A DNA stretch of 60,531 bases from Candidatus Scatovivens sp. (GTDB lineage Bacteria; Bacillota; Clostridia; TANB77; CAG-508). Below are positions 1 through 60,531 of the stretch, piece after piece. The translations under genes were made by a program, and so were the position numbers. The notes under the pieces were generated by a model that saw nothing but the letters and a program-made list of their open reading frames with translations, ran no database searches and was not told where the DNA came from. The stretch lies in NCBI GenBank assembly GCA_045646345.1, contig JAZRKN010000002.1, positions 1 through 60,531 on the forward strand, in the 5' to 3' direction. Numbering within the stretch: the first letter of the stretch is position 1; every line of letters begins with the position of its first letter.

Positions 1-48
1 ATTTATGGGTAGCAAGTAATAGATGCGTGGCTGGCAGGCCAACAAAAA

Positions 49-73
49 ATCCCCCTTATGCTCCAAGGGGGAT
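49..73. terminator. Intrinsic terminator-like hairpin downstream of dtd
   Basis: atccccctt-N7-aagggggat inverted repeat flanked by A and T tracts. Confidence 0.7.
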
Positions 74-81
74 AAATTTTT

Positions 82-522
82 TTATGCTTCAAAAATAAGG
101 GTAAAAGGTCCGTCGTTTTCAATAGAAACCTTCATATCTGCACCAAAAATTCCTTTTTCCACATGAATTCCTTCTGATTCGCATTTTTTCAAAAAATATT
201 CATATAATGGCTCTGCTATTTCTGGTCTTGCTGCATTTATAAAGCTTGGTCTATTTCCACTACTCATACTGTCTGCATATAATGTAAATTGAGAAATTAT
301 TAAAAGTTCTCCTCCAACATCTTTTAAAGACAAATTCATTTTTTCATTCTCATCTTCAAAAACTCTTAAATTGCATAATTTTCTTGCTAAAATATCCGCT
401 TCTTTTTCAGTATCACTGTGTGTTATACCACACAAAACCATAAAACCTTTTTCTATTTTTCCAACAATTTTACCATCAACTTCAACTTTAGAATTTAAAA
501 CTCTTTGTACTACTAATTTCAT
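82..522 (-). CDS. dtd: D-aminoacyl-tRNA deacylase
   Basis: VVQRV start, SQFTL, RPSF, FGADM and NDGP motifs. Confidence 0.97.
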
Positions 523-1040
523 TATTTATTTTCCTCATTATTTTCTGCATTGTTTTCTTCATGATATTCTTCGTTATTTTCATTTGAAGTATTTTCTGCA
601 TTTTCAACATTATTTACTTCAATAACTTCAGCTTCTTTTACATTTTCTGGTTCTTCTTTTACTTCAACTGTTTCTTGTTTAGGCTGTTCTTTCCCACATT
701 TGCAGCAGAAACGATCTCCTAAATCTAGTTCTTCAGCACATTCAACACATTTTTTAGTATTTTTTAAAGCTAATATTTCTGTTTCTATTTTTGCAATATC
801 ATCTTTTGCTTTTGATATTTCATCACATTTTGCTGTTACTTCTTCTTTTGATACATCTTTTCCATCTTTTACTTCTATATAAACAATTTTTCCAATATCT
901 TTATATAAATCTTCTATTTTGTCTTTTAAATCACAAATTTTCCCTTTTAATTTTAATTCCTCAGTAATATTAACAGCTTTTTCTTTTGTTGCTTGATATG
1001 TTTTACTTGCTTTTTTTCCTAATTTATTAAAAAAATCCAT
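522..1040 (-). CDS. Coiled-coil plus zinc-ribbon domain protein
   Basis: Helical N-terminal part, CxxC...CxxC (CVEC, CCKC), acidic tail; 1-nt overlap with dtd. Confidence 0.8.
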
Positions 1041-1090
1041 TTCATATTCCTCCTATAATACAATTTATTATTCCCACATTTATACTATTT

Positions 1091-2077
1091 CTATTCTTCT
1101 TTTAATGTTCTTGTCATTAAATTTTCAACTGCAGTTTTTGGGTCTAATCCGTTATATAAAACATCATACACTGCATTTACTATAGGCATCTCTACATTGT
1201 ATTTTTTTGCTAATTTATAAGCAACATCAATATTATCAACACTTTCAATTGTCATTCCAATTTCTTTTCTTGCTTCTTCAATTGTATGACCTTTTCCTAT
1301 CATAACACCAGCTCTTCTGTTTCTACTATGTTGACTTCCACAAGTTACTATTAAATCACCAAGACCTGTTAATCCATAAAATGTTTTTTCTTGACCTCCC
1401 ATTGCTGTTCCTAATCTTGCAATTTCAACTAATCCTCTTGTTGCTAAAGCAGCAAATGTATTATCTCCTAATTCTAATCCAACAGAAATACCAGCACAAA
1501 AAGCGATTATATTTTTTAGCGCAGCTCCTAACTCTACACCTCTAACATCTTTTGATGTATATAATCTCATTTTTGGACTTTTAAAAGCTTCTACAACTGC
1601 CATTTTTAACTCTTCACTTTCTGAAGCAACAACTAATGCTGTTGGTATATCTAGTGAAACTTCTTCTGCGTGACTTGGTCCAGATAATATTCCACATCTA
1701 ATGTTTGGTAGTTCTTCTTTCATTACTTGATCTAAAGTTAAATTAGATTCTGCTTCAAAACCTTTTGAGCACATTACCAACATTTGATCTTCTTTTACGA
1801 AATCTTTATATTGTTTTATAGTATTTCTAACGAATTTTGATGGTGTTACATGTAAAATGATTTCTGCCCCATCTAATACTTCTTCAAAATTTGTTGAACA
1901 AACAACACCTTCTGGAACAATTGCTTTTGGTAAAAATATACATTTTCTATCTACATTAATAGATTTCATTTCATCTTCATTAAAAGACCATAATCTTACT
2001 TCATTTCCATTATTTGCCAAATAAATTCCTAACGCTGCTCCCCAGCTTCCACTTCCTATTATTGCTACTTTACTCAT
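1091..2077 (-). CDS. gpsA: NAD(P)H-dependent glycerol-3-phosphate dehydrogenase
   Basis: GSGSWG Rossmann motif, SGPSHAEEV, GAALKN, GLGDLIVTC, SRNR. Confidence 0.97.
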   Translation of the reverse strand: MSKVAIIGSGSWGAALGIYLANNGNEVRLWSFNEDEMKSINVDRKCIFLPKAIVPEGVVCSTNFEEVLDGAEIILHVTPSKFVRNTIKQYKDFVKEDQMLVMCSKGFEAESNLTLDQVMKEELPNIRCGILSGPSHAEEVSLDIPTALVVASESEELKMAVVEAFKSPKMRLYTSKDVRGVELGAALKNIIAFCAGISVGLELGDNTFAALATRGLVEIARLGTAMGGQEKTFYGLTGLGDLIVTCGSQHSRNRRAGVMIGKGHTIEEARKEIGMTIESVDNIDVAYKLAKKYNVEMPIVNAVYDVLYNGLDPKTAVENLMTRTLKEE

Positions 2078-2192
2078 CTACACATCTCCTTTTTAGTTTT
2101 ATTTAATTTTTTATAATCTTATTTAATAAATATATCTATATAAAATTCAATAGCGGGCTTAATTAAAAGTCCGCTTATTGTTTACTCTCAAA

Positions 2193-2948
2193 CTATTTAT
2201 TTTCTTCTTTGTTTTCTTCAATAGCAGTTTCATTTACTGTTTCTATTTTTTCTTCAACTTTTTCTGTTTTTTTATTTTCTACAGGTTCTTCTTTTTTCAC
2301 TGTAGCTTCTTTTTTCTTAAAGCTTAATTTATTTTCAGTTCCATTTATAATTCTTTTTAAATTACTTCTATGATTATATATAACTAATGCAGCAAGTAAT
2401 ATTCCAAAAATTATAAAACTAAAATCAAAATCGATTCCACCAATATAAGAATCTCTTATGAACATTGTTAATACAGCAAATAAAACAGATGCTGATATTG
2501 ACCCTAAAGAAACAATTCTAGTTAAAGCCATCAACGAAAGAGCAAATACTAAACAAATTAAACCAATTTTCCAGTTTACTATTAGTATTACACCTAAACT
2601 TGTTGCTACACCTTTTCCTCCTCTAAATCCAAAGAATACTGGAAATGTGTGCCCAATTACAACTGCTAATGCCGCTATTTCTACGACAATTGCAGAATTT
2701 GCTGATTCTCCAGCAATTACTCCAACAAGTAATGCTATTAAAACTGAAACAACACCTTTTAATATATCACAAAGCAATGTTAATGCTGCCGCTTTTTTAC
2801 CAACTGTTCTTAAAACATTTGTTGAACCAGCATTACCACTTCCTTTTTCTCTTACATCAAAACCAGCCATTTTTTTACTGATTATTACTGAAAAATTAAC
2901 GCTACCAATTAAATATGCAATTACTGCCATTACAATATATGCTACCAT
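2193..2948 (-). CDS. plsY: Glycerol-3-phosphate acyltransferase PlsY
   Basis: YLIGS, GSGNAGSTN, GHTFP, GGKGVAT, HRSN motifs; der-plsY-gpsA context. Confidence 0.96.
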   Translation of the reverse strand: MVAYIVMAVIAYLIGSVNFSVIISKKMAGFDVREKGSGNAGSTNVLRTVGKKAAALTLLCDILKGVVSVLIALLVGVIAGESANSAIVVEIAALAVVIGHTFPVFFGFRGGKGVATSLGVILIVNWKIGLICLVFALSLMALTRIVSLGSISASVLFAVLTMFIRDSYIGGIDFDFSFIIFGILLAALVIYNHRSNLKRIINGTENKLSFKKKEATVKKEEPVENKKTEKVEEKIETVNETAIEENKEENK

Positions 2949-3147
2949 ATATTTTTCCTCCTAAACTTTTTTTCTATTGTTTCTTTATTCCATAAATTTA
3001 TCTATTATTTATTTATGAAAAACTCTAGCCTTATAATATTATAAAATCCCTTTATAGTCAATAATTTGTTGACAATTTATACTATCAGTCAGTTCATTTT
3101 TTATAAACAAAAAACCTAATTACTTATAAAAGCAATTAGGTTTTCTT

Positions 3148-4866
3148 TTATTCAACTTCTGCAGCTGTTATCTTTTTTTGTCTCATTTTTTTTATATATT
3201 CTAATATTTTGTGAATAGAATATCCTATCATAACAATACCAAAAATTATCATCAATGGATATGTTGCAGATAAGTACATCGCAGTAATAACATTAGCGTT
3301 AAAAGCTGTTTCATAAGCGATTCCAGCCACCAATGTTAACATCGCCCCCAATATTCCAGATATAGCAACCCACATTTCAAGATTTTCAAATTTTTTCTTA
3401 AATATTTGTATTATTACAACAATAGAAAGTATAACATAAATACCAATTCCAGCCACAAATACTACTGTAGATAAAGTTTTATATATATTAATTAAATTAT
3501 TTATAGTATTAACTCTTGTAATTATGCCATTTGCATAATTTTCCATATTATCAAAATGATATACATTTTCCTTTGTTTCTGGATCTACTAATAAAAATTT
3601 ATTTCCAGTATATTTAGCATATTTTTTATAATAATCTTCATAACCTTCTTTATACTCTAATTTTCTTCCTTCAAATGCTATATCATAATAACTTTGAAGA
3701 GCCTCAAACACGTGAGAGACTTCATCAAATACCTTTTGGACAGACTCCATCTTATCAGTTTTTACATCTTCTTTTTCTAGTAAACCTTTTTCTAAAGCAT
3801 CTTCAATTTGAATATGCAAAGTATAACAAAAATTATTTATATTTTTAGCATTTGTGTAATATCCAGCTTCGCTTAAAGCGCCTTTTAACGCCCAAGGAAA
3901 CCATCCATTGGCAACCTCTCCATCTAGTGGCGTACTATCTATTAGTGAGTATCCAAAAACTAATTCTGATAATCTTGGATGAATACCATCTAAGCAAGTT
4001 ACTTCAGCAACTCTTCTTAATTTTTCAGTCGTAAAATCTATATTATCATAATAATCATATTTTTTTACTTTTCTTAAGCTTTTCATTGCTTTATTATATT
4101 CTTCGTTATTATAAACAGTATAAACGCCAAAATGTTTATAATTTTGATAGCACAAAACATTTCTATAAACAAATGTTACACATACCGGAATAACTAAAAT
4201 CAATAAAATTTTAAAAAACTCTTTATTTATCTTTTTATTTTTAGCAATTACCCCAACAATTGTTGATATTGTCATAAAAATTATAAATGGCAACATCCAA
4301 ATAGAATCTTCTCTTGTATACCAAAACAAAGCTAGGAAAATTCCTGTACCAATTGAAGCAAAAAATTTCTTCCAAAAACTATTTTCATCTCTTGTAAAAA
4401 ACATATATATATAACCAGAAATAATAAGTATTGAAAATGATGGAACAATTGCATTTCTGTATACCCTTTGCATTACTTGATAAGAATACATTATCGGAAC
4501 AAATAATGTTGTTGTATACAATACAAATAAAAATGCTTTGTTCTTTATTTTTTTACCAATCACATAAGTTAATATTAAACATGCTATTATATAAAAAACA
4601 GTCATCATCGTTATATAATCTAACTTTATAAAATAACAAAAAGCTAAAAGTATTGGAAAGGATAGTCCTTTTGATATAACTACATCTGTATATGGACCAA
4701 CCCAATTACCATTTACCAAATTTTCTGTAATATTAATCATTAACATATCATCAATTCCAAGTTCAACATTAGCTACGATTGGCAAATCATATACTAACAT
4801 TAATCTTAATACAGAAACTATCAAAATGGATATAATAAATATAACTAAACTTATTTTATTCTTCAT
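3148..4866 (-). CDS. Polytopic membrane protein, probable GT-C-fold glycosyltransferase
   Basis: About 10-12 hydrophobic segments, DD pair in first external loop (GIDD), TRE motif, large external loop. Confidence 0.55.
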   Translation of the reverse strand: MKNKISLVIFIISILIVSVLRLMLVYDLPIVANVELGIDDMLMINITENLVNGNWVGPYTDVVISKGLSFPILLAFCYFIKLDYITMMTVFYIIACLILTYVIGKKIKNKAFLFVLYTTTLFVPIMYSYQVMQRVYRNAIVPSFSILIISGYIYMFFTRDENSFWKKFFASIGTGIFLALFWYTREDSIWMLPFIIFMTISTIVGVIAKNKKINKEFFKILLILVIPVCVTFVYRNVLCYQNYKHFGVYTVYNNEEYNKAMKSLRKVKKYDYYDNIDFTTEKLRRVAEVTCLDGIHPRLSELVFGYSLIDSTPLDGEVANGWFPWALKGALSEAGYYTNAKNINNFCYTLHIQIEDALEKGLLEKEDVKTDKMESVQKVFDEVSHVFEALQSYYDIAFEGRKLEYKEGYEDYYKKYAKYTGNKFLLVDPETKENVYHFDNMENYANGIITRVNTINNLINIYKTLSTVVFVAGIGIYVILSIVVIIQIFKKKFENLEMWVAISGILGAMLTLVAGIAYETAFNANVITAMYLSATYPLMIIFGIVMIGYSIHKILEYIKKMRQKKITAAEVE

Positions 4867-4886
4867 AATATAACCTTTCAGCTAAA

Positions 4887-6215
4887 TTAATTTTCGTTTT
4901 CACCTTTTTCTCTAATTATTAATCTAATTGGAGTTCCTTCTAATCCAAAGTTATTTCTAAAGCAATTTATCAAATATCTTTGATATGAGAAGTGGAATAA
5001 TTCTTTATTATTAACAAATATTACAAATGTTGGTGGTTTAGTAGAAGCTTGTGTTCCATACATAATCTTCAATCTCTTACCTTTATCAGTAGGTGGTTGA
5101 ACAACTGCAATCGCTTCATTTATAACTTCATTTATAACTGCTGTTGAAATTCTTTTTGCATTTTCTGCAGCAACATTATTTATCATTTCAAATAATTTAT
5201 TTACTCTTTGACCTGTTTTAGCAGAGATAAATATAACTGGTGCATATGATGCATAAGAAATTTTTTCATAAACTTCTTTTTTATATTTTTCTAATGTTCC
5301 TGTTTCTTTTTCAAATTCATCCCATTTGTTTACAACAATTATAATACCTTTACCAGCTTCATGAGCTTCTCCTAATATTTTAGCATCTTGGTCTGTTACA
5401 CCTTCTAACGCATCTATTAAAACTAAACAAACATCAGCTCTTTCAATTGCAAAAAGTGTTCTCATAACACTAAATTTTTCAATTGATTCATTTACTTTAG
5501 CTTTTTTTCTAACACCTGCAGTATCGATAAAAGTATATTTCCCAAATTCATTTTCAAAATTAGAATCTATCGCATCTCTAGTAGTTCCCGCAATATTACT
5601 TACAATACTTCTATCTTCACCTAAAATTTTATTTACTAGTGATGACTTACCAACATTTGGTTTTCCAATTATTGCTACTTTAATTCTTTCGTCATCACTT
5701 TCTTCATCATTTTTAGGAGGCAAATTCTCATAAATACAATCTAATAAATCTCCAATTCCAATTGCATTGGCAGCAGATACTGGATGTGGTTCACCAAGTC
5801 CTAAATTATAAAATTCATATAATTCTGCTGGTGGTTCTCCATAATTATCTGATTTATTACAAGCCAAGATTATTGGTTTATGAGATTTTTTTAGCATCAT
5901 TGCAATTTCCATATCAGCAGCTGTAACACCTTGTTTTATATCTGTTAAAAATAAAATAACGTCAGCAACACTTATTGCAATATTCGCTTGCTCTCTCATT
6001 TGTGAAACAATAATATCATCAGATTCTGGTTCTATACCACCTGTATCTATTAATGTAAATTCTCTATCTCTCCAAGAAGTATCAGCATAAACTCTATCTC
6101 TTGTAACTCCTGGAGTATCTTCTACTATTGAAATTCTTTGACCTACTACATAATTGAAAAATCTTGATTTACCAACATTTGGTTTTCCAATTATTGCTAC
6201 TATTGGTTTAGACAT
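4887..6215 (-). CDS. der: Ribosome biogenesis GTPase Der (EngA)
   Basis: Two GKPNVGKS P-loops, DTGG/DTAG, NKxD, C-terminal KH-like PPTF domain. Confidence 0.98.
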   Translation of the reverse strand: MSKPIVAIIGKPNVGKSRFFNYVVGQRISIVEDTPGVTRDRVYADTSWRDREFTLIDTGGIEPESDDIIVSQMREQANIAISVADVILFLTDIKQGVTAADMEIAMMLKKSHKPIILACNKSDNYGEPPAELYEFYNLGLGEPHPVSAANAIGIGDLLDCIYENLPPKNDEESDDERIKVAIIGKPNVGKSSLVNKILGEDRSIVSNIAGTTRDAIDSNFENEFGKYTFIDTAGVRKKAKVNESIEKFSVMRTLFAIERADVCLVLIDALEGVTDQDAKILGEAHEAGKGIIIVVNKWDEFEKETGTLEKYKKEVYEKISYASYAPVIFISAKTGQRVNKLFEMINNVAAENAKRISTAVINEVINEAIAVVQPPTDKGKRLKIMYGTQASTKPPTFVIFVNNKELFHFSYQRYLINCFRNNFGLEGTPIRLIIREKGENEN

Positions 6216-6318
6216 TTTATATTCCTCTCCTCACAATTATTCTCTTATTTTTGCTTGTATATTATATCTTATTTCCCGCTATTTTTCAAGCTTTCTTCAA
6301 GTATTTTACATAATATTA

Positions 6319-6723
6319 TCAATTTAACTTAATATTCTTTTTTATAAAATCCATTAATTTTGTAAAAAATGATTTTTTCACTTCCGGCACTACTGCATTT
6401 ACTTCTATTTTTTCTGCCTTAATTTCAGATTGATTAGATAAATCTTTAAATAAATATTCTTTAAATTCATCTTTTTCTACTTCAGTTTCAGTTAAATATT
6501 TTCTATAGACATAAGCTAACATATCATAGGTTTCTGGTAAAAAATTTTGTTCTTCTAATTGTTTACTCTCATCAAATTTAAAATCATAATACATATCATG
6601 ACCTTGATATATTGCTTCTATAAAATCTGGTTCTATTTTATAAAACTCCTCATCTGGAATATATTTAAAAACCTCTAACATTTCTGTACATACTTTAGAA
6701 AAATTATTTTCTTTAATGTCCAT
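6319..6723 (-). CDS. Hypothetical acidic protein with basic amphipathic C-terminal helix
   Basis: 134-aa ORF with GGAG RBS; ends KKSFFTKLMDFIKKNIKLN. Confidence 0.7.
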   Translation of the reverse strand: MDIKENNFSKVCTEMLEVFKYIPDEEFYKIEPDFIEAIYQGHDMYYDFKFDESKQLEEQNFLPETYDMLAYVYRKYLTETEVEKDEFKEYLFKDLSNQSEIKAEKIEVNAVVPEVKKSFFTKLMDFIKKNIKLN

Positions 6724-6733
6724 CTTATTTCTC

Positions 6734-7918
6734 CTATCTAGTTGTATATGGATCAGACAAATCCATTTTTGTATCTATAGTTGGAATAGTTTTGGTAGGT
6801 TCATTAGATTCTTCTAATGATTTTTCTTGAGCCAACTCTCCTACAACAATTTCTTCAAGCACAAGTTTTGAACTTTTTCCAGCATTTTTTCTTTCTTTCA
6901 TCGCTTTTTTACAGTTACTCACAAGTTCTGTTATTTTTTCTAGCGCTTTTGGATTTGTTTTTTGTGCTAATCTAATTCCTATTTCTTTTATACTATATTT
7001 GTCACCAATTTCTGATAAAGTCCTACCATTTATATATCTTTGTTCTTGAGCATATCTTATTTGATCAATTTCTCTTTCGTTTCTTAAAGATTGATAAAAA
7101 CATTTGCCAGCAGCTGTCAAATCACCTTTTCCCCTTTGATATGCCATTTCATATTTTAATAATTTATTACTATTTTTTATAAAAGCTTCATAATAAATTT
7201 GATCATTTGTATAATCGCCTTTTAATAATTCTCTAGGAACAGAATTTATATTTGGTGCTTCATATCTTAGCATTTTATCTTTCAATTCTGGAGTTAAAAA
7301 CAACATATCTTCATAGTCTATAACAAATAAATTTCCTTGATAATCCGAAAACTCTTGTCCAAATTGTTCATTAATCCCATCTTGGCTTGGATATATTGTA
7401 GAAAAATCCATTTTATGATCTATAGTTCCTAAATTTTCAGCTTTTATATCAAGCCACAATCCTCCAGCATCTCTAACTAAATTATACATTTCTTGCGTCA
7501 TAGATTCTGAAACATTTCTCGTATTTGCTCTTTGAGATACATATAATCCCAAATCCATTTTTCCTTCTGTTCTTGAATATTTTTTTAAATCTTGTTTATA
7601 TACCGGTGACAATCTATATGGATTTTCATACACTTCTTCTGTTGTATTTCCAATTTTTATTACAGCGTCACCAACACCAATACAAGAATATCTCTGTCCA
7701 AAGCCTAAATAATCAATTTCTTCTAACGTTAATCCTTGAGCTTCAGCCAATTTTTCCATTTGTTCCAATATAACTTCATAGTCTTGTTCATCTATTTTCC
7801 TAGCTGATGATCCCACAAAAAACTCTTCTAAAAAATATCTTTTCATATTTTCTTTCGAGAAACTTCCATATTTTTTAGTTATTAATTTAGTAATTTTATC
7901 GTTTGCTTGTATCCCCAT
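6734..7918 (-). CDS. Divergent protein-kinase-like fold protein
   Basis: LGFGQRYS Gly loop, VIKIG, WLDIKAENLG catalytic loop, FVIDYED in kinase order. Confidence 0.6.
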   Translation of the reverse strand: MGIQANDKITKLITKKYGSFSKENMKRYFLEEFFVGSSARKIDEQDYEVILEQMEKLAEAQGLTLEEIDYLGFGQRYSCIGVGDAVIKIGNTTEEVYENPYRLSPVYKQDLKKYSRTEGKMDLGLYVSQRANTRNVSESMTQEMYNLVRDAGGLWLDIKAENLGTIDHKMDFSTIYPSQDGINEQFGQEFSDYQGNLFVIDYEDMLFLTPELKDKMLRYEAPNINSVPRELLKGDYTNDQIYYEAFIKNSNKLLKYEMAYQRGKGDLTAAGKCFYQSLRNEREIDQIRYAQEQRYINGRTLSEIGDKYSIKEIGIRLAQKTNPKALEKITELVSNCKKAMKERKNAGKSSKLVLEEIVVGELAQEKSLEESNEPTKTIPTIDTKMDLSDPYTTR

Positions 7919-7931
7919 TATTTTTCCTTAA

Positions 7932-9605
7932 TTATCTTTTTTTTAATATATATGCCGCTAATCCTATAAAAGAAGTTATAGAAATTAGCATTGAAATTTT
8001 CATTGGCATAGTTCCTTCATATTCAACTTCTAATTTTGCTGAATCATCTTTTCCCATGGCAATACCTAAAAAACCATTTTCTGTTTCAAACGTATCAATA
8101 ATCATTCCATCAAGCCTTACTTGATATCCTGGATAATAAATATATGGTAATTCAAATATAGTATATTCTTCATCTCCAGTAGTAATGTCTGCAACATATT
8201 TTCCATTTATTTTTTCTTCATTTTCAATAATTGCTTTTCCTTTTAACACATATATCACTTTTTCTCTCGAAGCAACATAAAATCTATTTTTATATGCATT
8301 TACTGGTAAGTATTCAGCTTTTCCAATTCCTGCAACAGTTTCTACTTCTCTCCCAGAAACATTTCCCAAATCATAATTTTCTATATTAGCTAAATTATCG
8401 CTAGAATAGCGAACTAAAATATTATAAAAAGCTAAAATATAAAATATTGAAATTATCGATAATACCAAAACATCTTTAAGTGAAAATTTCTTTATTATTG
8501 TTCCCATGTTCATGGCACTTACTACACTCAAGAAAAACGCAGCCATCATTATCATTCTCCATGGAAATTGAATAATTGATAATTGATTTGGTAAATATTT
8601 CCAAGGGAAATATTTTGTTGCCATCCATAGGGAAACTAAACCACATACTAAGAAAAATATATAAGTTTTCTTCAATTCTGGTTTTAATAATGTTAATGTC
8701 ATTGCAGAAAATGCAAGCATTATTAAAATGTGTGGTCCTAATTCAAACACATAATCAATTCCATTATTTGCAGTAACAAATAATTGAGTTAATTTTAATC
8801 CATGTCCTGCAGTTATCTCAGAGGTAGACATCATACCATCTTCATAAACTTGATAATTTGCAGACATTTTTGTCTCCATCAAAGGTATCCAATAAAAACT
8901 AGTTACCAATAAAATAAATGTAATATTTATTAGCAATCCTTTTCTAACTTTCGAATCTTTTAGTCTTTCTATATTAATTAATAAATATACAAATGAGAAA
9001 ATAGCGACAATTGCTGTAGATAAATTATGTGTTAATATCAACCCAATTGCTCCAATCGCTAAATAATAATTTTTATCTAATGTATTAAACAAATTATATA
9101 ATCCCAAAAATACCAAAGGAATAAATACAAACGCTGTATATTCACCTAACGCATTTCTGGTATATAAATCTGTCAAATGATATGGAAATGTCATATATAA
9201 AACACTTCCTAAAATCGCAACTTCATTATTTCTTGTAAAATTTTTCAAAAACTTATACATAAAAAGACCAGATAAAAACATCGCAATAACTGTAAATAAT
9301 TTATATGCCACAAGATAATTTTTAACCAAAAACCTTATAGCAATTATTCCGTACGTTGTAAGTGGTCCATAAAATAAATTCCAAGAATAACCATAGCTAT
9401 TTGTAAAATTAGATATTACATTTGGAAACAACCAATTCTCTTTTATAGATTCAGTCGTTCCATATGCTCTAGCAATATGTTGTATTCCATCATCACAATA
9501 AATATCGATTTGTGAACTTAAAAGAGGACTTCCAATTAGTAAAGCTACAATAACAATAATAAGAACATCTATTAAATTCCTATTTTTTAACATTTTTTCT
9601 TTCAT
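7932..9605 (-). CDS. YfhO/PTPS-related membrane protein (GT-C type)
   Basis: DDGIQH, FYGPL, R-x-ALGE, LTHNLS, IQFPWR and C-terminal YYPGY motifs. Confidence 0.8.
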   Translation of the reverse strand: MKEKMLKNRNLIDVLIIVIVALLIGSPLLSSQIDIYCDDGIQHIARAYGTTESIKENWLFPNVISNFTNSYGYSWNLFYGPLTTYGIIAIRFLVKNYLVAYKLFTVIAMFLSGLFMYKFLKNFTRNNEVAILGSVLYMTFPYHLTDLYTRNALGEYTAFVFIPLVFLGLYNLFNTLDKNYYLAIGAIGLILTHNLSTAIVAIFSFVYLLINIERLKDSKVRKGLLINITFILLVTSFYWIPLMETKMSANYQVYEDGMMSTSEITAGHGLKLTQLFVTANNGIDYVFELGPHILIMLAFSAMTLTLLKPELKKTYIFFLVCGLVSLWMATKYFPWKYLPNQLSIIQFPWRMIMMAAFFLSVVSAMNMGTIIKKFSLKDVLVLSIISIFYILAFYNILVRYSSDNLANIENYDLGNVSGREVETVAGIGKAEYLPVNAYKNRFYVASREKVIYVLKGKAIIENEEKINGKYVADITTGDEEYTIFELPYIYYPGYQVRLDGMIIDTFETENGFLGIAMGKDDSAKLEVEYEGTMPMKISMLISITSFIGLAAYILKKR

Positions 9606-9626
9606 ATTAATCCCTTCTTTCGGCTA

Positions 9627-10121
9627 TTAATAATACAATTGCCCCTTTAAAAATTCATCTTCTTCAACTAATTTTTTTACATCAAAAATTTTATATTTTG
9701 TAGAATCTTCTCTTACTATAACATTCTCTATTCCTGCATTTATAATAAACTTTCTACACATCAAACAAGGAGCAGCTCCTTCTTCATACTCATGTGTTTC
9801 TGTTCTATACCCAACCAAATACAATGTTGCACCTAACATATCATTTCTTGAAGCACTAATTATCGCATTTTGCTCTGCATGAACAGATCTGCATGCATCA
9901 TATCCTCCATGTCTTTGATCTGGTAACAATTTTTTCTTTGTACAAAATCCAATATCGCAACAATTAGTTCTTCCCCTTGGTGCTCCATTATATCCTGTTG
10001 CTATAATTTGATCATTATTTACAATTACAGCTCCATATTTTTTTCTCAAACAAGTAGCTCTAGAAGCAACTGTTTCTGCTATATCTAAATAATAGTTTTG
10101 TTTATCTATTCTATTTTCCAT
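9627..10121 (-). CDS. dCMP deaminase family protein
   Basis: RATC, GYNG, HAEQNA and PCxxC zinc motifs. Confidence 0.92.
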   Translation of the reverse strand: MENRIDKQNYYLDIAETVASRATCLRKKYGAVIVNNDQIIATGYNGAPRGRTNCCDIGFCTKKKLLPDQRHGGYDACRSVHAEQNAIISASRNDMLGATLYLVGYRTETHEYEEGAAPCLMCRKFIINAGIENVIVREDSTKYKIFDVKKLVEEDEFLKGQLYY

Positions 10122-10304
10122 AATTTTTACTAAAATATCGAAATATTTTCCTTTCTAAAATTACATTTTTTTGCACTTTTTTACTCCAATATTTTATAAT
10201 AAAAACCATATAATGTCAAAGAAAAATAAGTGCAATTTTAAGCAATCAAAATTATTTTTGGCAACAAAAAAAGACATATAAAATATGTCTTTTTAAAGTT
10301 TAAA

Positions 10305-10487
10305 TTATTCAGCTTTTTTTGCTATAACTTCTTTTCCATCATAGTAACCACAGTTTGAACATACTGTATGTGGTCTTACTGGTTGATGGCAATGTGAGCA
10401 TACTGCTACGTTTTCTTCTTCTAATTTCCATGTTGATCTTTTTAAACCTGTTCTAGCTTTAGACCATCTTCTTTTTGGTTGTGCCAT
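10305..10487 (-). CDS. rpmF: 50S ribosomal protein L32
   Basis: MAQPKRR start, CxxC...PHxVCxxCGYY. Confidence 0.97.
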   Translation of the reverse strand: MAQPKRRWSKARTGLKRSTWKLEEENVAVCSHCHQPVRPHTVCSNCGYYDGKEVIAKKAE

Positions 10488-10571
10488 TTCAAAATCCCTC
10501 CTTTAGTGACTTTTTATATATGTCAAAATAAAATTTATTCCTTAAAGTTACTAAAATAGTATACAACCAAT

Positions 10572-11267
10572 TTATGCGTTTGTCAAGCTTTTTTTATTAT
10601 TTTTAATGCTTGTTGGAATTATTATGCCTGCATTTTTTCCAACATAATCAAATGTACCAAATTGGCTCTTTCCTCTTTCTAATATTATTTGATTTTCTAA
10701 TTTTTGATTTTCTATTCTATAAAAGTTTATTTGATTTCTAATATCACCAAATATTCCTTTTGATTTTTCTTGATGAACTATTGGTAAAAATGATTGTCCT
10801 TTATCTATTTTTTCGCAAGCTAATACATAAACTTGTTCTTCTGTTACTTTTTCTTCTTTGCTACAAGTTCTTTCAATTTTATCATAAATATATTGCATTT
10901 CTTTAGTAAAATTTCCACCCAAATTAGAAATAGCACAAGCATATAAATCAGCCATCATATCTTTAGGCTCGTATTTATCTTTTCGCTCTATTTTTTCTGT
11001 CTGTAATAATTCAATTCTTAATTTTACATTTCTTGCTTTTTCCAATTGTAATGAATTTTTTCCAGTAAAATTACCAAAGAATGTTATTCTATCAGCTGCT
11101 ATTGAGTCACTTTCTTTTACGTATTTCTTTATTTTGGCATCTTTAATAATGTTTTGTACTTTAATATACATTGCTCTGTTTGCTATTTCTTTAGTTTTTC
11201 TACGATATTCAGTTACCCATTCTTCATCCCAATTTGAAATTGCTAAGTCTTCATCAACTAAATTCAT
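10572..11267 (-). CDS. Hypothetical protein
   Basis: 231-aa ORF with GAGG RBS; no motif recognised. Confidence 0.6.
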   Translation of the reverse strand: MNLVDEDLAISNWDEEWVTEYRRKTKEIANRAMYIKVQNIIKDAKIKKYVKESDSIAADRITFFGNFTGKNSLQLEKARNVKLRIELLQTEKIERKDKYEPKDMMADLYACAISNLGGNFTKEMQYIYDKIERTCSKEEKVTEEQVYVLACEKIDKGQSFLPIVHQEKSKGIFGDIRNQINFYRIENQKLENQIILERGKSQFGTFDYVGKNAGIIIPTSIKNNKKSLTNA

Positions 11268-11378
11268 AATCTTGTGTACCTCTTCTTTGTTATTTTATCA
11301 ATACTACATAAATATTTCAATCATTTTTAGTAAAAAGAATATCTCATTTGTGTGACAAAAAATAGCAAAAAGCAAAAC

Positions 11379-11408
11379 AAAAAAGATAGAGGTTTCTCTA
11401 TCTTTTTT
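11379..11408. terminator. Intrinsic terminator downstream of deaminase gene
   Basis: aaaaaagatagag-gttt-ctctatctttttt perfect hairpin. Confidence 0.85.
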
Positions 11409-11429
11409 TATAAACTCAAATATATACTA

Positions 11430-13967
11430 TTAATCATTATAGTCGTCTATTTTTATTTCTGGGTAATCAGCAAAAATTGCACTCGCTAAATCATCTTTTA
11501 CTTTAAATTCTTTTACATACCCTCCAAGAGAGTTTGCTTTATCTTTTAAAGCTTCTACATCCGAATTAACATATATTTTTGCTTTTCCTTTTCCGTTTTT
11601 TGCTTCTTGAACTAGATTTGATACTGGTGAATTTCCATCGAATGCAACTACTATTGAATTTCTTCTTTCAAAAATTTCGTAATTAAAGCTTTTATAAATT
11701 CCCATTTCTTCTCTTTCTGTTGAAATTCTAATTCCATTAATATTTTCTTTTAATAAATTATCAACTTCTTCTGCAGAAACTTCTTTTGGAACAATCGCAC
11801 TAATTTCAAAATTTTTGTTAAGTTCTTTTGCAGCATCCAAAACAGCCTTTTCATAACCATTTACTTTATGACCAACTACAAAATAAACTTTTTCATCATC
11901 TAAATTTTCTACTAATCTTCTAATTGCATTTCTTCCATTTTCATCTAATATTGTCTCTCTATTTTTAGCATTAAAACTTCCTCCAGCTATAACAATTGGG
12001 ATTTTATTTTCTGGAAGCATTTTAATTTTTCCTTTTAATTTAGCTTCAGAATCAATTTTATCACTAATTCTCATTTCAACTGTATTGTCTTTACTTGCTT
12101 CTATATTTTTTTGTTCTAATTCTAAAATTGCTTCTCTTAATGTTCTGCCCGCTAAAAATTTTTCAAATCTTTTTGTTTTTTCTTCAAAATATTTTTCTCT
12201 ATCGCTAATTATTTCATCTTCAACTTTTCTCATCTTAGCAAAATCATTATCATCTAATCCTAATAAATTATGAAGAGCTAATTGTTCATCAATTGTATCA
12301 CTACCATAGAATCCACATCCATCAGTACCTTGAACACATCTAACACCAGCTTCTAAATATTGTTTTAATGGATGTCTTTCAATATCAGTTAAATTATTCA
12401 ATCTAACATTAGAAGTTAATTGGAATTCTAAAATAGCTCTTGTTTTTACCATCTCTTCCATTAATTCTTTACCTTCTTTAGTATTTAGATCCGCAGTATA
12501 TAATCCGTGACCTAATCTAAATCTCGGCATTTTTTGTCCTGGTTTTAATGCAGATTTAATACATTCAATTGATTTTGCAACATTATCTCTTAAACAATCA
12601 TTTTCACCAGCATGGATTCTCACTGTAAATCCTTCATCTTCTGTTACTGCATATTGAACTAATTCATCTATTGCTGGTTTTAAATCAGCGATATCATTAA
12701 TTTCTTCACCAATAAAATCACTTCCTACAACATATGGACTTTTAGCAACAGCTTTTAAAACATCAATATTCTCTCTTAAATAATTGCTTGCTGTTTTTTG
12801 ATCTCTTATTATTGTTAAAGGAACTCTTCTTAATCCAACTAATAATCTAATTGAAACTCCAGTTTCTTTTTTGATTTTTGGAAATAATTCATGAACTTCT
12901 TCTAATAATTTTATAGCAGGTTCTCCTGCTTTTGTTAAATCAGTATCAGTTATTTCTGTATATGAAATGTGTTGTTTTTGATATTCTCTTGCAATCCATA
13001 AATATTTATCTTGTCTTAAACTATTATTCTCATATGGACTACCTGATTTTTTATCTTCTAATATTCTTTTAACATAAGAAACAATATCTTTTTCCGGAAT
13101 TGCTTCTATTTTTTTATTTACTAATTTTATTTTATCTTCAGATATTTTTGCTTTACAAAATACATATCTGTAAATATAAACTTTCTCTAAATTTGTAAAT
13201 ACAGATTGACCATCTTTTAAAAGTGCCAAACTATTTCTTATTTTTGAAATATTTTCTTCTGCATTTTCTAAGTTATTTAAAATTAAATCAGCAAAATTTA
13301 TATATGTATTATCATCAATTTTTCTTGTTAAATATTTTCCTTCTAAACCAGAATTCTCATATTCTTTTTCTACTGGTTTTCTTGATTGCATAATTGCTTT
13401 TTCTTGTTTTGATGTTAATTTTAATCCTAATTTTTTAATATAGTATAATGGATATTTTGCTTGATGAACAATTCCAAGAGCAATTAATACATCTGGAGTC
13501 AGATTTGCATTCATATGAGTATGTAAGTCTGTTTTAAATTTTGATTTTTTGAAAATATAAGATTTAACAATTGTTTTTTTGATATCAAATTTGTAATCTT
13601 TTGTTTGAGACATTAAAGTTTTTGAAATTGCTGGAATTTTTGCTTTTACTTCAATTCTGTTTGAATAAATATTTGCAATTTTCATGCCAGCCAATCTAAA
13701 AATATATACATCTTCATTATCAGCATTTATTGATGCTGGAATTACACCTTTGATTATTTTTAAACCATTTTCTGGATCTCTTTCATATTCTATTCCAGAA
13801 ATTCTAGCTAAATTTGAAATTAAATTTCCACTTTTATGATTTGGAGTTCTTATAATATATGTAAGTTCATCAGGTATTTTTCCTCTATATAATTCAACTA
13901 CAATATCTTTTTCTTTATCCATGTAGAACTTATTAACGTATGTTAATTTTTCCATTATTATAAACAC
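11430..13967 (-). CDS. Adenosine/AMP deaminase-family protein with C-terminal SLOG-like domain
   Basis: DLHTH, IHAGE, RLGHG, GTD amidohydrolase metal motifs; C-terminal 200 aa with IVIAGGS, FVVGH..G.EKAV, IVVAFDG pattern. Confidence 0.8.
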   Translation of the reverse strand: MFIIMEKLTYVNKFYMDKEKDIVVELYRGKIPDELTYIIRTPNHKSGNLISNLARISGIEYERDPENGLKIIKGVIPASINADNEDVYIFRLAGMKIANIYSNRIEVKAKIPAISKTLMSQTKDYKFDIKKTIVKSYIFKKSKFKTDLHTHMNANLTPDVLIALGIVHQAKYPLYYIKKLGLKLTSKQEKAIMQSRKPVEKEYENSGLEGKYLTRKIDDNTYINFADLILNNLENAEENISKIRNSLALLKDGQSVFTNLEKVYIYRYVFCKAKISEDKIKLVNKKIEAIPEKDIVSYVKRILEDKKSGSPYENNSLRQDKYLWIAREYQKQHISYTEITDTDLTKAGEPAIKLLEEVHELFPKIKKETGVSIRLLVGLRRVPLTIIRDQKTASNYLRENIDVLKAVAKSPYVVGSDFIGEEINDIADLKPAIDELVQYAVTEDEGFTVRIHAGENDCLRDNVAKSIECIKSALKPGQKMPRFRLGHGLYTADLNTKEGKELMEEMVKTRAILEFQLTSNVRLNNLTDIERHPLKQYLEAGVRCVQGTDGCGFYGSDTIDEQLALHNLLGLDDNDFAKMRKVEDEIISDREKYFEEKTKRFEKFLAGRTLREAILELEQKNIEASKDNTVEMRISDKIDSEAKLKGKIKMLPENKIPIVIAGGSFNAKNRETILDENGRNAIRRLVENLDDEKVYFVVGHKVNGYEKAVLDAAKELNKNFEISAIVPKEVSAEEVDNLLKENINGIRISTEREEMGIYKSFNYEIFERRNSIVVAFDGNSPVSNLVQEAKNGKGKAKIYVNSDVEALKDKANSLGGYVKEFKVKDDLASAIFADYPEIKIDDYND

Positions 13968-14167
13968 TCTCCTTTTCTTTTTATCTTTTTAAACTTGTTA
14001 ATTCTATATTATAACAGAAAAGACGCATCAATTCAAGTAAAACCAAGCAATTTATGTAAATTTCTTGTGAACAAACCTTAAAATTTCAAAAACAACCATT
14101 CTATAAGCAAAAAAATATTAATATTTATAAAAAGAGCCACTTTATTTTATATAAAGCAGCTCACATT

Positions 14168-14953
14168 TTATTTACATTTTTCATCCACATAACTTATCGC
14201 TAATTTTCTCATATTTGAAATTTTTTCAATTGTATCCGGATTTTTATAATTAATTCTATCAAAACATTTATTTATCAAATCATTATCTTTTAAATATTTT
14301 AATGACTCATCAAAATTATAATCAAATATAAACGCAATATACGCACTCCATCTATCAAGTGGTGTCTTTGTATCTCCATATTTTATAAGTGATTTTTTCA
14401 TAAATGTATTATAAATTTCATCAGTTATTTTTTCATTACTTATTGATTCTACATCATCAGTTCCAAGTAGTACTTTAAAACTCTCTGTAAGTTTTACTCT
14501 AAAATTATCAGTTTTGTCATTATCTCTGATTAATTTTGCATGTAATAATTCTTTTTCAGATAATCCCTCTTCAATATCAATTCTATTATGATTTAAAATA
14601 GCTTTATAAATTATATTGTCATACTTATCATCTTCAATAAATCTTCTAATCATATTATCTTCAAACAATACTTTACAACCATATATTGCATGATCAAAAA
14701 GTACTGCATCTGCATTATCGTATACATCATTGTTACCTTTAGATTGTTCAAATCTCCCTATGTCGTGAAGAAGTGCAATTAATCTTGAAAGATTTGTATC
14801 TTCTTCACTTAAATTTAATTCTTTAGCCAAATATTCACTAGCTTTTACAACTCCATATGTATGAGTTACTTTTAGTGCAACTTTTTCGCTATCTGTATCA
14901 TATTCTTTTAAATATTCTTTAAATGCCTTTTCAGCTTTTATAATATCTATCAT
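14168..14953 (-). CDS. HD-domain phosphohydrolase
   Basis: H...LLHDIGRF...DHA...NHN...RDNDK. Confidence 0.9.
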   Translation of the reverse strand: MIDIIKAEKAFKEYLKEYDTDSEKVALKVTHTYGVVKASEYLAKELNLSEEDTNLSRLIALLHDIGRFEQSKGNNDVYDNADAVLFDHAIYGCKVLFEDNMIRRFIEDDKYDNIIYKAILNHNRIDIEEGLSEKELLHAKLIRDNDKTDNFRVKLTESFKVLLGTDDVESISNEKITDEIYNTFMKKSLIKYGDTKTPLDRWSAYIAFIFDYNFDESLKYLKDNDLINKCFDRINYKNPDTIEKISNMRKLAISYVDEKCK

Positions 14954-14973
14954 TTTATTATATCAATTCTCCT

Positions 14974-15705
14974 TTAAATATTTTGTGCCCAAAAATCTTG
15001 CCATAATGTTTTTGGGTTTTTATAAATAACATTTCCCTCTTCATCTATAATAAATTCAATATATATAGTAAATCTTTTTTTACCGTTCCCATCCAATACT
15101 AATTCATATTTTCCTGCGTTCAAATTATCATTATGTTCTTGAAAATCGCATTCTCCAGTAAGTTCGAATATTTTTTCATTAGATTCATCAATTAAAGTAC
15201 ATTTATTTTTAAACTCAAAAATATTTTCTCTTGATTCTTTTTCGTATATGTAATATTTGTATTCCATATCATATTCATATGGCAATTCATTTGTATCAAT
15301 GATCGAAAATTTTATCTTGTCTTTTGTAAATTCTTCAATATTTATTGTCTTTTTTTCCATTGAACTATTTGCATATCTTAATACATCTATTGGTATTTCT
15401 ACCTCTGTCTTTTCTTTTAAAATCTTTATTTTATCTGCATAAATTTTACCAGGATATGTTGTTTCTGTAAATCCATCATAATAAACCAAAATTTCTTGTC
15501 CAATTTCAAATTCATTACTCTCTATTTTTTTCAAATCCACTATAAGAATAGATTCATCAAACTTCATAATAGTTAATAATGTTTCATTTATCTTTATAAT
15601 AATCCCTTTTTCTGTAACTTTTTTTTTATTAATAAAAACAAATATTATAGCCAAAAAAACAATTAATATAGCTAATGCTAATAAAACTTTAGTATATTTT
15701 TTCAT
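14974..15705 (-). CDS. Membrane-anchored YobA/DUF3221-like protein
   Basis: N-terminal TM helix, IGQEILVYYDG..TTYPGKI pattern, beta-rich C-terminal domain. Confidence 0.6.
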   Translation of the reverse strand: MKKYTKVLLALAILIVFLAIIFVFINKKKVTEKGIIIKINETLLTIMKFDESILIVDLKKIESNEFEIGQEILVYYDGFTETTYPGKIYADKIKILKEKTEVEIPIDVLRYANSSMEKKTINIEEFTKDKIKFSIIDTNELPYEYDMEYKYYIYEKESRENIFEFKNKCTLIDESNEKIFELTGECDFQEHNDNLNAGKYELVLDGNGKKRFTIYIEFIIDEEGNVIYKNPKTLWQDFWAQNI

Positions 15706-15830
15706 ACATTTTCTCCTTTTGATAAAATTACATTATTACGATACCATAAAAAAACATAATTATCAATAAAACAAAAAACATCATATTAAAGTGTTTTTAT
15801 ACTTTAATATAATGTTTTAATTTTATAAAT

Positions 15831-16589
15831 TTATAGTTTAAAAAAGATTTTCTTCTTATTTAAATCTTCTTTTGAACCTGCAGCTTCAATCATAAGACTT
15901 TCATTTTGTTCTTTTTCTAATCTATTTGAAATAGTAAGCATGTTTTCATCTATACTATTTATAATTTTCGCATATTTAATTAATTTACTTGATTCAGCCT
16001 TTGTTATTTTTGAATTTTTATATTTTAACTTATGTTCTAATGTAGCCCAGAAATCCATTCCTAAAGTTCTTAATTGAATTTCAACCTTAACATACATAAT
16101 CCCTGATGAAAAATTAACTGGAACCTCCACAACTAAGTGATAACTCATATAACCACTTTTCTTCGGATTCTTTAAGTAATCTTTTCTATTTAAAATTCTA
16201 ACATCTTGGAAATCTTCTATAATTTCAACTAATTTATATACATCTTTTTTAAAATTACATACAATTCTAATTCCTGCAATATCAGTTATTTCTTCAAACA
16301 TGTTTCCATATGTCAGAGCTAAATTTTTTCTTTTCAATTTTTCTAAAATACTTTCAGGCTTTTTTATTCTCATTGAAATATATTCTATTGGGTCATAATT
16401 TGAAAATATTTTTAGTTCTTCTTGCAAAATCTCCAGTTTTGTTTTTATTTCTTTTAATGCTGAATTATATAAAAACATCATTTTTTGGAAATTTTGATCA
16501 TTTATATCAATTGTTTCATTATTTACTAAATTGTTTTCCATTTTTATTAAATACTCGTTATCTTCACCAGTATTTTCGTTTTGTATCAT
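15831..16589 (-). CDS. Small alarmone synthetase (RelQ/RelP-like GTP pyrophosphokinase)
   Basis: RIKKPESI, DIAGIRI, SGYMSYH, EIQLRT, WATLEH. Confidence 0.93.
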   Translation of the reverse strand: MIQNENTGEDNEYLIKMENNLVNNETIDINDQNFQKMMFLYNSALKEIKTKLEILQEELKIFSNYDPIEYISMRIKKPESILEKLKRKNLALTYGNMFEEITDIAGIRIVCNFKKDVYKLVEIIEDFQDVRILNRKDYLKNPKKSGYMSYHLVVEVPVNFSSGIMYVKVEIQLRTLGMDFWATLEHKLKYKNSKITKAESSKLIKYAKIINSIDENMLTISNRLEKEQNESLMIEAAGSKEDLNKKKIFFKL

Positions 16590-16691
16590 TCAATCACCCT
16601 TTCTTTTGTTTATTTCCAAGTTAATTGTATATATAAATTATTAAATAAAAACTATATATTTGTAACTTTTGTGTGAACGTCAAACCTCAAC

Positions 16692-17249
16692 TTACACAAC
16701 TTTTACACCTGCTTGTGCCATCAATTTAAATGCCATTTCGTTATATTCTTCTCTTTTATGTGTTTCCGAATTAAATGTTTCTACAGCATTTTTAGGAACA
16801 ATAATTTCAATATTTCTATTTTTTTGATTAAAATAATTATTTAATGGAATCGCTAAATTCAAAACGCAAATATCTGTACAACATCCAACTATTGTAACTT
16901 GTTTTAAGTTTTTCATATTATCCACATCACTTAAAAATGCTTCTGCATACATAGCACTCGTTGAATTTTTTTCATAAGTGTTATCATTTGTTCCATATTT
17001 TTTCAATTCTTCTACTAATTCAGATTCGCTTGTTCCTTTTAAACAATGAATTGGATACGAATTAAATTCTATAGCATCTTTTTCATGACAATCTTTTATA
17101 AAAATAGTTCCATCTATATTTTGTCTTACAAGATTTTCTATGTTTCCAATTATATTTTCGATATAACTATCAGCCATAGCACCTTCCCTTATAAACCCAT
17201 TTACCATATCTACAACAATCAATAATTTTTCTGTATCTTTATTTATCAT
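16692..17249 (-). CDS. Isochorismatase-family cysteine hydrolase (nicotinamidase-like)
   Basis: VVDMVNGF, DCH, HC..GT, GCCTDICV; start moved to ATG 17249 behind GGAGG. Confidence 0.88.
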   Translation of the reverse strand: MINKDTEKLLIVVDMVNGFIREGAMADSYIENIIGNIENLVRQNIDGTIFIKDCHEKDAIEFNSYPIHCLKGTSESELVEELKKYGTNDNTYEKNSTSAMYAEAFLSDVDNMKNLKQVTIVGCCTDICVLNLAIPLNNYFNQKNRNIEIIVPKNAVETFNSETHKREEYNEMAFKLMAQAGVKVV

Positions 17250-17266
17250 AATATCCCTCCTAAAAA

Positions 17267-18556
17267 TTATATAACAAACACAAATAATCCTATACTCATA
17301 ATACAAGTTATTAATGTTGAAATAAAAACTTGTATTTTTAAAAATTTATTTTTTTCTTCTTGCATTCCCTTTGCAATCATAATACTTGCTATTGATATAG
17401 GAATCAGCATATATCTTGAGTGCATTGAACAAGTATATGGCATTTGAATGTTTAAAAAGAAATAGAATGCCCACCAAGAAGCAAAAGTTACTATTAATAT
17501 TTTTTCTTTTTTTATATTTTTTATCAAAAAATATATTGCATCAAAAATCAAAGTAATAACAAGAACTACCATCACTTTAATATATACACTATATTCCAAA
17601 ACTAATCCAAAATTCAAAGATGAATATATTAAATAATTCCAAATATTTACTCCGCTCATTTTTAATGGAGTTGAAATTCCAAATCTTGCCCAAACACTCT
17701 CATTTTCGATACTGAAAGTATCATATGGCGCTATAATCCCTAAAGCAAATGTTCCTCTCATAAAATTAAATATTTGAAACCAAAAACCTAATATTCCTGC
17801 AACAATCGAAACAATTAATAATTCTAAAATTAATTTTCCTACCTTTTGATTCGAATTCACAAATTCAACCAACTTCTTAAAGAAAACATAAGCAGCAGGA
17901 ACTAACATTACATACATAGATGACTTTGTCATAAGTCCAAAGCCTAATGTTATTGCAATTACAAGAGTATTTTTAATATTTGGATTTTTATACCATTTTA
18001 TTAAATACAACAAACAAATTATTCCAAACATAGATACTAACTGGTCATTATTCAATGAACCTGAAAAATAAATATACAATGGATAAAATCCAAATAATAA
18101 CATTGGAATTATTTTATACTTATTTTCAATTTGTAATTCTTTTAATATCTTATACAAAGTTACTAAGATAATTACAGAATACACTAAAGAAACTATTTGC
18201 ATACTTTCTAATTTTAATTCTGGATTTTCTGAAAACAAATCCATACATTTAAGCCAGTTAGACATCAAAAAATGATGTAATGGTGGATGATAAAATTGTC
18301 CAATTATCTCAAGTGGTAATGTTCCAAAAGTATATAAATGCATTATATAATTAATATGTCTTGCTTCATTATAACCTTCTGAAAAATTTTTATATATCCC
18401 ATCATAATCCAATTCTAAATTTATCATTGGTTCCTTTTCTACGCCAAAATCAAATTGAAATTGAGCTATATTAAATTTTGAAACAAAAAATATTCTTAAG
18501 CAAATTGCTAATATAAATATAATAATTAAAATAATTTGATACTTATCTTTTTTCAT
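17267..18556 (-). CDS. GT39/PMT-like membrane glycosyltransferase
   Basis: YHPPLHH, NNDQL, MTK, RY motifs, many TM helices; start at ATG 18556 behind AGGAG. Confidence 0.7.
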   Translation of the reverse strand: MKKDKYQIILIIIFILAICLRIFFVSKFNIAQFQFDFGVEKEPMINLELDYDGIYKNFSEGYNEARHINYIMHLYTFGTLPLEIIGQFYHPPLHHFLMSNWLKCMDLFSENPELKLESMQIVSLVYSVIILVTLYKILKELQIENKYKIIPMLLFGFYPLYIYFSGSLNNDQLVSMFGIICLLYLIKWYKNPNIKNTLVIAITLGFGLMTKSSMYVMLVPAAYVFFKKLVEFVNSNQKVGKLILELLIVSIVAGILGFWFQIFNFMRGTFALGIIAPYDTFSIENESVWARFGISTPLKMSGVNIWNYLIYSSLNFGLVLEYSVYIKVMVVLVITLIFDAIYFLIKNIKKEKILIVTFASWWAFYFFLNIQMPYTCSMHSRYMLIPISIASIMIAKGMQEEKNKFLKIQVFISTLITCIMSIGLFVFVI

Positions 18557-18584
18557 TTCGTCTCCTAATTTCAAACTTCACTAT

Positions 18585-19202
18585 CTATTCCATTTGTTTT
18601 AAAACACTTTCTACTATAAATTCAACAACTTTACTATCTTTAGTCGCATCATTTCTTTTGGTACTTTTCTTTTCCTCATCTGTTAATTCTACTAAATATT
18701 TATTAAATTCTGGAATTATAGCAATAGAGTCTAGTGGATATCCTGGATTTCTCATGTTTGAAGCTTTATCCACAAAATAAAAATGGCTTTTACTCCAAGT
18801 ATGTTCTTTCACACCTTGTGGTCCATATACAACCATTCCATACACCCATTTAGCTGTTAATTTCCCACCATTTTCTTTCACTAAATTTGTATAATATTCA
18901 ATCATTTCTTCATCTGTTAATTCTTTTCCGTTTATTCTTCTCACATGAGTTCCTGGTTGTTTTTCTTCTGGAAGTTCCTCAATAAATAAGGTATTATCCA
19001 TTCCAATTGAAATTATTCCCGTTTCATCATAATATGCTTTAGCTTTTATATAAGCATTTTCTAAGCAATTTTTTCCATTTTCTTCAGGTTTCAAATTCAA
19101 ATCTAAATCTTTTAAAGTTATTAACTCTATATTTTTCTTTTCTAATTCTTCTTTATATTTTCCCACTTTCGCAGGATTAGTTGTTGCAAATAAAACTTTC
19201 AT
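18585..19202 (-). CDS. Ham1/ITPase-like non-canonical NTP pyrophosphatase (divergent)
   Basis: FATTNPAK, E.G....ENA..KA, D, PG motifs; start at ATG 19202. Confidence 0.8.
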   Translation of the reverse strand: MKVLFATTNPAKVGKYKEELEKKNIELITLKDLDLNLKPEENGKNCLENAYIKAKAYYDETGIISIGMDNTLFIEELPEEKQPGTHVRRINGKELTDEEMIEYYTNLVKENGGKLTAKWVYGMVVYGPQGVKEHTWSKSHFYFVDKASNMRNPGYPLDSIAIIPEFNKYLVELTDEEKKSTKRNDATKDSKVVEFIVESVLKQME

Positions 19203-19305
19203 TATAATTCTCCATTTTAATTCTTTTACATATTTTTTCAAATTGATTCTATCACACCACACAAAAAAAATAAAGTATGATAGAGATCATACTTTATTTT
19301 TTTAT

Positions 19306-19869
19306 TTATCTTACTTCTTTATTTTTTATAAAACTTTCTGTAAATTCTTCTGCTAAAATATCCATTGAAATAGTATCATAATATTTGCCATTAATATATT
19401 TCGATTTTCTCCAAACTCCGGCTTTCTTAAATCCACATTTTTCATAGCATTTTATAGCTCTTTCATTACAAGAAAATACATCTAATCTAATAGAATTTAA
19501 ATTCAAATAATTAAATGCAAAATCTAAAATCAATTTAATAGCTTCTGTTCCATAACCATTATTTCTATATTTTTCATTTCCAATAAATATCCCTAAAAGT
19601 CCTGTTCTGTTAGTATATTTAATATCCTCTATACTAACTGTACCAATCATTTCATCTTTTTCCAAATCAACAATTACAAATCCTACCGAATCATGATCTG
19701 GATTTTGCAAATATTTTCTTTCTGCATCTAACGTCATAACCACAGATGATCTACCTATATAATCTGTTATCCCAAAATCATTTAGCCATTCTGTAAATAT
19801 TTCAACATCTTCTGAATTTCTTGGTGATAAATAAATTCTTTCACCCACCAACTTTTTAAAATATTTCAT
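19306..19869 (-). CDS. RimJ/RimL-type GNAT acetyltransferase
   Basis: YRNNGYGTEA motif A, NERAIKCYEKCGF. Confidence 0.9.
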   Translation of the reverse strand: MKYFKKLVGERIYLSPRNSEDVEIFTEWLNDFGITDYIGRSSVVMTLDAERKYLQNPDHDSVGFVIVDLEKDEMIGTVSIEDIKYTNRTGLLGIFIGNEKYRNNGYGTEAIKLILDFAFNYLNLNSIRLDVFSCNERAIKCYEKCGFKKAGVWRKSKYINGKYYDTISMDILAEEFTESFIKNKEVR

Positions 19870-19875
19870 ATATTT

Positions 19876-20661
19876 CTACCTCTTTTCTATGATTTCTAAA
19901 ATGTGGGAACTATAGCCCAACAACTCCTTTCTCATACAATTTTTCAAATGATAATCAACATATAAAGCAAATTCTTCATCATCTAGATTATTTATATACT
20001 CTTGCATTTGTGGTGCAATTCCGTCTGCAGCAATCGTTTCCAATTGTTGCACATTAAAACCTGAAATTAATCTATTAAATTCATCTATTCTATATGTAGC
20101 AAAAATTTCTTCTTCTCTTTTCTCTAATTTCCAATTTTCATCGCAAAGATCTGGTAATCTTTTTAAATTTCCTTTTCTAACTCCGTACGATAAAACTACC
20201 GCATCATCTGTTATATAAGCTATTATTATCTTTCCATTTTTCTTTGTTACTCTTATGGATTCGTCTATAGCTTTTTTCGCGTCTTCTTCTGTATATAAAT
20301 GATATAGTGGGCCTAAAACCAAAGTAACATCAAAAGTATTATCTGCATACACACTCAAATCCAAACAATTTCCTTGTATTGCATTTACATCTAAGTCGTT
20401 TGTTAATTTAAATTTTAAAATATCCAAATTCTTTTTTATAAGTTCTACAGCATCTACTCTAAAACCTTTTTTGGCATAATGAATTGTGTATCTACCCGTC
20501 CCCGCTCCAATTTCTAATATTCTATCGCCTTCTTTTAAATATTTATCCACAAACTGAGTTGTAGTTATAAATTCGATAGTATGAGTCTTATCTCTAACAA
20601 GCCTTGATTCCTCATCATAATTATTGTAATAATTTTCCAAAAAATTTTCTTCATTATTCAT
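19876..20661 (-). CDS. Class I SAM-dependent methyltransferase
   Basis: ILEIGAGTGRY motif I, FD, GPLYHL. Confidence 0.92.
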   Translation of the reverse strand: MNNEENFLENYYNNYDEESRLVRDKTHTIEFITTTQFVDKYLKEGDRILEIGAGTGRYTIHYAKKGFRVDAVELIKKNLDILKFKLTNDLDVNAIQGNCLDLSVYADNTFDVTLVLGPLYHLYTEEDAKKAIDESIRVTKKNGKIIIAYITDDAVVLSYGVRKGNLKRLPDLCDENWKLEKREEEIFATYRIDEFNRLISGFNVQQLETIAADGIAPQMQEYINNLDDEEFALYVDYHLKNCMRKELLGYSSHILEIIEKR

Positions 20662-20830
20662 AATATATACCTCCTAAAACTAGGATTTCTTTAAAACAAA
20701 AAAGCCTCACAAAGAAATCCTCTTTAAGACTCCTTTGCAAGACTTTAATTTATGTCTTTCAAGTGTAGGTTGTTAGCCCTTTACCGCTCAGAGCATATAG
20801 GACGCTCCTAGATAAACTCTTAATTCATTG
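20662..20830 (-). promoter_or_regulatory. Structured 5' leader with internal intrinsic terminator (attenuator/riboswitch candidate)
   Basis: Promoter TTGACA(20864-20859)-17-TAAAAT(20841-20836); 15-bp stem with G-U pairs and U tract at 20746-20693 before the RBS. Confidence 0.65.
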
Positions 20831-20866
20831 CTGATATTTTATCATATAACAATTTTATTGTCAATT

Positions 20867-21937
20867 TTACATTTCTAAATAAGTTTCTAATATTTTTTTA
20901 TCTCTTTTTACAATAAATTTTGTATAATACACAGATTTTTTATTTTCTTCACATGGTGATGCAACAATTTTATCAAAACATTCCGTTATTAAACTTAAAG
21001 CTTTATTGGGTTCTTCCCAAAATAATCGTGCACCTTCTTTTTCTTCTTGCTCAGTAACATGCAAACTATTTGTATCTTTAATTACTTTTGCAATATACAC
21101 ATAAGAAGTTTGTTTAAAATCATCTTGGGTTTTTAATTCATTAATAGTTCCGAGAAAATCTATTATTTCAACAATACAACCTGTTTCTTCAAAGCACTCT
21201 CTTTTAAATGCTTCTGCAGTTGACTCTCCTTCATCTACACCACCACCAGGTAATTTGTATTCATTTTTAGTTTTTTTATTAAATACAGCAATTTTCCCGT
21301 CATCTCTTAATACAATTCCTCTTGCTCCATATCTTAATCTATATTTTTCTACTGTTCTTGAAACTTCTCCTATATCTTCGTCTTTTATTTCAGCAATTAG
21401 ATTTATTTTTTCAAAATATTTATTTGAAAAATTTATTAATCTATCTACATTTCCATCAATTTGTTTTATCAAATTTCTAGCTTCATTATATGCCAAATCA
21501 AATTGTTTTTTAGTTATTTTATTTTCGTCTAAAGCTTCTTTTAATTCATCTTCATCTAGTAATTTAATCTTGTTGTCCGGAGTCATCAGAACATCTAAAT
21601 ATAAGTCTTCAAAATACGGATTGTTATCTTTAATTCCAACACAATTTATAACATCAAAATACCAGTCTAATATATTATTTTCTTTATCATATCCTACAGT
21701 CATTGCTATATTCGAATCTTCAGGATAGAACTCAAGCCATTTACAACCGTTTTCTGTTGTTCCAAAATAATTTTCATCACCACTTCTATCTGGTTGATTT
21801 GTTTTTAAAATATGTATTTGACTTAAATAACCTTTATACTCACCATCATCAATATACATAGTTTTAAAATTTTTTTCTTCAACATATTTCATTGGAAAAT
21901 CTGCATATTTTAATATCATAAAAATCTCCTTTTCCAT
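20867..21937 (-). CDS. DUF402-domain / Nudix hydrolase fusion
   Basis: WYFDV, DLYLDV, LLDEDEL (DUF402) followed by GGGVDEGESTAEAFKRECFEETG Nudix box. Confidence 0.85.
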   Translation of the reverse strand: MEKEIFMILKYADFPMKYVEEKNFKTMYIDDGEYKGYLSQIHILKTNQPDRSGDENYFGTTENGCKWLEFYPEDSNIAMTVGYDKENNILDWYFDVINCVGIKDNNPYFEDLYLDVLMTPDNKIKLLDEDELKEALDENKITKKQFDLAYNEARNLIKQIDGNVDRLINFSNKYFEKINLIAEIKDEDIGEVSRTVEKYRLRYGARGIVLRDDGKIAVFNKKTKNEYKLPGGGVDEGESTAEAFKRECFEETGCIVEIIDFLGTINELKTQDDFKQTSYVYIAKVIKDTNSLHVTEQEEKEGARLFWEEPNKALSLITECFDKIVASPCEENKKSVYYTKFIVKRDKKILETYLEM

Positions 21938-21999
21938 AAATTTAAATATATTTTCAGCAATCTAAATATTTGCACAGTTATTTTAAATAATTGTGTTAA

Positions 22000-22722
22000 T
22001 TATTGCATTTCCTTATTAATTACATCTAACATTTCAGTAAAATTATTAAATCTAATATTAGCAAGGCTATTTATTTTTTCTCTATTTCCATCAGAATATT
22101 TATCATATATAGTAACAAATTCAATTCCTGCATTAATAGCAGCTTCAATTCCTATTAAAGAATCTTCTATTATTAAACATTCTTCTGGATTTACTTTTAA
22201 CTCATCTAATATTTTATAATGTATTTCTGGATCTGGTTTTAATTTTTTAACAGAACCTTTTGAATATATTAAAGAAAAATATTTATCAAGTGGTGCTTTC
22301 TTTATTATATTTTGATTTTCTTCTATATAAGTTTTTATTGTATGGTCATTCGTTGTAGTAGCTAGAACTAGAATAAATTCTTTTTCTTTTAATAGTTTTA
22401 AAACATTTTCCGCATCTGGTTTGTAATCTATAATATTTTTCAAATAATTTGCTGCAATTTCATATCTTAATTTTTTAATTTCTTCTTTTGATAAATCTGA
22501 TTGATATTTTTCTCCCAAAAAACCACAATATTCTAAATACATATCTTCTGAATTATTAAATTCTTTTAATTTTTCATCTCTTTGTTTCCCTATATCAATT
22601 CCATCAAAATCGATTTTTCCTATATTTCCTATAAGTTCTTTATCAATTTCATTCCAAACACCTATTGAATCAATTAAAGTTCCATCTAAATCAAATATTA
22701 TAACTTTTTTATTTTCTAACAT
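22000..22722 (-). CDS. HAD-family phosphatase
   Basis: FDLDGTL, ATT, KPDP, IEDS. Confidence 0.92.
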   Translation of the reverse strand: MLENKKVIIFDLDGTLIDSIGVWNEIDKELIGNIGKIDFDGIDIGKQRDEKLKEFNNSEDMYLEYCGFLGEKYQSDLSKEEIKKLRYEIAANYLKNIIDYKPDAENVLKLLKEKEFILVLATTTNDHTIKTYIEENQNIIKKAPLDKYFSLIYSKGSVKKLKPDPEIHYKILDELKVNPEECLIIEDSLIGIEAAINAGIEFVTIYDKYSDGNREKINSLANIRFNNFTEMLDVINKEMQ

Positions 22723-22740
22723 TTTAATTTACCTTTCAAT

Positions 22741-23289
22741 CTATTTCTTCCAGTCAATTATATATTCCCAACCTGGTTGCCAGTTTTTTGTTTTTCTCCA
22801 ATCTTCTGCAATCGCTTGTTCCCAATTTTTCCCTTGAGTTAACACTTGAATTGCTAGTTGTGGTGCTTTATGAGCAACAATTGCAATATGTTTTCCTTCA
22901 TAATTTTCTAGCAAATAATCTCCAAACTCTTTTATTCTTTTTTCAACATCTAGCATAGATTCTCCTTCTGGAAATCTTTCTTCTATATGTTCTTCATATA
23001 CAACTAAGCTTGTATCTTTTCCATCAAATAATCCATAATTACATTCTCTTAATCTTTTGTCATGATAAATAGTTTTTTCTCCTCCGAAAACTATTTCTGA
23101 AGAATCTATTGCTCTTTTTAAATCTGAACAAAAAACAACATCTATTTCATCCATATTTATTTTTTCTTTTAAAGATTTTGCTTGTTCAATTCCTTTTGGA
23201 GATAATTCACCTGGAAGCCATCCAGTTGATCTATGTTCTAAATTATCATAAGTTGTACCATGTACAAAATAAGTTATTTTTACAGCCAT
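22741..23289 (-). CDS. Histidine phosphatase family protein
   Basis: VHG (for RHG), SDLKRA, LRECNYG, GES, VAH. Confidence 0.85.
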   Translation of the reverse strand: MAVKITYFVHGTTYDNLEHRSTGWLPGELSPKGIEQAKSLKEKINMDEIDVVFCSDLKRAIDSSEIVFGGEKTIYHDKRLRECNYGLFDGKDTSLVVYEEHIEERFPEGESMLDVEKRIKEFGDYLLENYEGKHIAIVAHKAPQLAIQVLTQGKNWEQAIAEDWRKTKNWQPGWEYIIDWKK

Positions 23290-23348
23290 TGTTTCTCTCC
23301 TTTTCTTTAAATATTATAAGTATTTTTTCAAAAAAGATTCTTATTTTC

Positions 23349-24242
23349 TTAGTTTTCTATATATTCTAAAATCTGTTCTTTATGTATACTCCAAAATTCT
23401 TTTAAATCATCATGTGTTAGCAGTTCTTCAACTTGTTCAAAATCTATCCATTCAAGTTCTTCTTTTAAATTTTCTGGAATTTCTTCATTTAGAACGCCTT
23501 CGTCTTGAGCCAAATATAAATATGTATCTACATTTTCGCCTTTTTTAGTTATATAGCTTAATATTCCTAATTCATTTTTTGAAACAATTTTAATCTTTCT
23601 ACCAGTTTCTTCTTCTGTTTCTCTTTTAGCACATTCTATTAAAGTTTCTCCATTTTCTAAATGCCCTTTAGCAAAAGAATAATCTGCTTGTTTTTTTCTA
23701 AATACTAATCCAATTTTTCTATTTTCTTTATTTACTAAAACACAACCAGCTTTTAATACTTTTTTAGATTCACCTAATCTATACTCAAAGTTAAAAATAT
23801 TTTCTTCTTCATCTACTTTTACTTTAATATGAAAATTATATTTTTCATCATATAATGCTTTATTAAATTGGGGTTCTAGCATTAATAAATTAGATAAAAT
23901 ATTTTCTTTATTTAAAAGTTCATTAATTTCAATCCATTCTGATGTATTTTCATCAAAATTTTCTGGTGTTCCAATATATTTTCTAGCAATAAAAACTTCA
24001 AAGTAAAATTTTCTTTCTGGATAGTCTACTTCAAAAATTCCTTTTTTTACTAACTCAGAAACTTCAAGTCCTGTTTCTTCTTTTACTTCGCGTATTGCTG
24101 CTTCTTCTGCTGTTTCTCCATCTTCAATTTTTCCACCAGGAATATCATAATAGCCAACTTTTCTTCCTTGAAGATATTTTGTTATAACAATTTTTCCATT
24201 TTCAATTATCAAACATTTTGCAGCTCTTCTTATTGGTTTCAT
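23349..24242 (-). CDS. Tandem double-Nudix hydrolase
   Basis: Two complete Nudix boxes: GGKIEDGETAEEAAIREVKEETG and KGHLENGETLIECAKRETEEETG. Confidence 0.9.
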   Translation of the reverse strand: MKPIRRAAKCLIIENGKIVITKYLQGRKVGYYDIPGGKIEDGETAEEAAIREVKEETGLEVSELVKKGIFEVDYPERKFYFEVFIARKYIGTPENFDENTSEWIEINELLNKENILSNLLMLEPQFNKALYDEKYNFHIKVKVDEEENIFNFEYRLGESKKVLKAGCVLVNKENRKIGLVFRKKQADYSFAKGHLENGETLIECAKRETEEETGRKIKIVSKNELGILSYITKKGENVDTYLYLAQDEGVLNEEIPENLKEELEWIDFEQVEELLTHDDLKEFWSIHKEQILEYIEN

Positions 24243-24262
24243 AATATCCCTTCTTTCATTAA

Positions 24263-24835
24263 CTATACTAATTTGCTTTTTATTATTTCTAACGCTTTTT
24301 TTCTAGCACTAATTTCATTTTTTTCTTCAAATGTTAATTCTGCTAATGTTTTTCCATTTTCTAATTCAAAAATCTCATCAAAACCAAATCCGTTATCTCC
24401 TCTTACATTTTCAGAAACATAACCATCAATTTTAGCAACTCCCGTATACACAGTATCACCTTCAGCCAAAGCTATTGCAGTTGTAAAAGTAATCTTCCTT
24501 TTTGATTTTTCTACACCTTGTAATTTTTTTATTATTTCTAAATTTCTTTCTCTATCTGTTCCAGCATGCCATCTTTTTGTAAAAACTCCTGGAAAACCAT
24601 CTAAAAATTCAATTTCTATTCCAGAATCATCTGATATACACATTTTACCATTTAATTCTTTTGATATTACTACCGCCTTTTTTATTGCATTTTCTTCAAA
24701 TGTTTCTTTATCCTCTTCTACATCAATATCAACACCAAGTTCTTTTATAGGAATAATTTTATACCCCTCTAAAATTTCTTGGGCCTCTTTTATTTTTCCT
24801 TTATTGCCTGAGGCAATTATAATTTCTTTTTCCAT
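24263..24835 (-). CDS. rdgB: RdgB/Ham1 dITP/XTP pyrophosphatase
   Basis: ASGNKGK, TFEENA..KA, DDSG, GFPG, GFGFD, KNEISAR. Confidence 0.85.
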   Translation of the reverse strand: MEKEIIIASGNKGKIKEAQEILEGYKIIPIKELGVDIDVEEDKETFEENAIKKAVVISKELNGKMCISDDSGIEIEFLDGFPGVFTKRWHAGTDRERNLEIIKKLQGVEKSKRKITFTTAIALAEGDTVYTGVAKIDGYVSENVRGDNGFGFDEIFELENGKTLAELTFEEKNEISARKKALEIIKSKLV

Positions 24836-24889
24836 TTTGTTTATCTCCTTTTTAGTTTTCTAAATTATATGTTTATTTTTTTATAATAT

Positions 24890-25402
24890 TTAATCCAAAT
24901 CATATCCAAATCCAACTTCTGAATATTGTTTACCACCAAATTCAGCATAATGTTCACAATCAATCAACTTGCCTCCAACTTTTTCATAAAATTTTCTTGA
25001 AGCATAATTATCTCTTAAACACCATAAAATCATCTTATATTTTCCATGTTTTTTCATGTCATTTTTTGCATGATTTATTAATGTTTTTCCAATTCCATTC
25101 CCTTTTAATTCTGGTTTTACATATAATGCCATAATCTCACAATCATAATCATCCCCATCTTTGGAAATTACTTCGTAATAATATCTACAAAATCCTACAA
25201 TTTCATTATTAATTTCAGCAACAATAAATGGAGAATCTTTATACGTCGATTTTCTTTTTTGAATTCTTTCTTCTCTATTCATTGAATCTAAAAATTTTTG
25301 ATCAATTATTCCTTCATATGCATTTTTCCAAGCAGATATTTGAATATCTACAATAGCTTCAATATCATTTTCATTTATATTTCTAATTATAATTTCTTCC
25401 AT
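24890..25402 (-). CDS. GNAT acetyltransferase
   Basis: LYVKP..KGNGIG, N..SRKFYEK.GG. Confidence 0.9.
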   Translation of the reverse strand: MEEIIIRNINENDIEAIVDIQISAWKNAYEGIIDQKFLDSMNREERIQKRKSTYKDSPFIVAEINNEIVGFCRYYYEVISKDGDDYDCEIMALYVKPELKGNGIGKTLINHAKNDMKKHGKYKMILWCLRDNYASRKFYEKVGGKLIDCEHYAEFGGKQYSEVGFGYDLD

Positions 25403-25436
25403 ATCAGAATTACTCCTTATAATTCTTCATCTTTTT

Positions 25437-25784
25437 CTAATCTTCTCTTGAATTTCCTTTTAATGCCACCCCAATTATATATATAATCCACATTACAATC
25501 GTTATAATTAAACATGGAAAAAAACTAACAAATATTCCTATTAAAGGTAATATAGAAAAAAACGACATTATACTGAAAATCACATAAAACACAAAGACTC
25601 CTAAATTTTGTGCTATAGCCTCTCCACATAAAATTATTAATTCATTGAACGGTAACAGTTGATTTACAACTAGCATTCCACCAATAATTGATCCAAAATA
25701 AAATATAGCCATTGTCAAAATATATAATATTACACTTGTTTTAGAGTTTATTACTCTATGAAAAAGACTTCTTTTTTCTTCCAT
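25437..25784 (-). CDS. Small membrane protein
   Basis: Three hydrophobic segments, AGGAG RBS. Confidence 0.65.
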   Translation of the reverse strand: MEEKRSLFHRVINSKTSVILYILTMAIFYFGSIIGGMLVVNQLLPFNELIILCGEAIAQNLGVFVFYVIFSIMSFFSILPLIGIFVSFFPCLIITIVMWIIYIIGVALKGNSRED

Positions 25785-25812
25785 ATTTTTCTCCTATCTT
25801 TCGTGTTATTTA

Positions 25813-26514
25813 TTATCTTCTAGTTAATAGTTCAAGTTCTTCCTTCAAAAGTTCTCTTGATTCGCCTTTATTTAAATCTACTGGAAGTTTTAATCCTCCC
25901 ATTGCAGTTCTATGTAGTTTAGTAACTTTCGCACCAAAGCACCCAAACATTCTCTTAATTTGATGATATCTTCCTTCTGTTAAAACTACTATAGCTGTAT
26001 TATCACCAGTAATTTCTAATTGCGCTTTTTTACAAATACCATCATTTAACTCTACACCATTTTCAAATCCTTGTTTCATTTCTTCTGTTACTTTAATATC
26101 AATCTCCACTTCATATGTTTTGCTTATATGTTTTTTTGGAGCTAAAATATTATGTGCAAATACACCGTCATCTGTTATAATCATCATTCCAGTTGTATCT
26201 TTATCTAATCTTCCAGCGGGAAATAATTCTCGGTGTGAATATTTCTCATCGATTAAATCTAATACTGTTTTTTGAGTTCTATCTTCTGTTGCAGAAATAT
26301 ATCCTTCTGGCTTATTTAAAATTAAATAAATATTTTTTTGAACATCAATCTCTTTTCCATCTATAGAAATTACATCTTTATTTTCATCTATTTTTATATC
26401 AGATTTAAAAATTAATTCTCCATTTAATCTTACTCTTTTTTGAAAAACTAATTTTTTTACATCTTTCCTAGAATATTCGGTTTGGGCACTTATAATTTTA
26501 TCAATTCTTTCCAT
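25813..26514 (-). CDS. RsuA-family rRNA pseudouridine synthase
   Basis: S4 domain (RIDK), LNKP.G, GRLDKDTTG, EGRYHQIKRM; start at ATG 26514 behind GGAG. Confidence 0.93.
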   Translation of the reverse strand: MERIDKIISAQTEYSRKDVKKLVFQKRVRLNGELIFKSDIKIDENKDVISIDGKEIDVQKNIYLILNKPEGYISATEDRTQKTVLDLIDEKYSHRELFPAGRLDKDTTGMMIITDDGVFAHNILAPKKHISKTYEVEIDIKVTEEMKQGFENGVELNDGICKKAQLEITGDNTAIVVLTEGRYHQIKRMFGCFGAKVTKLHRTAMGGLKLPVDLNKGESRELLKEELELLTRR

Positions 26515-26604
26515 ACTTTTCTCCACTTTATTTTCCTTTAAAATAATATCATATCTCCCTTCTGTTTGCAATGTTTGAAGCCAAACTAACTTAATAAAAA
26601 GTTG

Positions 26605-26632
26605 AAAGCTCGGAGAAAAATCTCCGAGCTTT
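26605..26632. terminator. Hairpin downstream of esterase gene
   Basis: aaagctcggaga-aaaa-tctccgagcttt. Confidence 0.75.
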
Positions 26633-26647
26633 TTTGAGGAATAATAA

Positions 26648-27586
26648 TTATTTTTTTAGCATCCACTCCACCAAATCAGAATTGGAATTACCATCATTAT
26701 CCAAGTTGAATGCGATATACGGTAAATCTCCATGAGAAGACTGAATGGAAAATACATTATCTTTTCCGAATGTTTCCAAAAGATGAGACATCGTATAATT
26801 CACACTCGTGCCATCTTCACCGGCACCAGTAGTTCCTACATAAGCAATAGTAGGAATCGTTATTTCTTTAATGTCTACTCCAGGATTATATCCACTCAAA
26901 ACCACACATTTCTTGAAATATTCTTTCAACTCATGTGCCATATACTGCGCACCTTGTCCTCCAAGGCTATGTCCCACAATAATGATCCGTTCTGCATCAA
27001 TGTTGTGTTGATTGATAAAAGTATCCAACAGATTCTTCAGATTGTTTTTAGTGTTTTCTGCATTCCATCTACCAGTATTCCAATTACCAGACAAATGCGG
27101 ACAAATAATATAAGCATTAAAACCATTTAATACCCATTTACTCATCACATCGGGTAATCCTCTTACCATAAAAATATCTTCAGATTTGCCGACTTCACCA
27201 GAACCATGAAGCCATACAATAAGAGGAGTTTTCTTTGTTACATCAATGGTAGATGGGGTATATAACATATAAGGCATCACCTCATCACCAGGATTGTACT
27301 TACTTTCAAAAGTTATCTCAGCGTTAAAATAATCTTCATAATACTCACTGTATGTTTCTTCTGGTATTTCTTCGACAGGTTCGATAGTTTCCTCAGCAGA
27401 AAGTGTTTCAAAAATCACTTTATTTTCTACTTTCGGAAAATCTACTATTTGAATATCTTTAATTTCTCCTTCCAAATTCGATGTTTCATTTGCTACATTT
27501 GCGAAGCTCCGAACAGATTCTTGTACAGCAAATATGCCGATTACCAGCACACATGCTAACAAAAAACTTATTATTCGTTCCTTCAT
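26648..27586 (-). CDS. Secreted/anchored alpha/beta hydrolase (esterase or peptidase)
   Basis: Signal peptide, PLIVWLHGSGE, GHSLGG nucleophile elbow; higher GC than flanks. Confidence 0.82.
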   Translation of the reverse strand: MKERIISFLLACVLVIGIFAVQESVRSFANVANETSNLEGEIKDIQIVDFPKVENKVIFETLSAEETIEPVEEIPEETYSEYYEDYFNAEITFESKYNPGDEVMPYMLYTPSTIDVTKKTPLIVWLHGSGEVGKSEDIFMVRGLPDVMSKWVLNGFNAYIICPHLSGNWNTGRWNAENTKNNLKNLLDTFINQHNIDAERIIIVGHSLGGQGAQYMAHELKEYFKKCVVLSGYNPGVDIKEITIPTIAYVGTTGAGEDGTSVNYTMSHLLETFGKDNVFSIQSSHGDLPYIAFNLDNDGNSNSDLVEWMLKK

Positions 27587-27635
27587 AAAATTCCTCCTGC
27601 CATTAGGCTATATTTGGTTTTTTAACCATACTTAT

Positions 27636-27664
27636 ATTATACCACATTTACATAATATTCTCAA
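27636..27664 (-). promoter_or_regulatory. Sigma-A promoter of esterase gene
   Basis: TTGAGA-17-TATAAT with extended TG. Confidence 0.7.
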
Positions 27665-27712
27665 ATCCTACTCACTCTACAAAAAATGGAAGCATTTCTG
27701 CTCCCATTTTTA

Positions 27713-28627
27713 TTATTTACTTATATATTCTTCATAACCATATTCTGATGAAGTTCCTTCTAGATCTTTAATAGATAATCCTATTTTCATCTTTTCTGTA
27801 TCTATGTTTATAATTTTGGCATTAACTTTTTGTCCTAATTTTAATTCATCTTCAGGTTTTACAACTCTTTTTAAAGTTGTTATTTCTGAATTATGCACTA
27901 AACCTTCTAAACCTTTCTCTATTTCAACAAAAGCTCCAAATGGTGCAAATTTAACAACTTCACAAGTCACAACATCACTAACATTATATTTACTTGCTAA
28001 AGCAAACCAAGGATTTTCTCCTTTTTCAGGATATTCTAATGCAATTTTTCTTTCTTGTTTATCAAATGATTTTACTTTTACCTCTATAACATCATTTACT
28101 TTAAATTTATCTTCTAATTTTTCTGATTTATCCCATACAAGTTCTGATTTGTGAGCTAATCCATTTGTAACACCTAAATCAACAAATATACCATAATCAG
28201 TAATTTTTGAAATTGTTCCTGAAAATACTTTTCCTTCTTCTAATTTATCCCAAAATTCTGCAATTGTTTTTGCTCTTTCTTGTTTTTCTTTTTTTATTGC
28301 TTCCGCTTGTCTTATTTTTTCTTCTTTTTCTTTTTGAGCAGCATTTCTTTTTTGATAGCTTTTATATGATAAAAGAACATTTCCTGTTCCATCATTCCAT
28401 TTTAATACATCAGCTGTAATTGTATCTCCTGGTTTAAATTCATTCTCTGGATTTGCATTTTCATCATCAGAATATTCTTTTCTTGGAATAATTCCATCTA
28501 CATTATATTTAAAATCTACAAAAATTTCTCCTTTTCTAGATATTTGAATTACTGTTCCTGTAACTGTTTTATCAAATCTTTTACTGTTTAAAGATTGATT
28601 AAATAATTCTTCAAAATTTTCTGTCAT
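27713..28627 (-). CDS. S1 RNA-binding domain protein (ribosomal protein S1-like, three S1 repeats)
   Basis: NFEELF start, DYGIFVDLG..GLAH.SE, FGAFVE..GLEGLVHNSE, IGLSIK. Confidence 0.85.
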   Translation of the reverse strand: MTENFEELFNQSLNSKRFDKTVTGTVIQISRKGEIFVDFKYNVDGIIPRKEYSDDENANPENEFKPGDTITADVLKWNDGTGNVLLSYKSYQKRNAAQKEKEEKIRQAEAIKKEKQERAKTIAEFWDKLEEGKVFSGTISKITDYGIFVDLGVTNGLAHKSELVWDKSEKLEDKFKVNDVIEVKVKSFDKQERKIALEYPEKGENPWFALASKYNVSDVVTCEVVKFAPFGAFVEIEKGLEGLVHNSEITTLKRVVKPEDELKLGQKVNAKIINIDTEKMKIGLSIKDLEGTSSEYGYEEYISK

Positions 28628-28759
28628 AATCTGACCTTCCTTTCTTGTATATAAATTGCAACTTTAAAAATTGCAATTACATTTGTATAAAAAAGATATA
28701 TTATCTTTAATTTCAATAAAAATAATATATCACATAAACTTTCTTTTCACAATATTTTT

Positions 28760-29512
28760 TTAATTTCCACTTATAAATTCTAAAATTGCATTTGATGTTT
28801 GAATAATTTGTTCTTCATTAGAAATATTAGCTTCACCATCACCATCTTGTTTTCCATACATCCCAAAATAAGCATGGCATCCACCATCAATTATATGTTC
28901 TGTATAGCCAAATGGTAAATTTTCTTTATTACTTTCATAACTTTCATAATTCATAATCTTGTCTTCACTTCCATATATAGAAAGAACTTTTAAATTATCA
29001 TCACACAAATTTGTTGTAGAATAAGAAGCAAGCAATATTAGTCCATAAAAATCATCTTTGTTTTCAGATAAATATGACGCAGCCATTGCACCTCCGAGAG
29101 AATGTCCTCCTATATACCACTTTTCAATTTCCGGAAATTTTTCTTTTATTCCTTCTGCAGCATTAATATCTAAAACAGCTAAATTACATGGCATTTCAAC
29201 TAATACACACATAATTCCTTTTGATGCTAATAACTGCATTAAAGGGATATAAGATTTATACTCTACTTTTCCTCCAGGATAAAAAATAAAACCACAACTA
29301 GAATTTTCTGCTTTAAATATTAGAGTATTATCCTCTATTCTTTCAGTTTCTATCACGTTATCAATCATAAAGTTTTCTATTCTCTCCATATCAGCGCGAT
29401 AAAAATCATTAATATATATAACACATGTTATTATTAAACTTGCAATTAAAATCACAAAAATCAAACTTATTTTGACTATTTTGCTTTTTTTCTTATCTTT
29501 ATACTCGATCAT
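28760..29512 (-). CDS. Membrane-anchored alpha/beta hydrolase
   Basis: N-terminal TM, FYPGG, GGHSLGG, GSED, GGCHA.FG.YG.Q. Confidence 0.88.
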   Translation of the reverse strand: MIEYKDKKKSKIVKISLIFVILIASLIITCVIYINDFYRADMERIENFMIDNVIETERIEDNTLIFKAENSSCGFIFYPGGKVEYKSYIPLMQLLASKGIMCVLVEMPCNLAVLDINAAEGIKEKFPEIEKWYIGGHSLGGAMAASYLSENKDDFYGLILLASYSTTNLCDDNLKVLSIYGSEDKIMNYESYESNKENLPFGYTEHIIDGGCHAYFGMYGKQDGDGEANISNEEQIIQTSNAILEFISGN

Positions 29513-29602
29513 TATTTTCTCCTAAATTTTAATGATTATATTATATATCAAAAATGAAAAAATGGACAAGCATTTTGGCTCATCCACTTTTCAAGTGATA
29601 AA

Positions 29603-29905
29603 TTATTTTTCAGGATTGTACAGTTTCATCGTTCCGTCGGAATTATATAAAACAGACATTGCAAGCCCATCATCCTCTCGAACAACGGCATACATCACCA
29701 AAGTATCTGGGTCATATAATACTTGCGTATAATTCCCCAATTCACTTTGTTCTGACTCATAGAGTACGACTAATCCTTGAGAATCTACATCATCTACAAA
29801 GACTTCATCGAGAACAATACCGACAACTAATGCAACAACAATCAGAAGTATCGCTGTGACTGCGGCGAGGGCAAAAATCTTTTCTGCGCTAAACTGAGTA
29901 GTCAT
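29603..29905 (-). CDS. Small membrane-anchored protein, DUF6440-like
   Basis: TM helix then YDPDTLVMY...SVLYNSDG pattern; own promoter. Confidence 0.55.
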   Translation of the reverse strand: MTTQFSAEKIFALAAVTAILLIVVALVVGIVLDEVFVDDVDSQGLVVLYESEQSELGNYTQVLYDPDTLVMYAVVREDDGLAMSVLYNSDGTMKLYNPEK

Positions 29906-29942
29906 GAAAAAATATCCTCTTTCTTCAATAATTTATACCTTA

Positions 29943-29971
29943 ATTATACCATTTTTTTCATTTATGGTCAA
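29943..29971 (-). promoter_or_regulatory. Sigma-A promoter
   Basis: TTGACC-17-TATAAT with extended TG. Confidence 0.75.
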
Positions 29972-30022
29972 CATAATCAACATTTTATACTTTCCCTAAT
30001 ATCATATTTCTAGCTTAAAAAT

Positions 30023-30063
30023 AAATAACAGAGGCACCGGAAAATCCGGTGCCTCTGTTATTT
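30023..30063. terminator. Long perfect hairpin downstream of the 30089-30763 gene
   Basis: aaataacagaggcaccgga-aaa-tccggtgcctctgttattt, 19-bp stem. Confidence 0.85.
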
Positions 30064-30088
30064 GGCAATGTCACTTGCAGCTCATTGG

Positions 30089-30763
30089 TTAATCCCAATT
30101 CGCCAAAACATCGTCATGCCCCACGACATTTTCATTCAGCCAGTTGGCTGCCTTCTTCAGAAGATCGTCATGCCGCTTTCCAGAGGACTCGTATTCACCT
30201 GCCTTGTAAAGAACCTGACCGTCCGCAGAGTCTACTACACGAACAGACTGAGGTCCTTTGAAGGTCTTTTTATCCTCATAGCCATCCAGAACACGGTACC
30301 GGGGGAAAAGCTCCACATTATTACCGGTCAGGTAATAAAAATAGATTTCTCCTCTCATGCGGCCCTTGTTGTCCTTGATGTAGCAACGAGTATAATTGCT
30401 ACCGGGAATAAAATCCAAATCCCAACCATCAGGAAGGATCATGGCAGTCATACGTTCCATAGAATGTGCGTTCACTACACGGCTGGAACAAACCGCACCA
30501 GGAATTCTTCTTGCTTCCTTATTTCGCTTCTTCAGATTATTGATCAGCTCTCTGTCGATAGCATCGAGCGGTCCAAAAGTAATGCCCAGTTTTTTAAAGG
30601 TATCCATATCAGGAACCAGAGCATCCTTAGAGACCAGTCCAGACCGGATCAGAATCTTATGTGCCCAAATCAGTTCTTCTTGCAGACCCACATATGTGGT
30701 CATAAAGTCGCAGAAATCATTGGTATGCTCCAGAGTGTTTCTATAGTAAGTTCTAGTAGTCAT
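30089..30763 (-). CDS. Hypothetical protein, high GC, possibly phage-derived
   Basis: AGGAGG RBS, own promoter and terminator; one sampled 60-nt line is 50 percent GC. Confidence 0.75.
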   Translation of the reverse strand: MTTRTYYRNTLEHTNDFCDFMTTYVGLQEELIWAHKILIRSGLVSKDALVPDMDTFKKLGITFGPLDAIDRELINNLKKRNKEARRIPGAVCSSRVVNAHSMERMTAMILPDGWDLDFIPGSNYTRCYIKDNKGRMRGEIYFYYLTGNNVELFPRYRVLDGYEDKKTFKGPQSVRVVDSADGQVLYKAGEYESSGKRHDDLLKKAANWLNENVVGHDDVLANWD

Positions 30764-30839
30764 GTCATTTCCTCCTAATGTAACGGTGTTTGTTTGACTT
30801 ACTTCATTTGTGGGGTCGCTGGTATAAAGCTATACATAT

Positions 30840-30868
30840 ATTATACCACAAAAAAGCCACAAGGTCAA
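30840..30868 (-). promoter_or_regulatory. Sigma-A promoter
   Basis: TTGACC-17-TATAAT with extended TG. Confidence 0.75.
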
Positions 30869-30950
30869 AAACGCTGCTATTTTCACAAATCTATGAGATA
30901 AGTTAAAAACAAAAAAACAAAGTACATTCGGGTACTTTGCTTTTTACTTT

Positions 30951-32309
30951 TTATTTGCTACATAGTAACACACAGCTCTCAACATGATGAGTAAATGGAA
31001 ACATATCACATATCGATAGTTCTTTTATTTCATATTTTTCTTCTAATATTTTTAAATCTCTTGCAAGAGTTGCTGGATTACAACTAACATAAACAATTTT
31101 TTTGGGTTTAATTTTTAATAATGTATCTAATGCAGTTTTATCACATCCCTTTCTAGGCGGATCAACAAATACAACATCTGGTGTTATATTTCTTTCTTTT
31201 ATAAATTCTGGTAATGTTTTCTCAACATCTCCTACAAAAAATTCTGCATTTTCTAAATTATTTGCTCTAGCATTTTGCCAAGCATCTTCTATTGCTTCTG
31301 GAACGGTTTCTATACCATATAATTTTTTCACATTCTTTGAAGCAAAAATTCCAATTGTTCCTATGCCACAATACAAATCAAATACAGTTTCTTCTCCAGA
31401 AAGTCCTGCATATTCAACTGCTTTTCCGTATAATTTTTCTGTTTGAATTGGATTTACTTGATAAAAAGACATTGGAGAAATTTTAAATCTAAATTCTCCT
31501 AAATAATCATAAATATATCCATCTCCATATAAAACTTTATTTTCATTTCCTAAAATAACATTTGTATTTTTATTATTTATGTTTTTTACAATTGTTTTTA
31601 TTTCTTTATATTTTAAAGTAATAAATTTAACTAATTCTTCTTCTTTTTCAATTTTTTCTGTATTAGTAACCAAAGTAATCATAACTTCATTTGTTTTTTT
31701 ACCGATTCTAATTACAATATGTCTAATACTTCCTTTTAAAGTTTTTTCATTATAAACTTTAATGTTGTTTTTTACTATAAAATCATAAATATCGTTTGCA
31801 ATTTCTTGGCTTAAAGAATCTTGAATTTTACAATTATTTGTTGGTATTATTGTATGAGTTCTTTCCGCAAACACTCCCATTACAGGTTTACCAGTATTAT
31901 CAAGTCCAACCGGATATTGAAGTTTATTTCTATAATTGTAAGGATCTTCCATTTTTAAAACTTCAGAAATTTTTAATTCTCTTCCCAAAGTTTTTCTTAT
32001 AGTTGTTTCAACCGCTTCTTTTTTTATTTTTAGTGTCGTTTCATAGTCTAGATGACGAAGTGCACAACCACCACATCTTGAATAGGTTTGACAATCTATA
32101 TTATCAATTCTGCAATCAGCTTTTTCTAATATTTCAATAATCTTTCCATATGCTACTTTCGATGTAACTTTTAAAATTTTTATTTTTATTTTTTCACCTT
32201 TTATAGCATTAGGAATAAAAATTGCCATACCATCAATCTTAGCAATTCCTTCTCCTTGAAAACCATTATCAATTATATCTACAACATATTCTTCGTTCTT
32301 TTTTATCAT
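30951..32309 (-). CDS. rlmD: 23S rRNA m5U1939 methyltransferase
   Basis: TRAM domain, C...CGGC cluster, YRNK, SFYQVN, DLYCGIG, DPPRKG, YVSCNP, DMFP.T.HVE. Confidence 0.95.
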   Translation of the reverse strand: MIKKNEEYVVDIIDNGFQGEGIAKIDGMAIFIPNAIKGEKIKIKILKVTSKVAYGKIIEILEKADCRIDNIDCQTYSRCGGCALRHLDYETTLKIKKEAVETTIRKTLGRELKISEVLKMEDPYNYRNKLQYPVGLDNTGKPVMGVFAERTHTIIPTNNCKIQDSLSQEIANDIYDFIVKNNIKVYNEKTLKGSIRHIVIRIGKKTNEVMITLVTNTEKIEKEEELVKFITLKYKEIKTIVKNINNKNTNVILGNENKVLYGDGYIYDYLGEFRFKISPMSFYQVNPIQTEKLYGKAVEYAGLSGEETVFDLYCGIGTIGIFASKNVKKLYGIETVPEAIEDAWQNARANNLENAEFFVGDVEKTLPEFIKERNITPDVVFVDPPRKGCDKTALDTLLKIKPKKIVYVSCNPATLARDLKILEEKYEIKELSICDMFPFTHHVESCVLLCSK

Positions 32310-32345
32310 TCTTTTCCTCTTTAAATAATTTTATATTTATCACTT

Positions 32346-32819
32346 TTATCTTGAAGATCTACTTCTTCCGCCACCTTCTCTAGTTCTATCCTCTTTCTTT
32401 TTGTCCTTTTCTTTGTTTTTTTGTCCACTGTTTTTTTCTCGCTCTTCTCTAGTTTGAAGAAGTTCTTTATCTTGTCTTTGTCTTTCTTTTGCTTTATATA
32501 ATTTTCCAACAGCAATTATTTTGTTAATAGTCTCAACATCACATCTAACTCTTTCTTCAAAACTTTCTCTCTGTTGTCTTTCTAATCTTTTTTTCTTTTT
32601 CTTTTTTAAAGCTTCGAGTGCTTCTTGATTTAAAATTAATCCAATCTCATCAAGTTCTTCTTCTAAAGCCTCTAATTCTTCAATTGTTTTAATTCTTTTA
32701 ACTTTTTTCTTAATTTCTTTTAATTTTTGAATTTCTTCACTATCTTTTTTTATATTTATTATGTTTAATAATTTTTGAATAAATGAATCATCTTTTTTCT
32801 TATTATTCTTTTTTTCCAT
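32346..32819 (-). CDS. Highly charged hypothetical protein
   Basis: ATG 32819 behind GAGG, overlaps rnr stop; K/E/R-rich. Confidence 0.6.
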   Translation of the reverse strand: MEKKNNKKKDDSFIQKLLNIINIKKDSEEIQKLKEIKKKVKRIKTIEELEALEEELDEIGLILNQEALEALKKKKKKRLERQQRESFEERVRCDVETINKIIAVGKLYKAKERQRQDKELLQTREEREKNSGQKNKEKDKKKEDRTREGGGRSRSSR

Positions 32820-34827
32820 AATTTTTTCCTCTATATTTTTTCTCATCCATTTCTTCAGACAAATCTTCTTCATTTGTTTCTTCAACTAATTCAAAAGCAA
32901 TTTTTTTCAAAGCTTTGTTTGCATCAATAACTCTAATTTTAACTTGATCACCAATTTTAAAACTACGATTTGTTCTTTCACCGGTTAATGTTTTTCTATT
33001 TTCATCAAAAATAAAATATTCATTTCCCATATTTTCAAAGCGTATTAATCCTTCAACTGTTGATTCAAGTTCTACAAACATTCCAAATGCAGTAATTGAA
33101 GACACGATTCCCAAATATTCTTCGCCAATTTTATCTTCCATAAATTCTGCTTTTTTAATATCTTCAGCATCCCTTTCAGCTTTTGTTGCTGTTTTTTCTG
33201 TTTCTGTAGAAGAATCTGCATATTTTTCTGCTTTATTTTGTAATGAACTTAATCTTTTTTCATCAATATTATAACCTTTCTCAATATATTCAGAAATAAC
33301 TCTATGAATAAAAAGATCAGGATATCTTCTAATTGGTGATGTAAAATGGCAGTAATATTTGCTTGCTATACCAAAATGTCCTTTATTTTCTGCTTCATAT
33401 TTTGCAACTTTTAGAGTTCTTAATATTAATGTTGAAATTACTCTTTCATATTCAGTTTCTTTTAATTTAGTTAAAACATCTGAAAAAGCTCTTGGTTTAA
33501 TATTATCTTTTGTACATTTTATTTTTTCTCCAATATTAAATAAAAATTTATTTGTTTCTTGGATTTTATCATATTCAGGTTCTTCATGAACTCTATAAAT
33601 AAAAGGAGCTTCTAACCAATAAAATTTCTCTGCCACAGTTTCATTAGCTGTAAGCATAAATTGTTCAATTATTTCATTTGCAAAAGTAGTTTCGTATTTC
33701 TTTACTTCTACCGCTTTTCCATTTTCATCTAAAATAATTTTACTTTCTGGTATATCTAAATTTAAATAACCTGCAGTTAATCTTTTTTCTTTTAATATTA
33801 ATGCAAGTTCTTCCATCAATTTAAAATTATCAATGTATTTGTTATATTTTTGCGTTACTTCTTCATCAAGATTATTTAATATTTTATTTACATCCGTATA
33901 GCTCATTCTTTCAGTAACTCTAATTACAGATTTGTAAACATCGCCAGAAATAACATTTCCTTTAGGATCTATTTCCATGCTGCAAGAAAGAGCAAATCTA
34001 TCTTGACCTGCATTCAAACTGCAAATCCCATTAGAAAGTTCAAAAGGAAGCATTGGAATAACTCTATCAAACATATACACACTTGTTCCTCTTCTTATAG
34101 CTTCTTTGTCTAATTTACTTCCTTCTTTTACATAGAAACTAACATCTGCAATATGAACATCTAAACAATAATTTCCATCTTCATTTTTATAAACATTAAT
34201 TGCATCATCTAAATCTTTAGCATCTTCGCCATCTATTGTAAATATCGTATCACTTCTTAAATCTGTTCTATTTTTTATATCTTTTTCATCTATAATTTGA
34301 GAAATATTTTTTGCTTCCAATTCTACTAATTCTGGAAATTCATTTGGTAATTCAAATTCTTTTATTACAGAAAGCATATCTATTCCAGCTTGATTTACGT
34401 TTCCTAAGACTTCAACAATTTCACCTTCTGCATTTTTCCCTTTTTCTGGATATTTTACAATTTTAGCCATTACTTTATCGTTATTTTTTGCATTTTTACA
34501 TTTATTTTTAGGTATGAAAATATCAGTCCCAAATCTTTTATCATCTGGAACTACAAAACCAAAAGTTTTATTTGCTTGAAAAATTCCAACCACATTTTCT
34601 TTTTCTCTTTTAATTATTTTAATTATTTTGGCTTCAGCTCTTCTAGTTCCTTGTTTTGGTTTCATAATAGAAACTCTCACAGTATCGCCATTTAAAGCTC
34701 CATTTACATTTTTGGCTGGAATAAAAAAGTCTTCTTCTTGTCCTTCTATTTCAACAAAACCAAAACCTTTTTCATTTGCCCTAAATATACCTTCAATTTT
34801 AGGATTCTTTTTTAATTTCTTTCCCAT
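32803..34827 (-). CDS. rnr: Ribonuclease R
   Basis: Two CSD domains (GFGF), TIDGEDAKDLDDA, HFTSPIRRYPDL, C-terminal S1; downstream of secG. Confidence 0.96.
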   Translation of the reverse strand: MGKKLKKNPKIEGIFRANEKGFGFVEIEGQEEDFFIPAKNVNGALNGDTVRVSIMKPKQGTRRAEAKIIKIIKREKENVVGIFQANKTFGFVVPDDKRFGTDIFIPKNKCKNAKNNDKVMAKIVKYPEKGKNAEGEIVEVLGNVNQAGIDMLSVIKEFELPNEFPELVELEAKNISQIIDEKDIKNRTDLRSDTIFTIDGEDAKDLDDAINVYKNEDGNYCLDVHIADVSFYVKEGSKLDKEAIRRGTSVYMFDRVIPMLPFELSNGICSLNAGQDRFALSCSMEIDPKGNVISGDVYKSVIRVTERMSYTDVNKILNNLDEEVTQKYNKYIDNFKLMEELALILKEKRLTAGYLNLDIPESKIILDENGKAVEVKKYETTFANEIIEQFMLTANETVAEKFYWLEAPFIYRVHEEPEYDKIQETNKFLFNIGEKIKCTKDNIKPRAFSDVLTKLKETEYERVISTLILRTLKVAKYEAENKGHFGIASKYYCHFTSPIRRYPDLFIHRVISEYIEKGYNIDEKRLSSLQNKAEKYADSSTETEKTATKAERDAEDIKKAEFMEDKIGEEYLGIVSSITAFGMFVELESTVEGLIRFENMGNEYFIFDENRKTLTGERTNRSFKIGDQVKIRVIDANKALKKIAFELVEETNEEDLSEEMDEKKYRGKNYGKKE

Positions 34828-34933
34828 TTTTCTCCTTATATTTTATCCTTCAATATATTAATCTATAATTCATTTTAAAACGTTAAAAATGGGCAGTACT
34901 ATATCATACTGCCCAATAATCTTATTTTAAATA

Positions 34934-35182
34934 CTAAACAACATAAACTATTCCTAAAGCTACTGTTAAGATAGCAAAAGCTACCATTAATATTATTGTT
35001 GTTTTTTTCATTTTTCCTTCTGTTGTTTTTCCTTTATTTTTTTCATAAAAATTATTTGCAGAGGCACCAACAATAGTTCCAGAAGCTCCACCGTCTTCTT
35101 TATTTTGTTTTAAAACTAAAATTACTAACGCTACACATACTACCGCGTAAATTGCCATCATGATATATTTTACTATTTCCAT
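34934..35182 (-). CDS. secG: Preprotein translocase subunit SecG
   Basis: Two TM helices, VLKQ...GASG linker, secG-rnr synteny; start at ATG 35182 behind GGAGG. Confidence 0.9.
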   Translation of the reverse strand: MEIVKYIMMAIYAVVCVALVILVLKQNKEDGGASGTIVGASANNFYEKNKGKTTEGKMKKTTIILMVAFAILTVALGIVYVV

Positions 35183-35275
35183 ATTTGTATTAACCTCCAA
35201 TTTTCTTCCGTCTATTAACTATTTAAGTTTACCATAAGAAAATATAAAAATCAACTAATTTTTGGAAAAACTTTA

Positions 35276-38074
35276 TTACATTATCATTTCATAATCAGTT
35301 TTGTGTTTTTTAACAATTTCTTGTAAAAATTCACTTTCTTTTTCTGTGTATCTTGAGCTTATAGTATCATTAAAATATTTAACCATCTCATCCATCCAAG
35401 TTTTATCTTCACTTTGTGTTCTATGAGCAATTCTATCAGTTCTTGGAACAATCTCTCTTAAAACAGCACTTTCCATTATTGCATTTCCGTTTTTTCCAAT
35501 AGTTACTAAATCTGATTCATTTCTTCTAAATTCATCTTCACTTAATATATATGTAGCAACACCATATGCTGGTTTATCTGCATCATAATATTTTTCAATA
35601 ATTCTTACTCCTAATTTACTTGAAGCAAACTCTACAAATCCATTTGCATATCTAGTTGCTCTCACATCTTTATCTAATGCTTTATAAAATTTCCATTTAA
35701 TAAAATCAGGGTAAACATATCTGTTAGAATCAGTTCCACCTTTTCCTGTTTTTTGTCTTGACGGACCTTTTTTTGTTTTTCTTTTTTCTGAATTATCAAA
35801 ATTCAACATACTTAAATAAAATTCTCTTGCTTCTTTATCTTCTTCAGAATCTTCACCAAACATATTCATTATAATAATAAATTTTCTTTCATCAGAAAAT
35901 TCTTTATCATCAAAAATTTGATCTAACATTTCTTCTAAATCTTTTTTTGACATATTACTTCTTACTTTTTTGGTATCTTCTATTGAAAGTTTATCTAATA
36001 TTGGAATTATATAACTATTATCCATATGAACAATATTTTCTAGTCCAATTAGTCCATCTTCATATAATACTTTTAAAGATTCACTTAAAACAGCCTCTTC
36101 TGAAACATCCATTTCGATATAATAGTATTCTAATAATAAATCTCCAAATGCTACTTTTTCATTTTCTGATATTTGATTATATTTATTAAAAACTTCTCTA
36201 TATCTTTCTTTTTCGCTTCTTAAGAATTTTATATCTCTTCTTAAATTCTCAATTCCTTCTAAATCATCTGGATTAGATTCTTGATATTTAATAAATTCAA
36301 CATATTTTTCTGCATATGCTTTATATCTAATAAGTAGTTCATTTTTATCAAATACACTTTTCATTTTATTTCTATGTTCTTCTTTTTCTGAATCTGTCAT
36401 ATCTGATTCTAATTCTTCTAACATTTCTCTTGTAATAATTGCTTGTCTAAAATAAACTTTTATATCATTTTCATTAATATAACCATTTGAATATAAATTC
36501 CCAAAAAGTAATTCTTTATTTTCTCTAGCTTGTTCTCTTAGTTCTTCATTATCAACAAAGGCTTCTTCTATGCTTTTATCAAATTCTCCAGTTTGCACAT
36601 CAATAAAGAAATCTTTTATCATATCTTTTCTTAATTTTCCAAGTGCAAAAAATCTTTTAAAGTTTTCAAAGTTCATTAATCCAAGTGCTAATAAATCATC
36701 TTCCGAAAATTCTACTCTTCTTATTAATTCATCACTCCAAGATGCAATTTCATTTGGATTTTCATAAGCATTGTATAATAAATTAAGTTGAGTTGTATAT
36801 GTTAAATATATCCCATCACAGAATCTTTTCATTCCGTCTTCTATCTTTTTAAAATTATGTGTTTCTTTAATATCTCCAAAAGCAATTGTTGCAGAACTTC
36901 TTTTATTAACAATTCCTGCTTCTAAGACCTTTCTACAAATGATTTCAGTTCTTCTCATTTTTTCCATCGCTTCATTTAATGTGTTTCCATCATAATCATA
37001 TTTTTCTGTATCTACACTTTCTCTTGCTTTTTCAGCCATTTCATCTAAAGATTTTTGACCAAAAGTAGAATTATCAATAAAATTTTTTTCAGGTGCCATA
37101 GCATTTAAAAGATCAAAGGATCTAGACATATAAAATAGCATTAATTTTTCCACATCAACATACTTAGCACTATCTAAAATACATCCTGCGATTAATTGTG
37201 AATTTATTTCTTTTTTTTCAGTTTTTAAAAGATCTTGTGCTTTATCTCTTAATTCCTCAATTGATAATGCTGCAATTTGTTCAGGAGTATACCCCTTTGT
37301 AAGAAGGTAATTTTTAAAACTACTTATATATTGCATTTCAGAAAATCTTTTATTTTGCAAAATAACATTCAAATCCATTAAAGTTATTCTTTCTGCAATT
37401 TCTTTTATTACTCCAATAAACTCAGCATTTTGTACATCTTCTTTTCCTTCAATTATAGAAACTAAATTTATTAAAGCATCAACTCCTACAGTTTGTTTTT
37501 TGGAATATTTTCTTTCTTGTTTTAATGTTAAAAATTGATGAGTTTTATACTTGTTTGTCTCATCATCATAAAATTCTCTAAGCGCTGGTTCATTTTCATT
37601 CATTGCTTCAGCAAAAATTTTTACATTCTTTCTTGCATCTGAAGACATTGCTTTAAATTCATCTGGATTTGCTTCTACTATAGCTTCATATTCTCTACAT
37701 AATTGAACCCAGAACAACCCCATATCTATTCCTGATTTACCTGGGTTATTTAAAGCTTCTTTTATTTCTTCAGCTAATGCTCTTATTTCCATTTCAAGAT
37801 TGTTTTTGTCCATTTCAGTACGAACTGCATGAGTAAACGTTGCCATTGGACTATTACCTATTATTCCATTATTTCTATAAGTTAAAACTGCTCTTTCATA
37901 ATCTTCAACTAATTTTCTAAAAGAATTTCTTTTTCTTATATCTGGTATTATGTATTCATACTTTCCGATATTTTCAGATTTAACAACTCCTGTCCAAACA
38001 AATTTAGAATCTTTTCCCACTAAAACAGGAGAAGCCACTACTTTTTGCATATCAATCTTTCTTGTATTTGCCAT
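35276..38074 (-). CDS. Large hypothetical protein (932 aa)
   Basis: Long ORF with host-like composition and AAGGA RBS; no motif recognised. Confidence 0.75.
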   Translation of the reverse strand: MANTRKIDMQKVVASPVLVGKDSKFVWTGVVKSENIGKYEYIIPDIRKRNSFRKLVEDYERAVLTYRNNGIIGNSPMATFTHAVRTEMDKNNLEMEIRALAEEIKEALNNPGKSGIDMGLFWVQLCREYEAIVEANPDEFKAMSSDARKNVKIFAEAMNENEPALREFYDDETNKYKTHQFLTLKQERKYSKKQTVGVDALINLVSIIEGKEDVQNAEFIGVIKEIAERITLMDLNVILQNKRFSEMQYISSFKNYLLTKGYTPEQIAALSIEELRDKAQDLLKTEKKEINSQLIAGCILDSAKYVDVEKLMLFYMSRSFDLLNAMAPEKNFIDNSTFGQKSLDEMAEKARESVDTEKYDYDGNTLNEAMEKMRRTEIICRKVLEAGIVNKRSSATIAFGDIKETHNFKKIEDGMKRFCDGIYLTYTTQLNLLYNAYENPNEIASWSDELIRRVEFSEDDLLALGLMNFENFKRFFALGKLRKDMIKDFFIDVQTGEFDKSIEEAFVDNEELREQARENKELLFGNLYSNGYINENDIKVYFRQAIITREMLEELESDMTDSEKEEHRNKMKSVFDKNELLIRYKAYAEKYVEFIKYQESNPDDLEGIENLRRDIKFLRSEKERYREVFNKYNQISENEKVAFGDLLLEYYYIEMDVSEEAVLSESLKVLYEDGLIGLENIVHMDNSYIIPILDKLSIEDTKKVRSNMSKKDLEEMLDQIFDDKEFSDERKFIIIMNMFGEDSEEDKEAREFYLSMLNFDNSEKRKTKKGPSRQKTGKGGTDSNRYVYPDFIKWKFYKALDKDVRATRYANGFVEFASSKLGVRIIEKYYDADKPAYGVATYILSEDEFRRNESDLVTIGKNGNAIMESAVLREIVPRTDRIAHRTQSEDKTWMDEMVKYFNDTISSRYTEKESEFLQEIVKKHKTDYEMIM

Positions 38075-38101
38075 ATTTTCAACATCCTTTTTATAATTAT
38101 T

Positions 38102-38899
38102 CTATATATCCAATTTAAGTTTTATTTGTTTAAATGGATTTTTATTTACGATAACATATTCTGAATTAATTTTATCTTTAAAAGACTTTATCTTTTCTTT
38201 ATCATTCGAAAATAACATCGTACAGAATTTATATCCTTGTTTATTAATAATCTTTATTGCATCATCAAATTCTAAATCATCAAAAAACTCCACTTCAAAT
38301 TCATTTTGATTAAACACTTCAAATATCATTTCTTGCAGTTCTTCAAATTCATCAGAATCAGAATAGACTTCAAATATTCCATACGGATTTAATGTTACAT
38401 CTATTTTATTTTGTAATCTGTTATATAAATTGCTATTTCCTATAATTATTGTTTTCTCTACTAATTTTGAATTTTCTATAATTTCAAAATCATTTAATAA
38501 GTTCTTTAATATAACTCTATTTTTATTTTTTATTTTTTCTAAAACTTTATTTATTGTTTCAATTAAAATTGTATTCTGAGCTAAACAAAAATCTTCAATT
38601 CCTATAATTAAGGTCATATTATTTCTAATTGCTTCAATTCCCAATTTAAATACAATTTCTGGATTCCCTGGAAGTAATATTAAAACTTTTTTAAAATTTT
38701 TTTCGAAGTTTTCTAAATCTTTGTACTCATTAATTACACTTTTTAAATGCTCTTCATTAATCATTTTTTTATAATGTTTTCCATCTATCGTTTGTGCATC
38801 TTTTAAAAGTTTTAAAAAATCTTTATTAGAAATTTCTTTTTCTAATTCTATTAAAAATTTATCAAAAAAAATTTTAGATTCATATAAATTTTCTTTCAT
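38102..38899 (-). CDS. Degenerate aldehyde-dehydrogenase/ProA-fold protein
   Basis: VLILLPGNP...EAIRNNMTLII and DDAIKIIN..G...MLFSND...F...INSEYVIVN resemble ALDH/ProA segments. Confidence 0.5.
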   Translation of the reverse strand: MKENLYESKIFFDKFLIELEKEISNKDFLKLLKDAQTIDGKHYKKMINEEHLKSVINEYKDLENFEKNFKKVLILLPGNPEIVFKLGIEAIRNNMTLIIGIEDFCLAQNTILIETINKVLEKIKNKNRVILKNLLNDFEIIENSKLVEKTIIIGNSNLYNRLQNKIDVTLNPYGIFEVYSDSDEFEELQEMIFEVFNQNEFEVEFFDDLEFDDAIKIINKQGYKFCTMLFSNDKEKIKSFKDKINSEYVIVNKNPFKQIKLKLDI

Positions 38900-39037
38900 A
38901 TAATTCCTTTCAAAAAAATCCTTTATTTTCTATATTTCACACGGTTTTTATTATATCATACTTATTGCATATTTTCAACAATTATGTTAACTTTAGTTAT
39001 AAAAAAAAGAATCACTTTTTTAAGTGATTCTTTTTAT

Positions 39038-41143
39038 CTATTTATTACAAGAATTATAATATGGACAACTTGCACATTCAGATTCTTTTTTAATAATTTT
39101 TTTAATTATTATTGTTGCTACTATCATAATAACAACACTTCCAATAATTAAATCAGCAATACTAATTACACCTGTTTCAAGTCTACTTCCAATTTGATAT
39201 ACTAACACAGCTAATATCCATGCAAAAACAGTTTGAAAAGTTACAGCTTCAAGCATTCTTTTAGTTCCACCAAGTTCTCTTTTCATTGCAGCTATTGCAC
39301 CAAAACATGGCGCACTAAACAAATTAAATACCATAAAGGCATATGCAGATGCTGCTGAAAAATTCTCAAAAGTTGTACCTTCTGCAAAAATTTCTATTCC
39401 TTCTTCGACATCTTCTGAAAGTCCTGCTATAACAGCCATCGAAGATACCACTTGTTCTTTAGCAACTAAACCTTGAATAGCAGAAACTGCTGCTCCCCAG
39501 TTATTTTCTCCAAGCATCGGATAGAAAATCCATGATATTTTGTTTCCTATTTTAGCAAGCATACTTTCTTCAATGTTTACTCCATATTCCATCGTAAATG
39601 AAAATGATAGCAAAAACCAAATAATAATAGAACAAAGCAAAATAACGCTTCCTGCTCTTTTAATAAATGAAACAATTTTATCTGCAACATCTTTAAATAC
39701 ATATTTAATACTTGGAATTTTATAATCAGGTAATTCAGAAATATATGTACTCGATGTTTTCTTGAAAATAAATTTTTTCATTAAAATCGCACTAATTATA
39801 ATAACAATTATTGCAAAGAAATATAATGATGCAGATACAAATCCAGAATTACCTTCAAAGAAATATCCTGCAAACAATGCGATTATCGGAAGTTTCGCAC
39901 TACATGGTATAAATGGTGTCAATATTGTTGTCATTTTTCTTTCATCTTCATTTTCAACAATTCTTGTTCCCATTATTCCTGGTACAGAACATCCTGAACC
40001 TATTATAAATGGAATTAAACTTTTTCCACTTAAACCAATTTTTCTAAATACTTTATCTAATAAAAGTGCTATTCTTGACATATATCCTGTTGTTTCAAGT
40101 AAAGATATACACAAAAACAATATTATAAGCTGCGGAACAAAACCAATAACAGCTCCAACACCTGCAATAATTCCATCTACAATTAAACTAGATAATATCT
40201 CTGAAGTTCCTATATTTTCTAAAACAATAATTGTTTTTTCAGAAACTAAATCAGTTAAGTTTCCAATCATATCAACAGTTGCGCTACCAATTACTCCAAC
40301 AGATAAATAATATACTAAAAACATTATGATAGTAAAAATTGGAAATGCAATCCATTTGTTCAAAAATATTCTATCTAATTTATCTGTTGATGATTCTTTC
40401 ATTTCTTTTAGTTCTACTGATTCTTTTTTTACTTTTTCAATAAACTCATATCTTTCTGTAGCAATAATTTCTTCTAAATCAGTATCATATTTTTTTTGTA
40501 AATTTTCAGTAATTTCTTTGATATATTCTGTCTCAAAATTATCAAATCTATTATCTCTTTCTAATAATTTTATCGCCACAAATTTATTATGTTTTTCATT
40601 TAATTCATTTTCAATCTCACTTGATGCCTTTTCTATTTTATCATCAAAAACTTTACTTCTAGTCAAATCGTCTTTTATTTCAACTTCTTTTATTAATTCA
40701 TCAATTCCTGTTTCTTTTAATGCAGAAATTTTAAAAACTTTTACGCCTAACTTTTCCTCTAATTTTTTTTCATCAATTATAATTCCCTTTTTTTCTAAGA
40801 TATCTGTCATATTTAATGCAATAATAAGTTTTGTATCTAACTCCATAAGCTGAGTTGTTAAATACAAACTTCTTTCAATTGTAGTACTATCAACGATATT
40901 AATTATTACATCTGGATTATCTTCGAATATATATTGTCTTGAGATCTCTTCTTCTGTACTATATGGACTTAACGAATATATACCAGGAAGATCTGTTATC
41001 TCATTTTCAGTTCCTTTTATTTTTCCTGTTTTCTTTTCAATTGTAACACCAGGCCAATTTCCTATTTTTGCATTCATTCCAGTCAAATAATTAAATAACG
41101 TTGTTTTTCCACTGTTTTGATTTCCTACTAAAGCAACTTTCAT
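39038..41143 (-). CDS. feoB: Ferrous iron transporter FeoB
   Basis: GNQNSGKT, NWPGVT, DLPG, gate GCSVP and PCSAKL, C-terminal CxxC...C. Confidence 0.97.
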   Translation of the reverse strand: MKVALVGNQNSGKTTLFNYLTGMNAKIGNWPGVTIEKKTGKIKGTENEITDLPGIYSLSPYSTEEEISRQYIFEDNPDVIINIVDSTTIERSLYLTTQLMELDTKLIIALNMTDILEKKGIIIDEKKLEEKLGVKVFKISALKETGIDELIKEVEIKDDLTRSKVFDDKIEKASSEIENELNEKHNKFVAIKLLERDNRFDNFETEYIKEITENLQKKYDTDLEEIIATERYEFIEKVKKESVELKEMKESSTDKLDRIFLNKWIAFPIFTIIMFLVYYLSVGVIGSATVDMIGNLTDLVSEKTIIVLENIGTSEILSSLIVDGIIAGVGAVIGFVPQLIILFLCISLLETTGYMSRIALLLDKVFRKIGLSGKSLIPFIIGSGCSVPGIMGTRIVENEDERKMTTILTPFIPCSAKLPIIALFAGYFFEGNSGFVSASLYFFAIIVIIISAILMKKFIFKKTSSTYISELPDYKIPSIKYVFKDVADKIVSFIKRAGSVILLCSIIIWFLLSFSFTMEYGVNIEESMLAKIGNKISWIFYPMLGENNWGAAVSAIQGLVAKEQVVSSMAVIAGLSEDVEEGIEIFAEGTTFENFSAASAYAFMVFNLFSAPCFGAIAAMKRELGGTKRMLEAVTFQTVFAWILAVLVYQIGSRLETGVISIADLIIGSVVIMIVATIIIKKIIKKESECASCPYYNSCNK

Positions 41144-41373
41144 TATTTTATTACCTCCACTTCTATTTGTGTTAAATCAGCCTTTCTAATACAAAGCTCA
41201 TAACCTCTCAATTTTATATCTATAGGATCCCCCATTGGTGCAATCTTTTTTATTTCTACTTCTACCCCTCTAGTAATCCCCATATCTAATAAATGTCTTT
41301 TTATTTGTTTGTTATCTATATTTAAATTAAGTACTTTGGCTTTTTGTCCAATATTTAGTTCTCCTAAATTCAT
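41143..41373 (-). CDS. feoA: Ferrous iron transport protein FeoA
   Basis: LLDMGI..G, APMGDP, RGYEL; start at ATG 41373 behind GGAGGT. Confidence 0.95.
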   Translation of the reverse strand: MNLGELNIGQKAKVLNLNIDNKQIKRHLLDMGITRGVEVEIKKIAPMGDPIDIKLRGYELCIRKADLTQIEVEVIK

Positions 41374-41388
41374 TTTTTGCACCTCCAA

Positions 41389-41470
41389 ATATGAAACTTT
41401 TTTCATCTTTCACTGTGATTATATTATTTTTAAAAAATATTGTCAATAAAATATGAAACTTTTTTCATAT
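41389..41470. promoter_or_regulatory. Two copies of palindromic operator ATATGAAA-CTTT-TTTCAT(AT) around the feoAB promoter
   Basis: Identical 18-mer at 41389-41406 and 41451-41468; feo promoter TTGACA-17-TATAAT (41446-41418) lies between them. Confidence 0.75.
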
Positions 41471-41538
41471 TAAATTTGACTTTTTTTATAATTTCTTTTA
41501 TACTTTTATTAGCATATATTTTATTTTAAGGAGCTTTT

Positions 41539-42141
41539 ATGAAAAATCAAGAAATTAGAGAACCTATTCAAAAACGTTCTATTGAGAAAAAAAGAAATAT
41601 AATAAAATATGGTTTTGAATTAATTTGTGAAAAAGGTTATCACAATACTAATACTGCTGAAATCGCAAAAGCAGCCGGAGTTTCAACTGGAATTGTTTAT
41701 CAATATTTTAACGATAAACGAGACATATTTTTGCAAGGAATTGAACAATATTCAAAAAGTTTATTATTTCCAATAACTGAAATTTCTCTTAAAAGTTCAA
41801 GAAACTTTGATTTAAAAACAGAATTAAATAATGTTATAAATACTTCAGTAAAAAATCACAAACTTTCAGAATCAGCTCATGAAGAAATCTATGCTCTTCA
41901 ACATTCGGATCCCGAAGTCGCAAAAATCTTCTTTAATCAAGAAATTGAAGCTACAAATAAATTTATCGAAATATTAGAAAAAAATAATATAGAAACAACT
42001 AATATAAATGAAAAAGCTCATTTAATAATTTCTATGATTGATAATCTTTGTCATGAAATTGTTTATCATAAACATCAAGATATGGATTATAAAAAGATGC
42101 AAGAAATTGTTATTGAATCAATCTTAAATATGTTAAAATAA
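41539..42141 (+). CDS. TetR/AcrR-family transcriptional regulator
   Basis: GYHNTNTAEIAKAAGVSTGIVYQYF.DK HTH; divergent from feoAB; promoter TTGACT-17-TATACT at 41476-41504. Confidence 0.93.
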   Translation: MKNQEIREPIQKRSIEKKRNIIKYGFELICEKGYHNTNTAEIAKAAGVSTGIVYQYFNDKRDIFLQGIEQYSKSLLFPITEISLKSSRNFDLKTELNNVINTSVKNHKLSESAHEEIYALQHSDPEVAKIFFNQEIEATNKFIEILEKNNIETTNINEKAHLIISMIDNLCHEIVYHKHQDMDYKKMQEIVIESILNMLK

Positions 42142-42263
42142 CGCAAAACTAAACTGGCTATATGCCAGTTTTTCTTTATGTTAACATATCTTATTTATAT
42201 GCATATACATATATTATAAAACAATTTAAGATTTGTTTTATAAACTTATATTAGGAGGTTTAT

Positions 42264-42581
42264 ATGTGTTATAGACGAAATTGTAGATGTTGTAATCGTT
42301 CTAGAGGTTGTAATTCAACAAATTCTTTAAACACTTGTAATTGTTCAAGACAACAAAATACATGTAGTTCTAATAACTGCCCAAACAATTCTTCTAGAAA
42401 TAATACTTTTCCTGAAAATTATTTATATGGTTATGCTTATACCCCAAATCAATGTATGGATAAAACCTTTTGCCCTGAAACCGGTTTAGCTCATGGAACA
42501 ATTTTCCCTGAGTTAGTTAGTCCTTACTCTCCTGGTCAATCAATTGACTTTATAAATTATTTAAGAAGTGGAGGTATGTAA
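42264..42581 (+). CDS. cotJA: Spore coat associated protein CotJA
   Basis: YAYTPNQ...GL..GTIFPEL..PY; Cys/Asn-rich N-terminal extension. Confidence 0.85.
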   Translation: MCYRRNCRCCNRSRGCNSTNSLNTCNCSRQQNTCSSNNCPNNSSRNNTFPENYLYGYAYTPNQCMDKTFCPETGLAHGTIFPELVSPYSPGQSIDFINYLRSGGM

Positions 42582-42584
42582 AAT

Positions 42585-42914
42585 ATGAATTATCAAAATA
42601 ATAATCAATGCCCTTATCAAAATAATTGCAACAATACATCAAATTGTCATTGTGCCAATCAAAATCGTTGCTCAAAAGAAGAACTACTAAATCAAATAAT
42701 GGCTCTTAATTTCGCAATAAATGACTTAGCTTTATACCTTGACACTCATCCCCAAGATCAAAATGCAATTCGCAAACATTGTGAATATAGTGAAAAACAA
42801 ATTTCTTTAACTGCAGAATATCAAAAACTTTATGGACCATTAACAATCAATTTCATGTCTAATACATGGGATTGGATCGATGAACCATGGCCTTGGGAAA
42901 GGGGGTCTTATTAA
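42585..42914 (+). CDS. cotJB: Spore coat protein CotJB
   Basis: LYLDTHP, YGPL, W.W...PWPWE. Confidence 0.93.
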   Translation: MNYQNNNQCPYQNNCNNTSNCHCANQNRCSKEELLNQIMALNFAINDLALYLDTHPQDQNAIRKHCEYSEKQISLTAEYQKLYGPLTINFMSNTWDWIDEPWPWERGSY

Positions 42915-43531
42915 TGTATTATTATGTAAAAAGTTTACAATATCCAATAAATATCAAAAATAGAAATCCAAAACTAGCAAAAGTTATTATATCTCAATAT
43001 GGTGGTCCAGACGGCGAATTAGGAGCTTCTCTTAGATATTTATCTCAAAGATTTGGTATGCCCGATAAAAAATCAAAAGCAATATTAAATGATGTTGGTA
43101 CTGAAGAATTAGCTCATCTAGAAATGGTTGGTACTTTAGTTCATCAATTAACAGATGGAGCATCACCTGAAGAAATGGAAGCAGCAGGTCTTGGAGCTTA
43201 TTATACAGATCACGGTTGGGGTGTTTATCCTCAAGCAGCAGCTGGATATCCATATACAGCTGCAAGCATAGCTGTCAAAGGCGACCCTATTGCAGATTTA
43301 ACAGAAGACTTAGCTGCTGAACAAAAAGCTCGTGCCACTTATGAAAAATTAATAGATCTTTGTAAAGATTCTCCAGACGTAGTTGATGTTTTAAGATATT
43401 TAAGAGAACGCGAAGTTGTTCACTTCCAAAGATTTGGTGAAGCATTAAATGATGTTCAAGAAAAACTTTATCAAAGAAACTGTTATCTAAATAGTCAAAA
43501 CTCTCATTCTAACTGTAGATGTAATAGTTAA
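42914..43531 (+). CDS. cotJC: Manganese catalase family spore coat protein CotJC
   Basis: QYGGPDGE, EELAHLE, AAEQKAR, REVVHFQRF; TAATG coupling with cotJB. Confidence 0.95.
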   Translation: MYYYVKSLQYPINIKNRNPKLAKVIISQYGGPDGELGASLRYLSQRFGMPDKKSKAILNDVGTEELAHLEMVGTLVHQLTDGASPEEMEAAGLGAYYTDHGWGVYPQAAAGYPYTAASIAVKGDPIADLTEDLAAEQKARATYEKLIDLCKDSPDVVDVLRYLREREVVHFQRFGEALNDVQEKLYQRNCYLNSQNSHSNCRCNS

Positions 43532-43535
43532 AAAC

Positions 43536-43566
43536 AAAAAGATGGTTGAAAATCAACCATCTTTTT
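43536..43566. terminator. Bidirectional terminator between convergent genes
   Basis: aaaaagatggttga-aaa-tcaaccatcttttt. Confidence 0.88.
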
Positions 43567-43575
43567 ATTTTTATA

Positions 43576-45102
43576 TTATTTAGCAAGTTCTAAATTTTCA
43601 ATAAATTCTTGAGCTGTTAAATACGGTCCAACAACAGTTGGTATTGATATTTGATAAATCACATTATCTACTATAAATATATAATATCTTTTTGTATTAT
43701 AAGATTCTTTATTTATAAATGTAAGCGCATCTTGCCCTGCTATTTTAACTAATTCTTTATTTCTAAATTCATTGTACTCAGATAAATAAAAATCTCTTTT
43801 ATTTATCGTTGTATTTTCATCTATTTTTACATCTTTTCCATCAGCAAAATCGTATAGCTGTTCTTTATTTAGAACATATTCTATCTGATTATCATTTTCA
43901 TCGTATTCGTATATTTTATATGTTCCATCCTCACCAGCGCTTGTAAAGCTTAAATTAGCATTCATTAATTTTTCGTATTCGACATATAATTGTTCTAAAT
44001 CATAATTTAATTTATTTTCATATTTCCATATATCAATATAATCTATTTTATAATCTTCTTGAGTTCTTTTTTCTTTTATACGGAATGATAAATAATAATT
44101 ATCGCCATAATCATCTGAAGCATTTGGAACAACTTCAAAATTATTAGTATCGTAATTTATCCTTAACCCTCTCCAATCTAATGTATATGGTTTTGGCTCT
44201 GGTTTATACTCTTCTATTATCATATTTCCTAGTAATACATCTAAATTACCATTAATATGAGATAAATCTTCATTTTCATCATAAGCTGTTATTTCTATAT
44301 TTAATTTATTAGTATATACATTTGAAGTATTTAATATAATACTGTTTGCAGCATTAGAAGCACAACTTTGTTCTCCCACAAGTATGCTATGTTCTCCAAG
44401 TTTTACATCAATCTTGTATATCTTATCATATAACAAACTTTCAACTGTACCTAATTTTAATATCATATATTCACTAGAATCAACTATGCTACACAAACAG
44501 AACTCAGCAACTTTTTCTTTAGTTTTTGTATTTACAACAGGAATTCTTATATTTTCATTTAGTTTATTATATACAGCATGTTGTTCTTTGTATTCTGGTT
44601 TTAAATTTTGATATACAGTCCATTTTCCAAAATCTTCAGTTCCGTCTTCAACAAATTTTCTGATATGAAAATTTGATATTAATTGTGCTCCATCTTTTAA
44701 TTCTAGTTCATCTAAATCATAAACAAACAATAATTCATAATTTTTTTCATCTATTCTATTTATGATATTAGGTACATAATTTGAAATTTCAAAAATTTCA
44801 TTTTCCATTTCTAATGTTGGAATTGAAAAAATTGCAATATCTTGACTATTAAAATCAATTTTTTGTAATTCTTCATCATTAATTTTTAAATGATATTTTA
44901 TTAGAATATTTCTATCTATTATTCTAACTTCTCCAACGCTTAATTCTAATCCATCTCTATTCTCCGCATTTGCAACTATTTTATCGGAATTTTCCAACTG
45001 CATTTTGTTAAAAAATAACACCCCACCCAAAATAGCACTCATGCATATAACCCCAATTAATATTAAGTGTATTAATTTAAATGATTTCTTCTTTTTCTCC
45101 AT
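43576..45102 (-). CDS. Membrane-anchored extracellular protein, paralog A
   Basis: Basic N-terminus plus TM helix, acidic beta-rich body; similar ends to 45212-46873. Confidence 0.75.
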   Translation of the reverse strand: MEKKKKSFKLIHLILIGVICMSAILGGVLFFNKMQLENSDKIVANAENRDGLELSVGEVRIIDRNILIKYHLKINDEELQKIDFNSQDIAIFSIPTLEMENEIFEISNYVPNIINRIDEKNYELLFVYDLDELELKDGAQLISNFHIRKFVEDGTEDFGKWTVYQNLKPEYKEQHAVYNKLNENIRIPVVNTKTKEKVAEFCLCSIVDSSEYMILKLGTVESLLYDKIYKIDVKLGEHSILVGEQSCASNAANSIILNTSNVYTNKLNIEITAYDENEDLSHINGNLDVLLGNMIIEEYKPEPKPYTLDWRGLRINYDTNNFEVVPNASDDYGDNYYLSFRIKEKRTQEDYKIDYIDIWKYENKLNYDLEQLYVEYEKLMNANLSFTSAGEDGTYKIYEYDENDNQIEYVLNKEQLYDFADGKDVKIDENTTINKRDFYLSEYNEFRNKELVKIAGQDALTFINKESYNTKRYYIFIVDNVIYQISIPTVVGPYLTAQEFIENLELAK

Positions 45103-45211
45103 ATATTTTATTCTCCTTTGTATGATATAAGTATTTTATCATATGTATAAAAAAATAAATAGAAAAATAAAAAAATCCCAAGAAAAATTTTCATTTTCTC
45201 AGGATTATATT

Positions 45212-46873
45212 TTATTTAAATACTATAGAATCAACAATTTTATAATATGCATCTTCAAGATATAAATCAGATGGTACATGTATCTCATATATATAATCAT
45301 TTACTATAACAATATAACTTCTATCCGAAGTAGATTCAGTTTCATTGACAAAAGTTATTGCTTCTTTTCCGTTAAAGTTTACTTTTCCATAATTTTTATA
45401 TTCAACCTTAAAATTATAACCGTCTTTCATATGTTTTGTAAAATTATCTTTGTCAAATTCCATATCCTCTTTAACAACTTTTTTCCCGTTATAAATATCC
45501 ATTATTTCTGCATCTGTAAATTCGTAAAATTTCACATCTGCTGGATTTCCATATTCGTCAAACGGTCCAACATCCACTCCAAGAGAATACTTTTCTCCTC
45601 TAGGTCTACTTATTCCTAATTCTAATAGTTTTTGTCTATTTTCAAATATTTCTTCTAATGTTTCATCAAATATATTTTCATATTTCATTATAGAAATATC
45701 TCTTGAATATTCATTAATGCTATCACGAGTAATAGTTATAGGATATTTTAAATTTGCTAAATCGATTACGTCAAACACATTATCCGATCTAATCTCCCAT
45801 TTTTCCGAATCATAGTCAAAAGATAAATCTTCATTGTATGCATTTTTTATAATCTCAACTTTTTCTTCTACATTTTTTATATAATCAGATAGCTTAAATA
45901 TTTTTCTTGCTTCACCTAAAAGTTCATTATTATGGTAAATAAATTTCTTAAATTGCACTTTTATCTTAGAATCTAAATCAAATTTTTTAACTAATATATC
46001 TTGGCGAATTCCACCTATTAATAATTCTTTTCCATTTAACATCAAACTATTATCATTTTGGTCAAAAAATTCTACAGAATATCTGATTCCTGGTTCTGTT
46101 GTATAACCTAGTAATAATCCATTTATAAGAAGATTATCTTCTAATTCGATGACTTTTAATACTTCGAAAGTTTCTTGACTAAATTCCTCGTTTTTTTCTA
46201 TTTCAAGAATCAAATTTTCAATTTCATATTTTTCATTATAGTCTGTTTTCATGTTTCTATTAACTTCAAATTCAACATTCCAATTACCTATTTCAAAAAC
46301 TTTAACATCTACATCAGCATAATATTCTTCAAATTCCTCAATTACAATATTTGATATAAATTTTATCTTTTTATTATATTTTAATCCTTCTAAATCATAG
46401 AAAAGATATACCTCATATAAATTTTTATCAACTTCAATCATTTTTGTAAAATTTAAATATGTTTGATTTAAATGATAAATTTCATTTCCTACTTCTAATT
46501 TTGCATTATTAATAATATTAACATTATCAATTTGTTTTATTGGATTATTAGTAGTATTAAGTTCTAACTTTAATATTAAGTTATCGTTATCTATTTTTAT
46601 ATCATTTATCTCTAAACTATTTTGGCAATCATTATTTGTTGTTATTTTCAGTTCTTTTGAAACTTCAACTTCTTGGTTAAAATATTTATTATTAGCTAAT
46701 TTTATATCGTTTGTTTCTGTATTTCCTGATATATTTTGTATCACATCTTTTATTGCATTATCACTTTCACTTGTTATATATGTATATACAATTCCTGAAA
46801 CAATACCAATCATAAAAATACACCCAATTAATATTATGTGTATTAACTTAATTGTTTTTTTCTTTTTTTCCAT
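45212..46873 (-). CDS. Membrane-anchored extracellular protein, paralog B
   Basis: MEKKKKTIKLIHIILIG vs MEKKKKSFKLIHLILIG; start at ATG 46873. Confidence 0.75.
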   Translation of the reverse strand: MEKKKKTIKLIHIILIGCIFMIGIVSGIVYTYITSESDNAIKDVIQNISGNTETNDIKLANNKYFNQEVEVSKELKITTNNDCQNSLEINDIKIDNDNLILKLELNTTNNPIKQIDNVNIINNAKLEVGNEIYHLNQTYLNFTKMIEVDKNLYEVYLFYDLEGLKYNKKIKFISNIVIEEFEEYYADVDVKVFEIGNWNVEFEVNRNMKTDYNEKYEIENLILEIEKNEEFSQETFEVLKVIELEDNLLINGLLLGYTTEPGIRYSVEFFDQNDNSLMLNGKELLIGGIRQDILVKKFDLDSKIKVQFKKFIYHNNELLGEARKIFKLSDYIKNVEEKVEIIKNAYNEDLSFDYDSEKWEIRSDNVFDVIDLANLKYPITITRDSINEYSRDISIMKYENIFDETLEEIFENRQKLLELGISRPRGEKYSLGVDVGPFDEYGNPADVKFYEFTDAEIMDIYNGKKVVKEDMEFDKDNFTKHMKDGYNFKVEYKNYGKVNFNGKEAITFVNETESTSDRSYIVIVNDYIYEIHVPSDLYLEDAYYKIVDSIVFK

Positions 46874-47161
46874 ATATATTTTCACACTCCTTTGTATAAT
46901 ACAAATATTTTATCATATACACCCAAAAATATATACAAAAAATCAAAGATAATTTTTATTTTACTTAATTTTCGATTTGAGTATATTCACTCAAATCTGG
47001 TAACCTAATAAAATTTTCATTCACGACACCATAATCAATAGAACCAATTGATATTGTTGATTTTAATTTTTCTTCACACTTTTCTTTTGTCAAACTTGTT
47101 TGTCGCCTTAACTTAACATCCTACTAAAGCAGTATATTTTCAATCATTTATAAAAAACACT

Positions 47162-48130
47162 TTAAAGAATTTCATAATCTAATAATTTTATATTATTTGA
47201 TATAAATGCACTATTTTTATCAACTTCTTTTGACAAATCAGTTGTTAAATATTTTTTGTTATCATCAGCAAATACTGTTACTGTTGGTTTATCATTTTTT
47301 TCATTTAATAAAATACTCCCTATTAAATTAGCTCCTGATGAAATTCCTACCCCTAATCCTAATTCATTAGCTAAAATTCTAGACATATTAATAGCGTCAT
47401 CATCATTTATTAATAAAATATCATCTATGGCCTTTTTATCTACAAGAGCTGGTATAAAATCATCTCCAATTCCCTCAATTTTATGACTCCCTAATATTTT
47501 TCCTTGAGATATTAGAGGCATTTTATCTGGTTCTATTGCTACAATTTTAAGTCCTTCATATTCTTCTTTTAATCTTTTCCCAATTCCCATCAAAGTACCA
47601 CCTGTACCAACACCAGAAATAAATCCACCTACTTTTTCTGGTAATTCATTTACAATTTCTTCTCCTGTTGTTTCATATTGTGCTAAAAAATTATCTTTAT
47701 TTGCAAATTGATTTGCCAAAAATGCTCCATCTTTTTCCGCCATTCTTTTTGCCTCTTCAACACATCTTATAAAACCACCGTCTTCTTTTGAAAATAATAT
47801 TACTTTAGCACCGTAACCTTTCATTAATTTTATTCTTTCAACACTTGCCCAATCTGGCATAAAAATTACTACTGGATGCTTATAATATCTACCCAAAGCT
47901 GCAATAGCAATCCCCGTATTGCCACTTGTTGCTTCAACTATTGTTTGACCATCTTTTAGCTCCCCTCTTTTTTTCGCATTTTGAATAATATAATAAGCGA
48001 CTCTATCTTTTATACTTCCACTTAAATTATAATATTCAAGTTTTGTATAAACATAAGATTTTTTTCCTTTATATTCATAATTTATTTTTATCATTGGTGT
48101 ATTTCCAATTGTATTTAACATTTTCTTCAT
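47162..48130 (-). CDS. cysK: Cysteine synthase (O-acetylserine sulfhydrylase) family
   Basis: IGNTP, SGSIKDR PLP lysine, EATSGNTG, GVGTGGT, IEGIG, GISSGA. Confidence 0.88.
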   Translation of the reverse strand: MKKMLNTIGNTPMIKINYEYKGKKSYVYTKLEYYNLSGSIKDRVAYYIIQNAKKRGELKDGQTIVEATSGNTGIAIAALGRYYKHPVVIFMPDWASVERIKLMKGYGAKVILFSKEDGGFIRCVEEAKRMAEKDGAFLANQFANKDNFLAQYETTGEEIVNELPEKVGGFISGVGTGGTLMGIGKRLKEEYEGLKIVAIEPDKMPLISQGKILGSHKIEGIGDDFIPALVDKKAIDDILLINDDDAINMSRILANELGLGVGISSGANLIGSILLNEKNDKPTVTVFADDNKKYLTTDLSKEVDKNSAFISNNIKLLDYEIL

Positions 48131-48163
48131 AAAATTCCCTCCCAAAATTAATTTTTACAAAAC

Positions 48164-48204
48164 AAAAAAACTAGTAAGAAAATCTGCATTTCCTACTAGT
48201 TTTT
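48164..48204 (-). terminator. Attenuator terminator in the cysK leader
   Basis: Minus strand AAAAACTAGTAGGAAA-TGCAGA-TTTTCTTACTAGTTTTTTT about 35 nt before the cysK start. Confidence 0.85.
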
Positions 48205-48341
48205 AGTTACATTTATTTTATTAAATTTTATTATAGCCCTATATTGGTTATAACTCTATCTTAATATAAATATTTTAAAACATAATCACTATTGTAGGTA
48301 TGCAGAAGTAACACTCATATCTACAACAGATACGAATGCTT

Positions 48342-48383
48342 TTACATACAGCAACAACAATTCATGATTATATTTTTATTCAT
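48342..48383 (-). CDS. Cys-rich leader peptide MNKNIIMNCCCCM
   Basis: GAAAGGA RBS, codons TGT TGT TGC TGT before ATG TAA, upstream of terminator and cysK. Confidence 0.85.
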   Translation of the reverse strand: MNKNIIMNCCCCM

Positions 48384-48480
48384 ATTTATATATTTCCTTT
48401 CTTTTTATCATCCAATAAATATTATGTAGACAATTAAATTTTATATATTATATTCGCAAATTTAAAATTTGTCAAATATT

Positions 48481-49818
48481 TTATTCTTCCTCATCTTCAT
48501 TTTCTTCTTCATTTTCATCTGGTAAAACTTCTATCTTTGTAGCTTTTACCTTTGTGATCCTTTTATCTTTTGATTTTTCTACTTTATATACAACATTTTC
48601 TGTATGAATTACTGGTCTTTCTTTTTCATTTGGAATTCTTCCAAGTTGTTCTATTAAATAACCAGATATTGTATCATAATCACCTTCTGGTATTGTAATA
48701 TCCAACACTTTTTCAACATCTGAAACAGACATACTACCATTTAAAATATAATTATTATCATCTATTTTCTCATAGATTTTTTTAACTTCATCATATTCAT
48801 CATAGATTTCACCTACAATTTCTTCTAGTATATCTTCCATAGTAACAACACCAGCTGTTCCACCATATTCATCTACAACTATAGCAATTTGTTTTCTATT
48901 TTTTCTTAATTCTTCAAATAATTCATTAACAGGTTTTGTTTCAGATACGTAATATGCATCTTTAACCAAATTTTTAATTTTTACATTTTTATTTTTTGTT
49001 GATAATAAGATATCTTTTATATATACAACACCTTTTATCTCATCTATTGTTTCATCATAAACTGGAATTCTACTATATCTAAAATCAGTATCATCAGTTA
49101 TTTCTTCAATAACTTTAGAAATTGATAAGTTCATATCTACAGCATATATCTCTGTTCTTGGAACCATAATTTCAGAAACAACAGTATCATTGAATTCGAA
49201 AACGTTATTAATCATTTCTCTTTCTTCTTTTTCAATAATACCTTTTTCTTCACCAACATCAACCATCATTCTAATTTCTTCTTCTGTTACTGTTTCTTCT
49301 TCAGTTTCAGAAACTCCAAATAATTTAGAAACCACGTTAGTTGAGAATGTTAAAAATTTAACAAATGGAGCTGTAAATGTAGCAATTGTTTTTATTACTC
49401 CAACTGTACCAAATGCAATTTTTTCATAATATTTCATTGCAATTCTTTTCGGAACAAGCTCTCCTAAAATCAATGTAAAATAAGATAATACTATTGTTAT
49501 TAATACAATTGAAATACTATTCCATGCATCTAAACTTAAATATGGAATCCATCCATGTAATATTGGTGCAAGTTCACTTGCAAAAGCTTCTGATGCAAAA
49601 GCACTTGATAAAAATCCAGCTAAAGTAATTCCAATTTGTATTGTAGCTAAAAATTTACTTGGATTTTCTAATATCTTTTTAATTGATTTTGCTTTTTTAT
49701 TTCCTTCTTTAGCTTGAATATCTAATTTAGCATCATTTAAAGATATAAATGCAATTTCAGCAGCTGCAAAATAGGCATTAGCCAAAATTAAAATAAATAG
49801 TAAAATTAGTTCTGACAT
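48481..49818 (-). CDS. CNNM/CorC (HlyC) family membrane protein
   Basis: NAYFAAAE, TIQIGIT, GELVPK, CBS pair (YSRIPV, VVDEYGG), C-terminal CorC domain. Confidence 0.95.
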   Translation of the reverse strand: MSELILLFILILANAYFAAAEIAFISLNDAKLDIQAKEGNKKAKSIKKILENPSKFLATIQIGITLAGFLSSAFASEAFASELAPILHGWIPYLSLDAWNSISIVLITIVLSYFTLILGELVPKRIAMKYYEKIAFGTVGVIKTIATFTAPFVKFLTFSTNVVSKLFGVSETEEETVTEEEIRMMVDVGEEKGIIEKEEREMINNVFEFNDTVVSEIMVPRTEIYAVDMNLSISKVIEEITDDTDFRYSRIPVYDETIDEIKGVVYIKDILLSTKNKNVKIKNLVKDAYYVSETKPVNELFEELRKNRKQIAIVVDEYGGTAGVVTMEDILEEIVGEIYDEYDEVKKIYEKIDDNNYILNGSMSVSDVEKVLDITIPEGDYDTISGYLIEQLGRIPNEKERPVIHTENVVYKVEKSKDKRITKVKATKIEVLPDENEEENEDEEE

Positions 49819-50010
49819 TTTTTATAAATTTCCTCCAAAATTATTTATAAGTTACAATTGTGATTATATTATAAAAATATTCAAAAATCAATATAAGTTA
49901 TTTAGTATTAGAACTTTTTTGATTGATAATTCAAGCATATCTATAAATCATATTTTATTTTCTAAATCTTGACTTTTACGCAATTTTTATGCATTTATGC
50001 CTTAAATTGA

Positions 50011-50039
50011 TTGACATAACTTGCATACCGTATTATAAT
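50011..50039 (+). promoter_or_regulatory. Perfect-consensus sigma-A promoter
   Basis: TTGACA-17-TATAAT. Confidence 0.85.
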
Positions 50040-50087
50040 ATATAAACCAAAATGGCTAGCTAGCCAAGCTTAAAGGAGGCGATTATT

Positions 50088-52103
50088 TTGGCATTTGAAC
50101 ATTTACAATTGAATCAAGCAGCAACAGAAATGTTTAACGACATTTCAGCAGAAATGCGGAAACGCAAAATCAATGTTTTAAACATCCCTCTTCTTCTTTG
50201 GGGTGTACTAACTGCCAGTATGGAGGACTCAGCATATAGTGCTCTCGAAAACTACCTCTATACCGACACAGAACTTCCTTCGAATGAAGTTGAAGATGCT
50301 ATTTCTTTGATGATTTCTATTTCTGAACCTAAATCCGATTCTAAATCTCAAAACAAATCCGGAAAAGGTTCTAAGAAAAGCAAAAAACTTAAGAAACAGC
50401 CTAATACAGAAACACTAGAAGAGTGTTCTGCAAAGAAAGAACTTGAAGAACCAACTACAAGTTACACTTTCTATGCTTCTGAAGGTAAGGAAATTAAGTT
50501 TGAAGTAAATCAAGATGTTGAAAAAGTCTTTGAAAAATTGTTGGAGATTGTTGCCAAGTATGAAATTACTGTTCTTGATCCCATTTACATTACTTGTGCA
50601 ATGTTTATGTGCGATTGTAACGATTTGAAGCATTTCTTCAAAGATATTGACGCAAACTATGATGATGCTAAATCTTATTTCCACGCCGACCGTATCATGG
50701 TATGCGGCGTAATTCCATTCCAGCTTGCAGGTTTCTTAAGTACCCTTAACGAGAAAATTGATGCAAAATCTCCGTGTGAAATTCTCGGAAGAGACAAAGA
50801 AGTCAAACAAATCTGGAACATCGCGTCTAAAAGAAACAAACGAAATGTAATCATCATCGGTGAACCCGGTGTTGGTAAATCCGCTTTAATTGAAAAACTT
50901 ACTCATGACATCAACAGTGGCAATTGTCCTGAAAAATTCAAAAATTTCAAAATTGTTGTCTTAGATGTCAACTCTCTTATTGCTGGTACAACATATCGTG
51001 GTCAAGCAGAAGAACGAATTAAAGATCTTATTCGTTTCTTGGAAAAAAATCATGATGTAATTCTTTTCGTTGATGAGGTTCATACAATGCTTGGTGCAGG
51101 TTCTTGTTTCGAAGGCGAAATGGACCTTGCTAATGCATTAAAACCAATCTTAGCTCGAGGAGATACAATCGTTATCGGCGCAACAACCGAAAGTGAATAT
51201 GAAAAGTATTTCAAAAAAGATGGTGCTCTCACTCGTCGTTTCGAAAAAGTAATTGTCAGAGAACCTATGGTACATGAAGTTTACCCTATGATTCAAAATA
51301 AGCTAGTTGAACTTAGCAAGTTTCATAATGTAAACATCACACGTGAAATTGTCGAATATGCAATTTTAATTGCAGGATGTTTTTCTTTTGATAAGAAAAA
51401 TCCTGATAAGACTTTGGACTTGATAGACCGTTCAATGGTCTCTGCCAATAACGCAAAAAAGACATATGTCGACAAAGAGTGTATCATCGAAAACTTTGAT
51501 GCTTACTTCGAAAAATGGGATAAGATGTCTGAGGATACCAGACGAGAAATAGCTTATCATGAGGCTGGTCACTACATTGTAGGAAAACTTTCTGACAAAC
51601 TCATTGATCTCCGCTGGCTTGCAGTCTCTATTATGCCTGCCGAAGATTATCTTGGAATAACTGTGCACGAATGTGACGAAGATGTCGTCCCTTATAAAAA
51701 TGCAAGTTATTACATTGATTTGATGGCATACTATTATGGTGGTCGTGTCGCAGAAGAAAAATTCAGACATGATTTTACTAGTGGTGCGTATGGAGACTTA
51801 GACTATGTAACTCGTCTTGCATCTACTTTTGTGACAAAATTCGGTATGGGAAATGACTCTATTGAAAACAGAGCATATCTCATTGGCGAAGAATATTCTA
51901 TGTTCACAGAGTCTTCAACCAACATGATAAATGATGAAATTAATCGAGTTACAAAAAAAGCTTACACTCGAGCCAAAGAAATCATCGATCAAAACATGGA
52001 TCTTTTGGAAGCTATTGTTGAAATTCTCATGGCAAACAAGATTGTCAGTGAAATCGAACTTGACAAGATTTGGAAAAGCGTTGTTGCAAAAAGAAACAAC
52101 TAA
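50088..52103 (+). CDS. Clp-type AAA+ ATPase fused to FtsH-type M41 metallopeptidase
   Basis: GRDKE, GEPGVGKS, AGTTYRG, LFVDEVH, IGATT, LTRRF, PDK.LDLID then AYHEAGH, GGRVAEE, SGAYGD, FGM; AAGGAGG RBS before TTG. Confidence 0.9.
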   Translation: MAFEHLQLNQAATEMFNDISAEMRKRKINVLNIPLLLWGVLTASMEDSAYSALENYLYTDTELPSNEVEDAISLMISISEPKSDSKSQNKSGKGSKKSKKLKKQPNTETLEECSAKKELEEPTTSYTFYASEGKEIKFEVNQDVEKVFEKLLEIVAKYEITVLDPIYITCAMFMCDCNDLKHFFKDIDANYDDAKSYFHADRIMVCGVIPFQLAGFLSTLNEKIDAKSPCEILGRDKEVKQIWNIASKRNKRNVIIIGEPGVGKSALIEKLTHDINSGNCPEKFKNFKIVVLDVNSLIAGTTYRGQAEERIKDLIRFLEKNHDVILFVDEVHTMLGAGSCFEGEMDLANALKPILARGDTIVIGATTESEYEKYFKKDGALTRRFEKVIVREPMVHEVYPMIQNKLVELSKFHNVNITREIVEYAILIAGCFSFDKKNPDKTLDLIDRSMVSANNAKKTYVDKECIIENFDAYFEKWDKMSEDTRREIAYHEAGHYIVGKLSDKLIDLRWLAVSIMPAEDYLGITVHECDEDVVPYKNASYYIDLMAYYYGGRVAEEKFRHDFTSGAYGDLDYVTRLASTFVTKFGMGNDSIENRAYLIGEEYSMFTESSTNMINDEINRVTKKAYTRAKEIIDQNMDLLEAIVEILMANKIVSEIELDKIWKSVVAKRNN

Positions 52104-52185
52104 AATAAGTAGCAATAATTTGCAATCGCAATTCAATTAGCGCCAAAACTAATTGAATCATTTGTGAAAAATTAAATCACACATA

Positions 52186-52222
52186 AAAAAACCAATCAGA
52201 AGCAAATTCTGATTGGTTTTTT
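52186..52222. terminator. Bidirectional terminator
   Basis: aaaaaaccaatcagaa-gcaaa-ttctgattggtttttt. Confidence 0.88.
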
Positions 52223-52231
52223 CTTTTATAA

Positions 52232-52909
52232 TTATTTTATTAAATCCTTTACTACTTCTCCAGCAATTATAAGTCCAGCAACTGATGGTACAAAGGAAAT
52301 GCTTCCCGGTGTCTCTCTTCCATTTTTAATTGGTTCTTCTTTAGAGTATAACACTTTTAATTTTTTTATACCTCTTTGTTTTAATTCTTTTCTCATAACT
52401 TTAGCTAATGGACATACTGAAGTTTTATAAATATCTGTTATTTCAAATCGTGTAGGATCTAATTTATTTCCAGTTCCCATACACGAAATTATAGAAATAT
52501 TTAAATTATTTGCTCTTAATATTAATTCTATTTTTGCAGTTACTGTATCTACTGCATCTACAATATAATCAATAGTTTCATCTAAGATTCCTTCTGTCTC
52601 AGGCATAAAGAATTCCTTATAAACTTCTACTTTAGCCTCAGGATTTATATCTAAAATTCTTTCTTTAGCAATTTCTACTTTTGATTTTCCAACTGTTTTT
52701 GTTGTTGCTATTATTTGTCTATTTATATTAGAAACAGAAACTTCATCATTATCTACTAAAATAAAATTTCCAATCCCAACTCTTGCTAATCCTTCTACCA
52801 CATAAGACCCTACACCGCCTATTCCAAATATAGCAACTTTAGTTTTTTTTAGAATTTCTATTTTTTCTTTTCCAATTATCAATTCAGTCCTAGAAAATTG
52901 ATTTTCCAT
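52232..52909 (-). CDS. tcdA: tRNA threonylcarbamoyladenosine dehydratase (ThiF family)
   Basis: FSRT, GIGGVG, SNINRQ, DAVD, MG.GNKLDP, CPLAK, VYS.E-like motifs. Confidence 0.88.
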   Translation of the reverse strand: MENQFSRTELIIGKEKIEILKKTKVAIFGIGGVGSYVVEGLARVGIGNFILVDNDEVSVSNINRQIIATTKTVGKSKVEIAKERILDINPEAKVEVYKEFFMPETEGILDETIDYIVDAVDTVTAKIELILRANNLNISIISCMGTGNKLDPTRFEITDIYKTSVCPLAKVMRKELKQRGIKKLKVLYSKEEPIKNGRETPGSISFVPSVAGLIIAGEVVKDLIK

Positions 52910-52929
52910 TTTTACCACCTACAATTATT

Positions 52930-53769
52930 TTATTCTTTTTTACTTCCATAATCATCTAAAAAATGATGAAATTCATCACCTTTTCTATAGGAAATAATTG
53001 TATCTAAATTAACATTTTGTACACTGTTAAAAATATTAATATCTATTTTGTCATATTTTTTCTTCATATCTTTTATAAGTTGTTTCATCTCTTCTCTTTT
53101 AGAAACATCTCCTGGATTTTGACTCATATTATATTCTTCAGTAAATTTACATGCACATTGAATAAAATCTAAATCATTTTTATCTTTCCATGCAATTATA
53201 TCCTCTTCTCTTACAAAATATAATGGTCTTATTAATTCCATTCCAGGATGAGATGTACTACAAACTTTTGGCATCATAGTTTGCATTTGAGAACCATAAA
53301 ACATTCCCATTAAAATTGTTTCAATAACATCATCAAAATGATGACCTAGTGCAATTTTATTGCATCCTAATTCTTTTGCCTTTTCATATAAATGTCCCCT
53401 TCTCATTCTTGCACATAAATAACATGGATTATTTTCTATATGTACAACTCTCGAAAAAATATCTGTTTCAAACATTGTAATTGGAACATTTAAAAGTTTT
53501 GCATTATCTATTATTTTTTGTTTATTTACTTCATTATAACCTGGATTCATAACTATGAATTCTAATTCAAAATTCATTTTTCTATGTTTTTTTATTTCTT
53601 GAAAACATTTAGCCATAAGCATAGAATCTTTTCCACCAGAAATACAAACAGCAATTTTATCTCCGTCTTGAATCATTTCATATTCTGAAATTCCTTTAAT
53701 AAACATTTTCCAAATTTCTTTACGAAATCTTTTGGTAATTGTTTGTTCTATTTCCTCGTATCTTTCCAT
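52930..53769 (-). CDS. TtcA-family tRNA thiolation protein
   Basis: SGGKDS PP-loop, PCYLC..MRRG, GHHFDD, IRPL; second CxxC reduced to CAC. Confidence 0.85.
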   Translation of the reverse strand: MERYEEIEQTITKRFRKEIWKMFIKGISEYEMIQDGDKIAVCISGGKDSMLMAKCFQEIKKHRKMNFELEFIVMNPGYNEVNKQKIIDNAKLLNVPITMFETDIFSRVVHIENNPCYLCARMRRGHLYEKAKELGCNKIALGHHFDDVIETILMGMFYGSQMQTMMPKVCSTSHPGMELIRPLYFVREEDIIAWKDKNDLDFIQCACKFTEEYNMSQNPGDVSKREEMKQLIKDMKKKYDKIDINIFNSVQNVNLDTIISYRKGDEFHHFLDDYGSKKE

Positions 53770-53778
53770 TTGTTCTCC

Positions 53779-54831
53779 TTAAACAATTTTTCCTCCACCA
53801 ACAACAATATCATCGATATAAAATACTGCTGATTGTCCTGGAGTAACAGCTCTTTGAGGCTCATCAAAAACAACTTTTACATATTCTCCATCTTGGCAAA
53901 TTTTTGCTTTTGCTTGTTTTGCAGAATATCTTGTTTTTACCTCAACTTCCATTTTTCCAACTATCTCATCTATTAATAAAAGATTAATATCTTTCACATA
54001 AATTTCTTTAGAATAAAGTTCTTGTTCTTCTCCAACAATAACTTCATTTTTATCACTATTAAAACCTAAAACAAATAATGGAACTGGATTTGATATTCCA
54101 AGCCCTTTTCTTTGTCCTATTGTATAATTATAAAGACCAGAATGTCTTCCTAAAACTTTACCTTGTCTATTTACAATATTTCCTGGCTTTGGTTTTATTT
54201 CAGAATTTTCTTCTAAAAACTTTTTATAATTTCCATCTGGAATAAAACAAATATCTTCACTATCTGGTTTGTTTGCAACTTTTAAATTCTTTTCTTTTGC
54301 TATTGCTCTTATTTGTTCTTTATCTTCAAATTCAGCCAAAGGAAAAATTATAAATTCTAGAATTTCTTTTGGTATACTCCACAAAACATAACTTTGATCT
54401 TTTCTTCCTGCATTAGATTTTTTCAAAACCCATCTTGAATATTTCTCAGAATATTCTGTTTTTGCATAATGACCTGTAGCAATGTAATTACAATTTAATT
54501 CTTGCGCTTTTCTTAACATTGCTCCAAATTTCATATATCTATTACATTCTATACAAGGATTTGGTGTTTTACAATTTGCATAACAATTTATAAAATCAAT
54601 TATAACATGTTTTTTAAATTCATTTTTAAAATCATAACCATAATGCTCTATATTTAAAGTATCACAAATAGATTTAGCATCTTTAAATGTATCTAAGCTA
54701 GCACATTCACTTCCACTAAACAACTCTAATGTTGTTCCTACAACTTCATATCCTTGTTCTTGTAATAAAATAGCAGATACAGAGCTATCAACTCCTCCAC
54801 TCATACCTAATAAAACTCTTTTTTTATCCAT
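53779..54831 (-). CDS. mnmA: tRNA-specific 2-thiouridylase MnmA
   Basis: MSGGVDS, TPNPCIECN, ATGHY, KDQSY, DSEDICF, YTIGQRKG, TPGQ. Confidence 0.97.
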   Translation of the reverse strand: MDKKRVLLGMSGGVDSSVSAILLQEQGYEVVGTTLELFSGSECASLDTFKDAKSICDTLNIEHYGYDFKNEFKKHVIIDFINCYANCKTPNPCIECNRYMKFGAMLRKAQELNCNYIATGHYAKTEYSEKYSRWVLKKSNAGRKDQSYVLWSIPKEILEFIIFPLAEFEDKEQIRAIAKEKNLKVANKPDSEDICFIPDGNYKKFLEENSEIKPKPGNIVNRQGKVLGRHSGLYNYTIGQRKGLGISNPVPLFVLGFNSDKNEVIVGEEQELYSKEIYVKDINLLLIDEIVGKMEVEVKTRYSAKQAKAKICQDGEYVKVVFDEPQRAVTPGQSAVFYIDDIVVGGGKIV

Positions 54832-54944
54832 ATTTTTCCCTTTTTATATATCTTTTTTACAGTTATGTTAACCACATAAATTATATTACTAAACCATAAA
54901 AAAGTCAATAATTTTAACTTGCATATTCCTTTAAATAAAAGATA

Positions 54945-54966
54945 CGAGCGGGGTAGCCCCCGCTCG
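54945..54966. terminator. GC-rich hairpin downstream of beta-CASP gene
   Basis: cgagcgggg-tagc-ccccgctcg. Confidence 0.7.
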
Positions 54967-54981
54967 CTTAAGCTTGATTAT

Positions 54982-56625
54982 TTAGTTTCTTCTGCCTCTT
55001 CCGACTCTCATCTTCTTAGGCTTTTGTCTGCCCTTTTTAGATTTTTTGGACTTTCTCTGATTCTTAGCCGCTTTTTTCTCTTTTTGGGCTTTTTTAGAAG
55101 CTTTGCTTTTGGATATTTGTTCAGCAGAAGCTTCTTTACCAAAAACGACACGACTTTCATTGATAAGTCCTGCAGGCATGTGTTTCACAACAAGTTTGGT
55201 ATTACGATCTTTCTTGTAACCCACTCGATAAAAACCAACCATGTGCTCTCTGTCGAGAATTCTCATATCCTGAACATTTGGGCATTCCTCTTCAACTGCA
55301 TCCTGGAAAATCTTTTTAGTTTCAGTTTCTCCATGATTAATTCCAAGGAATTTCACATTTGTAAAAAGATTAATGAGTCTTAGCAACTCATCTTGAGTTG
55401 CATGAGAAGATTTTTCTCGCGTTGTTTTCACAACAGCATTTTTTTGGTAAACATTGTTACCGATCTGAAGTTTGTCTGCTCTCTTGGCATCTAACAGTTT
55501 TCTTGCCAAGGTTTCTTCGGCCGCATAGCCAACCAGATGGATCAAACTATTAGGATGTTCCAAGAATAACGGAACATAGATTCTTGCAGGACCATTGGAT
55601 AACATACCCGATGTGGTAATCAGAATCTTCGGTACACCATCATTTAAGATGTTTTCCCTATTCTTAGGATCCACATAGATTAATCCTTTTGGAATAAAGT
55701 CACGATTAGGATTTCTCATGCTTTCCAAAACAGACCTATAAATATGCGTTGTTGTAATTCCCAAAGGACCATCAACACAAATCGCATATTCCTCAGGAAT
55801 CAAACCTTCGTCCTGAAGTTTTTTGAAATCATACAAGATTTCCTGCATTCTTGCTTGAGCAAATGCACCAATCAGGATATTCTGTCTGCGCTTAAAGGCT
55901 TCTAAGATATTGTCTCTAAAGCAGATTTTTATATCCTCTTTTCTTGTGCTACCGTACGTTGATTCACAGAACATTATCAGTTCCATGTTCCTGAACCACT
56001 TTGGAATCTCTCTTACTTTCTCGAAAGAATTTTCGAACTTAAAGTCTCCTGTAAACAAGAAGTTCATTGGGTTCATGTTTGGATAAGAACACTGCAGCAG
56101 AATCATTGCTGCCCCAAGAATGTGTCCGTTCTCCCAGAATGTAAGTTTTACACCCGGAAGAATCTCAATAGTCTTACGATACGGAATTCCTTCGCACATC
56201 TTCAATGTTTTGTCCACGTCTTCGATATGATACAACGCATGAAACTTATCTGCTTCATACGGATATCTCTCTTTCATTTCGCGAACATTTTCTTCCTGCT
56301 GCTCAGCTGAGTCTTTCAAAAATGGCCCAATAAGAGCTCTGGTCACCTCAGACATATAGATCTTATTCTTGTAGCCCTGTTTTACAGCCTTTGGCAGCAA
56401 GCCTGTGTGATCAATGTGATTATGAGTCACAATGATTGCATCAACATTTGATGGGTCGAAGTCATCAACATAGTTGAGATACCTGTAATCGATTTCTTGG
56501 AAATAACCGTAATCGATTAATACCCGATATTTAGTATTATCAGGTCTCTCAATAACGAGATACAGTCTTGAACCTGTAACTCCACTGTGGTAAGCTGTTA
56601 CATATGCTTTCAAAGCATCAGTCAT
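54982..56625 (-). CDS. MBL-fold beta-CASP ribonuclease with very basic C-terminal tail
   Basis: THNHIDH, GHILG, FTGD, ESTYG, SGML..G, SSHA, NHGE; higher GC than flanks. Confidence 0.9.
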   Translation of the reverse strand: MTDALKAYVTAYHSGVTGSRLYLVIERPDNTKYRVLIDYGYFQEIDYRYLNYVDDFDPSNVDAIIVTHNHIDHTGLLPKAVKQGYKNKIYMSEVTRALIGPFLKDSAEQQEENVREMKERYPYEADKFHALYHIEDVDKTLKMCEGIPYRKTIEILPGVKLTFWENGHILGAAMILLQCSYPNMNPMNFLFTGDFKFENSFEKVREIPKWFRNMELIMFCESTYGSTRKEDIKICFRDNILEAFKRRQNILIGAFAQARMQEILYDFKKLQDEGLIPEEYAICVDGPLGITTTHIYRSVLESMRNPNRDFIPKGLIYVDPKNRENILNDGVPKILITTSGMLSNGPARIYVPLFLEHPNSLIHLVGYAAEETLARKLLDAKRADKLQIGNNVYQKNAVVKTTREKSSHATQDELLRLINLFTNVKFLGINHGETETKKIFQDAVEEECPNVQDMRILDREHMVGFYRVGYKKDRNTKLVVKHMPAGLINESRVVFGKEASAEQISKSKASKKAQKEKKAAKNQRKSKKSKKGRQKPKKMRVGRGRRN

Positions 56626-56751
56626 ATAACTCCTCCTTTATTGTTTTAACACGGAGTAACACCTAGTTGAACACTAATTTCAAATTATAATCAAGCCTCC
56701 TCTCATTAGACTTTATTTCAAAGTCAAAATTTGAACAAAAGTGCCTTTATA

Positions 56752-56780
56752 ATTATAACACAAAATGCTCTTGATTTCAA
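56752..56780 (-). promoter_or_regulatory. Sigma-A promoter
   Basis: TTGAAA-17-TATAAT with extended TG. Confidence 0.7.
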
Positions 56781-56866
56781 ACGATTTATTTCTTTTCTCC
56801 CAAAATATAATTTACAAACAAAAAAGACTTCTTAAAAATAAGAAGTCCTTTTATTTTTTGTCTTAA

Positions 56867-58303
56867 TTAGATTTCTACGTATCCACCAATCATTTTGCTT
56901 AATTTAGCATTTTTAACATAATTACGTCCTCCAGCGATAACAACTTTATCACCTGATTCTAATATTCCCATAGCTTTTAATTTTTCAAGTCCAGCTTCAA
57001 CTGTATTATCTATAGAATCTTTTGGATCTACATATACTGGGTGAACGTTCCAAGCTAATCCTAATTGACGGAATGTTCTTTTGTTATCTGTAATTGCTAT
57101 AATTGGGCATCCAGCTCCCATTCCTGATAATCTTCTAGCTGAATCTCCTGTATGAGTATAAGCTACGATTGCATCAGCATTTGTATTTTTAGCAATTATA
57201 CATGTAGAATATGTGATGTTATCTTCTAAGTTTCTTAAAACTATTTTATCTTTATCATCAAATCTTCTCCAATAGTTGATTTCTGGTTCAACTCTTTTTG
57301 CTATTTTATCCATTGTTTTGATACATTCTAATGGGAATTTACCCATAGCGCATTCTCCAGAAAGCATTATAGCACTTGTTCTATCATAAATTGCGTTAGC
57401 AACGTCTGATGCTTCAGCTCTTGTTGGTAATGGATTGCTCATCATTGATTCTAACATTTGTGTAGCTGTAATAGCTGGTTTATAAGCTCTATTAGCTAAT
57501 TTAATAAATCTTTTTTGCATTACAGGTGGTTCTGTAAAGTCTGTTTCTGTAGCCATATCTCCACGAGCTATCATTTGAGCGTCAGCTACTTTAACGATAT
57601 CTTCCATGTTAGATAATCCTTCTACGTTTTCAACTTTTGTTATTATTTTAATATCTTTTCCACCATTTTCATCTAATACTTTTCTAACTTGTGCTATATC
57701 ATCTAAATTTCTTGCAAATGAAATAGCTACATAATCATATTCATGTTCACAAGCTGCTTTTAAGTCATTTATATCTTTTTCAGCTAATGCTGGTAATCTT
57801 ATTATTGTTCCTGGTAAGTTCATAGTTTTTCTACTTCCTAAAGGATTTCCATGAACTACTGTACATACGATATCTTTTTCAACAACTTCATCAACTTTTA
57901 ATTCGATTGCACCGTCGTCTATTAAGATTTTTGTTCCTGGTTCAACATCTTTATATAATTCTTTATATGTAACAGAAACTCTTTGTTCGTCTCCTATAAT
58001 ATCTTCATTTACTAGAGTAAATTTTTGTCCATCTTCAATTTTTATTTTTTCATTTTTTCCTGTATATAACATTCCTGTTCTGATTTCTGGACCTTTCATA
58101 TCTAAAATCATTGGAATTGGTAATTCTTTTTCGTTTCTAATTCTAATAATTTCATTTGTTTTCCATTCTTGTTCGTCATAGCTTCCATGTGAGTAGTTTA
58201 TTCTACAAACATTTAATCCAGCTTCGAATAACTCTTCAAGTCTTTGTTCACTAGCAGGTCCTATTGTTCCAACTATTTTTGTTTTTCTTAAATTTGATTT
58301 CAT
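56867..58303 (-). CDS. pyk: Pyruvate kinase
   Basis: RKTKIV.TIGPAS, N.SHG, D.KGPEIRTG, K.EN, ARGD, ATQMLESM, MLSGE. Confidence 0.97.
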   Translation of the reverse strand: MKSNLRKTKIVGTIGPASEQRLEELFEAGLNVCRINYSHGSYDEQEWKTNEIIRIRNEKELPIPMILDMKGPEIRTGMLYTGKNEKIKIEDGQKFTLVNEDIIGDEQRVSVTYKELYKDVEPGTKILIDDGAIELKVDEVVEKDIVCTVVHGNPLGSRKTMNLPGTIIRLPALAEKDINDLKAACEHEYDYVAISFARNLDDIAQVRKVLDENGGKDIKIITKVENVEGLSNMEDIVKVADAQMIARGDMATETDFTEPPVMQKRFIKLANRAYKPAITATQMLESMMSNPLPTRAEASDVANAIYDRTSAIMLSGECAMGKFPLECIKTMDKIAKRVEPEINYWRRFDDKDKIVLRNLEDNITYSTCIIAKNTNADAIVAYTHTGDSARRLSGMGAGCPIIAITDNKRTFRQLGLAWNVHPVYVDPKDSIDNTVEAGLEKLKAMGILESGDKVVIAGGRNYVKNAKLSKMIGGYVEI

Positions 58304-58508
58304 ATTAATTCTCCTCTATTAAGATATTTTAACCAGCCTTAAGTATACCAAAAAAACATTATTAATTCAAGTGTTTTTTGAGATTTTCTTCTATTATTTA
58401 ATTAATTTTTACAGTAATAATAGCAAAAAGCCCATAAACGAATTTACGGACTTTCTAAACAAATCTTTAATTAAAAATTATTTTTTTGCTTTTTGCTAAG
58501 AATTAAAT

Positions 58509-59243
58509 TCAATTTTTGCTAACATTTCTGTTTATGCGTTTTATCAACTGTTCAACCGAATCAACATCATTCCAGAGAAAACTAGATAATTCAAGTAGCA
58601 TATCACCTGGCACTTTTTCATATTTATTAGTTTCTTCTATCAACTCTTGATGTTCGCATTTTATAACAACAAAACACTCAAATTCTGTATTTATTGTTTC
58701 ATATCCTGATTTAATCCAAGAAAATTGTTCCAATCTTTTTTTAGTTGTTCTAACTTTCCGACAGCCACCTTCACAATCTGGCTTTGGAGAAAGTCTTTTA
58801 CATAATGATGTGCGAGGTGCACACCGATGTTCAACTTTAATTGCACCTGTCAATTTAAAATCATATGGAACAAATGCAAAATAATATCTGTCATTTTCTT
58901 TTAAAATAAATATTGGTGTATTCCGATTTCTCAAGATATTAAGTTTTTCTTTAGGAATTTCTCTGAGTTCATAAGAATTTATATGTTCTTCTGTTTCGTG
59001 AACAACTTTAATATTATCTTTTTTGTTAGATTCGTTATCATCTAACAAAAACTTTGTAACAACTTCAATAGTAGTCTTTCTATGTAGTTGTTCAAAATTT
59101 TCAACATAAACCTGTTCTCTCTTGTAAGTTATCACACTCTTTTGAGCTTTGCCTATTGGTGTTTCCACTATGTGTGAATCATCATCGTTTTCAGCAAATT
59201 CCTGAAGTCCTATGCTATTTTTTTCAATTGAATTTTTTCTCAT
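58509..59243 (-). CDS. Hypothetical protein with Cys/His cluster
   Basis: ATG 59243 behind GGAGG; HRC..C..C..C..C..C; promoter TTGAAA-17-TATAAT at 59348-59320. Confidence 0.65.
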   Translation of the reverse strand: MRKNSIEKNSIGLQEFAENDDDSHIVETPIGKAQKSVITYKREQVYVENFEQLHRKTTIEVVTKFLLDDNESNKKDNIKVVHETEEHINSYELREIPKEKLNILRNRNTPIFILKENDRYYFAFVPYDFKLTGAIKVEHRCAPRTSLCKRLSPKPDCEGGCRKVRTTKKRLEQFSWIKSGYETINTEFECFVVIKCEHQELIEETNKYEKVPGDMLLELSSFLWNDVDSVEQLIKRINRNVSKN

Positions 59244-59484
59244 TTTAGTACCTCCTGATGTCATGTCGAAACTTTATATATTTGTTTCGCTTTTCAATTG
59301 TTAAGGGCTTATACATTATATTATACAGTTTTATGTTAACTTTTTCAACGTTAAAGTATTATAATTGGTATCATTTTTTCTTATAGCAACTATAAGTACT
59401 AATTATTTTCTAACAATGTATTCCCCTTAGTCTAAACGCTTCTAACTCGCCTTAAATTAATTTTGTATTAAAATAATATAGTTA

Positions 59485-60195
59485 CTATAATATCTTCATT
59501 AAATCCTTTAATTTTCTAATTTCGTACGTTACATTATATTTTGTATTAACTTCATGATTATAATTACACCAGCATGTATCTAATCCATGTTCAATTCCAC
59601 CTTTAATATCAGTTTCTAAATTATCTCCTATAAATAAAATCTCATTAGATGGAATAACATCAGCTTTTTCAAAAAGTTTTTCATAGAATTTATTATGTGG
59701 TTTCATTTGTCCAGCTTCCTCTGATGAAAAAATAATATCTACAAAATCTATAATTTTTATTTTTTTTAATTTTTCTTTCAAAGGAATTAATGGTCCATTT
59801 GTTGCAATTACAATTTTATATTTTTTATCATACAAATATTTTAATACTTCCTCTGTATCTGGCCTTGCAATAACCTTCTCTTTCATACCTTCAATATATA
59901 TATCATTTAATCTTACTGCTTCATCGTAAGTTATATTATCTTCCCCATAATATTTTAAAATTCTATTTGCTCTTAACCATTCTTTTTTTTTCTCATCATC
60001 ATCTTCATATGGAGTTATTAATTTTCCTGCTGCACGATCAGCCCAAGTTTTATTATCTATTTCTTTAAATCTTAAATAATCATTTTCATAATAAGTTTCA
60101 TTTCTTGAAGCAATCATTATCTTAAATGCTTCTTTACAATTTTCAAAATCATCAGTTAAAGTATCATCTAAATCAAATATTAAAGTAGTATACAT
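59485..60195 (-). CDS. HAD-family (YjjG-like) nucleotidase
   Basis: FDLDDTL, ATNG, KP, IGDNLETDI.GG. Confidence 0.9.
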   Translation of the reverse strand: MYTTLIFDLDDTLTDDFENCKEAFKIMIASRNETYYENDYLRFKEIDNKTWADRAAGKLITPYEDDDEKKKEWLRANRILKYYGEDNITYDEAVRLNDIYIEGMKEKVIARPDTEEVLKYLYDKKYKIVIATNGPLIPLKEKLKKIKIIDFVDIIFSSEEAGQMKPHNKFYEKLFEKADVIPSNEILFIGDNLETDIKGGIEHGLDTCWCNYNHEVNTKYNVTYEIRKLKDLMKIL

Positions 60196-60277
60196 TTAAA
60201 GTTTCCTTTCTATAATTAACTTCTAAGTATAAACAATATATCGTATATTGTTTATATTTTCAATATTATATAAAAGT

Positions 60278-60306
60278 AAAAAAAGAGATACTAAGAGTAT
60301 CTCTTT
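60278..60306 (-). terminator. Terminator downstream of 5S rRNA
   Basis: AAAGAGATAC-TCTTA-GTATCTCTTT followed by T tract on minus strand. Confidence 0.8.
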
Positions 60307-60383
60307 GGGCCTTTTCTCAGATTTGCACTGAAAACTTTATTTAATTATAAAGTACTCTTTCTTACTTTAAGAGTAAAAAAGGC
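60306..60383 (-). ncRNA. tRNA-like cloverleaf element (degenerate/pseudo-tRNA)
   Basis: 7-bp acceptor GCCTTTT/AAAAGGC+CCA, D stem ACTC/GAGT, CTTTA/TAAAG stem, T arm TTCAG-TGCAAAT-CTGAG. Confidence 0.55.
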
Positions 60384-60394
60384 ATAAAAAAAAA

Positions 60395-60510
60395 ACTGGC
60401 GACTTCCTATTTTCCCAACAAGGTAACTCGTAAGTATCTTCGGCACTAAGGAGCTTGACTTCTGTGTTCGGCATGGGAACAGGTATTTCCTCCTCGTTAT
60501 TATCACCAGA
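60395..60510 (-). rRNA. rrf: 5S ribosomal RNA
   Basis: Minus strand CTGGTG...ACCTGTTCCCATGCCGAACACAGAAGTCAAGC...GCCGA...GGGAAAATAGG...CGCCAG. Confidence 0.96.
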
Positions 60511-60531
60511 AATTTTTGTATACTATTTTTC

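Follow-up and report, generated by a model that had tools for sequence, protein, structure and literature searches.

A predicted soluble protease uniting a Clp D1-type ATPase and an FtsH-type M41 peptidase in one order of gut Clostridia

Can a protease be built as one soluble chain from the ATPase module of one protein family and the zinc peptidase of another? The question is raised by an open reading frame of 671 amino acids with a TTG start at 50088..52103 on the plus strand of the window, the whole stretch of 60,531 nucleotides that was analysed (Candidatus Scatovivens sp., GCA_045646345.1, contig JAZRKN010000002.1), identified from its translation and from NCBIfam and Pfam matches. An earlier note, made from the letters alone, had read it as a one-component soluble protease; the results support this reading, with proteolysis itself a prediction from sequence.

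The motifs that the note had listed were found where it had placed them, including Walker A at 50859 and HEAGH at 51558-51572, and Pfam, NCBIfam, trees and structure model agree that a Clp D1 module is followed by an M41 domain in one chain. Pfam matches were AAA (residues 254-390), AAA_lid_9 (400-484) and Peptidase_M41 (480-660), the last scoring 109 bits against a cut-off of 29.9. The Clp D1-type AAA+ module (residues 207-447, 50706..51428, +), assigned by Pfam, NCBIfam, tree and structure match, contains Walker A (50859-50882), the pore loop GTTYRG (50985-51002), Walker B with D329 and E330, the arginine fingers R383 and R384 and the PDK of the lid. NCBIfam models of the ClpA/B/C type cover only about residues 213-454 (ClpA at 213-454, E 2e-67, below the whole-protein cut-off), and FtsH_fam (TIGR01241) matches 446-655 with a score of 98.9 against a cut-off of 600. 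The M41 zinc peptidase (residues 480-660, 51525..52067, +) carries the zinc-site residues H491, E492 and H495 of the HEAGH motif (51558-51572, +) and an Asp zinc ligand, D570 (51795-51797, +). No D2 (HCLR) AAA+ module is present, as M41 follows from residue 480 onwards and the chain is complete at 671, and the M domain found in 77/77 Clp proteins scored is also missing.

Of the four domains that the note had expected, AAA, AAA_lid_9 and Peptidase_M41 were matched and Pfam Clp_N was not: its four matches in the genome all lie outside the hybrid gene, and the N-domain was recognised by hhalign. Aligned to a profile of 43 Clp N-domains it matched over both repeats (98.5%, E 1.6e-15; reversed control 0.2%), which bears out the two Clp-N-like halves split by a K/S-rich linker that had been described. 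Repeat 1 (about residues 5-78, 50100..50321, +) was found with hhalign at 97.3% (E 2.3e-11) and has four helices in the model; repeat 2 (about residues 137-198, 50496..50681, +), found at 96.4% (E 1.3e-9), is preceded by a predicted beta-hairpin, and the two repeats match each other at 96.5%. Between them lies a K/S/E-rich insertion (residues 84-120, 50337..50447, +) that is predicted to be disordered (pLDDT <50) and falls in a gap relative to the ClpC profile. In the ESM Atlas, 29 of 30 N-domain matches were in the Clp_N set (score 0.94). No transmembrane helix was predicted, in agreement with the note: the maximum 19-residue hydropathy is 1.56, and 1.88 among the 120 homologs listed, compared with 2.3-2.7 in six full-length FtsH-type proteins. 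By these matches the protein is a single chain of a divergent Clp N-domain, a Clp D1 ATPase and an M41 peptidase, with no predicted membrane anchor.

The two halves differ in ancestry. Among 81 ATPase modules placed on a tree, the 26 from the family grouped with 43 Clp D1 modules and not with the 12 of FtsH (support 100/100), so that the AAA part stands where the note's reading would have it. Monophyly of the family was weak in this tree (37/39) and no Clp sequence stood out as donor; the D1 module is 38-44% identical to the three Clp D1 modules of the host. A second tree, of 83 M41 domains, united the 38 from the family in one clade (SH-aLRT 99) beside 45 of FtsH type, and a position of the M41 part as sister to the second FtsH of the order had a support of 24.

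Along the chain, resemblance to Clp holds up to residue 447 and resemblance to FtsH begins at 480, the residues in between being ambiguous. A first ungapped comparison placed the crossover at 448-452; this exact position was rejected, as scoring with the Clp post-M-domain segment included left residues 448-470 ambiguous (7.7 for that segment, 11.9 for FtsH), and the crossover is therefore placed no finer than residues 448-479 (51429..51524, +), where the model and alignments indicate a predicted continuous helix at 463-479. The note had assigned FtsH to a different AAA clade from Clp D1, which was mistaken: in the accessible part of PMC7568338 they are different subfamilies of the same classic clade, so the join falls between homologous lids and a swap of motors would be easier than the note had stated. 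In 72/72 members 52 residues separate the lid PD from HExxH, and this identical spacing points to one origin. Together the alignments suggest a single origin of the family, through a fusion within the homologous lid or immediately behind it.

A further possibility considered was that the gene is an artefact of assembly, or a recent fusion in decay. Shared words allow Clp genes to be joined wrongly, and one low-coverage contig (L195), in which a ClpC-like N-terminus is joined to the hybrid family at Walker A, is probably such an assembly join. The 120 homologs listed in the 90%-cluster search all have the Walker A, Walker B and HExxH patterns, however, and the junction is crossed without a break by one 1395-base contig of a different public DNA run. 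With the identical junction spacing and the purifying selection described below, these rule out an assembly chimera, and we give this explanation practically no credence.

Homologs with the same junction were found in number, as the earlier note's reading implies. A Clp-type ATPase and an M41 part occurred together in 112 of the 149 retrievable top representatives of 50%-identity clusters, and a junction profile matched in 53/201 genomes of the host's order, every match beginning in the Clp lid. Restricted to good-quality genomes the count was 45/176; three of the five families of the order were represented, and about three quarters of the order's genomes had no match. In a class-wide draw with 399 genomes scored, matches starting in the Clp lid came from the source genome and five genomes of the same order only, and the remaining listed matches started at profile position 30 or later, like the host's own FtsH. 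A phylum-wide draw gave none in 400 other genomes. With no more than 6-13 candidates per genome scored in these searches, absence here means not found in those searched. The hybrid is a conserved family within one order of gut Clostridia, TANB77, whose members are small, low-GC, uncultured gut genomes according to the accessible text of PMC11680825. Databases name its members only generically, as AAA family ATPase.

A mobile-element origin was rejected on the collections searched. No members were found among the phages of INPHARED or the plasmids of PLSDB, where the best matches were FtsH-like at about 30% identity or less; a junction scan of IMG/VR returned one locus, an FtsH, and no family member; and none of 80 viral Clp loci belonged to the family in a scan that covered 8 of 64 parts.

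The age of the gene was judged from its surroundings. Within the genus it occurs in 6/24 other genomes, with two copies in two of these, and in other genera it occupies other sites. The adjoining conserved gene, which we take to be ThiF-like, is also found beside the hybrid gene at seven further loci, of which six show no more than 55-67% identity. For close pairs the synonymous divergence of the hybrid gene tracked that of the neighbour (0.35 and 0.39; 0.47 and 0.42), and GC3 stays at 0.44-0.45. Synteny and divergence thus speak against a recent horizontal acquisition, and the note's proposal that the gene had been acquired as a unit did not hold as a recent event; the hybrid gene is an old, patchily kept resident of the order. 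Its composition is nevertheless higher in GC than its surroundings, as had been noted (GC 0.362 and GC3 0.30, against a GC3 of 0.08-0.12 in three flanking genes), and GC3 was above the neighbours' median at 84/93 homolog loci, which are not independent. It may have had an older origin in a higher-GC source.

Genome-wide, GC3 was at least 0.25 in 58/1084 open reading frames of at least 200 amino acids, most of the genome lying near 0.13. Promoter-like sites of at least 11/12 preceded 26 of the 58 high-GC3 frames and 115 of the 1026 others; some of the frames counted may be shadow frames. One further gene of this composition in the window is a metallo-beta-lactamase/beta-CASP gene at 54982-56625 on the minus strand (GC3 0.37, Lys/Arg-rich tail), and at another locus (L082) a similar-looking frame directly adjoins the hybrid gene.

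The transcription signals were those described in the note, a perfect promoter and a terminator of its own. A sigma-70/A consensus promoter matching at 12/12 positions (TTGACA-17-TATAAT, 50011..50039, +), the sole such site among 21 promoter sites found, recurs in its arrangement upstream of genus-level homologs, and a site of at least 11/12 was present at 79/93 homolog loci (loci not independent). A Shine-Dalgarno site AGGAGG (50074..50079, +) is conserved in homologs, and a terminator-like hairpin of 16 pairs (52186..52222, +) lies between the hybrid gene and its convergent neighbour. A 14-base palindrome 5' of the ribosome-binding site was set aside, as homologs do not keep it. Exact CIRCE and CtsR patterns of heat-shock operators had zero matches anywhere in the genome, so that their lack at this gene carries no weight. 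Short contigs within the hybrid gene were found in two metatranscriptome runs of one study, in which DNA carry-over is possible.

The host genome encodes three class I Clp ATPases, ClpP and two FtsH, and only partial Lon_C matches for Lon. With Clp ATPases, ClpP and FtsH already present, the hybrid would be an accessory protease. These same proteins are potential partners, and the hybrid could act only in mixed rings with host ClpC/ClpB or FtsH, or through an adaptor that activates it or recruits it to the membrane; adaptors bind ClpC-type N-domains in general. Against such dependence, a promoter and a terminator of its own flank the gene, none of its neighbours is shared from genus to genus, and the protein lacks the M domain common to the Clp proteins scored, so that we regard a partner-dependent enzyme as improbable. 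Downstream of one family member, a same-strand run of genes (L002:7598-13138) encodes what by look are presumably TelA-, phosphatase- and vWA-type stress proteins.

A monomer model was built with AlphaFold2 on a 72-sequence alignment (mean pLDDT 84.3, pTM 0.68). It shows two four-helix repeats parted by the disordered insert, then the ATPase, then the peptidase, and no membrane helix. The D1 module superposed on ClpC (9gi1) with a VIA Z of 26.9 and an rmsd of 2.2 A over 266 residues. ATPase and peptidase together matched apo-FtsH (3kds; Z 24.6, 402 residues, rmsd 5.5 A) and AFG3L2 (Z 23.0), and in the modelled monomer the ATPase is placed over the peptidase in an FtsH-like way. No solved structure covers both the Clp and the M41 parts at sequence level.

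The linker between them departs from FtsH. FtsH and YME1 strictly conserve an inter-domain glycine on which degradation depends, G521L abolishing it, according to the accessible part of 10.1101/189316. At the FtsH position this glycine was present in 12/12 FtsH and 1/72 family members, at either tested position in 0/111 representatives, and a nearby Gly was found in only 4/112; in 31/72 close relatives the residue before that position is Gly, and this protein has none there. The linker is four residues shorter than that of FtsH and is modelled as one helix. Separately, AAA+M41 proteins of about 500 amino acids, widespread in Bacillota (L253-L260, L267, L268), form a clade of their own (support 100) and have the hinge glycine one residue nearer to HExxH. 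The earlier note had been silent on the missing glycine, on the weaker D1 ring and on the roughly one fifth of clusters with a degenerate ATPase.

Ten residues were invariant in the 72 aligned members, K264, D329, E330, T366, R383 and R384 of the ATPase, which cover Walker A and B, sensor 1 and both Arg fingers, and H491, E492, H495 and D570 of the peptidase, and the pore residue was Tyr or Phe in 68/72. The ZnHis-His-Asp spacing equals that of YME1 H540/H544/D618 as given in the accessible part of 10.1101/189316. Selection was assessed on 19 sequence pairs, one of which was dropped as a chimeric contig; in the remaining 18 dN stayed below dS for all domains scored. The 7 pairs with an AAA dS >0.2 gave a dN/dS of 0.02-0.07 for AAA, 0.02-0.13 for M41 and 0.03-0.19 for the N-domain. 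The hybrid is under purifying selection, and the AAA module is its most constrained domain.

Among 107 full-length representatives (the 112 minus 5 fragments), ATPase motifs were kept in 85, of which 84 also kept the zinc site, and 22 had lost Walker A, Walker B, Arg-finger or pore motifs. All 22 keep HExxH and the Asp, and the 12 of them that were placed on the M41 tree are scattered over at least three places, one of them inside a 99-supported clade with intact members. The peptidase is thus never lost, and this keeps alive a second explanation, in which the protein is a zinc peptidase with D1 mainly as a nucleotide-gated assembly scaffold, cleaving peptides or unfolded tails without hydrolysis-driven threading. 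The missing hinge glycine and the minor part of D1 in the ClpA motor would fit it as well. Yet the majority of members keep the catalytic Glu, both Arg fingers and the pore aromatic across 29-77% overall identity, in the most constrained domain of the chain, and a pure scaffold would not need these residues; we hold this explanation to be unlikely, if a good deal less so than dependence on partners.

Variants were also seen at the level of whole domains. Shorter members of 460-580 amino acids (L128, P0234, P0240, P0248, P0269 and others), from genomes of the same order, combine a degenerate ATPase with an intact zinc site. P0130 (923 amino acids) has two tandem D1-type modules before its M41 domain, and P0209, P0210, P0236 and P0246 have tandem D1-type modules without a peptidase.

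The reading that we prefer, and consider probable, is a soluble ring-shaped ATP-dependent protease in which assembly through D1 takes the place of FtsH's membrane anchor. Hexamers would form under nucleotide control through D1, which would supply the assembly role that FtsH obtains from the membrane; the N-domain would capture substrates or adaptors, and the pore-loop tyrosine of D1 would thread chains into the M41 zinc chamber. In the accessible text of PMC5095350, YME1L without its transmembrane span forms no hexamers and degrades nothing, and a soluble hexameriser restores ATP-dependent proteolysis; that of PMC5540906 has nucleotide binding at NBD1 stabilising ClpB and ClpA hexamers. In ClpA, D2 accounts for 80-90% of hydrolysis and a variant with only D1 active fails on many substrates, as stated in the accessible part of PMC7568338. 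With D1 contributing under a fifth of ClpA hydrolysis and performing poorly alone, the hybrid is expected to be a weak unfoldase, a motor that may favour unfolded or low-stability proteins. The preferred reading is weakened by the loss of the hinge glycine, the minor-motor status of D1, the 22 degenerate ATPases and the patchy presence in the order.

The family offers a natural test of two points: whether degradation can run on a Clp D1 ring in the absence of D2, and whether substrate can be delivered to an M41 chamber that has no membrane anchor or lacks the hinge glycine, a residue thought essential. Being a single soluble chain of 671 amino acids, the protein can be expressed and assayed directly, and nature supplies control variants with a dead ATPase or with tandem D1 modules. 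For uncultured gut Clostridia it is a predicted protease that had gone unrecognised. The family is apparently undescribed: no published account of a Clp-N/D1/M41 architecture was found in a literature search that covered listings and the openings of abstracts outside subscription journals, and that could miss a brief reference in a survey of domain architectures.

A second soluble Clp/FtsH fusion was observed in Campylobacterota, with a Clp D2-type module (Pfam AAA_2) before an intact FtsH-type AAA and M41. Three examples, from genomes G1063, G1014 and G1045 among the top phylum-wide matches listed, lie at L351:1970-4744 (+), L352:967-3306 (-) and L353:964-4239 (-), each with Pfam AAA_2, AAA and M41; these fusions are 780-1092 amino acids long, have a maximum hydropathy of 0.96-1.22 and keep the hinge glycine. 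The ESM Atlas lists similar clusters from Campylobacterota, Pseudomonadota and Melainabacteria. On balance we lean towards a broader picture, in which a soluble M41 chamber would be both driven and assembled by a Clp D1 ring alone, the two being coupled without the hinge glycine, in a family that repeatedly shed ATP hydrolysis and kept proteolysis, while a second lineage independently became soluble through a Clp D2 ring set before an intact FtsH motor.

Compared with known systems, the hybrid resembles FtsH, YME1 and AFG3L2 in having a classic-clade AAA module directly over M41 in one chain, an HExxH and Asp zinc site and a similar modelled domain placement (Z 23-25), and differs in its Clp D1-type ATPase, the Clp N-domain in front, the absence of a transmembrane anchor and the shorter linker without hinge glycine. 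With the class I Clp/Hsp100 proteins ClpA, ClpB and ClpC it shares a two-repeat N-domain and a complete D1 module; it differs from them in lacking the M domain and the D2 ring, and with the latter any ClpP-docking loop, in carrying its own peptidase, and in an N-domain that is too divergent for Pfam Clp_N and interrupted by a disordered insert. Lon is likewise a soluble single chain of N-domain, AAA+ and protease, but its motor is of the HCLR clade and its Ser-Lys protease is not homologous to M41. By their defining features the candidate protease thus falls outside both FtsH and class I Clp, and its sequence and model suggest that it most likely works like a soluble FtsH. The nearest parallel in that respect is the engineered hexYME1L (PMC5095350, accessible part), an M41 AAA protease likewise soluble through a substitute for the transmembrane span, in which an artificial coiled coil is joined to the native YME1L motor, whereas in the hybrid the substitute is natural and the motor itself has been replaced.
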